A DNA stretch of 62,495 bases, the filler included, from Dirinaria sp. TL-2023a (taxonomy: Eukaryota), in assembly GCA_051941275.1 (NCBI GenBank). It is 11 parts of 11 records of this genome, joined end to end, with 100 filler letters (N's around TTAATTAATTAA, not from the genome) between each part and the next. Parts side by side here need not be neighbours in the genome. Positions count along the whole stretch, not along the records: positions 28,517 to 34,105 come from JAVEBF010001628.1; 10 more parts are not named here. The stretch is one strand, 5' to 3'. This document shows positions 1-62,495 of this stretch, in pieces (position 1 is the stretch's first letter; each line of letters opens with the position of its first letter). The translations under genes were made by a program, and so were the position numbers. The notes under the pieces are model-generated. The model ran no database searches, was not told where the DNA came from, and worked only from the letters and a program-made list of their open reading frames with translations.

Positions 1-167
1 CCACCACCACCACCCTCGCCTGCGTCTCATCCACTTCGCCTGCGTCGCAGGTTAATGAGCTACTCCCCACTGCATCACCTGATACGCTCGCCTTTATATT
101 CCGCTCAAAAGACTCCTGGAGAGTTTAATGCGCCTATCCTACTGCCTCAAAGTCTGTCGTTCCATAC

Positions 168-204
168 TTCATCATCATCATCTTCTTCTTCTTCTTCTTC
201 TCCT
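168..204. repeat. (TCA)n/(TCT)n trinucleotide microsatellite
   Basis: ttcatcatcatcatcttcttcttcttcttcttctcct seen directly. Confidence 0.8.
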
Positions 205-388
205 TCGTCGCGATTCAAAAGGGAGCATTTCCCCGAACGCCTTGGCCACATTGAACAACCTCTGGCTAGCCGCGCTTGTACCATTGGAGTCTTCTGGCTC
301 TGGCGTGACAATGTGCGCTCGTGTCGGAGGTTTCCTGTCGCTTGTTTGATGCTTCGCCTTCCCTTTCCTCCGCTGCCGCCTTCTTGCG

Positions 389-2385
389 ATGCTGCATTTG
401 ACGAGCACCAATGGCCACGCTCAGATCTCTAATACCACCGATCCCGGCAATCTAGAAGAAGCCCGCGATGGTACGTGGATATCGAATCCCTCCAAGATCA
501 CGCATGAGATGCTCAACAATGAGCGAGGCTCCAACACAATCTCTCATGCCGAGCCGCAAGTGAGCATTCCTGTGCCTACAGCAGGCGACCGGGGCCCAAT
601 GAGCGGTAGTGTTGGAAAAATTCATGTTGAGAAAGTCCGCGAGCAATCTCCCAGGACAGTCATACGCCGGCCCTCGACGGCCAGATCGTCAGGCCGCAAG
701 CCATCGTCAAAGGAGGAGGAACCAGCGTCTATGCGCAATGGGACTAACCACACCTCAATGGTGGAGACGAGCATTCAAGCAGCTTCGAAGAAGCGCAAGA
801 AAGGGGGTTTGGGCACCGTCATCCGTCGTTTATTTGGTCGGCGATCCGTCAAGAATCGCATAAGCCTACCTGCTCCGGTAAACCACCAAAAGCATGTAAG
901 TTTACTCGAGGACGTGACCCAATGAACGCCAGCTGACATCGATGGAAGGACCCGCACACGTTCATCACCTCTCCTTCTGACCTCAAACCCCAACGCGCTG
1001 CATCGGTACCCTCGGCAAACATTCTGCGCACAAGTGCTCTTGGCTCTCATTCCCCGTTCGTCTTAAGTATTCCGAAGGACTCTCGTATCAGCAATAATGG
1101 GGTACCAAAGCAGCCGGAACGTCCACCGCCGGAAAGACCTGCCAGACCCCGCCGTGCAAGCCTACCTAGCGTCATCTTAAGCTCACAAGAAGCAGAGGAC
1201 ATAAACAATGCCTTGACAGGCTTGGGACTGCATGATGGTGGTGACCAGGTTTTCGATGGACGTGACATCGGATTTGCTATTACGAGCGGTAGTAATCCCA
1301 AAAGAAGATCAAGAAGCGTTGGCGATTACCGCAGCACTGCAAAAGAACATCGCATGTCGCCCATACAGTGGAGACAGTGGAGACGGAGGAGCGATGAGAT
1401 CAAATACTGGAGAGAAAGCGCCACGGGCGATGAGCCTGCAAGTAGTGGGCGGTCGGGTTTTATTGAGACCGAACATGAACCTACCTCCGCTGATCCAGCT
1501 ACCAAAGCGGCCTCCGAGCCTGGTGGTGAGGGCGATCGGCCGTTTGAAGCTCATAGTCACGAATTCAATTTTGGCCTTCCTATTTCTGATATACAGGGTA
1601 ATGAGCACATTGGCCTGGAAGAGAGGATGATTACCCTCGAACTCAAGCTGATGGACTTCGACTACGCTATCTCCAAACTTCAAGCAGGTTCATTCCCGCC
1701 CCTAAACCGACACGGACGAGTGGAAGCCTTTCCTACTGGATCTGCGCATACTAGGAGTGTCTCGGACCAACCTCAGATACAGTCATCCAAAGCCGGAGGA
1801 CCCTTTGTCGAAACGTCACCCTCGCTTACTTACTACCATGGCGATGAAAATCCAGGTTTTCAGGGAGATTCTTCTCTTGCTACAGGACCCGATCTCACTA
1901 CGATCCAACCAAGGCCCCGACCGGCGAGTATCGCAACAACGTTGAAAGCTAGCGGAGCCGGACATTATAGCTCCTCGGGGGTGAGAAGTTCTATCGACCG
2001 TAGCTCTCGCAGTAGTATCACACAGCTTACGATTGAACATTATACCACGTTGATCACTCTCATACGGCGAGAACAGTCAGCCCGTATGCGCCTCGAAGAC
2101 CAAGTTACGCAGCTGCAAAGACAGGTTGAAGCATTAGAAGCGTCCTCTTCATCTCCACGGTCCAGAAGAGAACAGCAAGCTCTTGGTAGACATTTTTCCC
2201 CAGACGATATTTGCAGGCCATATGGTTTCGGATTCGATGTTCGACAGCGCAGAGGAAGATCGAGCAACTATTCAGGTGATACGGATACTGACGACGATAA
2301 TTTCCACGAAGTTTATGTTACGCCTGTCGAGCGAGGCGAGTTTGAGAGAGACGACTTCGACGGAGAAGAAGGCGTTGCTTTCTGA
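389..2385 (+). CDS. Hypothetical Pezizomycotina-type protein, S/P-rich with C-terminal coiled coil (2 exons: 389-895, 949-2385)
   Basis: GTAAGT donor at 896, CTGAC branch and AG at 948 join ORF 389.. in frame to ORF 1213..2385 (QKH|DPHTFITSP); coiled-coil segments LEERMITLELKLMDFDYAISKLQ and LIRREQSARMRLEDQV. Confidence 0.7.
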
Positions 2386-4059
2386 AGATTTACGCATTAC
2401 GCAGGATATCAGCTGGTACACGGATTTTTGATGGACTTTGACGAAGCATTACGAAGCGAGTACACAGGAAGGTGCTGGACACCCTATTAAAAGGTTTTCT
2501 CGGGAGGCTTGTTGTTATTTGTATCGTAATTTGCTGTCAGAGCATTTCATCTATTGTGGATGAATTTCTCACATTCTGCGATTTTTGGTTCCCCATCTGA
2601 AGCGCGCATATCTCCTGGTGGTGGCGGCTGGTGGAGGTCTGTTGGTTTCGTAACCATTAAATATACGATGGATGGCTGCGGAGATGGATGATTGTATGAG
2701 TAACAGAGACACCGCCTCTTCCTGAAACGGGATCCCACAACTTTCCCATCTGTCGGCCCATTGAGAGCCGATCGTGGGGTTTGGGGCCCTCCCACAGGTC
2801 GTCGGCATCTTTATTTTCTAAGGTTCAAAGCAATATGAGGACCCCGCTACTTTTACTGCCTCTGGTCCTCCAATAGAAAAGACATGCACTCGTGCATGTA
2901 TCAGCTAATTGGTCTGTGGGAAGATGAGCACACCGACAAGGCGAGCACGTGTGACCTCTCAGAGTCCAACATTACGATAGACCTGTCGTTGCCAGTCCGT
3001 GTGTACGACGTGAGGACGCTTCCCAATGCGCCTTCGTATTTCGCGAGCATCTCCCGAATCCTAGCCGAGAAAACATTATTTGTACATCAGCAGAGCACTC
3101 GAGGGACTTCTTTAAAGAGTGATACTTCGTCCTTGGCCTAAGAATGTCGCCGATATATCATTACTTTAGGATATGTCAGACCCTTAGCTGAACGACATAT
3201 GGTCACGGTACGCGCTCGATACTTTTGACCGTGAAGTTTGTCAGGCATCCAGGAGATGGGACGTAGCTGATCTCTTTGAACGAAACTCCTCCGAGAACCC
3301 GCTTTTGATGAAGTAATCTTATACAAGGCCACCCGAGTCCTGTTGCGGCTTGTGGCAGTGCGCCGAAATTGTAATTATGACCTTGTTTGTCCAACAAAGG
3401 CTGGTCTTATGGCCCCTAAAGATCTAACCTTTAGCCTCTCAACCATAACATCTTTCTTGCAATGTCCAGCACTTGTGCGCATGTCATGAACAGCTGAAAT
3501 AAGGCTGGGATATGAAGTTGCTCCGCACTTGGCTTCTGCATTGGCAAGGGCCGGCCGATCTGAGGCCAGAACTTTCCGCTTCTCCAATATATCTATCTCG
3601 TGTTTCTATTGCTTACTTTATACTTACAGTGTCTGTACCCAGTCGGTCATGCTAGCGACCGATGCGATTCCACATTTGCTACTCTCATCTTTCCGCCGCG
3701 AAGCTAATTGATAGCTCGAACCAACATTGCGCCATGTACAGCCTCACACGTCGATCATCGCAATCTCTAACGATCTTGCAATTTGAGCATATGCTGGTAA
3801 TCAAAAAGCTTTTTTGGTTGATGGGAGTTTCAAAGCCATGTTTCAGAGCCTGGAAGCTTGCTCTTTCACCCTATTATAGGGTCACTTACGTGCGTCATAT
3901 GGTATATCTAATTTCTTTAGCCTTAGAAGGCGCAGCACGTATCTTGCCTTAAAGTACGATGGCCATTATGCTTATCCAAGAGGGATACATATATATCTGA
4001 GGTCTCATCTATTAAGAACTTTGGCACATACATTCTTGCATCGCATATCTCTCTCCAAA

Positions 4060-5403
4060 ATGGCATCCAAACTGAAGATCCCCTTTTTATACTTGACCGT
4101 GGCAAGTCTAGCATTCACGACCTATGGTAGTCCTGTGGATAGGCTATGGCGCTTTGTCAAGCGCGAAACGCCTTGTATAGCCCTGGGAGACTGTCCAGGA
4201 ATGAACCCTTCACCCCGAACCACGTCAACACCAGTTCCTGGACCAACGACAACAGCTGCTCCTTCCCCGTCCCATCCTCCCACTACCACACGCCCTGCAC
4301 CAACTACCACTCCAGCGCCACCAGCGACCACCACAACGGGTGGCGCTTCCGTTCAAACGTGTGTTGCTGCAATGAGTTTCCAATCCGTCCCCTGACCATA
4401 CTTACCTTCGTACAGGCCTGTTCAACGCATCTTCCTCGACACCGATACTTGCAGCGGCACTCAAAAAGATCAAATCAACCAAGCTTGGAATGATGCTGGT
4501 TTATTGGCACGTGCAGCCGCAGGAGGCCGACTGGACTACGATTATACAATCCCGGCAACCGAATGGCTCGGCAAGTGGTGGAATTTCCCAGGATTCTTCC
4601 CGATCTGGAGCGATTATCAATTGATCATCAGGTATGGCATGTTACAATTGCTGTGTTCCCAAGAACTGACGAAAGGTCCATTTTCAAGTCGAAATCGAGG
4701 TCGCCAACTGCAGCTTCATGGCGACAATGTGGCCAGCGGAATATGGATATACCTCTCCTGTCCCAAGCAACATGATGCCTGCAGCCCGGGTACAATCGCA
4801 GCTTCCGCGGATTCGAACCGGATTTTCTGGAAGAACCATTACACCGTTTTCTGCCCGCTGTTCTTCCAGCAGGACAGCATGAGCGTGTCCATGGACAAAG
4901 TCCGCTCCGACCCGCGCGAGCAGGAAATCATGGACAATTACTGGGGCAACCAGGGATACGCATTTTTCCACGAGACGTACCACTACGGAGGCTCGGTCAG
5001 CGATCCGCGGACAGCGGACTACTGCTACAAGGCCGAAGCCTGCTGGGACATGGCCGCCGACACGGGCAAGAGCACCGGGTGGGCAATGGTCAACGCCGAC
5101 TCCTACACCCTCGAAGCGACCGCCATCTATATGCAGCAGTACTTCAACACCCCGCGGCCGGCCGTGCCTCGCAAGTACACCATCGCGCTGAATCAGCCGA
5201 CCAATGCCACGAATACTACGACTCAAAGACCTCCCGGCCCATTCTCGGATCCGAGCTCCGCGCCGCCGCAGCCGACGTCGATTTTCACCGCGCTGAACGA
5301 CGTGCCGACGGATTTGTTCGGCGACGTTACCGGTGATAGTATTACTTCTCAGGACTGGAAGCCTGGTCCCAAGTGGGAAGTGATCTCTGGACCGCCATTG
5401 TAA
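4060..5403 (+). CDS. Secreted zinc metalloprotease, aspzincin/M35 (deuterolysin-like), with Pro/Thr-rich linker; about 2 introns (~4359-4416, ~4632-4688)
   Basis: Signal peptide MASKLKIPFLYLTVASLAFTTYG, KR site, PT-rich stalk, then HETYH (HExxH), downstream TADYCY (Asp ligand) and NADSY motifs. Confidence 0.7.
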
Positions 5404-5617
5404 GGGGTTTCATAAATGCCAGCGGCGCATCAAGGGCTCATGATTGAGATCTGTAAATCAATAGCTCCGTAACTAGAAAAATCGATAGTAGCATCGAAGG
5501 AGAATCAGTAATTCGAATCCTAAATCAATAATGTACTCCTGAAAAAAAGGGTTTTCATCCCACCCGCCCGCATGTGATCAAACCCGCCTCACCAAACAAC
5601 CCCCATGTCATTTAATC

Positions 5618-5717
5618 NNNNNNNNNNNNNNNNNNNNNNNNNNNNNNNNNNNNNNNNNNNNTTAATTAATTAANNNNNNNNNNNNNNNNNNNNNNNNNNN
5701 NNNNNNNNNNNNNNNNN
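5618..5717. other. Artificial contig linker N44-TTAATTAATTAA-N44
   Basis: Identical 100-bp spacer with stop codons in all six frames; occurs 10 times in the window. Confidence 0.98.
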
Positions 5718-6346
5718 TTGTGGCCACAAGCTGTAATAGAATAGGCACTGAAATACGTAAACCTGGGTAATCAGACAGCTCCTCAGGTATCTACGTAGTA
5801 GAATACACGATGTAGTAAATACACTGTGCTGAGGCGATGGCGTCAGTGTGCCAATTACTGGAATAATCCAAGTGTTATCGAATTTAAAGTATATATATTA
5901 TGATTGGGGCAAAAGTTTCTCAGGTTACCACGTAGCAAGGTGGTGGTGTAGCGGTAAAGTGTCCGCGAACAACTTTGGCTTTCCATCGTCCCACACCCAC
6001 CCTATACGGATGCACCATTTTTTTCCACGTTCGAACCCTGAGGTGTACAAACTTTTCCTGTTTTTATTTTTTTGGCGAACGGTATTAGCATAATGGTGGA
6101 AGTGTACCTCGAATTAGAACGCGTCTAGAAATTAATATCGTATCAATTTGAATGGGCATTTTAGATACAAGTATCTGAATCAGTGCCTGAGACAGTTCTT
6201 ATGAGGATGGCAGGAACACGGGACCGAGCACTCAATGAAAATGGAGAAGCTATCAGGAAGCATATCAATGTATCTAATGTGGCATGCTCTGGTAAAGACT
6301 GCATACATATTGATGACCCTACTTCTCCTCATCCACAAACTCCCTC

Positions 6347-7384
6347 TCACTCACAGGCGGAATCTTTGACATTGAATCGAAGGATTCTGAGCTCATTGTA
6401 GACATTCGCCGGGAACCTGTACATGACATGTATTAGTAAATTTGAATGAAGGATCAAGAGTTTCGGCATACCCTTTTTGTGGAGGGCTATCGAGTGCACG
6501 CTGTCCCTGCATTTTTGAATGACACGATCTTGCCATATCTGCTTCGGCTGGACGATGTGGTTCTCGACATCGTAAACCCTGATAGGTAATTCATTGTGGC
6601 TTGCATAGTTTCGGTTGGCACCGAGACCTAATAATTGTCGAGCGCTTCGATCGACTGCGTGGACGCATCTTTGGAAGTATTTTCCAAGCAGCTCATCATA
6701 CCCGTCTCGGAAGTCATCCTTGTCATACCCTTTGTCACTAGTGAGAATTGCTAGGTAGGCGTGGCACAATTCATGCAAAAGTATAGCCCACATAAATCGG
6801 AATTGTGACACTGGAGGCTCCCCTGCTAGCACTGTCTTGTCTTCATCCAGATTGAGCAGCAGTCGGTCTGCATTCATGTATACTGTGGCATGACCCCAGC
6901 GGGAAGAATAGTCGTAACTGTAACATGCTGCGAGAGCACGTTCCCCTGCAGGATTCTTTGAAAAGTCCTTCCTCATTGTATCTCCGTCACTCCACCTAAC
7001 ACTTAGACGTCCTTTCATGTTTCCAGCGAAGAACACCCTGTCCCAGTCGAGGCAGGTTTTCACCAAAAGATCTGGTTGTCAGTCTTCGTTCTCCAGCGAC
7101 AACATGCTTTGCAGTCGCGCCAGGGCAGATTGCCTACCGTTTGACATCACACTGCTTGGCAGCAGGAAACGCTCGAGTTGCGCTGTTGCTTCTTCCGCAG
7201 ATAGAGCACCCCCAGGCATGTGGAAGTCATGGAGGTCTTGAAAAAGGCTGGGATATCCAGTGTGCACAGTGGTGATATCTTCCTTGCTGCATGGATAATT
7301 GGAGCCTTCGTCGACTGATACTTGCTTAAAGGCGTTGAAAAAACGTCGTCGATGCGCTGGGCGTGGTTTTAGTGGAGCCGTCAT
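6347..7384 (-). pseudogene. SprT-like (zincin) metalloprotease gene interrupted by an in-frame TGA at 7079-7081
   Basis: ORFs 7079..7426 and 6347..7066 are in the same frame (ENED*QPDLLVKTCLDWDRVFFAG); HELCH zinc motif; putative ATG at 7384. Confidence 0.55.
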
Positions 7385-9060
7385 TATATCAATGATTGAC
7401 ACAGGTCTGGTGAGTTTTGATACCAAAAAGAAAGAGAAACCTGGAAGTCGTGCGAATATATAGGCCGCTCTTGTATTACAGCCCAGTCATCATGTAACTT
7501 AACATGCTGGCTGACGCATAACCAAATGTCTGAAATAACGGCTTCTTATGTATGACTAAGATCCATCCGTTTGATACAACCTGGCTGAGCATTAAAACTG
7601 CCTTGCTGTTGGGATATAATGAGTCATGATATATTCATCAACAATCCACCGTAAAATGACATAATAGATTGAATCAGCATTTTAGGACGGTGCTCGTTTG
7701 AGTGACTATTCGAGCCCTCCGCGAATTCGAAAACGGGGCGCTTGGCACTGATTCTCTTGCGAAATCGCTTGGAATCGGACTCGCGCCCACTCTGTAGACT
7801 CTTTCTGATCATGATTCCTATTTGCATTGACGTGATAGAGGCTGCCTGAAGGGAACCACATATACAGTTCATATTCTTCAGTGGCTTTCGTTTTGTTTAA
7901 AAATGAGATTGAGAAGCATAATCTTTTTCAATTTTCGATCGTTGTCAGCACAGAGTCGAGCATTTTCAATTTGATGTCAAAGGAGAAATTGTACTTTTAA
8001 AGGTCAAAGAACAGGTAGTCAAGGTACGGTCATGGGCACCTAGCGCGAGTGCAATCGCCCAAGGAGCAGGTATTCTGGTCAAACTTTGACGGTTACAGCG
8101 TCTCGCCATCTCAAGATCAAATCATCTTCCTCTCAATCTATGCTCTATTCCGTGTTGTTGCAGCTAGTCTTTTTTTTTTTTTTTTTTTTTTTTCAATATT
8201 TAGCTCGTGTCTGTTTCTGCAATTCACTAGTTCCATTCAATTAGACGTAGGCTGCTGCACAAGAGCCACGAAGCTTCTTATTCGCTCTTCCCTGACTGTT
8301 TCCATTGCAGTGAGTGAAGACTAAAATTTTAACGTTATAAGGTTGTAGATGATTTGCGTACATTCATATTAGCATAAATGAAGGTCTGACCCATATTTGA
8401 ACAGCTTATGATGTGTGCTTACGATGTATTGATGTGGTAGATCCTGACAGAAGTATTTGAGGCTTATGAAGTTATGGGGCGGCGATAACTTACCTGAAGC
8501 AGATGAGATCGACAGGCATGCAAAGTCGATCGCTGTAAGGCTGACGTAGCTGACAGATCAAGTATACTAAGGTACTTAACCCGGCAGAACTATCAGCACC
8601 ATATTCGAATCAAGGTAAGATCTTACCTTTGAACTTCGGGAATCCTTTGATCCGTCGGTGATCTGTAGTCTGTACCTCTGTACTCTAGGTAAGGTATTTG
8701 GATTTCTGGCTTTTCGAACGATTTCCGGACGATCTTCGATCATTTTCAAACAGTTCCCCGTCATGGGCTATTCAAGCCTAAAGTAACCTAGAGCTTACCT
8801 TAGCGTATAAAACCTCATCGAGACGAGGAAGTACCTGTAGAGAGGAAACCCGAGGCTTGGCGGCGGTGCATCCAGTGCCCTTATAAGCAGTCGCTATAGT
8901 CCAAAAAATGCTTCCTACCATATCGAAGGTTTACTGCTACCTCAAACTAATGCATTTCCCTTTGTCGCTGTGCGCACGCTATTCAGCTCCTGGCTACCTG
9001 AGCCTCTGTTGTTACTAAAGGTCACTCAAGTTGAACAATTGCACAATTTTCGCGAGCATA

Positions 9061-10764
9061 ATGGTGTACCGCGGACCTAGTAGAGGCTGTAGAAAATGCC
9101 GAACTAGAAAGCTAAAGGTAAGAAAGTTTAGTCTAGGCTCCGATACAGGCCTATCTGATGGAATAGTGTGATGAAACCAAGCCGAGGTGTAAGCGTTGTA
9201 CCAGGGCCCAGCTGCTGTGTACCTATGACAGAGCAAGAGGGGAAGGAGAGTTGGTATGGACAGTCGGCTATGAGCCGCCAGATCAGAGCAACTCTGACAC
9301 TCGAAATTCTGTGCTGGCCTGCCGGCCAATGCATGCTGATCATCAAGAGCCTCCGCGCAACGAGCTAGCACAATGCCGACAACAGCAAGCCATATACTTC
9401 TTCTTTGGCCAAATACAGCCTCGCTTGCCAGGTTACTGGATCGAAGATTTAGGCTCTCTGTATCTTAGTTCTAGTCCTTCATCCATTGTGGCACAGACGG
9501 CGTTGGCGGTCAGCTTGAGCTTTACTTCACTCCATCCCCGGCTGCCACATTTCAAGCCACTGGCCACGAGGCAATACGCGGAATGTCTTCGACTTGTCAG
9601 AGAGACCTTTGATGACCCAATCGCTGCAGTGGCTGATGAAACGCTAATTGCTGTGCTTCTGCTGGCCTATTTCGAGGTCGGTTGGACAATGATCCTCTAC
9701 TGTAATTCGAGATGTTGACTTTGCGAAAGGTATCGAGATCTTTGGCCTTCGAATCCGCCATACACTATCCTCATCTACGAGGAATGGTAGCAGTAGTGAA
9801 GGCTCTGCCACAACACTCATTTCAGTCTCGGCTGACACGGAAACTACTCATGCATGTATATGCCGAACTAGTAATACATAGCGTTCAAGGTTTATTATGA
9901 AACACCTAATTGGATGACCAGGTATACTGCTGCTGCGCACAAGATGATCCTGACTCGCTGGATCTCAGTGTAACGCTTTTGGATGATATACTTTATACAA
10001 ACGGGATCCTGGTCAATCAGGACGAATACCCGGATTACTCTACTCTATCGTATGAAATTAAAAATCTTCCCAAACTTCGAGCAACATTCAAGAGATTGTC
10101 AGCGGCGTGGTCCAACGGATCGTTGCCCATTGCTGACACTTACGCTTTTCTTCAAAATGCGAGGAAAGAGAATATGATGCTTGCTGATTGGCCTTTTCGA
10201 AGGAAGCATCGCACACCGCATACATCATATTCGCTCCCACTCGCCGGAACGAGGGGCCAGGATGCGCTGTATCCATCCAGGATAGATATATATCATGACG
10301 CTACTCGAGCTACTATGCACAACACCTGGCGCCTTGCACAAGCTAGTATCTTTGGCATGATTGCTCAAACAGTGGGCTTCCTGGCAGCGTCCAGGACCGT
10401 GTCTTTAGGCGATGCACACAAGTTATCACAACTATTTCATCAGACCGAGGAACAAATCCGCGGTCTAGTGGACGACTTTTGCGCCAGTATCCCGTACACT
10501 ATCAACACCAATTGTATGGAAGAAATGCTATCTTACTACCCTCATGCTCCAGGAGACGCACCTTTAGCTCAGATTCCGGAGACGAATCTGATTGCAGGCA
10601 TAAGTCAAATGCTGCGGCTACTTGTTGTCAGCTTGCGATTCTATAATATACCTCACAAGCAGAAGGAATGGTTACAGCAGTATCTGACGATGCTGTCTCG
10701 AAACCCTGAAGAAGATAGGAAAAGGGCCGCTACGTTGTACTTAATTGATGGGCTTCTTACTTGA
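9061..10764 (+). CDS. Zn(II)2Cys6 fungal transcription factor with C-terminal fungal TF regulatory domain; multi-exon
   Basis: MVYRGPSRGCRKCRTRKLK | intron 9118-9166 | CDETKPRCKRCTRAQLLCTY gives all six Cys; further exons match ORFs 9251.., 9712.. and 9910..10764. Confidence 0.85.
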
Positions 10765-11323
10765 CGAAGAGTAAGTGCATCCTAATTCCAAAGATCTATA
10801 TTACTTCGTGCGAAGTGCAGTGTCGGAATTTATCTAAACCAGGAATCACTCCTCATTAGACAAGCGAAAGCAACGATTCAAAAAGCCTAGGGCCACCAAT
10901 TGGGAACTTGCAAACGACTTTCCCGTGTTATATCAGCTCTTAATTCTGACGACGTATTCAGTGCAGCCAGCGTCACTCTGAAAAAATCCACTATTGTGAT
11001 ACAGAGTACAATCGGATCCCAAGCTTAGATCTGACGCATTCCTTCAAGAAGATCGTTCAGGCTGTTGTCTTACCGACAACAGACTCTGGGGCTTCTTGCA
11101 TGGGCTTTTTTCATCCATGTGTCTGGCGAATTGGCCAAGTCAGGAAGAATACATCAATGTTTGAATGACCATTGGCCTTAGAAGGATACACAGAACACAC
11201 TGAGGCTTTTAAAACAGACTGGTAACTATTTTGGGTGGATCTCTTATCTATCTTGTGTAAAGTTCTTTGCGAAATCCACATTTTTTTGCGCTTAATCTAC
11301 CGAGCATACTGGCGTACATGGAC

Positions 11324-11423
11324 NNNNNNNNNNNNNNNNNNNNNNNNNNNNNNNNNNNNNNNNNNNNTTAATTAATTAANNNNNNNNNNNNNNNNNNNNN
11401 NNNNNNNNNNNNNNNNNNNNNNN
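11324..11423. other. Artificial contig linker
   Basis: N44-TTAATTAATTAA-N44. Confidence 0.98.
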
Positions 11424-12119
11424 TTCTTTTACTACCTTACTAACCCCCACCCCTCCCCTCCCCAGCCAGAGGCACGCACACACCACTAAGGTATGATGAA
11501 TATAACTCTACCCTCATAACGCTCCTTATGTACACCTGCATGCCAGTGACAACACCCCCCGGGGCAAGTCCTACTTATACTACTTTACTTAACCCCCCAT
11601 TCATTCTCTTCCCACTAGGGTTGAAAGGCGATGGATAACGAGCACCGAAATTGAGGCTAGCCAGCTCGCGAGACGAGAAAAAAGTGATAAGGTAGCTAGT
11701 TGCCTGAAATTATGCGTGGTACTGTTTACAGAGAAAGAAAACAATACAAAGTCGATGCGACTCGGCCCCATTTTTTTCCCTTGTTGCCAACAGCCACAGA
11801 CCAGGCGCCAGAAACCCCTTGCCCCCCCCGAGCAATGCAATGCAGTGCAATGCAGCAATAATAAAACGCAAGCGCTAGCAGCGAGCAAGTTGTTCCAAAT
11901 TCCCCTCTCTCTCTCTCAATTAGACCGACGAGGATGCTCGGCTGCCCTCGGAATAGAGTAGAGGTTCTTATTACAACACGTATCAATAATAAAAAGCCGT
12001 CCTTTGCTGCAGCCGGTGAAGAGAAAAAACGCAGCTTCGTGGAGGGCAATAAGGTGTTCCTCATCCTCCCAACGCCCGTGTGCTTTTGGCTTAGGAGGCA
12101 TTTTCTGTGTACGCGGCGA

Positions 12120-15100
12120 TCAAGAGGCAGGTTCCTGATCCCGTTGAGAACTGGGTTTGGTTTCGGGATTCTGACTTGGGGGTAGAGTCGAGGAGAGGTC
12201 TCGCACAATGACAGGGTCGTTTCGATGGGTATCAGGATGGACTTCTACACCTTCTTGTTGCTCAAGCGAAGAGCGACCGTGGTCTTGCGAGAAGGTTTGA
12301 TGGCTCGCCGAACCCTCATTGTCACGACGTCCTATCGGCGACCAGCCGGCGATACTTCCTGCGACCACACCAGCCATCGCTGCGGCTGGAGCAAATCCAG
12401 AATTCGAGCGGGAACGACCTCTTCGCCGGCCCACTGTAGACCTTCGAGAGTCTGGCGTCCGCGGCGGAGCTAGCGAGCTGGCGTTATCCCCGTGCTGATC
12501 GCCGATTGGAGTCGGAGGCATTGAGCTCGTGCGCGATCTCGACCCGCTGCGAGATCGTGCGAGCAGTGTTTCACGAGGATGCTGCAATTTATAGACGAGC
12601 ATGTTGAGGCGGCCACCCCTTAATGTCTTCAACAGGCTCAATTCTTCTCTGATTTCGACCAATGCCGGATTCCAGTCGAACTGTAGCTCTTCATCGGAGA
12701 CAAAGACTTGCGGCTTGGCGCGACTGTGCAACCACGACGGGACCAATTTCCGACACCATTCGTCTGGTATGAAGCGCAAGAAAATGGCAAGAGGTATTGA
12801 TAGGAAGCCGAGCAAGAGAGCAATACCCCATGCTGGTGCCCTTTGCCTCTCGACGGAAAATGCAGCCCCACCAACGAAAACGATCATGACCTGTCCGGCT
12901 ACGATCACGAACTGAATACCGATGAAGAACCAGTTCCGTTGAACGCCTTCGAAGATGTTGAGCCTGTTATCCAAACGCCGGTTGTTGTACTGATTGAAGA
13001 TCTGCATCCATACAAAGGTGTTGAAAATTAAGGTCTGCTTGTAGCGACCAGTGTAGCCGGTGATGGCGGTCCCAGCAAAATTGAGCACGAGAGTCACGAC
13101 GAGTTGATATATCGATTGACCAATAATCATTTTCCACATGTTTGTAGTGATCAGTGGAGCTGATTTGGGCTCCGGCTTGCGGTTGAGGATACTGAGCGTG
13201 GGAGGGTCAGTGGCCAGAGCAAGAGCAGCAAAGGTATCCATTATAAGGTTGACCCAGAGAAGTTGCACAGCAGTAAGCACCGATTCTTGATCGTTGCTGG
13301 CAACAGCAGAGATAAAGGTAAGAATAACGGCGGTGATATTGACGGTAACTTGGAACTAAGGAAAGATGAGCAGAACACTTGGAATTTTCTAGCGCATTTA
13401 GAGTTACCTGTAGGAACTTCTTCACAGCGTCATTGACAGCTCGGCCCCACATGATAGCCTTGACGATCGAGGCGAAATTGTCGTCCATCAGTACAATGGC
13501 CGAAGCTTCCTTTGCCACCTCAGTCCCCGTAATGCCCATCGAAAAGCCCACGTCCGCAGTCTTGAGCGCTGGAGCATCGTTCGTGCCATCACCTGTGACT
13601 GCAACCGTCTCACCCAGGTCTTTCAGACGCTTGACGAGGATCCGCTTGTCTTCTGGACTTGAACGTGCGAGTACTTGCAGTTTGGGGATGACCTCGTTCA
13701 TCTCTGATTTGTGTAGCTTCCGAAACGTTGGCCCTTCCATGATGACACCTCCTTCGGCATAGATGCCACATTCTGTAGCAATAGCCTTGGCAGTGAGTAA
13801 GTTGTCGCCTGTCACCATTCGCACGAAGACTCCAGCGGCCTGACAATCTCGCACAGCATCTGCTACACCCACGCGCAGGGGGTCTTGTATGCCGACAATG
13901 CCCAAGAACACCATTTTCCTGAAAACGCCTTTGAAGATGGCTTGCTTCGGGTCGTCCTCTTGAACAGGGACCCCTTTTGGCGGCCACTGCTCAAACTCCC
14001 TATATACGAGACCAATGGTACGCAGTGATCGAGAAGCGTACCCATTTATGATATCTTTGAGAAACTCCCTTTTATCTTCGCTGATCTCGACCTCTGTAAC
14101 ACCCTTGGTGGGATCCTCGACCAACCTTGAGCAATGTTCGATCATGATTTCCGAAGCTCCTTTCACAAGCATCCTGTACCGTCCGTTCTTACACTTCACC
14201 ACAGCAGCCATGCATTTTCTCCCAGAGTCAAAAGGCACAAATTGAACAACCTCCGCATTAGCTCGTTCCTCGTTGAGGGGGCCCATACCTAGATGAATTC
14301 TAGCGAAGTTCAAAAGGGCTGTTTCCGTCTTGGATCCAACAAAGTTCTCTTGGCCCTCGTCATCTCCTTCAAAAGCCGTGGAATTGATAGCAATCGACTG
14401 TTTGACATATTCCCTCACTTCGCTATCTAGTGTCGAAACAAAACTGCTCGTACGGCCTTCTGAACCTTCGTCTACTGACGGGGCTAACCTGCCCTTTGTA
14501 GGGGTTTCGGGAGAGTTGGCCTCGGAATTGTCCGGAGTTCTGCGGTCCCCAAAGCGAGCCGTCGCACCCAAAGTGCCAGCCACAACGGACATTTTGTTTT
14601 GTGTCAATGTACCAGTCTTATCAGAGCAAACGGTTGTAGCGTTGCCCATGGTTTCACATGCTCGAAGTAGTCGTACTAAATTGTTATCTCTGAGCATTCG
14701 CGTAGTTGCAAAGGCTAGAGCGAGGGTTACTGCAAGCGGTAATCCTTCGGGGACTGCCACAACCACGATGGTAACGGCGACGATAAAGACCTGAAGAAAG
14801 ACTTGACCTTTCTGCGAGGCACCTCCTTTGATGTGCGGTAGGTGGACCAAGAAGCGGATAAATACAGCGATGAAGAGGATCAGACCTGCGCCCAGCCCCA
14901 ATTTTGCAATATACTCGGCGAGAACGTTGAGCTTTGACTGCAGAGGGGTCGTTTGAGGGTCCTCTCGTAAAGACATCATTGTTTTACCGTAGCTCGAATT
15001 GACTCCGACTGAGGTCACCAGAAATGTACCAATGCCTTCTGTGACTTTACCTCCCGAGATGATGAATGGGTCCATTTTAGAAATACCCTGATGGCTGTCG

Positions 15101-16449
15101 AGAGCTGCATAGACTTCATCACTCGGATACTTCCTGATAAGGTCAGACTCCCCAGTGGCAGACGACTCGTCGCACTTGAGGTTGTGGCCGGAGATGAAGA
15201 CTCCATCTACTGGTATCATGTCGCCGGGTTCCAGATGCATGACGTCGCCAACAAGAAGGTCGAAGACCGATATTTCCCGTGACTTGCCGGATCGGATCAC
15301 CTTGACACTGCGATTTTCCTTCTTTTTGTTGAGCTTGACAAACTGACGCTCTTTCTGCCAATCGTTCGCTGCGCCAACCGTAACAACAATGATGATCGCA
15401 ACAATGATAGCCACACCCTCAACCCATTGAATGGATTCTCCATCTACTTTTACTATCGATTGGTAGATGCCGAGAGCCAAAGAAACTACGGCGGCCACCG
15501 TCAAGAGAATGATGACCTTGTCCTTGAAGGCCAGCCACGCGAGCTCGAAAATGCTCTTGGCCTTTTTCTCTGGCAAACGATTATCTTTGAAAACACGTTT
15601 TCTGTCACAGAACGAGTCCTCCGACTGCTGCAAACCCGTCGCAGACGTAGAAGCTCTGGTTAACGCGCGGTTTAAATTAGGTTTTACATCATAGTCTTTC
15701 CCAGCGGACACAGCCTGATCAAAGGGTACTGTGCCGTCAAGCTGTTTCTCATCAATGGACAAGCCTGCTAAGCGGTCGGTCCGTAGCCCTTTTTCAATCC
15801 CCCGTAGACCTCCCAATGCGTGAAAGGCCGCGAAGCTTTTCGGATTCAGCAGCTTGTTGAGCTGCCCGGGCGAGAACGCGAATCTGTTGTCCGGGACATC
15901 AAAATCGGCTTCGGTGCCTGGGTCGGCTGCCAAAGCTTCCTCATCATTCACAATGTTTTCGCTTCCCTGTGCAGTGCTGGATTGCCTCCCTTCGACGGAC
16001 GGCGCTGTCGAGGGAACGTGGGTGTCGCCGCTGTACGATGTTGGAGAGTGGCCGGGGTCATCGGAGTCGACGGAATTGCCCCTGGACCGGGTGTTGGGTA
16101 CGGATAAGAAATTGCTTGGCTGCAAGTCATTCCATTTGGAAGTGGGGGAGGAGATGTTGTGAGGGGATATAGGGTGGCTGTCTCGGCTCTCGAACGAGTG
16201 GGCGGGGCGCAGCTCGGCAGAAGGAGCATGCTCGGGTGAGTGGGTAGTGTTAGGATTAGCGTTCGCTGGTTGGTCGCCCTGTGATGGTGGTTGACGGTCA
16301 GAAAGCTCCTGCAGAGGAAGAGCATCTGTCTCTACAAGAGGTGGACTGACAGCAGAGGTGTCGATGGTTATGGTAGGTGCCCGCTGGCGGCGAGCGGTGG
16401 CGCCATGTGATGAAGGAGAGGTCCGGCCATCTTTTCCTAAGTCTGTCAT
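12120..16449 (-). CDS. PMC1: Vacuolar Ca2+-transporting P-type ATPase (type IIB, PMCA-like); intron ~13357-13407
   Basis: DESSATGES, PEGLPLAV, DKTGTLT phosphorylation site, MVTGDN, GDGTNDAPAL and LWVNLIMDT motifs. Confidence 0.93.
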
Positions 16450-17022
16450 TATCACGCCGAGGTATGTCTGAGCCTAGCAATGAGCGATAGTAAATAGTTG
16501 CCCCCCAGGATGCCGGATTGGGCGGCGCGAAGGTAAATAATGTGTGGGTGATACTGCAGTGCGGGAGAGAGGCAGGGCGGATTCGGATTCTCAGGTGTTG
16601 CGGGGGGATTTGTTTGCGCGGAGTGGTCTGAGGTTGTCAAAGTCGGTTGTTGCATCCAGAGAAGGTACGACCGGCGAGCGGAGCTTCAATATCACCAGTG
16701 AAAACCTGCGCATGGTTCCACGGGTCAGCGTACTTGCTCTCGACGCCACCGTCCCAGCGAAAAATCACGTCATTTGTTGTTGACGTTCTCAGCGGGCGGG
16801 TATGGGGACTGTTCCTGCTTACTGGTACATGGATCAAGCTCAAAGCAGGCTGGGAGTATAGCCAGAGCCTCCCTTGCATAGATTTGTTTTACTCTTTCTT
16901 TACCACAGCTTCCGGAGCCTTCTGAGTCAGGCAAACTCCCCTGGGCTGTGTGCCTTTGCCTCTGACTCGCCATTTGAGGGCCGCAGTCAGGGTACCGGCA
17001 TTGCGCGCGGGCGTTGGTAGGG

Positions 17023-17122
17023 NNNNNNNNNNNNNNNNNNNNNNNNNNNNNNNNNNNNNNNNNNNNTTAATTAATTAANNNNNNNNNNNNNNNNNNNNNN
17101 NNNNNNNNNNNNNNNNNNNNNN
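17023..17122. other. Artificial contig linker
   Basis: N44-TTAATTAATTAA-N44. Confidence 0.98.
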
Positions 17123-17529
17123 GGGTCTTTTGGCTGGGGCATGGGGCGCGCATGAGCTTGAGGAGAGGGTTGAGAAGTATGTTCTCCCTATTCCCTTCCT
17201 TTCTCCTCCTTAAAAAGTTTTCTCACATTTCTCGTTATCTTTTTTCGGGGTGTTTACTTACACGGGTATTAACTAGACATCGCCGTCGCTCTCGCTCTCG
17301 CTCCCGCAGCTCCCATGGTGGACATAAGAGCAGCATCGGCGGCCTGGTGGACGAGGGCAAGCGGAAAGTGGAGAATTTCCTCAACCCGGACAGTGCACGC
17401 GATAGAGACCGCAGGGAGCGCCGGAGCAGGAGGAGCGGTGGGTATGAGCGCGGCAGTCGAAGTTTGTCCAGGGGCAGGTATGATAGTAGTGAGGAGGAGG
17501 AGTATTATGAGCGTAGGGAGAGGAGGTAG
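17123..17529 (+). CDS. 3' fragment of an Arg/Ser-rich hypothetical protein (glycine-zipper-like GLLAGAWGAHELE before an intron ~17177-17275)
   Basis: Starts at the contig edge; GTATGT...ACTAG intron; RS-repeat exon ends at TAG. Confidence 0.45.
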
Positions 17530-18390
17530 ATTGGGGTTTTTGGTAAAGGGTAGGGGGGGTGGCGGCAGGTTTCTTTTTGTGGGTCGTGTATACATGGGAA
17601 AGGGAAGGGACAAGGGTGGAGGCTTTTTTTCTTTTCTTTCTTCTTCTTTTCTAGATTGATGGTTTGGATACGGGGAACGACTAGCGGGGGCAGAGTTTAT
17701 GATATACGGTTACCTTACGATGAACTAGACACGAAAAATTTAAATCACGATTCGCTCTTTTTTTCTCACTGTTAGAATCGGTGGGGCGCTACATGGTACA
17801 CCAAGAGAGTGATACGAGCTGACAAAGGGAAATGCTTAACAGGAATTGTTCCGACCGCTCGAACCTAGATTTGCGCAAGATGGAACAAGTAGAGCGGGCG
17901 AATGGCGTGCCAGATGACCGAGTTGCTGGTTTTTGTAGGGTTGTGGTATGGAAAAACTTAGCTACAGTGGTTGGTTGACATGCTGCGGAGTTTTAAAATC
18001 TTATAAAGGATGTCCAGTGTGGCTGCTCATCAATACCGGTATTTGCAAAGGAGCACCTCGAAGAACATACAAAGTAGACTAAGTTACTCTAGCAAGACAA
18101 AGACTACCTACAGTCCGTTATAGTTGCTCACCTTGATGTAGATACTTCGAGAGAGCTCGCTTCTCGTACTTTTCAAACCCTGAGAAAATGAGAACTACAG
18201 CCCAGCAGACATATATGTGTGCTTTTCTTCTCTTGTACACTGGATCAGCAACGGAGGCTAATCGCAATGCCTTCTTGAGCTGGTTGATCAGGAATGATGA
18301 GGTCGGAATCCAAAGTCTCCGTAGGGGTCTGCACAGTTTTTGAGAGACCGGCTTAGGGACAGGAATTGCTTAATAGGCCTATATCCCGGA

Positions 18391-19237
18391 CTAGAACCAG
18401 CCAAAGCTGCCGTCGAAAGCATATTCGCCAGTCAAGTCGCCGTAGCGGACTGACTCCAAGCTCGGGACCTCACCAGGCTTATAATACCCGAGCAGAGCCT
18501 CCATATCGGCTTCGTCCATTTCCACTAGGTCCTGAAGAGGCCATGCTTCGGAAACCTTTGACATCCTGTTCGTCCTGTAAGCCAAGTACATTGGTAGGAG
18601 GCGGCTACCGCACCATTGCATTCGCTTGGGGCTCTCTTCGGAGCCCGGCGCGATTCTTCTTAATTTTCTTCTTAACATGCCAACCTTCTGGATTGCGGCG
18701 CCAATGTTATCGGGTAAATTAGAAGCAATCTGCTTGCGCACAATGCTTGCGAGCTTTGGCCCGTTGCCATTCGTGCTCACCATTATCTGAAGCGGCCCGT
18801 CTCGATGGACGCTTCCAAAATAGAAGTCGCATTCTGGCGGTACGTCCGCGATATTCGCAGCGATTTTCTTTTCCTTGCACAGTTTCCATATTCTTGTTGA
18901 AGCTTCCGGGTCGTCGATAGCCGTCAATACCATGTCAACATTATCCAGGTCCGACTCCTCGAATTTGCGATCCACGAACTCGACCTCTCCCCTATCTACG
19001 CGGTAGGCAACTTCGTCGTTGAGACCGTTTCGAGGCGATACGACGGTTACTTTAGCATCCGCATTAAGCACATTCAGAATTCGCCCAGCAGCAACCTATC
19101 CCACTGTCAGTCCAAGTTTGCATAAACGAACATCACCATACTTCTCCGCCGCCCACCACAAGAACTCTTTTGTTTCTAATCTGCCATGCCAAAATCAGTG
19201 AACCACCGCCTTGGATAGCTGGGAACTCTTCAGGCAT
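18391..19237 (-). CDS. MET8: Siroheme synthesis bifunctional precorrin-2 dehydrogenase / sirohydrochlorin ferrochelatase; 2 introns
   Basis: MPEEFPAIQGGGSLILAWQIRNKRVLVVGGGE|VAAGRI NAD-binding motif; NIADVPPECDFYF; MVSTNGNGPKLA. Confidence 0.9.
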
Positions 19238-19446
19238 GTTTTGGTTGAAGAGATTAGATCCAAACAATCGGCATGTGAATGCGTGTGGCGATGAATGACA
19301 TAATCAAGATCTGATAAGCCGAGCCTTCGGGACGATCCCTCGGCTGCACCGCCTCGTGCTGCAGCACGTAAAGGACAGTCCTCCACTTAAGCTTCAGTAT
19401 TCAAGGCTTGGAGTTCAACTTCTCATGAAGACGGCGCCCAGCAACC

Positions 19447-21630
19447 ATGTCTGCACGAAAGCTCGGGGGAGGAAGGGTCTTAGGAAGCCGGAAGGGCCTC
19501 ACTCCTGCGGCGGCCTATCCACAGCGAACGTCCAGTCTCCTGTCCCCTTCCGCCAGCACCATCTCCGTAAACTCCACAGCATCCACGTCTCAACAGTCCT
19601 CTGATGCTCAGGACTTGAGCTCGCGCGTATCCTTGGATCAGAGCGATGAGAACAATGCTACATCCACAGACTCCCGGCTGGCTTGCCCAATATGCAATGA
19701 GGAGATGGTCAGAGTTAACCACAAGACTGCATTACCCACTACGACGACTGATTTTCCCCTTAGGTGACTTTACTACAACTAAACAGGTAATTTCGACGGC
19801 ATTTATGTCTATGCGGATTCTCATCATCAGTCAGACATCTCGATGACGCCCACAAAAACTTGGAAGAAGTCAAGCAGGATGAAGTCAAAGATTGGTTCAA
19901 GACGCAGATGGTCAAAGCAAAGCGTTTCCAGCCCCTGGCCGTTCTCAATCAGAAATTCAAGGGCCTTGATGTCTTTGAAGCGAACGAGCCACCTCCATCT
20001 CCCAGCCCGAGACCTTACGCTTCTACTCCCGAGCGGGCTCCTCAAGATCCCGACGAAGTCATTACCCGAACCCATTGGCAAAGACCTGGCCCTAACGATG
20101 CATGTCTTGATCCCGCTTGCGGGAAGCGACTCAATGCGACGAACGGCAAGATCAATTGCAGGAAGTGTGGGAAGCTTTTCTGCGAGGAGCATACGATGTA
20201 CCAAATGAAGCTTTCGAGGTCGGCGCAACACGAGCCTATTCGAGGCCTTTGGTGTAGAGTGTGCGAAACATGTTACAAGTCGAGAGCAGGCTATACCGAT
20301 CGCAATGGTTGAGCTTATGAACCATACAGTTTCCGCAAGAAGGCTGACAGATTGCAGGCCTTGAACAAGATTTGACCCAGGATTTTACGGCGTTCCGGCG
20401 GAAGACTGTGGATAAGACTCTGCTAGAGGTATCGAGGCTGGAAAAGCGCCTCACAAAACTTACGAATCTTCTTTCAAACGCTCCACCTGACCAGAGCCAA
20501 ACCAGCAGCGGCTTGCTCTGGCCGATCTCAGGTGCGAAAACGCAAAGAAAACAACTCGAACAGTCAATAGTGACATGGGAGGAGGATGCAACCATTACCC
20601 GATGCCCGTTCTGTCAGCAGGAATTCTCGAGCTATTCTTTTAGGCGGCACCATTGTAGAATCTGCGGCCGCGTGGTCTGTGGTGACCCCCTCACTGAGTG
20701 CTCCAAAGAGATCGGTCTCAATGTCGCGAAAGGTGATATTTCGAAATTTACTTACTATCTTTCAAGACTAACATGAGCAGCGCCTGACCAGACAATGGAG
20801 AAAGCTAGCGGTCACTTCGGAGTCGACATTCGAATGTGTAAAGATTGTAGGGCAACACTTTTCACCAGAAGGGACTTTGCTGCTGCACTGTCCCAGAAGC
20901 CTCCGGATTTGAGAGCGTACGAGAATTTGGTCCAATTCGAGAGAGGCATAAGGTCGATGCTTCCAAGATTCCAGCGCCTTCTCGTCGCTTTACAGTAAGC
21001 TTGCAACTTGATTTTGCACTGAACCATGCTGAGCGGAAGCTTAGAGACCCAGACAAGCCGCCCACACCTGCGCAGCTCGCAGAGGCTACAAGGGTACGCA
21101 AGCGATTGACAGACTCCTTTACCCAGTACAATTCTGCAGCGCGTCGATTACGTGATCTACCGACAGAATCTCCGACGCAGAAGCAACTTCAGAAAGCAAT
21201 CTTTCAGCAAGCTTCCAGCTTCTTACACATTCACATGCTTCCATTGAAGTCGCTACCTCAAGTCCTCAAACATGCCAAGCCCCATGGGACAGCATCCCCC
21301 CTGAAGTCCCCCGATGGCAGGCCTAATGGGGCTTTAGCGTCGATCAAGTTCAACGACGTGGAGATTGCATCCCAAACGAGTAGCAGCAGCGCTGTATCGG
21401 CGCTTGAAGCAGAGGAGAAGAGCCTTCGAGAAAAGCTCATCGTGTTGGAAGAGCAGTCATTCCTCCTCAAGGAGCAGATTGCAGACGCCAGCAAGCGAAG
21501 AAAATTCGACGAAGTCAGCAGCTTGAAACAGAATGTCGAGGACCTGGGAAGGGAGATTGATCAGGTGCAAGGGCAACTCGGTCAACTGGACTTTGCAGGG
21601 GCATACAGCGGGCAAGCATTAAAGAGCTGA
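19447..21630 (+). CDS. PEP7: Vacuolar segregation protein / rabenosyn-5 homolog (C2H2, FYVE domains, coiled coil); multi-exon
   Basis: CPICNEEMV..QLNRHLDDAH C2H2; NCRKCGKLFCEEH; FYVE WEED..CPFC..RRHHCRICGRVVC; C-terminal RKFDEV Rab-binding coiled coil. Confidence 0.9.
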
Positions 21631-22719
21631 ATTACGCCTTTCACGTGACACGATCTGGGTATGAGCATAAGATACGCAAACAGCGTCAAAGTAGGGTTAC
21701 TCTGATGAGACATTTCTTGGGCATGGATTTTATGCATCAGTCCTAAGCATTCAAGGGCGTCCGGTTTCGTCCAAGCACGAGTGCGCGCATTGTATAAAAA
21801 ATCGAGACTCTTGTGGTCGCGTATGTATCGCACCGCGTACTGTGTATATGAAAATCATCTATGGAACTCATCATTTGTGCAGTTGGATTCTCTTCAAAAT
21901 GGGCCATTGTGACGGCGAAAGGACAGGCTCAGATCAGAAATCGAATCCCAAGGTCGAGTTCCTATCCGTCGCAGATTGCTGAGGATTGAAGTTTACTTGC
22001 TGCATGATTCGCTAGTGGACTGGGGGAGACTAAAGGCTCAGCCCTACCACAAGCGCCCAGGCGAGCACGAATAGTCCAATAGAAGATGAGACACGTCGCG
22101 CGGCAGATACTCCAAGAGCCAAGCCTTGACCTTGAGCCTCCATGCAAGCAGCATCAATCAATGCTTTCCGACCATGATGAAACCAGCATTCATCCAGGTC
22201 TGCTTTGACCGCATCATTCTTTCTGCTTCCCATACGGCCCGATTTCTTGGCTGCATGAAGAACAGCAATGAACAGAGCAACCGTAGGCAAGCACCCTCAC
22301 AGCTCTGCTAAATGGCCAAGACGACCCCGGAATCAGAATGTTTACATACTCTCTCATGCTTGAACTACTGCCGTCTCATAATCAGTGCGTAGTAGTCTAA
22401 GGTCGGCGAAGCATGAACGCGATGATGCTGGAGGAATCGCATGGCTCGGTGCTGGATCGAAGCCCGTAGAGCGGCCTTCAAGCGCTTAGAGTCGTCATCT
22501 CATGCTTTCAAGATCCGTACAGTTGCTTCATATCCTACCATTTTCTCCTCGAGAAATAGATCTCTATCTTTTTGGAGTAGCCTTGTGGCTCTTTCTCTTT
22601 TTTCAAGTCTTTTAATTTCTGGCTGAGCCTTTCCATTAATGATCTCACCGCATCTTCTTCTTACGGCAGGCACGACCATTACATTCCATTCTAATTGCCA
22701 GCCGGACTTGGCCCATTAG

Positions 22720-22819
22720 NNNNNNNNNNNNNNNNNNNNNNNNNNNNNNNNNNNNNNNNNNNNTTAATTAATTAANNNNNNNNNNNNNNNNNNNNNNNNN
22801 NNNNNNNNNNNNNNNNNNN
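22720..22819. other. Artificial contig linker
   Basis: N44-TTAATTAATTAA-N44. Confidence 0.98.
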
Positions 22820-24599
22820 TTTGACCATGAAATCTCTCGACATCTCATGGATGCCATATGGATGCAAATCGGATGTTACAATTCGCCTCCGCGTATGCTG
22901 TCTGGTACCTCCCTTCAGCTTGACCGTGCGATCGAGTTCGTATCGCATTCAGCGCAATGCCATGTGGAGATAATCGCCAGTATCAAGCCAATCACAAGTA
23001 TCAAAGAGTTTTGGGATCTATTCAGACAGTACGCATGGGAGCTAGTTGAAGAGATATATACAGCAAATCCAGACTCTCAAACGCCAAATATTGTGCCTTA
23101 CACGACTCTCATCACGCGGGCCGGCCGGGCAATGAAGCTTCAAATCCCTCTCATGTCCAGAACTACGTGGTTGAGTAACCGAGAGCGCCTATCAGAGCTC
23201 AAAATCATGCAGATGGCATCCGCAGGGAACGATGCACAAGTGTCTAGAGAGTGCACAATCTTCTTCGGCAGAATGCGATGGTCAGTATTATTCATCGAAA
23301 ACCTATTGAGTAAGGCAATGGCCATATCTGGAGACGTTGTTGACGAGTGCATTTTTGATGCGGCGCAATCTACTAAAGAGATAGCGATGAAAGCACTAAA
23401 AGGACAATTGCGTCGATTGGAGAACTTACCATGGATCACTCAGCTCTATTGGAGCGCCATTAGGGCCGACGTGTTCAGTCAGTCAAGCGTACTTCACGAA
23501 GGTGTTGCGCAACTCATAGAAGCAGGCTTTGCACTTGTAGATGGACTAGACTTGCAAGAACCGCAGCTTCCGGGCTTAGAGACTCTCAATGAGAGGGACA
23601 AGGTACGTGTCAAGATTTCCGTGCAACGTCATATGACTCAAGCCGTGGAACAACGCATTATTCGAGGCAAGCTCTGCGAACCACTTGCGCAGGAAGCAGT
23701 AATGCAGCATCTCCGCAGCAATGCAGCATCTCCGCAGCAATCACACACAGCAGTATGAGCAAATGGTTCATGAATTCTTTGCAAGCCTCTCAATCGACAA
23801 CGAGGTTCATGGCACGATAGGCAAGGGCGCTGAGTATGTTCTCACTAGTGTAAGATTGCGGAATATGTGCTCTATTGTGCAGGTAGGCATGCTGACAATG
23901 GGGCAGAAGCTCGACAACTTCCTCCGACCGTCGGACGACCTGATTTCTCAGAATAGACGGGAGAGATTCATTGATATCTTAGAAAAGGCTATATACGTTG
24001 AAGGAGGCCAAGTCAAGCCCAACAAGGAGCTTTTCAGAGGTCATTACCTGCTCAGTGCACACCGAGCTCAGTCAGTAGAGTTCGATTCACGGCAAGGAGA
24101 GATCTATGCGTGGCTCGACAGGGTGGCAAATTCAGAGCACCCAACATTCTTGTTTACTTGACAGAATGAAGGACCAGATCTCGCATTCATACTCAGCAAT
24201 GGTTCCAAGCAAGTTCTTTGCGTAATTCAGGTTTGTATCAATGCACATGATATCTCAAGGTTTACGCTCAACTTTGGCAGTTCAAAACTTCGCCTGACAA
24301 GCATCAACCGGCAAAATTGAAAAAAAGCACTTGAGAAGCTAACTCAGGGCAGCTGGTGCCGTTCAGGCAAATTCAATGGCAAAATCATGTTCATCCATGT
24401 GTTGACCCATACGCGTAAGAATGTCAACAGAGATGAGTTTGAGCGGCGTGTTGTGGACTGTGCATCCAAGCTTCCAAGTCAGGATGCCCGAAATCGCTGC
24501 TTCTGTTACATCGACAAGACAAGCACGGATAACGTATGGGGTCGGACCTTCCATCAACTGCTCCTCGAGATGAAATGTCTAGAAAGGACTGGAAGCTGA
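22820..24599 (+). pseudogene. Disrupted Crinkler-like NTPase plus restriction-endonuclease-fold (PD..QxK) effector gene, 5'-truncated by the contig edge
   Basis: Motifs LSGTSL, FGRMRW, LIEAGFA, CEPLA, PTFLF*..GPDLAFIL..LCVIQ|FK; lesions: 19-bp duplication 23701-23738, TGA 24159-24161, frameshift near A-run ~24320-24327. Confidence 0.5.
23701..23738. repeat. 19-bp perfect tandem duplication (AATGCAGCATCTCCGCAGC x2)
   Basis: Seen directly; causes the frameshift between ORFs 22847..23758 and 23721..24161. Confidence 0.95.
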
Positions 24600-25149
24600 G
24601 CAGACTATGAGATATTGAGTAGTGCAAATATCTTCGCCACGGAGAGTGTTCCTGGAAATAGGGACGGAGTTACACGTTCCACGTTCTGGAACTCGCAGGC
24701 CTTAGGCGTCAGTAGCTGTATCAACGGGAGATGACGAAAGGCGACGTCGTCTGCAATGTCACGTATGTAATACGCAGCTGCGAAGCGGGCTCTGAGGCTT
24801 TGCCATGCCAGCACGTTAAGCGCGGAGCACAGCAATGACGGTCATGACAAGTGCAATAATGGCGAGCATGACGGCGAAAGTGGCCACCTCGAGGCATGGC
24901 AACGCCTGGCAATGATGCGCACACAGCGCACACGTCGATGGCGTGAAAGTTCCCGTAAGGAAGGACAAGCGCAGCAGAGCGACACCGGCTTATCTCTGTT
25001 GCTCTGTCCGTACGATCATTGCGCGGACAAAGGCGGGCTCTATTGGACAGAAACAGATCGCGAAGCCAGCGCGAGCCTGCGGCCAACCCATCCGACTGCG
25101 TCTCGGTCATCTATGCAACTAGAATCAGCAATTGATTACCAGCTCTGAC

Positions 25150-25400
25150 CTGCTTATCCGCGCCATCTTGGCCTTCACTTACCCTGGCGCATCAGCGTTT
25201 TGTGCCTGACTTTGACGCTTCCAACCATCTTTTCCCATAGCTGCGGTCGCAGCCTTTTTTTGCCGTAGGTTACTTTCTCGCCTGGACCATATCTCCATGA
25301 TTTATCATTTTGGCCTTCTTCATGATTGTTGATTTGGTCAATCTGCGTTTTGCTCTGTTGTTCATCCTGTTCTTTCGAGCATCGTTCGTGTGTGTACGAA
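25150..25400 (-). mobile_element. Degenerate C-terminal fragment of a pogo/Fot1-type DDE transposase
   Basis: Minus strand reads RMNNRAKRRLTKSTIMKKAKMINHGDMVQARK*..GKDGWKRQS..KAKMARIS, resembling the fungal pogo tail as I recall it (NNEAKxRRSTKSxVLGKAKVMSYEDLEEAR..GKRGRKRKS..AKVARMS); stops and a frameshift. Confidence 0.55.
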
Positions 25401-26484
25401 AAGAGAGGGTAGACTACGACATCGTTCTCTTTGAATAAGGCAATGTGCAGCCATCAAGCACTATTAGGATTTCATGATTTACTGGCTGCATTTAAGTGCA
25501 AATAGCAAGAAGCAGGCGCTGGATTTGAATCGACTGTTAAGTTGCAGCCTTCGATATTAACCTTCTGATCGAGGAAGTTGTTCTGGACCACTATGCAGTC
25601 ATTGCCAGAGGTCGTAGATTTGACTCTGCTAACACTGCTGCAAAGAGATTAAGGGCAATTTCTATCGAGAAGACGCAGATAATACGCTGTTGAAAGGAAT
25701 CTGGACCAAAAACCCTCGTTCAGATTACTCTATCACAAGGAGAAATGTACAATGACGCGGCGTGATTGGTCATAGCTGCGAGCCTGGACATACACCTTCT
25801 GCCGCTCAGAACCCCCTGAAGCAATGTTGAAAGACTTGACTTAGGTTTCTCCGAGGTTGCTTCGATCAGACTAGGTCCCTCGGTCCTAGGATGCCGCACC
25901 TAAACCTCGAAAAGTATAGGTTCATCCGACTCACAGCTTTGGCGGTCTGGAAACCCCCATGGACGCAGCCGCATGACGAAGAAATAGAGTTGCAAGGGCT
26001 ATTTCTGGTCCCAGAATATCAGCCAGGACGATACTGTGACACTTTCTCGCATCAAGGAAATCGGACTATTCCCCAAACGGAATATGCACTTCTTGGCGCC
26101 GCAGATCAAGCATCTAGAAAAGTGTCTTTGCTTTGGATGAACAGCAGGGAAGCCACGGATGGCATGAATCTTGTATTACTAATCGCACAAAATATAACAG
26201 ACTTTCAGTAGTCTACGAGCATGTCTCTAGATTACGCAATCATCGTTCCATTTCCATACGCAAAGAACCCCGCTGGTAGCTTTGATCCCATCGAAATCGA
26301 CTAAATGGTGATAGTGTCCTACCACTGACATAAGGTAGTTCGTCGTTGTGTCTTGGTCTTGGAGCTTCACATATAAAACGTTGGAAGAAGACGCAATATC
26401 TCGTCTTCAGACCATAGTCAGCCTCAAAACACGGATCCACAAATCTCTATACCTCCTTGTACAAAAGAGATTCACTTAAGCACC

Positions 26485-27366
26485 ATGTCTTGCCATCCCA
26501 CCACATATCACAATGTGACAGTATCAGACGGTACCAACGTCGCCTATGCAGAAGCCGGGTCTCCATCTCTACCTCTGCTGCTTCTTCTACACGGCTTCCC
26601 CTCATCCAATAACCAATACCGCAATTTCATCCCCCTCCTCGCTCCAACCCACCACGTTATCGCCCCTGACTTGCCGGGTTTCGGCCTCACCACCACACCG
26701 GCCAATTACACATTCACATTCGCCAATCTCGCGTCGACGATCGGGCTCTTCCTCTCCGCGCTCAACATCACGCGGTACGCGGTGTACATCTTCGACTACG
26801 GCGCGCCGGTCGGCTTACGACTGGCACTCAAATCCCCGGACGCAATCACGGCGATCGTGTCGCAGAACGGCAACGCCTACAACGAAGGCTTCGGGCACCC
26901 GTTCTGGGACCCTATCATGGCACTGTGGGAGAACGACACGGCCGCCAACCGCGCCGTGCTCCGGGACAACGCGCTGACGCTCGACTTCACGAAACTGCAA
27001 TACACGGCCGGCGTGCCCGCTGAGGATCTCCCGCTCATCGATCCCGTGACCTACACCTACGATTACCTCCAGAACATCCAAACCCCAGCGAAACAAGAAA
27101 TCCAGTTAAGCCTGCTGTACGATTACCGCACCAACGTCGATTTGTATCCGGCGTTCCACACGTATTTCCGCGACACGCAGGTCCCGCTGTTTGCGATCTG
27201 GGGGAAGGGGGATCCGGCGTTCATCCCGCCCGGGGCGGAGGCGTTCAAGACGGATTTGCCGGGGGCGAAGATCGAGTTTGTGGATTCGGGCCATTTCGCG
27301 CTGGAGACGAAGGGGGAGGAGATTGCGGGGAAGGTGAAGCGGTTTCTGAAGGCGGTGGGGCATTGA
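26485..27366 (+). CDS. Alpha/beta-fold hydrolase (epoxide hydrolase / haloalkane dehalogenase-like), intronless
   Basis: LLHGFP oxyanion motif, APDLPGFG, nucleophile FDYGAP, WGKGD, catalytic His GHFALE. Confidence 0.9.
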   Translation: MSCHPTTYHNVTVSDGTNVAYAEAGSPSLPLLLLLHGFPSSNNQYRNFIPLLAPTHHVIAPDLPGFGLTTTPANYTFTFANLASTIGLFLSALNITRYAVYIFDYGAPVGLRLALKSPDAITAIVSQNGNAYNEGFGHPFWDPIMALWENDTAANRAVLRDNALTLDFTKLQYTAGVPAEDLPLIDPVTYTYDYLQNIQTPAKQEIQLSLLYDYRTNVDLYPAFHTYFRDTQVPLFAIWGKGDPAFIPPGAEAFKTDLPGAKIEFVDSGHFALETKGEEIAGKVKRFLKAVGH

Positions 27367-27429
27367 AACTGATTGTTCTGTTGTGGTTTGGCTGAGATGA
27401 TGAGATGGGATGGGATGGAAAAGTTATTC

Positions 27430-28416
27430 TTGGACTAGAATTATTTCTTTTTTTTTTTTTTTTGCCACTCTTTTCCCTTCTCCTTATCCCTTTTCAAAAG
27501 TGGAAAAGTAAAGGAAACACCATCCCACGCATTCACTCACTCACAAAGTAATTACTCCTCTACAACTGATAAAGTAGCTATAAAAAAAACCCCTATCTAA
27601 TTTTTCCTCTTTATTCTCTCTCTCTCTCAAAAAAAGAAAAAAAAAACCCCTCAAAAGATATAATTCTAAAATATTCAAATCCGCTCTGTAAATATGGTCT
27701 CTAGCTCTCTCTAAGACTTTTTGTTTACAATACATTTACATTGCTTCAGTCTTTTTTTTTGTGTTTCATGATTTTGTCGAGTTGTTATTTGTTTATTTGT
27801 ACTATTGCTTAGCGATTATTTTATATACTTTGCCTTCATCTTTATCTGGAAATTGCGTCAAATTCTCATGCTCTGTGCCATCATTATTTTTTTTTTTTTC
27901 TCTCTCTTTTCTGATACCTTTTTAAAAGTGAAAAAATTAAGAAAAAGACCATAGTATGCATTCGCTCACAAGGATTTTCATCTTCTCTATCTGATCGCAT
28001 AACTATAAAAAAAAAACCCCCCCCATATCCAACCCCCTTCTCCATCTTCTTCTTTCCAAGAATCATCATTTCTCTTATTCCTCTTATCTATCTTCATTAC
28101 ATCTACACTGCTTCGATACCCTATTCTCGTACTCTCTTGTATTTACTTTATCTAACGCACATGAAGATCACTCCGCACCTGCGTCAGCTATATTCATTTC
28201 TATTTAAGTTTATTGCTAGAGATCGCAGTTGCATCATACCTCCTTCTGCACATCAAATCCTCATTCTCATAGCCTATACCATTGCCTTTTTGTTTTTAAA
28301 AGGGGTCTTTTTCTTTCACGTTGAGATTCATAGCACTATTAGAACCGAACGCTCTCTTAAAAAATGAGGAGCAAGCAAAGAAAAAAAAAGGTAGGGTAGG
28401 GATATATCCCCGCGCA
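27430..28416. repeat. AT-rich, homopolymer-rich block, probably a RIP-degraded repeat
   Basis: Abrupt GC drop after the hydrolase gene, many A/T runs, abundant TA, no credible ORF, lies at a contig end. Confidence 0.45.
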
Positions 28417-28516
28417 NNNNNNNNNNNNNNNNNNNNNNNNNNNNNNNNNNNNNNNNNNNNTTAATTAATTAANNNNNNNNNNNNNNNNNNNNNNNNNNNN
28501 NNNNNNNNNNNNNNNN
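28417..28516. other. Artificial contig linker
   Basis: N44-TTAATTAATTAA-N44. Confidence 0.98.
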
Positions 28517-28517
28517 G

Positions 28518-28739
28518 GAAGAGGTTGAAGTAGAAGAAGAAGATGACGATGATGATGATGAGAGGGAAGGAAGGGAGAAGATTACTGAACACGAGGAGCT
28601 AGTCGCATCGCAGCTTGTTGCTGATGCTGTCATAGCGCACAGGATCAAGGCTTATCGCGAATTAGAAAACGATGGGTGGAGTCTTTGCAATTCAGACGAT
28701 GAGCTGAGCGATGAGAGCTCTGATTTTGAATTTGTGTGA
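28518..28739 (+). CDS. 3' end of an acidic hypothetical protein (partial)
   Basis: Open frame from the contig edge: EEVEVEEEDDDDDD...ELENDGWSLCNSDDELSDESSDFEFV*. Confidence 0.5.
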   Translation, partial: EEVEVEEEDDDDDDEREGREKITEHEELVASQLVADAVIAHRIKAYRELENDGWSLCNSDDELSDESSDFEFV

Positions 28740-28979
28740 GATTTCTGAGAGAGATTTCTTGATGGATTCAGGGCACCAGGTAGTAGTTGTTCATGCATAT
28801 CGTCATCTCGTTAATGCGTTCGTGCCATGAGATATGAGAATTCAAACTGGTTTGACTTCCTTGTAACACGATACCATCTTACTTATGAGTATGACTTGGA
28901 TTAGGTTGATGACCAGAGATCATGCATGAAGTACAGTAAGATAGACCGCAGTTTGACGTCACAGGCCGGAGAAGCATGC

Positions 28980-29116
28980 GCTCGATAAGAGCTCCCTTAG
29001 CGGCCCACTAAATTAAGCGAGCACCGAAATTTTCCTGAAGAGCTCAACCGGGAACAGCTTTCCCCCCACAATAATGCACCTTTCGCTCCAACATCTTTTC
29101 GCGATCACCACTTATC
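28980..29116 (+). promoter_or_regulatory. Ribosome-biogenesis-type promoter motifs upstream of nucleolin (CGATAAG, GAAATTTT RRPE-like, CTTATC)
   Basis: cgataag ~28983, gaaattttcc ~29026, cttatc 29111; short motifs, interpreted from gene context. Confidence 0.35.
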
Positions 29117-29123
29117 ACCATCT

Positions 29124-29535
29124 GCGACTGGTTCATCAGTCGCCTACTATTGGAGCTGGCACCAGTATCCAGTTCCTACTCTATTTCTCCTTTCAGCATC
29201 TCTGCAAGTCGTCTAGACTGCAGGAACCTTAACTTGATTGAGGGTTTGCCGGTGAACCAAGCAAATTCGAAGCAGTTGCGCAATTTTGTGAGCAATTTCT
29301 TCGCGCACTTACTGAGGGCTATTGATCATCAAAGCTATATGCTACATCGGAGAAACCTGAGGCATCACCTTTGCTAGAGGGACTGATCTGTGGGCTGTGG
29401 GTTTTTGTAAGACGTCGAAGCTAAGTACCTAGCTTCATCAGGAAGCGCTGAGGGCTCTGCCGCACACCGCAAAAGTCCAGTTACTTGGATTTTTTTGCAC
29501 ATTTGAGTAGGATCGTCCGCACATACTGAGGGTTA
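29124..29535 (+). ncRNA. Candidate structured ncRNA (possibly a long box C/D-like RNA) upstream of nucleolin
   Basis: Series of hairpins (GCGACTG/CAGTCGC, GGAGCTGG/CCAGTTCC, GAAGCTA/TAGCTTC, AAAAGTCCA/TGGATTTTT); AACCT..TGATTGA and CTGA-GGGTT can form a terminal C/D-like stem. Confidence 0.4.
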
Positions 29536-29665
29536 GATCTACGCACAAATTCAACTTCGTCAAGTGGGTGGTTTCTCTATTTCTATGCCTTTCAATCTTT
29601 TCAGCAAAATCGCTTCTCATACACTCGATCTGACCATGGGACAGTCAATCTCTCGTCCATTCGCG

Positions 29666-31325
29666 ATGGCGAAGACCAAGCTAAGTGGCAAAGACGCCGC
29701 GAAAGCCAGCAAAGATATTCAGGTTAAAGGAATCTCTTCGGTCAAAGAAGGTGCTGTGACTAAAATATCCCAGACTCCCAAAGCCAAGAGTAAGGAGCTA
29801 GCAAAGGAAGTCGCTACTAAAGCGGACAATAAGTCCAAGAAAGCGAAGAAGGAACCAACACCAGACACGAGCAGCGGATCCAGCGCGAGCAGCGACGAAG
29901 AGAGCAGCGCAAGTTCTTCCAGCAGTGACGAAGAACCTAAGGTGAAGACTGCAAAGCCGGGAAATCTAAATGGATTGAAGACCAATGGGGCAGCTAAAGC
30001 CTCTCTATTATCTAAGGGTGAAAGTTCTGCCTCTTCCGACTCATCTGAAGCCTCTGAATCCTCTGAGTCCTCCGAATCCTCAGGGTCTGACGCTTCTTCC
30101 GACGAGGAGGATGAGTCGCGTGTACTGCTGTCCGCTCCAGCAGCTAAAGCAGCAGAAGCTGCAGCAAAGGAAGAGTCATCTAGTGAAGAATATAGCGAAC
30201 AGAGCGACCTCGACGCGGAAACCGTTCCCGGCGCCGTCGACTCTAAGGCGCTGCAAAGCGAGCTGGCAAAGGTTGCGTCTAATGAGGCATATTTTCCCAG
30301 ACAGCTCCAATTGTCACGGTATGAACTGACTCTCTGGTAGGTCTCTTCAGGTGAGGAATCTGACAGCGAAGCGTCGTCGGCGTCTTCGTCCGATGAATCC
30401 GACAGCGAAGAAGAAAAGGAGGCTCAGGTCCCTGCGCCTAGAAAACGCAAGGCTGAAGCCGAAGAATCTTCTACCTCCGCCAAGAAAACGAGCGCTGAAG
30501 GCGATCAATCTGGTAATCTGTTCGTCGGCAATCTGTCCTGGAACGTGGACGAAGAATGGCTCAAATCAGAGTTTGAGAAGTTTGGAGAACTGTTAAGCTT
30601 GCGCATTGTGACCGACAAGGACACTGGGCGCTCTAGAGGGTAAGCCAGGGCTGCCACAACTACAGCTTCTGTTTCTCTGAAACTAAAATATTGACAGTTT
30701 TGGCTATGTTGACTTCGTGAACCCGGAAGACGCTGCCAAAGCTTTGCAAGAGATGAATGGCCAACAAATTGATGGCCGCCGACTGAACGTCGACACCGCC
30801 GCCAAGCGTTCCGAAGGTGCCGAAAATTCCAACAAGCGCCAAAAAACTTTCGGAGACAGTCAGAGCGAACCCAGCGAGACCCTCTTCGTCGCCAATATTG
30901 CGTTCGACGCCGATGAAGACATGATTGGCCAAGCTTTTGGTGAGCACGGCACGGTCACCGCCGTCCGCTTACCCAAGGATATAGAGACGGACCGGCCCAA
31001 GGGATACGGGTATGTTCAGTTCGCTTCAGTCAGCGAAGCTACGGCGGCCTTAGAGGCGATGAAGGGTGCTGCTATCGGCGGTCGCCCTGTTCGCCTTGAT
31101 TTTGCTTCAAGCAAACCCAACCGCGACTCCATTGGTGGAGGGCGTGGAGGCTTCCGAGGAGGCCGAGGCGGACGAGGCCGAGGATTCGATCGTGGAGGGC
31201 GCGGAGGAGGTCGTGGTCGAGGAGGATTCGATCGTGGTGGACGCGGTGGTGGACGCGGAGGTCGCGGGGGCTCTACCAATCGCGGCGGCTTCGGTGACTT
31301 CCAAGGCAAGAAGATGACCTTCTGA
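29666..31325 (+). CDS. NSR1: Nucleolin (Nsr1/gar2): acidic Ser-rich N-terminus, two RRMs, RGG tail; introns ~30271-30340 and 30640-30697
   Basis: LFVGNLSWNVDEEWL / RSRG|FGYVDF RRM1, LFVANIAF / KGYGYVQF RRM2, RGG repeats, C-terminus FQGKKMTF. Confidence 0.92.
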
Positions 31326-32295
31326 CCTATCGCTACTCCTCATGCTTTTCAAGCCCGCGGTAAGTGTCGCTTCTCTAACGGTGCCTCCTCATGGTCGCTA
31401 TGGCGATACCCATATGGCTGTGTCAGAACGAAAGTCCGCAAAAAGTCTGTTCTCATCCTTCAATGGCGATTAGCATGCCCTGCCCGGTTAATATTACGTT
31501 TCTATTTGAGCCCGGGAAAGCCCAGCAAAAGGCATGTAGAAAAGGCATGCACATTGCGTGGGTAGTCTAGATAGAATTATCAAACCCAAGCTTTTTCTCA
31601 ATGAGTTCCACTGATATCAGCCGATCACTTTCAAAGCACGACACGTGCCCCTTGAGCCTGATGATCGTCTTTCTTGAGGCATGACCTTGCATTGGGTGAA
31701 CATGGACCTCCGCCCGGTGGTCTCTGCACTCCAGCAAGATGAGACCAGCTTTGGCCATGCTATATCTGAAGCTTTTGCTTTACATGGTTGTGTTATCTGG
31801 TAGCCACATAAAAGCTGGCGGGGATTCAAATAGCGAGTAAGATACACGGTAAAGTACGAGTAAGGTATATTATGTACTGGTACCTTGCTTTAGTCTTTAA
31901 GGGTCTGGATGATGCCAAGACGGCCTCGACAGCACAATCACATCCCACCGTAGATCAGGGTCCAATGATTTAGCTCGATTCCATCACCACTGCCTTGCTA
32001 CCGTACTTTACCATCATCCTCACCATCTTCTTTCACCGCTTCCAGAGTCCCTGGGCCGACTGTGCTTCAGGCGGCTTATGAGACCCGAGACTTGTGTGCA
32101 ATCGTGATACCCTTCTGATCACAACTATCCCCCAGCGACGGTCAAGACCACAAGATCGAGGTACTAGCGCCGCTTTGTCCAGCAGCCTCATCCGTCTCCA
32201 GCTGCGACTACAGCCTGCACCTACTCTATCTTGCAGCAGCCCCCGAAAAGCATACATCTCATAGAAATAAACCGGACTGAAGAAAGGTATCCGTG

Positions 32296-33682
32296 ATGCC
32301 GTCCCTAAATTCCAATCTCTCCGCTGGAGCGCGAGACCGTCCGGGCCCTCGTGGACAGTACCAGGCGCACCACGCACCGGAAGTCATTCGATCAACGTCT
32401 GGAGTCAGAAGGTTACGATCAGACGGTAAGTCATCCTGTATCTAGCAAGAAAGCTATCGATCCGTCTACTCCTGCTTCCCGATCCATTTCCACCTGCATA
32501 CAAGCCACACCGATCAACCCCGCAGACATGGATAGCATATACTCATTCGCTTGGTACGCAGAATCTTGGATCGAAGTATCTTCGCGTCCCTCTTCATCCT
32601 CCCTTTCATCTGCAGCGACGGATGACGTTGTACCCTCTGCGTTCCGGGCCCTACACGATCAACGTAGGCGGCCTCGCTTAAACAGGACTGTATCACTTCC
32701 ATCAGGAACGCAAGTTCGATCGACGAGTGCGACTGGCAGTAGCCAGGAAGAGTATGAAGAAAGCGAAAGCGAGTCAGACCGCATCATGACCAGCTCGAAC
32801 GAAGCCCTCGAGCAACACTCCTCAGAAGGCGTCAGCCCGTCCGCACAGGTCTCTTCTGCATCCGAACGTGGGGACGACCAAGACGACGACGACGACGAGA
32901 ACGCGACTGCCCTAGGCGTTGCCACCGTCGAGCCAGCTTTCACCCCTCAGCCGAACGCTTTCTCTCACCCGCCGCGATCGCCACGGCATACTCACTCAGC
33001 AGAGACCAGAACATCATATTTCTCCCCCACACCTCGAACGACGCCAAGCCGACGCACCGCCCGCTCCTACCCAACACAGAGAAGCCGCTCACACACACCG
33101 TACAACGTCATCTCTCCATCCCACCAAGCTGACCATGACGCTGCTCTCCGAGCAAGCCTCTCCACACTTCTTTCGTGCGCCGCTGCAGCACGTGGCCTAC
33201 CTAAACGAGAGCAGGCACCAGTACTGCCTCCCCGCCCTGCTGCTGCCCCAGCAAACAGAGTCGAACCAAGCACCTTACGAATAGTACCCGAATCCGTAGT
33301 CATGGGGGAGACGCCAGAACCTCCTCGGCCAAGCGCCCGCAAGCGGTCCGCAAGCGGATCGAGAGGCGCCTCAGGCAGCGAGAAAGGCAAGCGGAAAGCA
33401 TCAACCTCCCGCAACCGGCGAGAAGCGCGGAAGAAGCAGAAAGCGAGCATCGAGGACTTGAACATCTCCCCCACGCTGATGACGTGGGTGGTCAGCGCCG
33501 GGGTGGTGGTGCTGTTCAGCGCGATCAGCTTTTCAGCGGGGTACGTCGTCGGCCGGGAGGTGGGGCGCATGGAGGCTGCTTCTGCTGCGACGGGCAACCA
33601 GGGCGTGGTGTGCTCGAAGGAGGTGGGCCGGGGTTTGAGGAAGTTGAGGTGGGGAACCAGCTCCACTGTCATCCGCGTATGA
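32296..33682 (+). CDS. Tail-anchored disordered protein with an N-terminal AIM/LIR-like motif (candidate selective-autophagy receptor); intron 32426-32561
   Basis: ATG 32296; GTAAGT..CAG splice keeps frame (SD|ESWIEVSSRPSSSS); C-terminal TM TLMTWVVSAGVVVLFSAISFSAGYVVG followed by a basic tail. Confidence 0.7.
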
Positions 33683-34105
33683 AGAGGAAGTATTGTTAGT
33701 AATGAGAGCGGGAGATTTCGATTAGGGATGTTTTTTTTTTTGTTTCATGCATTTGGGAGGGGGACTAGATGAGAGACTACCTTACTTTATGATGGTGGGT
33801 TGCTAGAGATGTGTGTGTATGGCATATTTTTGACTGGGGCGTATTTTTGAGAAATTGGGGGGAATGAATGGAGAAGATCTTGCTACTTCACTCTCTTTGC
33901 CACTTGGGCTTGGGCTTCGGTATCCTAACCCCCCCTTTTTTTAAAAAAAAAAAAAAAAAAAATTCATAAAAAGAATATCATCTATCTGCACACATCTACC
34001 TCTCCCTCTTCTCTCTCCTTCTTCTAATATCTCCCCCCAAAAAACAAAAAAAGGATATATCTCCTTTCCTCCCGCACGCCTCGACTTCCATCCTCTTCCA
34101 TTCCG

Positions 34106-34205
34106 NNNNNNNNNNNNNNNNNNNNNNNNNNNNNNNNNNNNNNNNNNNNTTAATTAATTAANNNNNNNNNNNNNNNNNNNNNNNNNNNNNNNNNNNNNNN
34201 NNNNN
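34106..34205. other. Artificial contig linker
   Basis: N44-TTAATTAATTAA-N44. Confidence 0.98.
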
Positions 34206-34870
34206 TCGCACCATGTAGCACCTATAGCTTTAAACATATCCTTGCAGCCGCGTTCTCTCGGCCCTCCGGTGCAAGGATTCTGCAGTGTCGGGCTAGCTGG
34301 TCTTTTTCTCGACGGAGGGTTTCCAAAAGAAAAGAAGTAGTTGTCAGGCGGTAAAGGCAATGCGGCACTGGTGGGGTGTTCTTTGAAGTAAGAAGCGAGG
34401 CAAGTGAGTTCGCCGCAGGAGCCTCCTTGACGATGGTCGGTAGGCCACTTGCCATCAGTTGCGGCAGTCTCTAAGATGGTTTTCACTTGTTGGGGTACAT
34501 TATCAAGGTGGTATCCGAAGTTGTTCGCTCCTGAACCGGTGGCAGATGAGCCGATGAAGAGTTTACCATCTTCAGGGATCCACATTACTGTCATCATTAG
34601 GGGGAGCTTGTGCTTCGGAACGAATTTTCCGCTGCGACGAATCTCCGGCAACTTCTTATAGATATTTTCCATCTCGCGGTATGCTTCGAGACCAACTTTC
34701 ATAGCTGTATTTTTGGGCAAGCGACGACCTTGATACTCATCAAAGTCGACTACGGCTGAATAATAGACGAATCCTCCCTTCGTGTCGACGAGTGCAACTT
34801 CAACTATAGCTGTAGCACAGGATATTAGGAACGCTATGAGGATGCAGAACGAATGGCTTTTAAGGTGCAT
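34206..34870 (-). CDS. Secreted protein with deaminase-like Zn motifs (CGE ... PC..C), 3'-truncated at the contig edge
   Basis: Signal peptide MHLKSHSFCILIAFLISCATA; PLMMTV..LFIGSS; HRQGGSCGE; NPCTGGPRERGC. Confidence 0.6.
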
Positions 34871-35294
34871 CTTGGTGGATTGCGCCGGTGGTAAAGCGTG
34901 AGAGTAATGATTGACTGTCAAACGTATTGAGTGTCGGGCTTGTCAGGAAATCCTCTACGGGACAGAAAAGTAACCTGCGGACGAAAACGAGAGAGAGAAA
35001 CCTGCGAGTGAGCGGTGGTGGGAAGCATGGAGAATTTGGTGATGCAGTACAATATATACTGAAGAAGCTTTCCATTTAAAGATCGAAAATTGCACATAGA
35101 TGCTGGAGTCCAAGAACATGATGTGCTGAGATGAAGATTGGACCACTGTGCCGTAATTGAATGATCGTTATGGTTCGAATAGTGCATAAATTTCCTGGAC
35201 TCGATGAACATGTATTTGCGTGTTGGGAGAAAGCAAATCACAGAGCAGGAAGAGTTGTATCAGTCGTATTAACAATGCCGATTCATTGCATGAT

Positions 35295-35525
35295 TCTGAA
35301 ACAGGAAACAACTGCGCCGTCCTAGAGCGTCATCACGAGCAGTCTGAAACAAGAAACATCTGCACTCTCCTAAAGGGTCATCATGAGCAGTCTGAAATAG
35401 GAAATTGTACCCTCGTAAAGGGTCATCGTAAGCTGTCTGAAACAGGAAACATCTGCACTCTCCCAAAGGGTCATCATGAGCTGTCTGAAATAGGAAGTTG
35501 CACCCTCGTACAGGGTCATCATAAG
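35295..35525. repeat. Minisatellite of about 5 copies of a 45/48-bp unit (TCTGAAAyAGGAAA...GGGTCATCATGAGCwG)
   Basis: Units of 48, 48, 45, 48 and a slightly truncated 45-type copy seen directly; complete unit lengths are multiples of 3. Confidence 0.9.
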
Positions 35526-36187
35526 TAGCTAGCTAGCTTAATAAGTTCCAAAAATTCTTCTAGAACCCTGCCCATGCCCCAGAAATATTAACCTACCTGC
35601 TGTCACAAGGCTTGGCTGGACTGTGATTAAGGAAGGATTCCCAGAGTTGAAACGCTTGGGTGCCTCATTTTGGGGGCCAATATCGCAAGGAAGAAAGAAG
35701 CAATGCCATTCGAACCAGAGCTGTCATTATCTTCAACGGAGATTTATAGGGAGTTTGCATACAACAATCCCGATTGTGGAGACCTTGTCCACCCACATTT
35801 GAGAATCTTGCCACCGGTACAAGGTCCATTTAGGGCAATGATTCGATTCCACAATCATGCCACTACCCGAATTTAGAGTCGTACTCGTGATGTTTCACCC
35901 ACACTGAGAATGCATGAAGAAAGCCTCTGCACAGGCTCAGGATAGGCACAGCTATCTGCTGTCAGCCGATTCAAGGGGCCAAAAGGCGAAAATTGTGAGA
36001 GAGCTCCAGCGCAGTAAAATGAGCGCTATGAGGCGCTGCACGGGATGTATACTGTATATAAAGATGGTAGACAGACACTGCTTCTTACCTTCGGCATCGA
36101 GGTTAGTCTTCTTCCATTTGGACCCGGGACAACAGAATCTTCTCCATTACACCCTTTCGTCGAGACTCGTAATATCATCCAGCTAGT

Positions 36188-37354
36188 ATGGCCGCCGCTG
36201 CTGCTACCATCGCAGCTTACATTGCCCTTGTGGGTCCTTTGACCACAGCAATCACTCAAGTTATAGAGCTTAGCAAAATTTTCCCAACGTCGTCCAATGT
36301 TCCATCCGGGTCCTCCAGTTCCTCTTTTAACAACATGGTCAACATAGGTGTGGGCATGTACGAAGGCGGCGACCAAAACAGCTTTGGAGGAGATGGTGTC
36401 CAAGTCAGCGGTTTCACGAATGTTGGAACATTTGTGGGATCTGGGCATATGCCACACATGGACCAAGGCCAGTCATATACGACCGGATTAGATCCATCTG
36501 GATCCAGCATCGGTGCCTCACAAGCTTGGCAGTTAACCCTCAGGTCAGGTGGCTCCAACGCAGTCTGCGTCCAGTTTGTTGAATTGGCATGGCAACAATC
36601 AGTCACCTCCGGCTTTGATGGCACTTGGGGTAAGATGTGCGGTCAAGATTGGTACTACTCGGAATCCACTTGGGGTCTCACATCCGACAATCAGGTGTAT
36701 CGTCCGGACTGCTTTTGGCTGGACGACGGCAAGAAACCGCAGCATCCTTTGAAAGAAATGTGGGCGGATATGGGAGCTATTGTCTCAGGAGCGTCGGTCG
36801 AAGGTTCCAATACCAGCACTGCAACGTACTGCAACGACCAAGTCATGAAGTTTTCCTCCGTCAAAGTTTCCAAAACGAGCAACCAGGTGCCTGCCGGCCT
36901 CAATCAGGATAGTAAGGGAAGCAACACTCCTCCGTCAAAAAGGTCACGAATCATGGGAAGCTCACATCACGCTGCACCATCTGCTATGCCTAAAACATAC
37001 GTCAACGGTACCCAAACAAACGATACTTTGCCGGGTCCTCTCAATGGTACTTTCATTTCAATTAATGGAACGCAGAATCAGTTGGTAATCAGTGATATCG
37101 AATCTCACTCCGCCAAGGAATTGTGTGCCCACCCAAACTCTCGAGGTCCAGACTTTGTTTCCCAGGCGGAAAATCTCTTCTGCGATATGACGACAAGGGC
37201 AATTCACTCGCTGTGCACCTCGTCCCAAACGACAGATTGCTTCTCAATCGATTATTCCCGTAAAAGAATGATGAAACGCGATCAGATGTCTAAAGGTATC
37301 GCCGATGATGTGCTGCACCGTGATTACAAGCATGTGCAGTACTGGCAAGGCTGA
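36188..37354 (+). CDS. Uncharacterised Cys-rich, probably secreted fungal protein (388 aa)
   Basis: Hydrophobic N-terminus, intronless ORF, GKMCGQDWYYS, RPDCFW, HSAKELC..SRGPDFVS..FCDM..LC..CF pattern, KR sites. Confidence 0.75.
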   Translation: MAAAAATIAAYIALVGPLTTAITQVIELSKIFPTSSNVPSGSSSSSFNNMVNIGVGMYEGGDQNSFGGDGVQVSGFTNVGTFVGSGHMPHMDQGQSYTTGLDPSGSSIGASQAWQLTLRSGGSNAVCVQFVELAWQQSVTSGFDGTWGKMCGQDWYYSESTWGLTSDNQVYRPDCFWLDDGKKPQHPLKEMWADMGAIVSGASVEGSNTSTATYCNDQVMKFSSVKVSKTSNQVPAGLNQDSKGSNTPPSKRSRIMGSSHHAAPSAMPKTYVNGTQTNDTLPGPLNGTFISINGTQNQLVISDIESHSAKELCAHPNSRGPDFVSQAENLFCDMTTRAIHSLCTSSQTTDCFSIDYSRKRMMKRDQMSKGIADDVLHRDYKHVQYWQG

Positions 37355-37784
37355 ACATCCCTGCGTATTCCGTCCTTCAAATGGGATGGTTTTCTAAATG
37401 GGTGCGCTTTTTTTTTTTTATGGAAGATGATTGGTGTACTACGGTTCTTATCATGTTCTCGAATTCCGCTGTACGTTAGAGTTCGGTATTGTGGGAGGAA
37501 TGAAGGGTGGAGTTTCGCGTCTCCTGAAGATCTTGAATACACTCAGACTTCTATTTGGTATGAAGTCTGCTCGCAAATAATACATCGAATAGTCCTTGAT
37601 TTCAAACATGACTTCTAAGAAAGTTCCCAGGTCGTTGATGTGCATTTTCTTTTCTCCTTTGCTCGGACATAAAATAGTAGCTGCTGGAGCAGAGTTGAAC
37701 TGCAAGATGTTCGATGCAAATGCTCTGTATCCGCTCTTACTCCGGGTTCTTAGGAGTTATTCTACCAATCATGGCATATCAACA

Positions 37785-38645
37785 TCATGTATCCCAGTCG
37801 GAAAGTTGGTCGATCATGTGTAAAGTCCTAACCTCTGAAGATGACAGTTGCCCTTTGTAAGAACCCTCGGGAATCGTACAGTGCGGGAACGAGTGGTCTC
37901 TCAAGTCCCACGGTATTTTACCGTCAGCTGCACTATCGTAGTCTAAGCCCATGACTTCTTTCTCAGCCTTGACCTCGTAAGGTATTGACCAGCTTAAGAA
38001 AACGTGGAACTTTTTCAGCCCCTTCAATCGACGCAGAGGCCCGAAGATTTGATAGTAGGCCCTCTTCAACCAGGAATAGTCATGATCACCATCATCGTTC
38101 AGTTCTATCAGCTCGTGCCCTAAAGAGCTTGCATCGATGGAAAGCCACAGCTCTCCGAGTAAAAGGTGGTTTTGCATGGTCCTGACGAGAAATTTCCACT
38201 CTTGAAAAGCTCTGCTGCCCGGTGTACCCAAGTCCCACAACTGGTCCCAATCCAGCGTGAGATCGACTTTCCGGATCAAATGGGCTGCTGGCGAAGATAG
38301 ACGGGTTAGGAAACTAGCAGACTTCACGAAACTACCACTTAAAACGAATCTATTCCACGAATAAAACACTTCCCGTGCTTCAAGCTGCATCTGACGACTG
38401 ACGCGGAACAACCCGGCCGGAAAGGGTATCGAATACCCTGCGTTGCAGGTGCATTTGCCAAAACCTGGGTTGTGAGGGCAAAAATTATCGAGATTCTTCT
38501 CCGGAATCTGGAGACAGCCGTCCACAATGTTAGCTCCATCTGTCGCCAAATGGCACCAAGTCCAATCCCAACGCCTCACGAGATGGGTGCATTCCAGAAT
38601 TTGGATACGAATCTCCGTAGGCAAATCTTTCCAGGAAATAGCCAT
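37785..38645 (-). CDS. Hypothetical protein with an N-terminal F-box/2EXR-like motif
   Basis: WKDLPTEIRIQILE N-terminus; LFRVSRQMQLEAREVFYSWNRF; intact 286-aa ORF. Confidence 0.7.
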   Translation of the reverse strand: MAISWKDLPTEIRIQILECTHLVRRWDWTWCHLATDGANIVDGCLQIPEKNLDNFCPHNPGFGKCTCNAGYSIPFPAGLFRVSRQMQLEAREVFYSWNRFVLSGSFVKSASFLTRLSSPAAHLIRKVDLTLDWDQLWDLGTPGSRAFQEWKFLVRTMQNHLLLGELWLSIDASSLGHELIELNDDGDHDYSWLKRAYYQIFGPLRRLKGLKKFHVFLSWSIPYEVKAEKEVMGLDYDSAADGKIPWDLRDHSFPHCTIPEGSYKGQLSSSEVRTLHMIDQLSDWDT

Positions 38646-39791
38646 ACTCCGTACTGGATGGTGGCTGGCCGATTTTCGGACAAAATATGATCGAGATAAT
38701 TCTCAATGTCAAGTCACGAAACGATGGAAAACCTTGATTGCTGGAGCGTACGATGATGGGTGTGGAATAATTAAGGTAGATGGAGGAAGAAGTCGACACT
38801 CGACAGCCACGGGACCTGAAACCCCTAAACGTTTCAAGTGTTGTTCCGGGTTTTCCTTTAGTATGCAGGGGCCAGGGCAGGTTCCTCAATTGAGGCTCTC
38901 GGCATGCAACGTTTTTTGCCTTCTTACGATTGCCGAACTGCGCTCTTTACCTTGTCGGGTATCTTTCGACGTTGTTCACATATAGGTCGTATTTTCAGAT
39001 ACCATGTTGACGGCGAGTCATATGACACATGTTCTGGACTGACATGACGTGGGTTGGATAATTGTATTGACAATATTGAGGATGCTGAACTACATGGTGG
39101 TCTGGGTGCGATAGAAATACCCGAGGAGCCGAGGGACCTCGGGACCTTCTGACGGGCCGGGGATTAGCCCCTATGGCCGACGCTAAACCCGGTCGAGCAT
39201 GCCACCCGCAACACACTGCGGTCCCTCGGGTACGGAGTACTCGTACTCGTACAGTACTGCGCCAACGCATGGGAAAATTCATTTAGGACTGATCTTCTAA
39301 TCTTGTTCAAAAGATCATGACTTGTGTTTTGAGAATCTATCGTAAAACCTTCGGAATTATTTTGAATATAATCTTAGCCGAGAATCAGGGCGACTTGACG
39401 AGCTTGAATTTTCTTGCAAAGTCAATTACTCTCTCATAACTCGGTTGCATACATCGTACAGCCTTAGTCTTGAAGTTCTACAAATTTCGAGACAGGAGTG
39501 CATGCTGCTTCACAAGTAAACGGCGGAGAGCCGAATAACATCAAGAGAAAGTGTTAGAATTTCGCCTGCACCTAGCGCCTTGGCACGATGATGTGTATTC
39601 AAGGCGTTTAAATCCTCCTGGCAATTTTAATTCCAGTGTCATTCAGTATCATCCAAAATGTCAATCTCCAACAGAAGGCGGGGGCGAGGGTCTAGAAGTC
39701 GCTGAGTTTGCCCCTGCTAAACAAAACTGATCGTCATCGCTCGAGTTTTCTGAGGAAAAGAAAAGAGGGAGAAAACGGAGTTATTTCCATA

Positions 39792-39891
39792 NNNNNNNNN
39801 NNNNNNNNNNNNNNNNNNNNNNNNNNNNNNNNNNNTTAATTAATTAANNNNNNNNNNNNNNNNNNNNNNNNNNNNNNNNNNNNNNNNNNNN
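39792..39891. other. Artificial contig linker
   Basis: N44-TTAATTAATTAA-N44. Confidence 0.98.
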
Positions 39892-39965
39892 CTTCTACCA
39901 TGTTGTACAATTCCAAAGCGTGCAGTCTGGTGGCGGAGTAGAACCCCTCCATCCCCACATTTGGG

Positions 39966-40278
39966 GTGTGCATGTGTGTTGCGAAACCTTGGCATCTCGA
40001 AACAAAATTCAATGTAGTCGCTCCTCTCTAGCGCTAGCGAAAGACCAGGATTTCAGCAAAATAACGTTTTCACGAAATGACGATGGACCAATTCGCCATG
40101 AAAGTGCCACCGTCAAATCGACAAATCGTGAGAAGTGTTAAAAGATGCGAGAAAAAGATGACTTTTGCAATTTCAATTCTGAAGCATCGAGTGTAAGTAT
40201 CTTACCTTAGTGATCCATGCGACATGTAGGGGAGGGTAGAGTTTCGAGGTGCCAAGGTTTCGCAACACACATGCACAC
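39966..40278. mobile_element. MITE-like element with 38-bp inverted repeats (39966-40003 / 40241-40278)
   Basis: GTGTGCATGTGTGTTGCGAAACCTTGGCATCTCGAAAC matches the reverse complement of the right arm with 1 mismatch; non-coding interior; no clear TSD. Confidence 0.55.
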
Positions 40279-40786
40279 GCTAAATGGGGCTCTGAGTCCT
40301 GGGTAAATACCAGGTGTCATATCCAAATTAAATGGAAATCGTGGCCGTAGAGTAGGAACAATTCCAGGCCACAGCAACTTGTCACCAGCAGCCCGGTGGC
40401 TCGTGGTGTGCTGCAAGTTGCGATGCCATGATCACATGCAATGTGCATACCGAAGCGCAATGGAGACGAGAAGGATGAGGTACGGTGCAACTCAATGAGA
40501 CGAAAACTCAGTGCCAGCCCCTTTGTGTAAACACTACCTCAAGAACTTGAGCATTTAAAGTACCTTGAGAATGCTGCTAGATTATGAAAGCGCAGGAGAA
40601 TGACCGCAAGGCTGCGAGGATCATTGGCGTAGAAATATACATATGAACCCATGTAAATAGGTGAAGATGGTGCCTGGAAGCATTGAAATACGAAAATAGT
40701 ACGAGGAAGAGATGAAAGATACATTGCAAAAGCAAATTTTACAATTTTAGTTTATATCTTAAAATAAGGAGGCGTCGATCATGTAT

Positions 40787-40903
40787 GGGAAGATGGCCGA
40801 GCGGTTAAGGCGTATGACTCAAGCATTCAAGCTTTAACTTGGAAAAACCTGGTTGTGATTTCATATGGAGCAATCCTCGTGGGTTCGAATCCCACTCTTC
40901 TCA
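40787..40903 (+). tRNA. tRNA-Leu(CAA) with ~36-nt intron (40824-40859)
   Basis: Acceptor GGGAAGA/TCTTCTC, D-arm TGGCCGAGCGGTTAAGGC, anticodon stem TATGA/TCATA with CT-CAA-G, long variable arm, GTGGGTTCGAATCCCAC T-arm, downstream T-run terminator. Confidence 0.95.
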
Positions 40904-41747
40904 AGCACTTTTTGTTTTCAAGATTGTTTTCCCATGAAACTTTTAACAATGTGCATGCTTATTTTTGGTCGTAGTATCTACAGTTCAATTTGCAGTATTG
41001 ATTGAGACATCTTTTTCGGAACCCAACAACTACCTTACCTTACGAGAGTACTTTTGCCAACACTCTCTTCACCACTACCAATTTCCCAGAACCACGCCAT
41101 CTTCAAGCGCACCAGATGCAGTTCACATTTTAGCTGCTCCTCCACACATTATTCCCATCAAAGAAGTCGTTTTCGTAAGCAATAATAGCGAACGCGAAAA
41201 GGTTTCGACGGCAATTTTCGTCTTCGGGCGCACAGTACGAATGCAGCCACGGTACTAATACTGCCTTGTTTCCGGCCTTGCTCCCTCGACAAGGCAATTC
41301 GAAACGCAAAAAATATTGATTTACAGCTTACACATTCTCTCACACCATTTTGCATGAGCACACTATAATACGTCTCATGTTCAGGTAGTCCTACTGTTGC
41401 TAGGCGTAAGAGGTGCGATCTTCCTGCTTTCTGACTATCATCACCGCTGTTGAAAGCTTGCCCCCAGTCAGGAATCAGTGTGGCATCGCCATCCTTAGTT
41501 TATGGCATCATAAGGTAACGCTCATATCCCCTCATTAGGTAGTACCATACACCAGATCTAGACTTCCTAGATTTACTTTTCCCTTATCGCTTATCTCTCC
41601 AACTTCACGATCAAGTACATATTAGAATGCCGAGAATGCCCACACGATGATGCTCCCACAATACGTCATCGATAGTCCCCTTAACTTTTCCTATTATTAT
41701 AAACAGACAGAGGAGGATCAGTCACCGGAAATCCAACGACGCCAGCA

Positions 41748-42492
41748 ATGCTCACCCTAATCAGCGCCACACCTTCGCCCTACGCGCGCAAGAACCGCGT
41801 TGCCCTGCTTGAAAAGGGCATTCCCTTCCAGCTTCAGACCGAAATCCCATGGCACAGCGCGACGGAAACCCCGAAATATAACCCGCTCGAGAAACTTCCC
41901 ATCCTCATCTTCGACAACGGGGAGCCGCCCATCTACGAATCGTGGTTCATCCAGGAGTACATCATACAGAAATACCGATCCCAGGGTCCCAGCTTGCTTC
42001 CAGAGTCGCTCGATGAGCAGCTGCTTGCTAAGCAGATCCAGGTGATTGCCGATGGCGCATGTGATGCTATGGTGTGTTGTTCCTTGCGGTCGCTATACAA
42101 TCGACTGCTGTGGTGCCTGTATAATTATGGAGGATCATTGACCGGCGCGAGTGTAGGGCCTAGCCTTTTTCGAGACGGGCCGAGGGGAACGCAAGAGCGA
42201 AGAGTGGCTTTCAAGACAGCTACGAAAGATCTACGGCGCGATCAAGGCGGTCGACCAATTTGTGAAGAGGAGCGAGGGCGGAGAATTCTTAATTGGAAGG
42301 GAGCTGACGATTGCGGATATTGCGGTCGTTTCGATGCTAGGCTTGATGGATCTGGCCGAGAGGCAACTCCAGCTTGTTGCGTGGGAAGATGACTATCCGG
42401 AGCTGAGGGAGTATTGGCAGCGGTTGGAACAGAGGCCGAGTTTTAGGGAGACGCAACCGGTCATGTTTGAGTTGCAGGAGAAGGTTGCTTGA
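41748..42492 (+). CDS. Glutathione S-transferase family protein; intron ~42072-42156
   Basis: SATPSPYARK, NPLEKLPIL, IYESWFIQEY N-domain; FLIGRELTIADIA and RPSFRET C-domain. Confidence 0.88.
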
Positions 42493-42764
42493 TTCGTCCA
42501 CAGGTGGTAGTCTCATATAAGAGGTTATCAGGGCTGTCAACTGTGCCAAGGAAAGACAAAACCGTGCTGGCAGAGGGCTTGTTATTCGCTGCTTCCACAT
42601 TGTCTGTTCTGATATCTTTCCTAACCGAACAACGTACGAGTACTATGCCTAATCGGGCGAGCCCCTTGGCTGCCCGCAACCGCGTCTCGGCGCGTCTCCC
42701 CAACATACCAACTCCATCTCCACATCCGACCTTTACACCAAAGTTGTGATCCTTCTCCTAAAAT

Positions 42765-44031
42765 ATGCCCCTGATTCGTAAGCGCCGCTCGGTAAGTGCT
42801 CATCAATTCGACGTCCAAATGCGACTTTGGTTCACAGCGTCTTCATCAGCAAGCAGATCCTGATCCGTCTCCCCACCCCACACGCAGGCGCCGTTCAGCC
42901 TCTGTCTCGGATGCATCCTCGATCCAAGATGCAATTGATGGCTTTGAGGACGAGGATAATGGAGGTAGCAGCCAAGAACAGATGGTAAAGAAGCTTGTAC
43001 GGCTGGCGCTGGCGAGTGAGTACTCGAGAGTGCCGATCCGAAGAGGAGACATCGCTCAAAAAGGTCTGTGCTGCATTTAGAGGTATCGTGACATTGGAGG
43101 GATACTTATAGGTGCTCTGTGGCTAGTCATGGCGCCCAACGCCGGCCGGCAATTCAAGCAAGTCTTCAACGAGGCTCAAGTCCAATTGCGCGAGGTGTTT
43201 GGGATGGAGATGACCGAATTGCCCATGAAGGAGAAGGTCACTGTGAGCCAGAAACGAGGTCAGCCTGCGCGAATATGCGTGTCATAAATATTCGCTGCTG
43301 CCAAGTTCTGACTGCGACATACAGCTGCCGCGCGCCAAGGAACTCAATCCCAGAACAACGCCTCCTCAAATGCCTACGTCCTAACCTCCACCCTCGCATC
43401 TCGTTTCCGGACACCCAGCATCCTGATTCCTTCACGTATCCCCACCTCCGCCTCCGAAGCCGCCTACACCGGTCTCTACACTTTCGTCATCGCCCTCATC
43501 TCGCTCTCCGCTGGGGGCAAGATCAGCGAAAACTTCCTCGAACGCGATCTCGAGAAGCTCAACGCTTCGAACTATGTGCTCAACGGCGAGAAAACGGAGA
43601 ACGTGCTCAAGCGCATGGAGCGTCAAGGCTACATCGTCAAAGTGCGCGAAAGAGACGGCGGTGGAGAAGAGAGCGTTGACTATGTGGTGGGCCCGAGGGG
43701 CAAAGCGGAGGTAGGGGAGAAAGGCGTTGCAGGACTGATCAGGGGTGTGTATGATAGGAGAGACACGGATCATGACGAGCTAGAAAGGAGGCTGGTGCGG
43801 AGTTTGGGGGACGTGGTCATTGAGAAGAAAGCTAGGAGAGCCGAAGACGAGGGCGAAGAGGATGCTGATGACGGTGGTGGTGCGAATGGGCACGCTGCTC
43901 CGGAGGAGGAAGAAGAGCAGAGTTCAAGACGAGGTGGGAGGCGGCAGACCAGGAGCTCGAGGAGAGGAAGGAGAACGAGGGGTGAAGAAGACGAGGCGGA
44001 AGAGGACGGCGACGGAGAGGTTGAAGAATAG
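42765..44031 (+). CDS. NSE3: Smc5/6 complex subunit Nse3 (MAGE domain); 3 introns
   Basis: MPLIRKRRS|..MVKKLVRLALASEYSRVPIRRGDI..LREVFGMEMTELP..YVLTSTL..LKRMERQGYIVK..VGPRGKAEV. Confidence 0.85.
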
Positions 44032-44113
44032 CCGTCAGATGGTACAGGGTATCTCGTCAAGCACTATCAAAACTCCTTGACCGCAAATGCATCTCGTGCC
44101 AACCCAAGCCTAC

Positions 44114-44562
44114 CTAATGCTTCGAACTCGCGTCCATCCACTCCCTCGCCAACGCCTCCACGACGCCTGGATCCAAGACCTCGTTGCGGAACCGTTCCTG
44201 CTGCAGTAGCTCCAGCACCCTCAATGTCGGGCCCGGGTAGCTTAAATACTTGACATATTCCTGCCAAAGTAGGGTATCGTAGTTAGCGATCCTTGCATGA
44301 CCCAACCCCAACATCTGCCCTCACATCCGAAATGTAATACAGTAAAAGTACCACTCACAGGCGAAGCAAAATACCGGAGGTAATCCAGGTAGGCCACGAA
44401 GCAAGGGTCCTGCAGCGTTTTGGAGGCAGCGAGATGGTTGAGGTAGGATGGGTTGGAGAGGGATTGCACGAATTCCAGTTCGAGGGTGAAGCGGGTGTGG
44501 CCGGCGTAGGTATCATCTTCTTCGGGTGGAGGAGGAGGGATGGTGGTGGGTGCGGTGGACAT
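44114..44562 (-). CDS. MED31: Mediator subunit 31; 1 intron (~44260-44358)
   Basis: RFTLELEFVQSLSNPSYLNHLA..FVAYLDYLRYF..P|EYVKYLSYPGPTLRVLELLQQERFR. Confidence 0.92.
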
Positions 44563-45471
44563 TATTATTGGGTTTAGTTTTGGGTTAGTGATGCCCGAAG
44601 AGAAACAAATAATGTACGTAAGAGACTTGTGGTTAAGGCGTGTGGTTTGGGTAAGTAATAATAACACCGGCATAAGGTCAAGTACTCGAGCATGCGCCAA
44701 GATAAGATTACTTTAATGAAGATCTGCTTTGTGGAATTCGAGGCCGGCACGAATTGAGTATTACCATTTACCAACTACCTACCTGAATTTGATTGGACAA
44801 TAATGATTTCTTCAGAGGCGAGGCCCGCCAGTCCACCGCCAAGCAGTCCATTGTTATGACCGATGCCGGATCTGGACTCTCTGCTCATTTGTGTGGTACG
44901 GACGAGCCTGCGCACGCACAGTAGTCAGGTAGGGCGCCTTGAAGATTCTCCACGTCTATCGAGAAGCGTCGTACACATGCGCGACATGGCCTGAAAGGGA
45001 CGAGCTGGAGGCGGCGGAAGAAAAGGTTATTGATGAAGGTGGACCAAATCGGTAGAAATTGATGGCTTACATACTACTACTAAGGTACTCAAATAATCAC
45101 AATTACCCGCTATGTTATGCTCGTGCCAAATATGGCGTGGTCCCCGTTTTTGGGTGCCTGACTCCCTGTTGCCATGCGGACTGTCAGGGTGTTTGGCCCC
45201 TGGAACGGCAGTTGTGGAAAGTTTGGAAGTTCGTTAATTATGGGCAGGAACCACCGAACCAGATCCATATCGACAGGCTCCCTAGAATAATAATAATTCC
45301 TCCATGATTTTCTAGACAGATCCATTTTATCGATTTTTATCGATTTTTTTCCCCCCAACCTACGTACTTATCACACCACACACTACACACTACATACTGT
45401 AGCTCTCATCGGTAGTAGTAAGAGTACAGTACTTTACTCAGCAGCATTCCCCGTCTTTCTTGGTACTTTTC

Positions 45472-45571
45472 NNNNNNNNNNNNNNNNNNNNNNNNNNNNN
45501 NNNNNNNNNNNNNNNTTAATTAATTAANNNNNNNNNNNNNNNNNNNNNNNNNNNNNNNNNNNNNNNNNNNN
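45472..45571. other. Artificial contig linker
   Basis: N44-TTAATTAATTAA-N44. Confidence 0.98.
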
Positions 45572-46889
45572 ATTATTAATAATAAAATAATGAAATTTTA
45601 ACTGAGAAAGTTCTTTAAGTTAAACTCGGGAAAATTCCCTTATCGATTCTCACCTGCTGAATCGATTCTTCATTTTGAGTCAGGACGATTTTAAATCATC
45701 TTCAGCCCGTTAAAACCGTTTATTAAATCAATTTTACACTCAGCGTTGGAATTTGACGACGCGCTCAAGCTCCCTGCCTGATACATAGTCTTATACTTAT
45801 GGATTAGAGATTCCATCTATGATAGCCAGAAACGAGATTAATAGTATCTTTCTTATTTCTCTCCTCTCTTCATCCAAGAACATCACGCAGTACTCGTACA
45901 GCCCAAGTCGTTTCATCGCCCCAAATAATCCCACCTAGAATGTTGATAACCAAGTGGGTAAGAAGTTGAGTTGTATTGAAGCTTATGGAACTATGCTATA
46001 TACCTCATAGTGCCAAGAAGCTAAATGTGGCAGTCACGCGACTAAGGCAGTCACCTCTGCCTAGTACTATGTACCTATACTACGGTAATACCATGCTACT
46101 TCCATGGTAACCTAACATAGAAGTAACTTCTCGATGCACATAAAACAACGCTTTAATAATCCTAACAAAAAGATGGAGCAGAGGGTCAGACTTCGTCATC
46201 TTTCGATTGAATTGAATTACGAAGCGTTTCACTATGAGCGGTTGAGGATCGCTCCCAGACTTTTTGATATCTTCTGATATCGTCGATGAGGACAAATTTT
46301 TTTTAGACACGTTATTTCTTTCAAGATGCTCTTGGTGAAATTTGTGGCGCTGTGAAGACTGTAGACTTGGCTTGCATTGAAAGATGTGACAACCCGACTT
46401 GAAGTCGATATGTTGAGGTGCGATCTGATGAAGAATCGTAATTTTCTCATTCGGCTGTGAATTATGGATGATACTTTCGGAAGTTGACAGCTTATATTGT
46501 TATTGCTCTGCTGCAGTTTCTTCTTCTTCGATAGGATTCAATATGGAGCTTTATTTCGGTGACGCGAGCTCAGCCCTGAGGTCAGCTTTGATTACCACCC
46601 ATTTTGACTGCTCAGAAGCCAAGTAAATAGATCTACGAAGCTGGTCGGGAGCAACTGACTGCCAGAAAATACAAGCTTAGATATTGATAGGATTCTATTG
46701 AGGACGCAACGATAGGGAAAAATACTTAAAACTCTCTCGCGTCTGCACTCACTCATTAGCTCCCCGACAAAAAAACCTGCAACTACTACTAAAACATTAA
46801 AATAAGCAAACCAAAGCTGCCCCATCTCCACCTGCCTTCCCTTCTTCAAGCAGCAGAACAGCGACGACTATAGTCCCAAGACCAACTCC

Positions 46890-47466
46890 TCACATCGGCA
46901 TCATCTTATGTTTAGCCTTCAGATGATAATGCAACTTGTCCTTGCGCGCAAAGCCTCGATCGCCGTGACGGTCGCAGTCACGCATGGGACAGCCGAACTG
47001 TTTCGGCCCGGCCTGGTGTTTCTTCATGTGGCGCTCCAAGTCTTGGATGCGACGCACCGATACATCGCAGCCTGGATGAGGGCAGTGGTGGTAGTCCATG
47101 CCAGCTTGTAGAGCCGAGTGGTGTGGTGATGTGTTGTTGTAGAAAGTAGCGTCGCTTTTGGAAGGGATTGACGGTATAGTCGACGTTGAGCACAGTGTGA
47201 TGGTTTTGAGGCGTTGCATCGGTGAGACTGGTTTTTGGTGACACGTGGCGGAAGTGCTCCTGATCTAGGTGCTTCTCAAGCAGTTCTAGATTCGGGAAGG
47301 GCGGCGCCTCACAGCGGCTGTACAGGCATACATAACCGGGACTAACAGATTGCGCTTTAGATTAGATGTTAAAAAAAAAAACCTACCCGGTCTCAGCATT
47401 GCCAGCACGCATGCCATATGCATGTTGTGGCAAGCTAAGCGCAGGATTGAATTCTGATTGGTCCAT
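46890..47466 (-). CDS. C2H2 zinc-finger protein (3 fingers) with an apparent frameshift between finger 1 and fingers 2-3
   Basis: MDQSEF..ETG|PGYVCLYSRCEAPPFPNLELLEKHLDQEH in one frame; CPHPGC..LERHMKKH and CPMRDC..GFARKDKLHYHLKAKH in another. Confidence 0.6.
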
Positions 47467-48305
47467 GATCGAGTTCGATGCTGCAAACAGAGCCTGGAAA
47501 AAGCGGTGCTGCAGAAAGGGCGTGGATGTTGCGATGCGCTGTCCAAATTGGTGCTGCAGAAAGGGGCGACCAATAAGCTTCGAGAATTGTCCAGAGATGC
47601 CACTCAAAAGCAGCAAAAAGCTTTGAAAATGGGGGTGGGAACGAAGCTCTTCTTGTATTCGCAGAGACCGTACGCTCAACTCCTGAGGCTGAAGGAAGGG
47701 CAAAATCCTACCTCATCCCTTCTTTTTGCACAGGCGCTAAAACGGCTGACCAAAAAAAGATGTGTGAGGGTCTTGCGTCCATTGCTTGCATCGGGAAGCG
47801 CGATTATGCTCGTGAATCGGATGCCTGCAATCGCTGCGAAGAGCAGCGCCACGGTGCTGGCCCTTGCATCGCCGTAAGTGAATGCTTGCACTTGGCCGGC
47901 GATCGAGTACTAGTTCTTGAACTTTTCTGTCATCTGGCGTCGAGAAGATCGAAATGATGCAGTGATGAAAATACACATGTAGTGATGAGGACTGAGGGTG
48001 TTGATGGTGGGGTTTTCCGAGGAGTAGAAGCTTGTCTCAGTACACAGTTTGCTTACCTTAAATACGCAAAACTCCACTTGGGGGGAGAGCATTGGCTATG
48101 ATGCTATCTTCATAACAGTGGAGCATACAGAACTCCAATGGCGACAACCTCGTCGCGGTAAAACCACTGTATCCATCTGAGAGCTCAGCCAGGCAGGTAC
48201 GAGGGTACCCCATTCTTCCAAATACTGATTGTACATGTGTTCAATATTGCAATATATACAAAGTTCTTCTCACTGGACACTTGGCATAGTGAATGTAATC
48301 CTCTT

Positions 48306-50585
48306 TCAAGAGGTCAATTCGGCTATGCGACGTTCAATGTCAGGAACAGCTCGGAGCTGTAGGTCGAGTTCCTCTTTCTCACTGTACAAGGATCAGCAAT
48401 TGTAACATGCAACGACGATAAACTCACTCTTCCAACCTTAAGCGCTTCTCAGCGTCAAGCTTAGTAAAGATGTAATTACCCTGACCGTCAAACTGAAGGA
48501 TGTTCTCGTGGTATTTCCACAGACTTCTTCGGTGGGAGACGGTCATGAGGGTGATATTAAGGGCCTTGGCATTGTCATACATTGCTTTTTCAATCTCAAG
48601 CGTGACACTGCTGGTACACTCGTCGAGAATTGCATACTTTGGAGCGTGGTAGAACAGCCGAGCCATGGCAACCCGCTGCTGGAGCCCGCCGGAGAGCACG
48701 TCTCTCCACTCTTCCACCGCATCCCAACCTTTCGGACGATCGACGATGTAGTCAATTTCCACTATCTTCAATATTTTTTGCAGATCAGCGTCCGTCACAC
48801 GTTTGTCTCGCATCTCCCGTAGATTGTCGGGATATATTATCTGCTCTCTTAAAGTGCCGCGGGATAGGTACGGCCGCTGGGGGATGTAAAAGATATCTGT
48901 ATAGGGTGGTTTTCGAACTGACCCGCCATAGACAGGCCAAAGTCCACCCAGAATGCGAAACAGCGACGACTTTCCGGAGCCGTTAGGCCCAACGATCAGC
49001 AAGTGCTGGCCTGGTGTGATCGAAAAGTTCAGCTTGCGAACAAGGATGTCACCGCTCGGAGACACAATGGGAACGTCTTTGAATTCAATGTCCTCGCTCT
49101 CGCTCACTTCTCCACGTCCTTGAAGCACTTCGGCGTTCTTCTCGTTTTCTGCGGATGAGACGAGTTTCTTTTGAAAGCGACCGGCCTGGATATCATCCAT
49201 CACATCGAGCAAAGACGCTACTCTAGAGGTATATCCGGCCAACTCCGTAATCTCTTTGTAGCTGAACATAACTCGACCGAAAGCATCTGAAGAAGAAAGA
49301 AGCATTCGTCGATTCGTGACAAAACCTGAAATTTGTTAGTGATCAATAGGAGCTGTCTGCATATTTCGACTTACTCTCTGTTCGATCCCCCATGCCACGC
49401 AATGCATTACCCGGGACTTTAAAGAAAACAGGAATCGCACATAGCATGAGCCCCAAAGCGCCCCAGAAATATTTTATTACAAAGTCTTCCATAACGCCAT
49501 GATACAGCCGTCGCCTCAATATACGATTGACGTGCTTGATTAGTGTAAAGTATCCTTTATCCAAAGTGTCTTTTTCCGCCTCGTGCCCATGGTACAATGC
49601 TATTTCCTCGCTGTAATCGATTAAACGAGAATGCTGAAACCGGAACTCTCCCTCCAACCTTGCTTCTTCTGCCACGTATTTCCCAAACGGAGGTGTCAAT
49701 GCACGCATAACATTCGCCGACAGTTGTACTAATAAACTCATCATGAAAAGGCCCTCGCCGCCCACGGATCGAGATAGGGAATAATTGTACACAAGGATAT
49801 CCAGCGTCGGTTTCGCTAGGTTTGAATACAGTTCTGCAAGGCTGTTTGAGAATCTTGACACATCGACAGTTATCAGTTGATCCGCGTTCTTTATTCTGTC
49901 GTCCAGTGCAGAGAGGCTGTAGAAGGTCATATTGGAAAGATACTTCGAATGAAGATGGGCTGTAAGGCGACTGCGGTATTGAAGTGCAAGCTTGCATTGG
50001 TGGTACGAAAGCTTTCAATATCGTCAGCGCTCTCACGACTTGCGAAGCTTGGGGGTTCATCAATCGTACCATCGAATTAGTGAACGTAGCTGGAACCGCA
50101 ACTATCATCCACCATACCACACCGCGGAGGAATTGTTTGCCTTTTCCACGCACAAGGCTACTGACAAGCTTTCCGTCGAGCTCAGCGACATATAAGCTGA
50201 GTAGCGTGCGGAGCACCAAAAACACGCTGTGGCTAATAATCAGTCGTAGCTCCTTGCTCCTCCAGCTCGGGATTACAATCTTGAGGAGTCGCCAAAGGTT
50301 ACGGAAAAATTCCCGGTTGATCTCTACTCTCTTCTTCTTTACAGGCTCGCCTTCGGTCGATGCTGTACCTGGGAGTTGTCGCAATTGTTGATGATGCAGC
50401 GCCGCCGCCTTTTGCTCGGACACTGCATTGCGGACGCGGTAGACAAGAGCAAGCGATAGTGAGATGTAAACAGTCCTCGATATCTTCGTCCGATGTGCCA
50501 AATACAGCTCGGTCAATGTCGAAAGCAGCTGCTTTAGGGATCTCTCTGAAGGTGTAGAGGCGGCAAGAACTGAGCGCGCGGCCAT
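48306..50585 (-). CDS. PXA2: Peroxisomal long-chain fatty acyl-CoA ABC half-transporter (ABCD family); 3 introns
   Basis: [11 protein letters not shown]-like motif, Walker [17 protein letters not shown] signature, ILDECTS Walker [12 protein letters not shown] resembles the Pxa2-type rather than the Pxa1-type (LADAG.R) paralog. Confidence 0.85.
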
Positions 50586-51115
50586 GCTATGGGGCAGTCG
50601 TGGTTCATATGATTATCCATGTCATACCTCAAGAGCGGCGCAGGATCTCGCTTTCTCATCGACTTATGTGTTGTTCAACAGGTGACGGAGACACATACAG
50701 AACTCGTGCATTCCTCGCCTCGACCAAGGGTTGCACCGGGACCTCGGCATGTGAAAAAGGATCGCCAAGTCCTTTCGGCTCTCTTGCCGTTTTCGTCAAT
50801 CTATCATGCTCTTCCATAACCAGTTCGCACCTTATCTGCAGTCTTTCATGATGTTCTCAGACATACAGACCCAGCTGTACAAAGCCGCTGGCGTTACACG
50901 AAAGATTGTGTTTATCCAGTACACTTTGTGTATCTGAGACATCGTTAAGCTTTGGGGCTTTTCTAGGGTTTGATGTCTTAATTTCTTCAGTCATATTGAT
51001 TTTAGCGATGAGGGTGGCGGGAACGCCTGTAGATTAGGACACTTAAAAATTCGAGATTCCTCGAAACTACCACGTCTCTCTAAGAGAACGAAAGCCAAAT
51101 AGAAGCCGCACCATA

Positions 51116-51150
<35 letters not shown>

Positions 51151-51250
51151 NNNNNNNNNNNNNNNNNNNNNNNNNNNNNNNNNNNNNNNNNNNNTTAATT
51201 AATTAANNNNNNNNNNNNNNNNNNNNNNNNNNNNNNNNNNNNNNNNNNNN
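51151..51250. other. Artificial contig linker
   Basis: N44-TTAATTAATTAA-N44. Confidence 0.98.
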
Positions 51251-51699
51251 GTGTGAAGGTAGCTGTGGATGTGGTATCGTCCTAGCACTAGAGGGGATAA
51301 GAGCTTGATTAGTAAGAGACGACCGAACTACACTGCCGACGTGAGTGTAGCAGACGGAATCTCTTGCAAGACATGATCGGCCTGTCATAGCGAGAGCTCT
51401 ACAGATATCGCGAAACAGCAGCATTCATTGCTACTGCGGGGCGAGACATATAATGGCGGCGACGAGTTGATCTTTTGAGACCTCATCTCTTCAATGAGCT
51501 CTGACCTCGAAATGTTCGTTGGGAATGTGATCATGTCACAGTCATGACATCGTCTGTATGGTCCGAGAGAACGGATGCGCATGTCGGTGTGTATAGAGAC
51601 AGAACTATTGCTACGGTGATAGCATGCTGTTGCTACATGCTTAAGAAGCAAACTTCAATTGACCCTGGGTTGAGAGATCTGCCTCACCTCAAGAGTACC

Positions 51700-52355
51700 A
51701 TCCCCAAAAGAGCTAGGGAAAACAGGGGTAGGGTTCTGGATAAGCAGAACACGTCGAACCTACATATCGATTGGGGGCCCGCGCAGAATGGCGAAGAAAG
51801 TGGAAAGAAGGCACCAACGGAGCTCGCTATCGCGCGTTGGCGCCTACGGTAATTCAGCGTCATATGCGACTCCACGATGGTCGGGCGAAGCCACACAGCG
51901 CTTTGCTTACACAGCTGAGGACGGGTAAGATAGACTTCAACCAATTTTTAAGCGAGCGACTCGTCTCTGGAGTGATCACAGAGATCTGCGACTGCGGACA
52001 AGATCGCATGACAGTCAGACACGTGCTACTAACGTGTTCTACGTGGAGACAGAAGAGACTAGAGATGCAACGAAGAACGAATAACACCACAGATGTGAGG
52101 AAGCTGCTCGGTAGCGTCGCTGACGCCACAGCGGCGATACGCATGATCTTATCCACTGGTCTACTCAGTCAGTTTCAGACGACTGCTCTTCCTTCGGATT
52201 CTTAGACCCATAGAGTCCTCGCATGAAGGATTTCCTAGTATTATAGATAGAGAAAACTGCACGTAACAAGGAAAGAGTCGACGCAGCGCTGACGCGCCGC
52301 CGATATAAGTATATAGATCTCGCATAGGCCTCTTGTGGGTGTTGAATCGAGTAAG

Positions 52356-52391
<36 letters not shown>
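51700..52391 (+). mobile_element. 5'-truncated non-LTR retrotransposon (Tad-like LINE): ORF2 C-terminus, 3' UTR and poly(A)
   Basis: SALLTQLRTGKI..FL..CDCG..TVRHVLLTC (CCHC zinc knuckle)..TGLLSQF ending at 52205; A32 tail 52360-52391; 5' boundary approximate. Confidence 0.85.
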
Positions 52392-52396
<5 letters not shown>

Positions 52397-52543
52397 TTTA
52401 CGGGTTTTTATTTGTGAAGGAAGAGCTAACTACATGCAGATGTACAGCACGCCTCTAGTTGAGTGAGAACATGATTGTCAGACCCGTTTCGCCCGTAAGG
52501 GCATTCCACAGCTCTCCGTCCCCTAGGGTCTCGTGGTAGGATA

Positions 52544-53095
52544 TCAGAAGACCTCCCAGTTACATCCTCTGAGTTCCTTACCTCTCATCGTCATGAAGTC
52601 CCGGATCGATTTCAGTATATCCTGGGCATGAATCCTGATCGCCTCGTTGCCTTGAAGACACTTCTCGGCCCCAACCCAACTGCTGAAGAGCTCATGGGGC
52701 GGTAGCTGCTTATTGATCTCCGCAGGGATCATACCGTCCCAATTCCCGCCACTTGCCTCTTCTTGCTCATCTCCATACCTCATTAATAGATGGATTTTCT
52801 CGGCCAGGAACCTTTCGACAAGACCGATAAGTATCCCTGTTTCATCGGCATCAACGCTGTAGTTGTTGTGGCTACCGCTGTTTAAGAAGTCGCGGCATTT
52901 GTTAATTTGAGAGGTCTCGCCTTCCTCGGTCTCTCTTTGGAATATGGCGTTAAATGTGGACTTCTGTTGATGTGCTAGGTAGTCCTCTCCTGCAGACGTC
53001 AGTGATTGGAGAAATCGTATACGGTTTTTAGATCTCGTACGCTCAGCTAGAGTCGTGGGTTTGAAAGGCGCAGAAGACTTATGTTCTTGCTCCAT
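52544..53095 (-). CDS. Hypothetical protein (183 aa)
   Basis: Intact ATG-to-stop ORF with protein-like composition; no motif recognised. Confidence 0.5.
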   Translation of the reverse strand: MEQEHKSSAPFKPTTLAERTRSKNRIRFLQSLTSAGEDYLAHQQKSTFNAIFQRETEEGETSQINKCRDFLNSGSHNNYSVDADETGILIGLVERFLAEKIHLLMRYGDEQEEASGGNWDGMIPAEINKQLPPHELFSSWVGAEKCLQGNEAIRIHAQDILKSIRDFMTMRGKELRGCNWEVF

Positions 53096-54192
53096 GTCTT
53101 TAAATAATTGTTCAACGGTTGTATAGCTTTGCTTTGGTTCTTTGCTTTAAATGACCAGGGTAGTCTCGGCGGTATTCAGTGAGAAGAGGACAAATTCTGG
53201 GAGAAAGAGAGTGACATTGGTTTTATACTCCTGATCCTGAATGCAGGGAAATTTACAGTCATGGCTCCCATAAAGCAGTGGCTCATCCATGAGTCGATCT
53301 GAAAAATAGCTTACATAATAGTCACAGGATGCTAAATCAAAGGAACGAAAGCAACTCGTCAGTAAACCTCATAGGGTTCCGTTTGAGCGTCATCGCATTG
53401 ATTCAGTATCGCAGAAAGTAAGGTAGTCTTGGAGAATGTTTCTAAGGCCTAAGCCACAAAGCTTGAGAGCCCCAGTACTGCTAGGGACTGTCGGTCACAT
53501 GGAATGGTCTGCCACAGACCTGAAGCATGGACAGGCCAGAAGACGCGAGCTATCAAGTATTGGATTCTGAAGCTGATGAATGGCATACGTCCCTGCGCTC
53601 AAGAAGTATCACATAAAGATTGGGTCAGGAAATTGAGAGACTCGTAGACAATCCGTCTACTAATAAAACCCATTGTGACCCGTACGATAGAGCACTGCTG
53701 TGATAGCACGATTAGGCTCTGATGACATTGTACCTGGAGTAGTCCCCAAATCTAGATAGCGGTGTATATTAGTCATGGCAAAGCTCGAAGCTCAAAGAAA
53801 ATTGACATAACGGGGCGGACTCGGCGCTGGCTGTATTTCTACTTCGTTTATCTAGCACATGACAAGCATCTGTTCGAGGGAATTTTTGGACGATGGAGGC
53901 TACGGTGTTGCCGACGGAGAGTAAACGTTCAATAATGTTGTTAGAGGTTTTCCGCCTCGGCTTGGAAAAACGTTTTGCCGTCGCCGAGGGAACTACTCGA
54001 TCTTGACACCGACAATAGTAATAATAGGTAGCTTTCTATTTCTCCAATACTGCAGCCTATTCGCCAAAAAATCCCTCCGTGATCCAGATACGGAATTCTC
54101 AAGATCAGTGGCTCTGCAATCCGCAACTCAGATCGGACGAAGGAAGCCTCTAACGCGAGCAACGGCGCACTTACCCTCTGTGGACCTGTTAA

Positions 54193-55454
54193 ATGAACCC
54201 CCATATCTCAATACCGCGGCAAAATGGTGGCGTGCCGAAATTTGGAGGGACAGCACCGGGTGGGCGGTCAGATGGTCTGCGGATGCCACGGTTTTTCAAA
54301 AGGTGGGCGATATATACACTATCAGAATACCACTGGCGGAATTGGCTCGTATTGCCAAAGCTGCCTGAAGAACATAAGATCCAGCTGGACATATCTGGAA
54401 AAGACCTTCATTCGAAAACTGACATGGACGTGGCAGATTATTCAAATTCCCGCAGATGGACTTTGAGATGGCAATTTGGGAGATGACATCTCTGCTCATT
54501 GCGCCTAAGAAGGTGTTCAGGTCCATATACTACCACGTACGTACCTGACTTCACGTCCAGATCTACCTTACATCGCTAACTCTTGCCCAGAAACGTATGA
54601 CCTCTCGCTGTCGCCGGCTGTTTGAACTACCTCCTAGGCCCCCAAAACTCATATTTTCACAGAGACCAAGAACACATACCACCGCGCCGACCCATCCTTT
54701 ACCTACCTGCTCTCCTTCTTCATGCTCCTGACCGGCCTTGCATGGGGCATAGCCTCCACGCCCAACTTCGCAAACACCATCCGCCTTACCCTTCTTTTCG
54801 TCTTTGTGCATTTCCTAGCAATATCGGTGCTCGTGGCTACGGCCGCTTTCTTCCTAGTAGGGAGGCTCCTGGGCCCAGGTATTGCGGGGCTGCCAGGAAG
54901 GAGGAGGCAACAAGGCTTATTCACTCCAGAAGCAGAGAGGGAGAGCTTGGAGTTTGGATATTGTTTCGACGTGAGTACCAGCGGAAAGCAGCAGGGTACG
55001 AAGGGGTCAGCCGCTGACCTGCGCGTGTGTAGGTCGCTATACGAGCCTTTTTTCCGGTGTGGGTGATGTTGTATGTGGTCCAATTCCTCTTGTGGCCGCT
55101 GCTTTCAAGGGACTACTGGTGAATTTACGCTTCAAAATGGCAAATCAATTGAGAGCTAATGCAGTCTAGGATATCGCTCTTCCTGGGAAATACTCTTTAT
55201 GCAGTAGCTTTGGGCTACTATACGATCATCTGCTTCCTGGGCTACAACGGTATGTGATTTTTGCCGCTTCAAATTCATAGCGGCTTGTTTTAATCGCCAC
55301 TGCTACCAAGAACCCTTGCTGATAGGTAGAACAGCTCTCCCTTTTCTTCACCACACTGAGCTTCTTCTCTCTCCAGCGTTCGTATACGCCATTTTGTGGT
55401 TTGCGAGTCTCTTCGGTTTTAATATACCAAAACATGTCGGGCCTTTACTTGTGA
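54193..55454 (+). CDS. GMH1: UNC-50/Gmh1 family Golgi membrane protein; multi-exon
   Basis: MPRFFKR|LFKFPQMDFEMAIWEMTSLLIAPKKVFRSIYYH; LEFGYCFD|VAIRAFFP; FLGYN|ALPFLHHTELL. Confidence 0.9.
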
Positions 55455-56095
55455 TTGGAGCGCGATGAAAGCGCCCTCAACTGCCCAGTCCAATGTACAA
55501 GATAGGTGTGTTTATAGCGAGGAGTTGGATGGAGTGTAATATAGCAATCATATCTGTATTGGATCAGTCGATTTCGGCGTTGGCTGGCGATGACGTGTGG
55601 GCTGATCTGTCCAGCGTCTTTCTCCGACTTTATTCTAGTTCAACGCGGACCCGTCACTAATCCTTAGGACTCTCCACATTTACCCTTCGGATACTGCTTC
55701 CTGGATCTAGGATCGGAGAGTATTTCGATGCCAAGCAAGAGAAGCGACTTCTGCAATTGTCCGGCTTGGCATGGGAAGATTGAGAGAAATTCAGCTTATC
55801 GCGATAACCCACTTCAATTGGTCATGCCTTGTATGCGCCGTAGGTACTGCAGAACCGCATGAGGAAGTTTGAATATGGCACTCTTACAAGCATCTTTTTT
55901 GTTACCATGAAAGTCTCTTTCGCCATGCTAGACCGTCCTTATCTCGTCGCTAAGGAGTATGAGTCACCACTCGCTATCTCAAATGAATATATGTAGACCT
56001 TCCTAAGCTCCTTCTGCTCTTACTCATCTCTCCTTTTGGCGAATTTTTTGCAATCTGAACAATCTCTCCCTCTGCCATACGTATACGAATATATG

Positions 56096-56823
56096 ATGCA
56101 TATCCGCCCGGCCATCCCGTCCGACCTGAGCACCACCTCCACAGTCGCCGCTTCAGCCTTATGGGACGATGAATTATACGAGTGGCTACACATTCACAGA
56201 GACCAGTTTCCCGAACACTTCCGAAATTCAATCTTGCAAAAGCACCGCAGACGTTACTGGCGTGCCGATTTTGCCTTCTACGTGGTCGAAACTGACGAAA
56301 AGGACAAAGACTGGTCTGGAAAGCCTCAGGTCGTAGGATATGCCATATGGCAGCGAAATGGCGACAGTGGCGCTGCCAAGGCGTGGCGAAAGGGGAAGTG
56401 GTGGGCTCGTGCGTCTTATATATATCTTGTTTCCATACGTGTCGTAGGAATTGACAAAAGACTCGAATTTCTAGGACTAGAAACCGTATTACTGGATTGC
56501 GAGAGCTGGTATCACCATCTACTGAAGACCGACAAATCTGTTGACTACGCACGACTCAAACATTTCCACGCCTCTTCTCCAGATGACTTCGATGACATCT
56601 CGGATTTTTGGAATCTTCGGGATCTGGGTACGGATCCCGCCTTCCAACGCCGAGGCGTGGCCGGCATGCTGCTCGAATGGGGCCAGAGCCAGGCGGCGCG
56701 CGAGAGATGCCCTGTTGGTCTCACGGCTAGTATCGTTGGCGAGCACCTGTATCGTGCCAAAGGGTTCAGATCTTATGGTATCATTCCCTGCGAAGGGTTT
56801 ATGGATATCCCGATGTTTATATG
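56096..56823 (+). CDS. GNAT family N-acetyltransferase, 3'-truncated at the contig edge
   Basis: MHIRPAIPSDL; VVGYAIW; motif A LGTDPAFQRRGVAGMLLEWG; LTASIVGEHLYRAKGF. Confidence 0.85.
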
Positions 56824-56923
56824 NNNNNNNNNNNNNNNNNNNNNNNNNNNNNNNNNNNNNNNNNNNNTTAATTAATTAANNNNNNNNNNNNNNNNNNNNN
56901 NNNNNNNNNNNNNNNNNNNNNNN
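56824..56923. other. Artificial contig linker
   Basis: N44-TTAATTAATTAA-N44. Confidence 0.98.
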
Positions 56924-58724
56924 GTCCCCACTGGAAGGAACCACTACTGGCGACGCACTGCAAATGTGGAATGCGCAACCAAGCACCTCCCCACGACTGC
57001 CCCCAGACCAAAACAAAAAAAAAATTAAAACACAGCTGCTTTTACATTATTTCCCTCGCATCTCCCCCGGCTTCGCCTATACGCTCGCCAAATCTCCCCC
57101 ATCGACCCAAACCTATGCCGGTTACCTCCCGCGCCTGCGTCCTTGCGACTGACTTTACTCGTTCCATCATTTCGGCTCTTGTGTGCGTGAAGCCGTGAAT
57201 GCAGTCCTCCCTCCAGGTTGCTTGTGACCATGACAATTGCTTTCGACGCTGGGAAACCATAATCTTCATCTGCGCTTCGGTTTCTACATCGCCGCCGTCA
57301 AAGCTATGCCCACATATCCTCCTACCGGATGTTGCGCATAGATCTGTCGCCCGTGTGGTCCCGCGACGCTGGCGCCGCTTTATTTCGGAGGGCATAGAAG
57401 GATAATCGGAAGAGCTGGGGCCCGAGGCGCCGAAAGAGGAACGAGCAAGAAAGAGCTGGTGCTGTAAACAACAGAGGACGGACAGAGCCATTACGAAGGA
57501 AGTCGTCGCCAGCCAGACGTTCCATGCCAGCCTAGGACTGTTGGAGAATCGGATCAATCAAAGATTGCACCCAGCCTAGCTGGCGTCGGTCTGCATTGTT
57601 TACTCTCATCGCGAAGAATCCTAGAGTCGGCCAGGGAAAGACAGATACCGCATCACACACAGGGAAGAAAAGGGCAGGCGTCAGAGCGACCAGGATCTTA
57701 ATTCTCCACCAGATTAGACCAGTGTGGTGTGGAAAGAGATCGCAGTCAGAGCTTGGCTACTTTCGTATCCCGCTGGCCCACGAAATTGCTATTTTCTGAT
57801 CTTTCAAGAACATACTGGTGCTTGGGGAGCAGAATCCTCCACCAGCGAACAGACCCTGTCTACGGGTCACTTGCTTCGTTGGGCTGTTCTACATCAGCTA
57901 TACCTAAAGACTGCCGAGATAACATCAGACGGGAACTGCCCATATTTTTGGCTGCAAGATTGAGTTCGAATCTGTATTGGCACAAGTCCTGGTCGATATC
58001 CAGCTACTGTTAGCTCAAGCATCTCCAACAACTTCTGGTGCGTATCAGCTCGAATCTTGGGAGACCACACCACTCTCTGGCCCGACATCAGTGTGTCACA
58101 ACCCCAGTCCGGGACCCTAGGAGTCGCAGAGTCAAGTTTTCCCCCGGGCCTCTGGGTGGGCTCAGCTGTCGGTTCCTGAGAGTCTCTTTGCGAGGCATAC
58201 GGTCATTTACGACCAAATAAGCTCCTGCAAATCCTTGAGTTCGACAAATCACGACTTCTATCTTGGCATCACTCGGTGTTAAAGGCAAGATTTGCACGGG
58301 TACCCTAACACAGTTCATTACGTTAGTTCAATAGACTCTGTCTCGAACTCCTTGTATTTGGCCCACCAGGTTTCAGTCGTTGACAGCCAGTTTGTCTCCC
58401 AAACAGTACTGAATCACTACATTACTAAGCCCATTAGTTAGCCTTTTTTATAAACCAAGCGCGCCCCTGCGGCTCCGCGATTGACCTGGTCCCAACAGTG
58501 CCTTGGTTCTGTGCGGCAGAGCTTCTAAATCATCAAAGAAGCCCTTTCTTCCTAAAGTGGGAAAGTCAAGGTGATTCACAGTTCATACAACACACTGATT
58601 TTCTTCGCTCTATAGAACCTCAAGAAGAATCGAGACAGAGCAGCCGTCGGGAGAAAGAATAGCTGTTCGATTTGTTAGCATAGTTGTCAATCCCATTTCA
58701 ACAAACAGTTCCAGACACTCAGCC

Positions 58725-61700
58725 ATGGACCATGCAGCTTTCCATGTATTATATGTGGATAAGCGAGCTAGCCAGGACCTCGACGGGCAATACGTCCAAC
58801 GACCTGCAACGGAGTCGCCGAGTTCTGCAGGTTCCCGTCAAGTAGAGCCTCAAAAGGATCGTACCTCCGAGCTTCTGCTCCGCGAGATGGAAGACGTTCG
58901 CCACAATGTTAGATGTATCCTGTCTATCTTTAATGGAGGTAAGTGACGTTCCAACTTCCTACTGAAGCAACCCTGCATACTAACGCTCAGCCAATGGCAG
59001 TCCATATTTGCACCTCTGGTCAAAGCTGTATGGCCAAGCTTGCACAGCTTGACGTTGGCGATACCTTTCACCAACCTATCTTGACTATGGTCGAATTGCA
59101 ATTAGACTCTGAGCCGGATGATACATCACAGACAACAACAACAACAACAACAAACCAGCCGTCGGATCATAGTCGCCATGACATGTCGCTCTTGCAACAT
59201 ATATCCGCACTCAAAGCAGACACGAAACTGTCAAACTTGGTCGTTCCGATTGCTATGATACGTGAACGAGATCGCAATGAGACATCAATCCCTCGAGGTT
59301 TCAGCACGCGTCTAACGCGTCCTTCTTCCGGAGGACTGGACAGAATCGGCAAAGCGTTTTCTTCAAACCAGACGGATGCAAGTAGAAGAAGATCGTCCGT
59401 TTTAGAACCTTGGAAGATCATGAGATGCCTAGACTCTGGAGCTACTGATGTACTTCCGAGTCCATTGTCCGAAGCTCGCATTGGAAGTTTGACTGTACAC
59501 GCCTACCATGCACGAGCAGCAGCACAGAAGGAAAGATCGGCGCTGCTCGCCAAGAAGAGAGACCGCAAACGCTCATGGGTAGGATTTGATGACCAAAAGC
59601 CGTATGCCTACTTGCGCGAGCAAATGTATGCAGCAAAGACTCTCGTACTCACGCATGTGCTAACTCTTTTGTAGGGTCTCTCGCCTCATGACTGGCATTT
59701 GCGATCCAGAGAACGAGCCATACTCTTTCGATCTCCAGTAAGTCTCACGATTATCGATAATAAAGTAATCGAAGCTGATCGTACATCAGCTCCTTGCCTG
59801 ACCTTGGTCCCGGTCAAGAATGGAAGATCATCGAGGCGATCAATTCCTGGGCTTTTTCTGCACATGAGTTTTCAGATGACGAATTAGTGCATGCAGCATC
59901 CCTAATGTTACGGCACACACTAAGCATGCCGGAATTGGAGGAATGGCGACTCTCAATAGGTATTTCCAAAAGCCGAGCGCATGCTCTTCCCTACTCATAG
60001 TGACTCATATCTGACCTGTATCGCATAGGAGAGCTCAAAACCTTCCTGCTGGCTTGCCGAGCTGCCTACAACGCATTCGTCCACTATCACAATTTCCGCC
60101 ATGTCATCGACGTCATGCAAGCCGTATTCTACTTCCTCCTCCAGATAGGATCCATACCGCCGTTCCCCGATTCGCCAACGTCACCACAGCCCCAAAACCC
60201 TTCATCTATAGCGGCCCTGCTGAAACCTTTTGATGCGTTAACGCTATTGATATCTGCAATTGGTCATGACGTAGGTCACCCTGGTGTGAACAACGCATTC
60301 CTCGTGTCTCTCAATGCGCCGCTGGCGCAATTGTACAATGACAAGTCCGTACTTGAGTCCTTCCACTGTGCAGCATACTCCCAGATACTTCGACGTTATT
60401 GGAAGAATGCCTTTGGGAACACCACTATGCGATGCCTCATGATAAATTCAATATTGGCAACTGACATGGGATTGCATTTCAATTACATGCAAGACGCCGG
60501 ACATCTGCAGCAAAAACTCCATGACAATAACGGTACTGATGGCTGGAGTGTGACTGTGCTCGAAGAGTATAAGACTCTGACTTGCGGTCTTCTTATCAAG
60601 TGTGCTGATATAAGCAACGTGGTAGGCATGCCGGTCTCCGGTTTGTTCGGTTTGTACTGATCGATAACAGGCACGTCCATTCAGAGTGGCTGCCCAGTGG
60701 GCCGATATTCTGCAAGAAGAGTTTGCCAACCAAGGTGTGATGGAAAGGGAAGTTGGCATAGAGACTACATTGTTCGGTGGGCCCCCTGAGCTAGGAAATG
60801 TCACCAAGCTCGCGAACTCGCAGAACGGCTTCATGAACATCTTTGCCCGCCCCTTATTCGAGGTCGTAACAGACATATTACCGTGCATGGCCTTCGCTGT
60901 TGATGAGATGAAGGCCAATACTGATGTATGGAAAGGTAAGATTGAGCAGGAGGCCTCGAAGCAGGAAAGGCAGGGCACCGGAAGCAATTCGGAAGGTGTA
61001 TTATCTCCGCGTACGAGAAGCCCGAACCGTTCTTGGAGCCAGCCGGAAGCTTCACATCCTGAAGGTCTGCCGGCATCCGCCGAACCCACGCACCCTACCT
61101 TCTCAGCAAGTATGCAGAATATTGAAGAAGAAGCACGTCGTGCGTCATTCGACCGTACACAAGAAATACGAGAGTACACAGACCGAAGCTCATCCCCCTT
61201 CCGCGACTCCCGTCGTTCATCTCTTGGACTTGCTGCGGGACACGGGGGCTCGTTTCCTGACCAGATCTCGTACTCGCGTCGCTCATCAGGTGCGTTATCT
61301 GCATCGCAGCACCAGAGCATCACAGCGAGGCGCTCAAGTAACACGTCGCCCAGTCAGCTGCAATTAGGACCTGCTCCTGAATCCCGAACGCAAGCAGTTT
61401 CGGCCGAAAACGTACAGCCCACGAACCGTGGCTCCGAAGGCTCCGAAGACACGCTTTCTCAGTCACAAAGACCGTCTGTATCCGGACCTAGCTACGGTAG
61501 TGGTGGCGACTTGAGTCGACGCACGAAGAATGATGACATCCGCCGTCCATCCCGTTCCTCAAACAACACTTCCGGTCGCTTCTCGATGCAGTCCAATCAG
61601 CGTGACTCCTCAGGAGCCCATACCAATATTTCTCAGTCGGCCCCGTACTCTCCCACCACTACGCAAGCCACAAGTATCCTTACGACGAACAGTTCGGAGC

Positions 61701-61966
61701 CGGGCAGTGCTCACCGTAATGGCAGCGCCGCCGAAGGCGCTACTGCAGTATGGAGCAAAGTTCCAAAGCCAAATATCCCAAACACCGTGGACGTAGATCA
61801 TTTAGGCCAGTCTTGCCAGAAGAACAGTGAGGTCAAGACCAGCATCATGAGCAATGGCACCACAAGCCCGAACGAGGAGCGGGAAAGAGCCGTGATAAGG
61901 AAGAGCTCGAGATTCCGGCTACGGGATCTATGGAGGAAGAAGGGCAAGATGGAGGCCAGCCCTTGA
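58725..61966 (+). CDS. PDE2: High-affinity class I cAMP phosphodiesterase (PdeH/Pde2); multi-exon
   Basis: YHNFRHVIDV, HDVGHPGVNN, SVLESFH, ILATDMGLH, IKCADISN|VARPF motifs; receiver-like N-terminus (CLDSGATDVLPSP). Confidence 0.93.
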
Positions 61967-62495
61967 CCCTGCAACCTTAATCCTCTCAAACATCACCCGC
62001 AGAACTCCTACAACATCACAAACCTATCGTGAGAGCAATGGGAGCATACGCCATCAACAATTATGATTACGACGACTCGAAAAAAGTGGCTAGAAGGCGG
62101 GGACGGGAGGCATCTCGTTTCACCGGCGTTGTGGGGTAGCTTGTGGGGTAGCTTGGGGGGCAGGCAAGAAACAGGAACATGCGTGTGCGTGTGCGAGTGC
62201 GTGTGTGTGCGGAGGATCGATTATTGGTTTGATCCAGATACCCCCCTTTTGTGGACTTTCTATCCTTCGCTTTTGTGTTTTTGTTTTGTTTTGTTTTTTG
62301 TTCATTGATACTCTTCTTTTTTTTCCCCTCTCAACTCCCAAAGTACAGTGACTTCGCGTTTGGCTTGCTTGCTTGCATGCATGATGAGAGGGATTGATTG
62401 ACTTGGGGGTGGTTTTTTTTTCTTCTTCTTTTTTTTTTGTGCGCGTGTATTTAAAAACCCCCGATGAAGGAAAGGGGTCGGGGTTGGAAGAGAAT

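Follow-up and report, generated by a model that had tools for sequence, protein, structure and literature searches.

A Conserved Pezizomycotina Membrane Protein of Dirinaria as a Candidate Selective-Autophagy Receptor

A Putative Receptor of Filamentous Ascomycetes

The results of our analysis give about an even chance that a 416-residue protein of the lichen-forming fungus Dirinaria sp. is a membrane-anchored selective-autophagy receptor, one that would work like Atg32, Atg43 or BNIP3/NIX without being their homologue. Its gene lies in a stretch of 62,495 nucleotides from Dirinaria sp. TL-2023a (assembly GCA_051941275.1), hereafter called the window. In the proposed mechanism, the long disordered N-terminal part of the protein would reside in the cytosol, with one transmembrane (TM) helix, ~44 residues before the C-terminus, as its anchor. 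The sequence D-E-S-W-I-E-V would be a canonical Atg8-interacting motif (AIM) that engages Atg8 at its two hydrophobic pockets, with Ser45 and the following Ser run acting as phospho-switches. An acidic/Ser cluster ending in D-R-I-M-T-S-S, ~74 residues downstream, would recruit the scaffold Atg11 when phosphorylated, and the AIM itself also fits the FIP200/Atg11-interaction consensus. Together, the AIM and the Atg11 block would start and tether the phagophore on the carrier membrane, and a conserved helix and the Gly/Ala/Ser-rich TM would probably serve in self-association or in contacts with partners. The topology, the binding of Atg8 and Atg11, the regulation by phosphorylation and the role as receptor are what we infer from the sequence of the protein and its relatives.

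Such a receptor would fall into a known gap. The original prediction, which proposed a mitophagy or organelle-autophagy receptor of BNIP3/NIX-like architecture, assumed that filamentous ascomycetes have no clear Atg32 orthologue, and this is indeed stated for the filamentous euascomycetes in the literature (PMC8226480). Reviews from 2022 (PMC9980689) and 2026 name only Atg24-type, SUN-family and other non-anchored factors for filamentous ascomycetes. Mitophagy and nucleophagy are partly Atg11-dependent in Aspergillus oryzae, which implies a receptor still to be found there (PMC11335778, citing unpublished data).

Gene Structure and Splicing

The coding sequence extends on the + strand of the window from the ATG at 32296 to the TGA stop at 33680-33682 and consists of two exons (32296..32425 + 32562..33682), the intron being placed by RNA contigs.

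32296..32425, + strand: exon 1, 43 codons from the ATG plus the first base of codon 44 (MPSLNS...GVRRLRSD), from translation and RNA contigs joining it to exon 2
32426..32561, + strand: intron of 136 nt, GT..AG, in RNA contigs of 4/4 runs
32562..33682, + strand: exon 2, through the TGA stop without further intron, from an unbroken RNA contig and the open frame

The RNA contigs derive from four runs of one sample in one study, the source of which was a relative ~96% identical to, and not the same strain as, the Dirinaria of the window. All four runs give the same joint, 32424->32561 ("skips 136, GT..AG (cut +1)"), and a single contig (X2 record 8) is continuous from 32561 to 33900. The gene is expressed as spliced RNA in this close relative. 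Because the intron comprises 32426..32561, codon 44 is g|aa and encodes E after ...R-S-D. The D-E-S-W-I-E-V sequence of the original prediction is accordingly found in the spliced product only, the unspliced reading frame giving A-E-S-W-I-E-V. The basic end of exon 1, R-R-L-R-S-D, is kept in correctly spliced relatives (R-x-R-[SN]-[DE] before [DE]-S-W).

An in-frame ATG at 32528, in the 3' part of the intron, constitutes a false start (MDSIYSFAWYA...) for ORF callers and for many deposited models. This recurrent annotation error drops exon 1 and changes the residues beside the W motif. An antisense reading frame at 33067..33744 was discarded as a gene since all homology and the direction of splicing favour the + strand.

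Taxonomic Range of the Family

Profile searches retrieved 275 representative clusters at E<=1e-3, of which 190 at E<=1e-30; the best 150 of the 275 were listed. All named members among the matches listed are "hypothetical protein" entries of Pezizomycotina. The family is found in Aspergillus, Neurospora, Sordaria, Podospora, Botrytis, Colletotrichum and Pyricularia besides lichen fungi, with full-length identity of 60-80% in the latter and 37-60% across classes. The Dirinaria protein belongs to this family, which includes CTHT_0060170, NFIA_069430 and MAPG_03193, by a profile match over the full length with the conserved blocks in order; Pyricularia is represented by P0436 and P0449. Sequence comparison with characterized proteins produced no named relative: a Pfam scan at E<=10 gave two chance-level matches, neither of them BNIP3; 50 relatives searched against Pfam at E<=0.01 matched no family, BNIP3 included; a PDB sequence search returned one chance match (E 3.3); and the ESM Atlas returned the family itself only. 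Searching the literature by locus tag, SMAC id or motif string, we found no paper on the family. A published list of MoAtg8 interactors contains 32 loci, 14 of them "hypothetical" (Table S1 of PMC10938464). MoAti1 was excluded as a relative, being a SUN-domain protein without TM that is unrelated to the family.

The N-Terminal W Motif and Its Ser Run

32567..32578, + strand: W46-I-E-V49, the core of a candidate Atg8-interacting motif, with D43-E44-S45 before it spanning the splice junction
32579..32611, + strand: Ser run SSRPSSSSLSS directly after the W motif, candidate phosphorylation sites

The W is residue 46 of 416, so that the motif lies near the N-terminus rather than at it. It is the best-conserved element of the protein and sits in a region predicted by AlphaFold2 to be disordered; column identity is ~0.1-0.3 in the disordered sequence between conserved blocks. 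All 116 representatives covering the N-terminal block have W-[IVLM]-[DEQ]-[IVLM] with [DE]-S before and a Ser run after it, so the conservation of SW[IV]E[IVL] among orthologues, which the original prediction proposed to check, is borne out by retention of the W motif in 116/116 sequences. Five or more classes of Pezizomycotina retain the motif, the W is invariant in family alignments A1, A2 and A3, and the commonest forms among the 116 representatives are ESWVEI (21), DSWIEI (14) and DSWIEV (14). The upstream context R-x-R-[SN]-[DE]-[DE]-S-W is present in 62 spliced models. The Ser run, also anticipated by the original prediction, has columns S19, P21-S25, S27 and S28 conserved at 90% or more in 106 sequences (adding 32 to the numbering of the modelled protein, P0001, gives the full-length residue number).

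AIM calls from a motif alone are often false, and a W-x-x-V amid acidic and Ser residues could serve a partner other than Atg8. The motif of Dirinaria matches the published rules for the core of LIR sequences and for their flanks (acidic or phosphorylatable residues at -1/-2), as well as the FIR consensus [DEST][DEST][FWYILV]xx[ILV] quoted in the same work (PMC7615515). It resembles the LIRs of BNIP3 (...GSWVELHF...), NIX (...SSWVELPM...) and OPTN printed there (PMC7615515). By analogy with Ser24 of BNIP3, situated at +6 (PMC7615515), the Ser run may tune binding via phosphorylation. Modeling the complex of a fungal-type Atg8 (from metatranscriptome contig L020:288-650; PF02991, E 2.7e-51) with residues 26-85 of P0085, a correctly spliced relative, yielded 0.19 and 0.18, where the mark stands at 0.34; these scores, from runs without controls, weigh on neither side of the question of binding.

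The Acidic/Ser Cluster and Other Conserved Blocks

32738..32803, + strand: acidic/Ser cluster with hydrophobic pair, SSQEEYEESESESDRIMTSSNE, candidate Atg11-binding region
32873..32902, + strand: DDQDDDDDEN, a run rich in Asp, upstream of the conserved N-x-T-A-L-G, the block DDDDEN.TALG being conserved
32939..32974, + strand: linear motif FTPQPNAFSHPP, conserved across the family
33128..33205, + strand: helix ADHDAALRASLSTLLSCAAAARGLPK, the sole confident cytosolic helix in the AlphaFold2 model

The long acidic disordered region of the original prediction is evident in residues 61-130 of P0001, which have a net charge of -16 and pLDDT mostly below 50 in the AlphaFold2 model. Within the acidic/Ser cluster, a Q[ED][ED]Y[ED][ED]S block is present in 94 of the best 150 of the 275 matches; 79 of these 94 end in [ILVM][ILVM][STGN]SS (VLSSS in 16, ILSSS in 1), an ending that is missing in the other 15, and the block is lost in the Pyricularia grisea member. 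Its median distance after the W is 74 residues among family representatives. The Dirinaria form, D-R-I-M-T-S-S, resembles the Atg11-binding consensus D/SILSSS, as cited from Farre et al. 2013 in PMC4195827, and is a candidate site for Atg11. The receptor interpretation is strengthened by this resemblance of a second conserved block. FIRs are described as acidic/Ser-Thr clusters beside two hydrophobic residues (PMC10940145), and we infer that the cluster contains sites of CK2 or Hrr25 type. This Atg11-consensus-like block had been missed by the original prediction.

The AlphaFold2 model (mean pLDDT 54.9) consists of disorder, one helix and one long membrane-type helix near the C-terminus. The former helix corresponds to the single helix-like segment foreseen by the original prediction and spans H201-220 over DHDAALRASLSTLLSCAAAARG (P0001 numbering), with pLDDT of 78 and 70 in its block. 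The helix block is second to the W motif in conservation, with R208 invariant and 16 more columns conserved at 90% or more in 106 sequences, and its hydrophobic moment is just 0.15; it is likely to be a partner-binding or self-association helix. In the same 106 sequences, the FTPQPNAFSHPP motif has invariant P140, with F138, P142, N143, F145 and P148 conserved at 90% or more.

The TM Segment and C-Terminal Tail

33383..33442, + strand: basic cluster KGKRKASTSRNRREARKKQK just upstream of the TM, with K288 and R289 conserved at 90% or more
33479..33550, + strand: single TM SAGVVVLFSAISFSAG, Gly/Ala/Ser-rich, from AlphaFold2 and hydrophobicity
33551..33679, + strand: C-terminal tail of ~43-44 residues with conserved G-L-R-[RK]-L-R-W-G

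The membrane anchor agrees with the single C-terminal TM with spaced small residues that had been proposed: AlphaFold2 predicts a long helix at 315-354, the pLDDT of its blocks reaching 90, in which W320, A324, G325, F335, A337 and G338 are conserved, the four Ala and Gly residues at 90% or more in 106 sequences. Its most hydrophobic 20 residues, VVSAGVVVLFSAISFSAGYV, have a mean Kyte-Doolittle value of 1.96 versus a family median of 2.08, and net charge is +7 over the 35 residues preceding the TM. Moderately hydrophobic TM segments with basic flanks are more typical of mitochondrial or peroxisomal anchors. The tail is basic, as expected, with a net charge of +5 over 44 residues, and its segment CSKEVGRGLRKLRWGTSS has a hydrophobic moment of 0.50. 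In the family, the segment following the TM comprises 40-99 residues (median 52) and exceeds that of classical tail-anchored proteins, a point against the receptor interpretation. The N-terminus of the spliced translation has no signal-peptide-like start, and the predicted orientation would expose the motif-bearing part to the cytosol.

A Probable Sordaria Orthologue in an Earlier Screen

The idea of a receptor is not wholly new, for the probable Sordaria orthologue already appears in a candidate table of 2021. The motif screen of Kueck and Stein lists SMAC_02823 among 27 Atg32-like candidates in a supplementary table, with LIR SWVEI, acidic clusters EED and DDD, an SSSS run, a C-terminal TM, a CK2 site and the remark "exclusively in euascomycetes" (PMC8226480). 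Because these attributes fit the Sordaria brevicollis member, P0334, SMAC_02823 is probably the Sordaria macrospora orthologue of the Dirinaria protein, as judged from the listed attributes alone. Its WoLF PSORT result, "nucl 14, cyto 6, mito 3", counts against the receptor interpretation (PMC8226480). Predicted sites for CK2 and docking sites for PP2A were among the selection criteria of the screen. Its authors favoured another protein, SMAC_04227, which also counts against the receptor interpretation, and present no experimental work on SMAC_02823 (PMC8226480). SMAC_04227 was excluded as the same protein, since its phosphosites reach S732 and it is therefore a much longer, different protein.

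Alternative Interpretations

The features described above could belong instead to a membrane-anchored scaffold or signaling substrate without receptor role, the motifs of which bind partners outside autophagy (phosphatase or kinase docking, membrane-contact tethering), so that the likeness to AIM and Atg11-binding sequences would be coincidental. We regard this as unlikely, yet it deserves serious weight: at least eight more conserved short blocks fall outside the autophagy model (among them DDDDEN.TALG, FTPQPNAFSHPP, the helix, LRLVPES, K.KRK and GLRRLRWG), docking sites for PP2A as well as CK2 sites contributed to the selection in the Sordaria screen, and we found no experimental tie of the family to autophagy in the literature. 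Against coincidence, two independent conserved motifs co-occur on a membrane anchor in the order and context of Atg32-type receptors, and the pockets of Atg8 select for just such a pattern of invariant W combined with S at -1, [DE] at +2 and [IVL] at +3. A protein that binds Atg8 without being a cargo receptor, either in a non-degradative role of Atg8 or merely as a regulated substrate of autophagy, would explain why the AIM is the best-conserved element whereas certain lineages have lost the Atg11-like block. We consider it very improbable, given that the hydrophobic-SS form of that block, retained in 79 of 94 sequences (best 150 of 275), is the hallmark of receptors initiating the phagophore on cargo.

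If the protein is a receptor, the question becomes which membrane it marks, and mitophagy, suggested by the original prediction, is one option among several. The mitochondrial outer membrane is favoured over the ER, nuclear envelope and other membranes, in view of the moderately hydrophobic TM with basic flanks and of the known receptor gap, but only tentatively, its own probability being rather low. An ER-phagy or nucleophagy receptor resembling Atg39, with the TM inserted in the ER membrane or the outer membrane of the nucleus and the lumenal leaflet carrying the short amphipathic tail with its basic charge, appears to us quite improbable. It would accommodate the hydrophobic moment of the tail segment, the Lys/Arg cluster before the TM, the "nucl 14" of the probable Sordaria orthologue and the Tyr-containing acidic part of the cluster, which might alternatively represent a VAP-binding motif of FFAT-like type. 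It would also suit the nucleophagy receptor inferred in Aspergillus oryzae (PMC11335778). However, the family tail has just 40-99 residues compared with the lumenal region of Atg39, which extends to residue 398 and contains several amphipathic helices, and the TM is moderately hydrophobic (family median 2.08) with basic residues on both sides.

Extending the receptor interpretation to the whole family is a speculative step, and we rate it as rather unlikely: these proteins would supply all filamentous ascomycetes with the missing membrane-anchored organelle receptor that binds Atg11 and Atg8, having arisen by convergence as a third solution next to Atg32 and Atg43, and would control mitophagy or other organelle turnover, switched by Ser phosphorylation around a dual AIM/FIR motif. 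If true, this would concern the control of organelle turnover in fungi ranging from lichens and moulds to major pathogens of plants and humans. If the receptor interpretation is wrong, the family would still rank among the better-conserved uncharacterized membrane proteins of Pezizomycotina. Since the family is conserved, expressed, unannotated and present in model genera, and combines the two receptor motifs with a membrane anchor, a few point mutants in standard model species would suffice to address the question directly.

Comparison with Known Receptors

The resemblance to BNIP3 and NIX noted in the original prediction holds for architecture and LIR, and not for kinship. S-W-V-E-L in the animal receptors and S-W-I-E-V in the Dirinaria protein are both LIR sequences of W type, having Ser at position -1 and Glu at +2; each is located in a disordered region towards the N-terminus, with Ser following (PMC7615515). 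A single TM near the C-terminus with many small residues, predicted in the Dirinaria protein, is likewise common to them. In the BNIP3 family this TM dimerizes through small residues, and the conserved A324, G325, A337 and G338 may act likewise. The resemblance does not extend beyond architecture, the Pfam searches giving no match to BNIP3. The Dirinaria protein differs also in being about twice as long, in its 44-residue tail past the TM, in carrying an Atg11-binding-like block together with many other conserved motifs, and in belonging to a family that is confined to Pezizomycotina among the named matches listed.

Atg39 bridges both nuclear membranes, its TM lying near the middle of the protein and followed by a long lumenal region with several amphipathic helices, whereas the far-side segment of the Dirinaria protein is short. 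The predicted elements follow one another as they do in Atg32, namely a cytosolic AIM, a CK2-regulated Atg11-binding region with Ser, a single TM and a C-terminal segment (PMC9980689, PMC4195827); in both proteins the bulk lies, or is predicted to lie, on the cytosolic side. No homologue of Atg32 is detectable in filamentous euascomycetes (PMC8226480), and Atg32 differs in the spacing between AIM and Atg11-binding block (~74 residues separate the candidate blocks of the Dirinaria protein) and in its post-TM segment of 118 residues versus 44 (PMC9980689).

Atg43 is a protein of 27 kDa for which the available part of PMC9980689 describes no Atg11-binding region, a difference from the candidate block of Dirinaria. 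According to the same text, it carries an AIM, is restricted to its lineage, spans the outer membrane with a single TM, ends in a short C-terminal segment and is not homologous to Atg32. Atg43 thus provides a precedent for convergent receptors in separate fungal lineages.

Gene Structure and Surroundings

The gene encoding the candidate receptor consists of two exons, defined by its open frame and by RNA contigs as follows.

32296..33682, plus strand: two-exon gene (open frame, RNA contigs)
32296..32425, plus strand: exon 1, encoding MPSLNS...GVRRLRSD (RNA contigs)
32426..32561, plus strand: intron, 136 bases skipped, GT..AG (cut +1) (RNA contigs)

The long open frame has its start within 32309..33682 (plus strand); translated from its first ATG (32528), it yields a 384-residue product (P0001) reading ...Y-A-E-S-W-I-E-V, unlike the D-E-S-W-I-E-V of the original prediction. 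RNA contigs from four runs, all of one lichen metatranscriptome sample in one study and deriving from a relative with ~3-4% base differences, join 32424 to 32561 in four of four cases ("skips 136, GT..AG (cut +1)"), thus defining the intron. The split codon g|aa encodes Glu44, followed by S-W-I-E-V, and a single contig covers 32561 to 33900 without a break, which leaves no further intron. The full protein has 416 residues (numbered as P0001 plus 32), and the in-frame ATG at 32528, which lies inside the intron, is a false start common to many automatic models of relatives. The RNA-supported splice and its translation make both the limits 32296..33682 and the D-E-S-W-I-E-V sequence of the original prediction exact.

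The last 34 bases of the intron (window positions 32528-32561) form an in-frame, ATG-started extension, MDSIYSFAWYA. Its equivalent in 23 ORF calls from Lecanoromycetes is unusually well conserved, with Y5 and S6 invariant and conservation of at least 90% at M1 and F7. This may reflect branch-site or acceptor signals; alternatively, an intron-retaining isoform could start here, keeping the W motif and losing exon 1. The spliced form is the only one in the RNA contigs, from which rare variants drop out. Of note, the 5' ends of many deposited or automatic models of the family are wrong (relatives P0002-P0120 and P0121-P0270), owing to starts inside the intron, read-through of the intron (e.g., P0049, P0060 and P0120) or starts at the Met of ...D-R-I-M-T-S-S.

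The surroundings contain the following genes.

26377-27363, plus strand: alpha/beta-hydrolase (PF00561, E 1.2e-28)
30687-31322, plus strand: RRM-domain protein with two RRM_1 stretches (E 4.2e-29)
34154-34942, minus strand: downstream neighbour ORF, ~240-260 residues, with hydrophobic signal-peptide-like start MHLKSHSFCILIAFLISCATA...
41703-42389, plus strand: glutathione S-transferase N-terminal domain (E 2.9e-12)

The Pfam identities of the first, second and fourth carry no evident link to autophagy. The neighbour ORF has no Pfam match and, from its sequence, may encode a secreted protein of no known family; a masked N run breaks into its C-terminal end. Between window positions 5618 and 56923 there are twenty N runs, each exactly 44 long, arranged in pairs at a regular spacing of about 5.7 kb (e.g., 34106-34149 and 34162-34205); they look like masking rather than assembly gaps. 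The studied gene is free of them; the minus-strand neighbour ORF at 34154-34870 is cut at its 3' end by one pair.

Protein Layout

AlphaFold2, run on a 106-sequence alignment, gave a mean pLDDT of 54.9 and only three helices (P0001 numbering), at 201-220, 255-258 (short) and 315-354 (long, with block pLDDT up to 90), the rest being low-confidence coil. Net charge is -16 over P0001 residues 61-130, +7 over the 35 residues ahead of the transmembrane segment (TM) and +5 over the 44-residue tail; in the exon-2 product, 16.6% of residues are Ser. Kyte-Doolittle hydrophobicity peaks at a mean of 1.96 over 20 residues, VVSAGVVVLFSAISFSAGYV. Charges, hydrophobicity and structure prediction thus bear out the disordered acidic stretch, helix, single TM and basic tail originally described. 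No hydrophobic signal-like stretch was found at the N-terminus of the translated sequence, and together with the layout this suggests that the N-terminal part is probably cytosolic.

A Family of Pezizomycotina

The protein belongs to no Pfam family (two chance-level matches only at E<=10), a Pfam scan of 50 relatives at E<=0.01 returned nothing consistent and a PDB search gave a single chance match (E 3.3). Matches in the ESM Atlas are unnamed ascomycete clusters only. In a word-indexed search, 1853 of 8000 scored proteins reached E<=1e-3, the nearest named ones being from lichen-forming Lecanoromycetes. A profile run against 1.84 billion cluster representatives gave 275 matches at E<=1e-3, of which 249 reach E<=1e-10 and 190 reach E<=1e-30. 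All named members looked up, from the best 150 of these 275, derive from Pezizomycotina (Agyrium, Sarea, Sclerophora, Cirrosporium, Claussenomyces, Phaeomoniella, Blastomyces, Aspergillus fumigatus, A. lentulus, A. fischeri, Venturia, Phyllosticta, Glutinoglossum, Botrytis, Chlorociboria, Chaetomium, Thermochaetoides, Neurospora, Sordaria, Podospora, Colletotrichum, Diaporthe, Ophiostoma, Magnaporthiopsis, Gaeumannomyces and Pyricularia) and are labelled "hypothetical" or "uncharacterized", bar a handful named automatically (e.g., "REJ domain-containing protein").

Conserved Blocks and the Two Motifs

Across 105 full-length representatives and the Dirinaria protein, only short blocks are conserved, amid variable sequence.

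Table. Conserved blocks of the family
[DE]-S-W-[IV]-E-[IV]-S-S-Q-P-S-S-S-S-L-S-S..D-E-I-V-T-T-G-L-R
Arg run
S-S-Q-E-E-Y-E-E-S-E-S-E-S-D-R-V-M-T-S-S-N-E
D-D-D-D-E-N-x-T-A-L-G
F-T-P-Q-P-N-A-F-S-H-P-P
A-D-H-D-A-A-L-R-A-S-L-S-T-L-L-S-C-A-A-A-A-R-G-L-P-K
L-R-L-V-P-E-S
K-x-K-R-K
TM segment
G-L-R-R-L-R-W-G

The predicted motif SW[IV]E[IVL] proved to be conserved: with a locally rebuilt profile, W-[ILVM]-[DEQ]-[ILVM] is present in all 116 covering representatives (those reaching profile position 14 or earlier) of the best 150 of 275. The other 34 are N-terminally truncated, their N-terminal block missing owing to the 5' model errors, and none has the W motif. The context R-x-R-[SN]-[DE]-[DE]-S-W recurs in 62 models spliced like the Dirinaria gene, and in relative P0085 the W is residue 46, as in the Dirinaria protein. 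Published rules define an Atg8-interacting motif (AIM, also LIR) as an aromatic residue followed, after any two residues, by L/I/V, binding being stronger with acidic or phosphorylated residues at -1/-2 and Ser/Thr occupying -1 in about a quarter of LIRs; S-W-V-E-L is printed in the LIR regions of BNIP3 and NIX (PMC7615515). The FIP200/Atg11-interaction consensus is [DEST][DEST][FWYILV]xx[ILV], and dual motifs exist, for instance in optineurin (PMC7615515). E-S-W-I-E-V fits both patterns.

Of the 150 best representatives, 94 contain the second block, Q[ED][ED]Y[ED][ED]S..., at a median distance of 74 residues C-terminal of the W. In 79 of these it ends in [ILVM][ILVM][STGN]SS (VMTSS in 27, VLSSS in 16, VLTSS in 10, and also ILSSS); the other 15 lack that ending. 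Atg11-binding regions are described as acidic or Ser/Thr clusters adjoining two hydrophobic residues (PMC10940145), to which S-E-S-E-S-D-R-I-M-T-S-S is a close fit. The consensus D/SILSSS, containing a regulatory phospho-Ser, is common to Atg32, Atg36, PpAtg30 and Atg19 (PMC4195827), and some family members match it exactly. The ending is degenerate in Pyricularia grisea (P0436), which keeps the W motif, helix, TM and tail, has lost D-R-V-M-T-S-S from the acidic block and carries an N-terminal extension that is long and unlike the other members. The Pyricularia lineage may have dropped or relocated its putative Atg11-binding element.

Previous Reports

The premise that filamentous ascomycetes lack a clear Atg32 ortholog is in print for filamentous euascomycetes, in which, according to Kueck and Stein (2021), an Atg32 homologue has yet to be detected (PMC8226480). 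Their Sordaria macrospora screen, based on C-terminal TM, CK2 site, PP2A docking site, LIR, acidic clusters and Atg11-binding region (A11BR), yielded 27 candidates, six of them euascomycete-only (PMC8226480). One, SMAC_02823, is listed with SWVEI as its LIR, EED and DDD as acidic clusters, "SSSS" as A11BR, a "yes" under "exclusively in euascomycetes" and a WoLF PSORT result of "nucl 14, cyto 6, mito 3" (PMC8226480). The Sordaria brevicollis relative P0334 has exactly one SWVEI, EED and DDD clusters and an SSSS run; SMAC_02823 therefore very probably belongs to this Pezizomycotina family, judging by its listed attributes alone. Our candidate is thus not wholly new, a probable orthologue having been listed once, without follow-up, in that paper, whose authors preferred SMAC_04227, a different and much longer protein (PMC8226480). 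Full-text literature searches found no other papers naming SMAC_02823 or SMAC_04227, none naming any of six family locus tags and no fungal papers containing the family motif strings. For mitophagy in filamentous fungi, a 2022 review names Atg24 and other non-anchored factors (PMC9980689), as does a 2026 review (PMC13757524). MoAti1 is a SUN-domain protein without TM (PMC10938464), and in Aspergillus oryzae an unidentified nucleophagy receptor has been deduced from partial Atg11 dependence, with unpublished data cited (PMC11335778).

Possible Function

The original prediction of a BNIP3/NIX-like receptor is supported in part: the receptor-like architecture is real, strongly conserved and backed by the second motif. 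With no Pfam match, the Dirinaria protein is an analogue of BNIP3 and NIX, not a relative. We give even chances to its being a membrane-anchored selective-autophagy receptor for any organelle, and consider a scaffold outside autophagy somewhat unlikely. As to the organelle, the moderate hydrophobicity of the TM (median 2.08 across the family) and the basic residues flanking it at both ends suggest a mitochondrial or peroxisomal anchor. The amphipathic basic tail (hydrophobic moment 0.50), together with the Lys/Arg cluster, would be compatible with a protein of the ER or nuclear envelope as well. A role specifically in mitophagy, taken as an absolute share within the receptor reading, is unlikely.

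From the observed anatomy and conservation we infer every binding step of a possible receptor mechanism. Anchored in the membrane of an organelle, the protein would expose its disordered part to the cytosol, where a starvation or damage signal would lead kinases, by analogy of CK2 or Hrr25 type, to phosphorylate Ser residues flanking W46 and those of the acidic block. Phosphorylation switches on the organelle-resident receptors BNIP3 (Ser17 at -1, Ser24 at +6), NIX and FUNDC1 (PMC7615515). The acidic block, possibly with the W motif, would then recruit Atg11 and thereby the Atg1 complex. The AIM would dock onto lipidated Atg8 of the expanding phagophore, and the conserved helix and small-residue TM could cluster the receptor. 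In the Dirinaria protein the candidate AIM, candidate Atg11-binding region, TM and short far-side segment follow one another in the same order as in Atg32 (PMC9980689) and Atg39 (PMC8789198).
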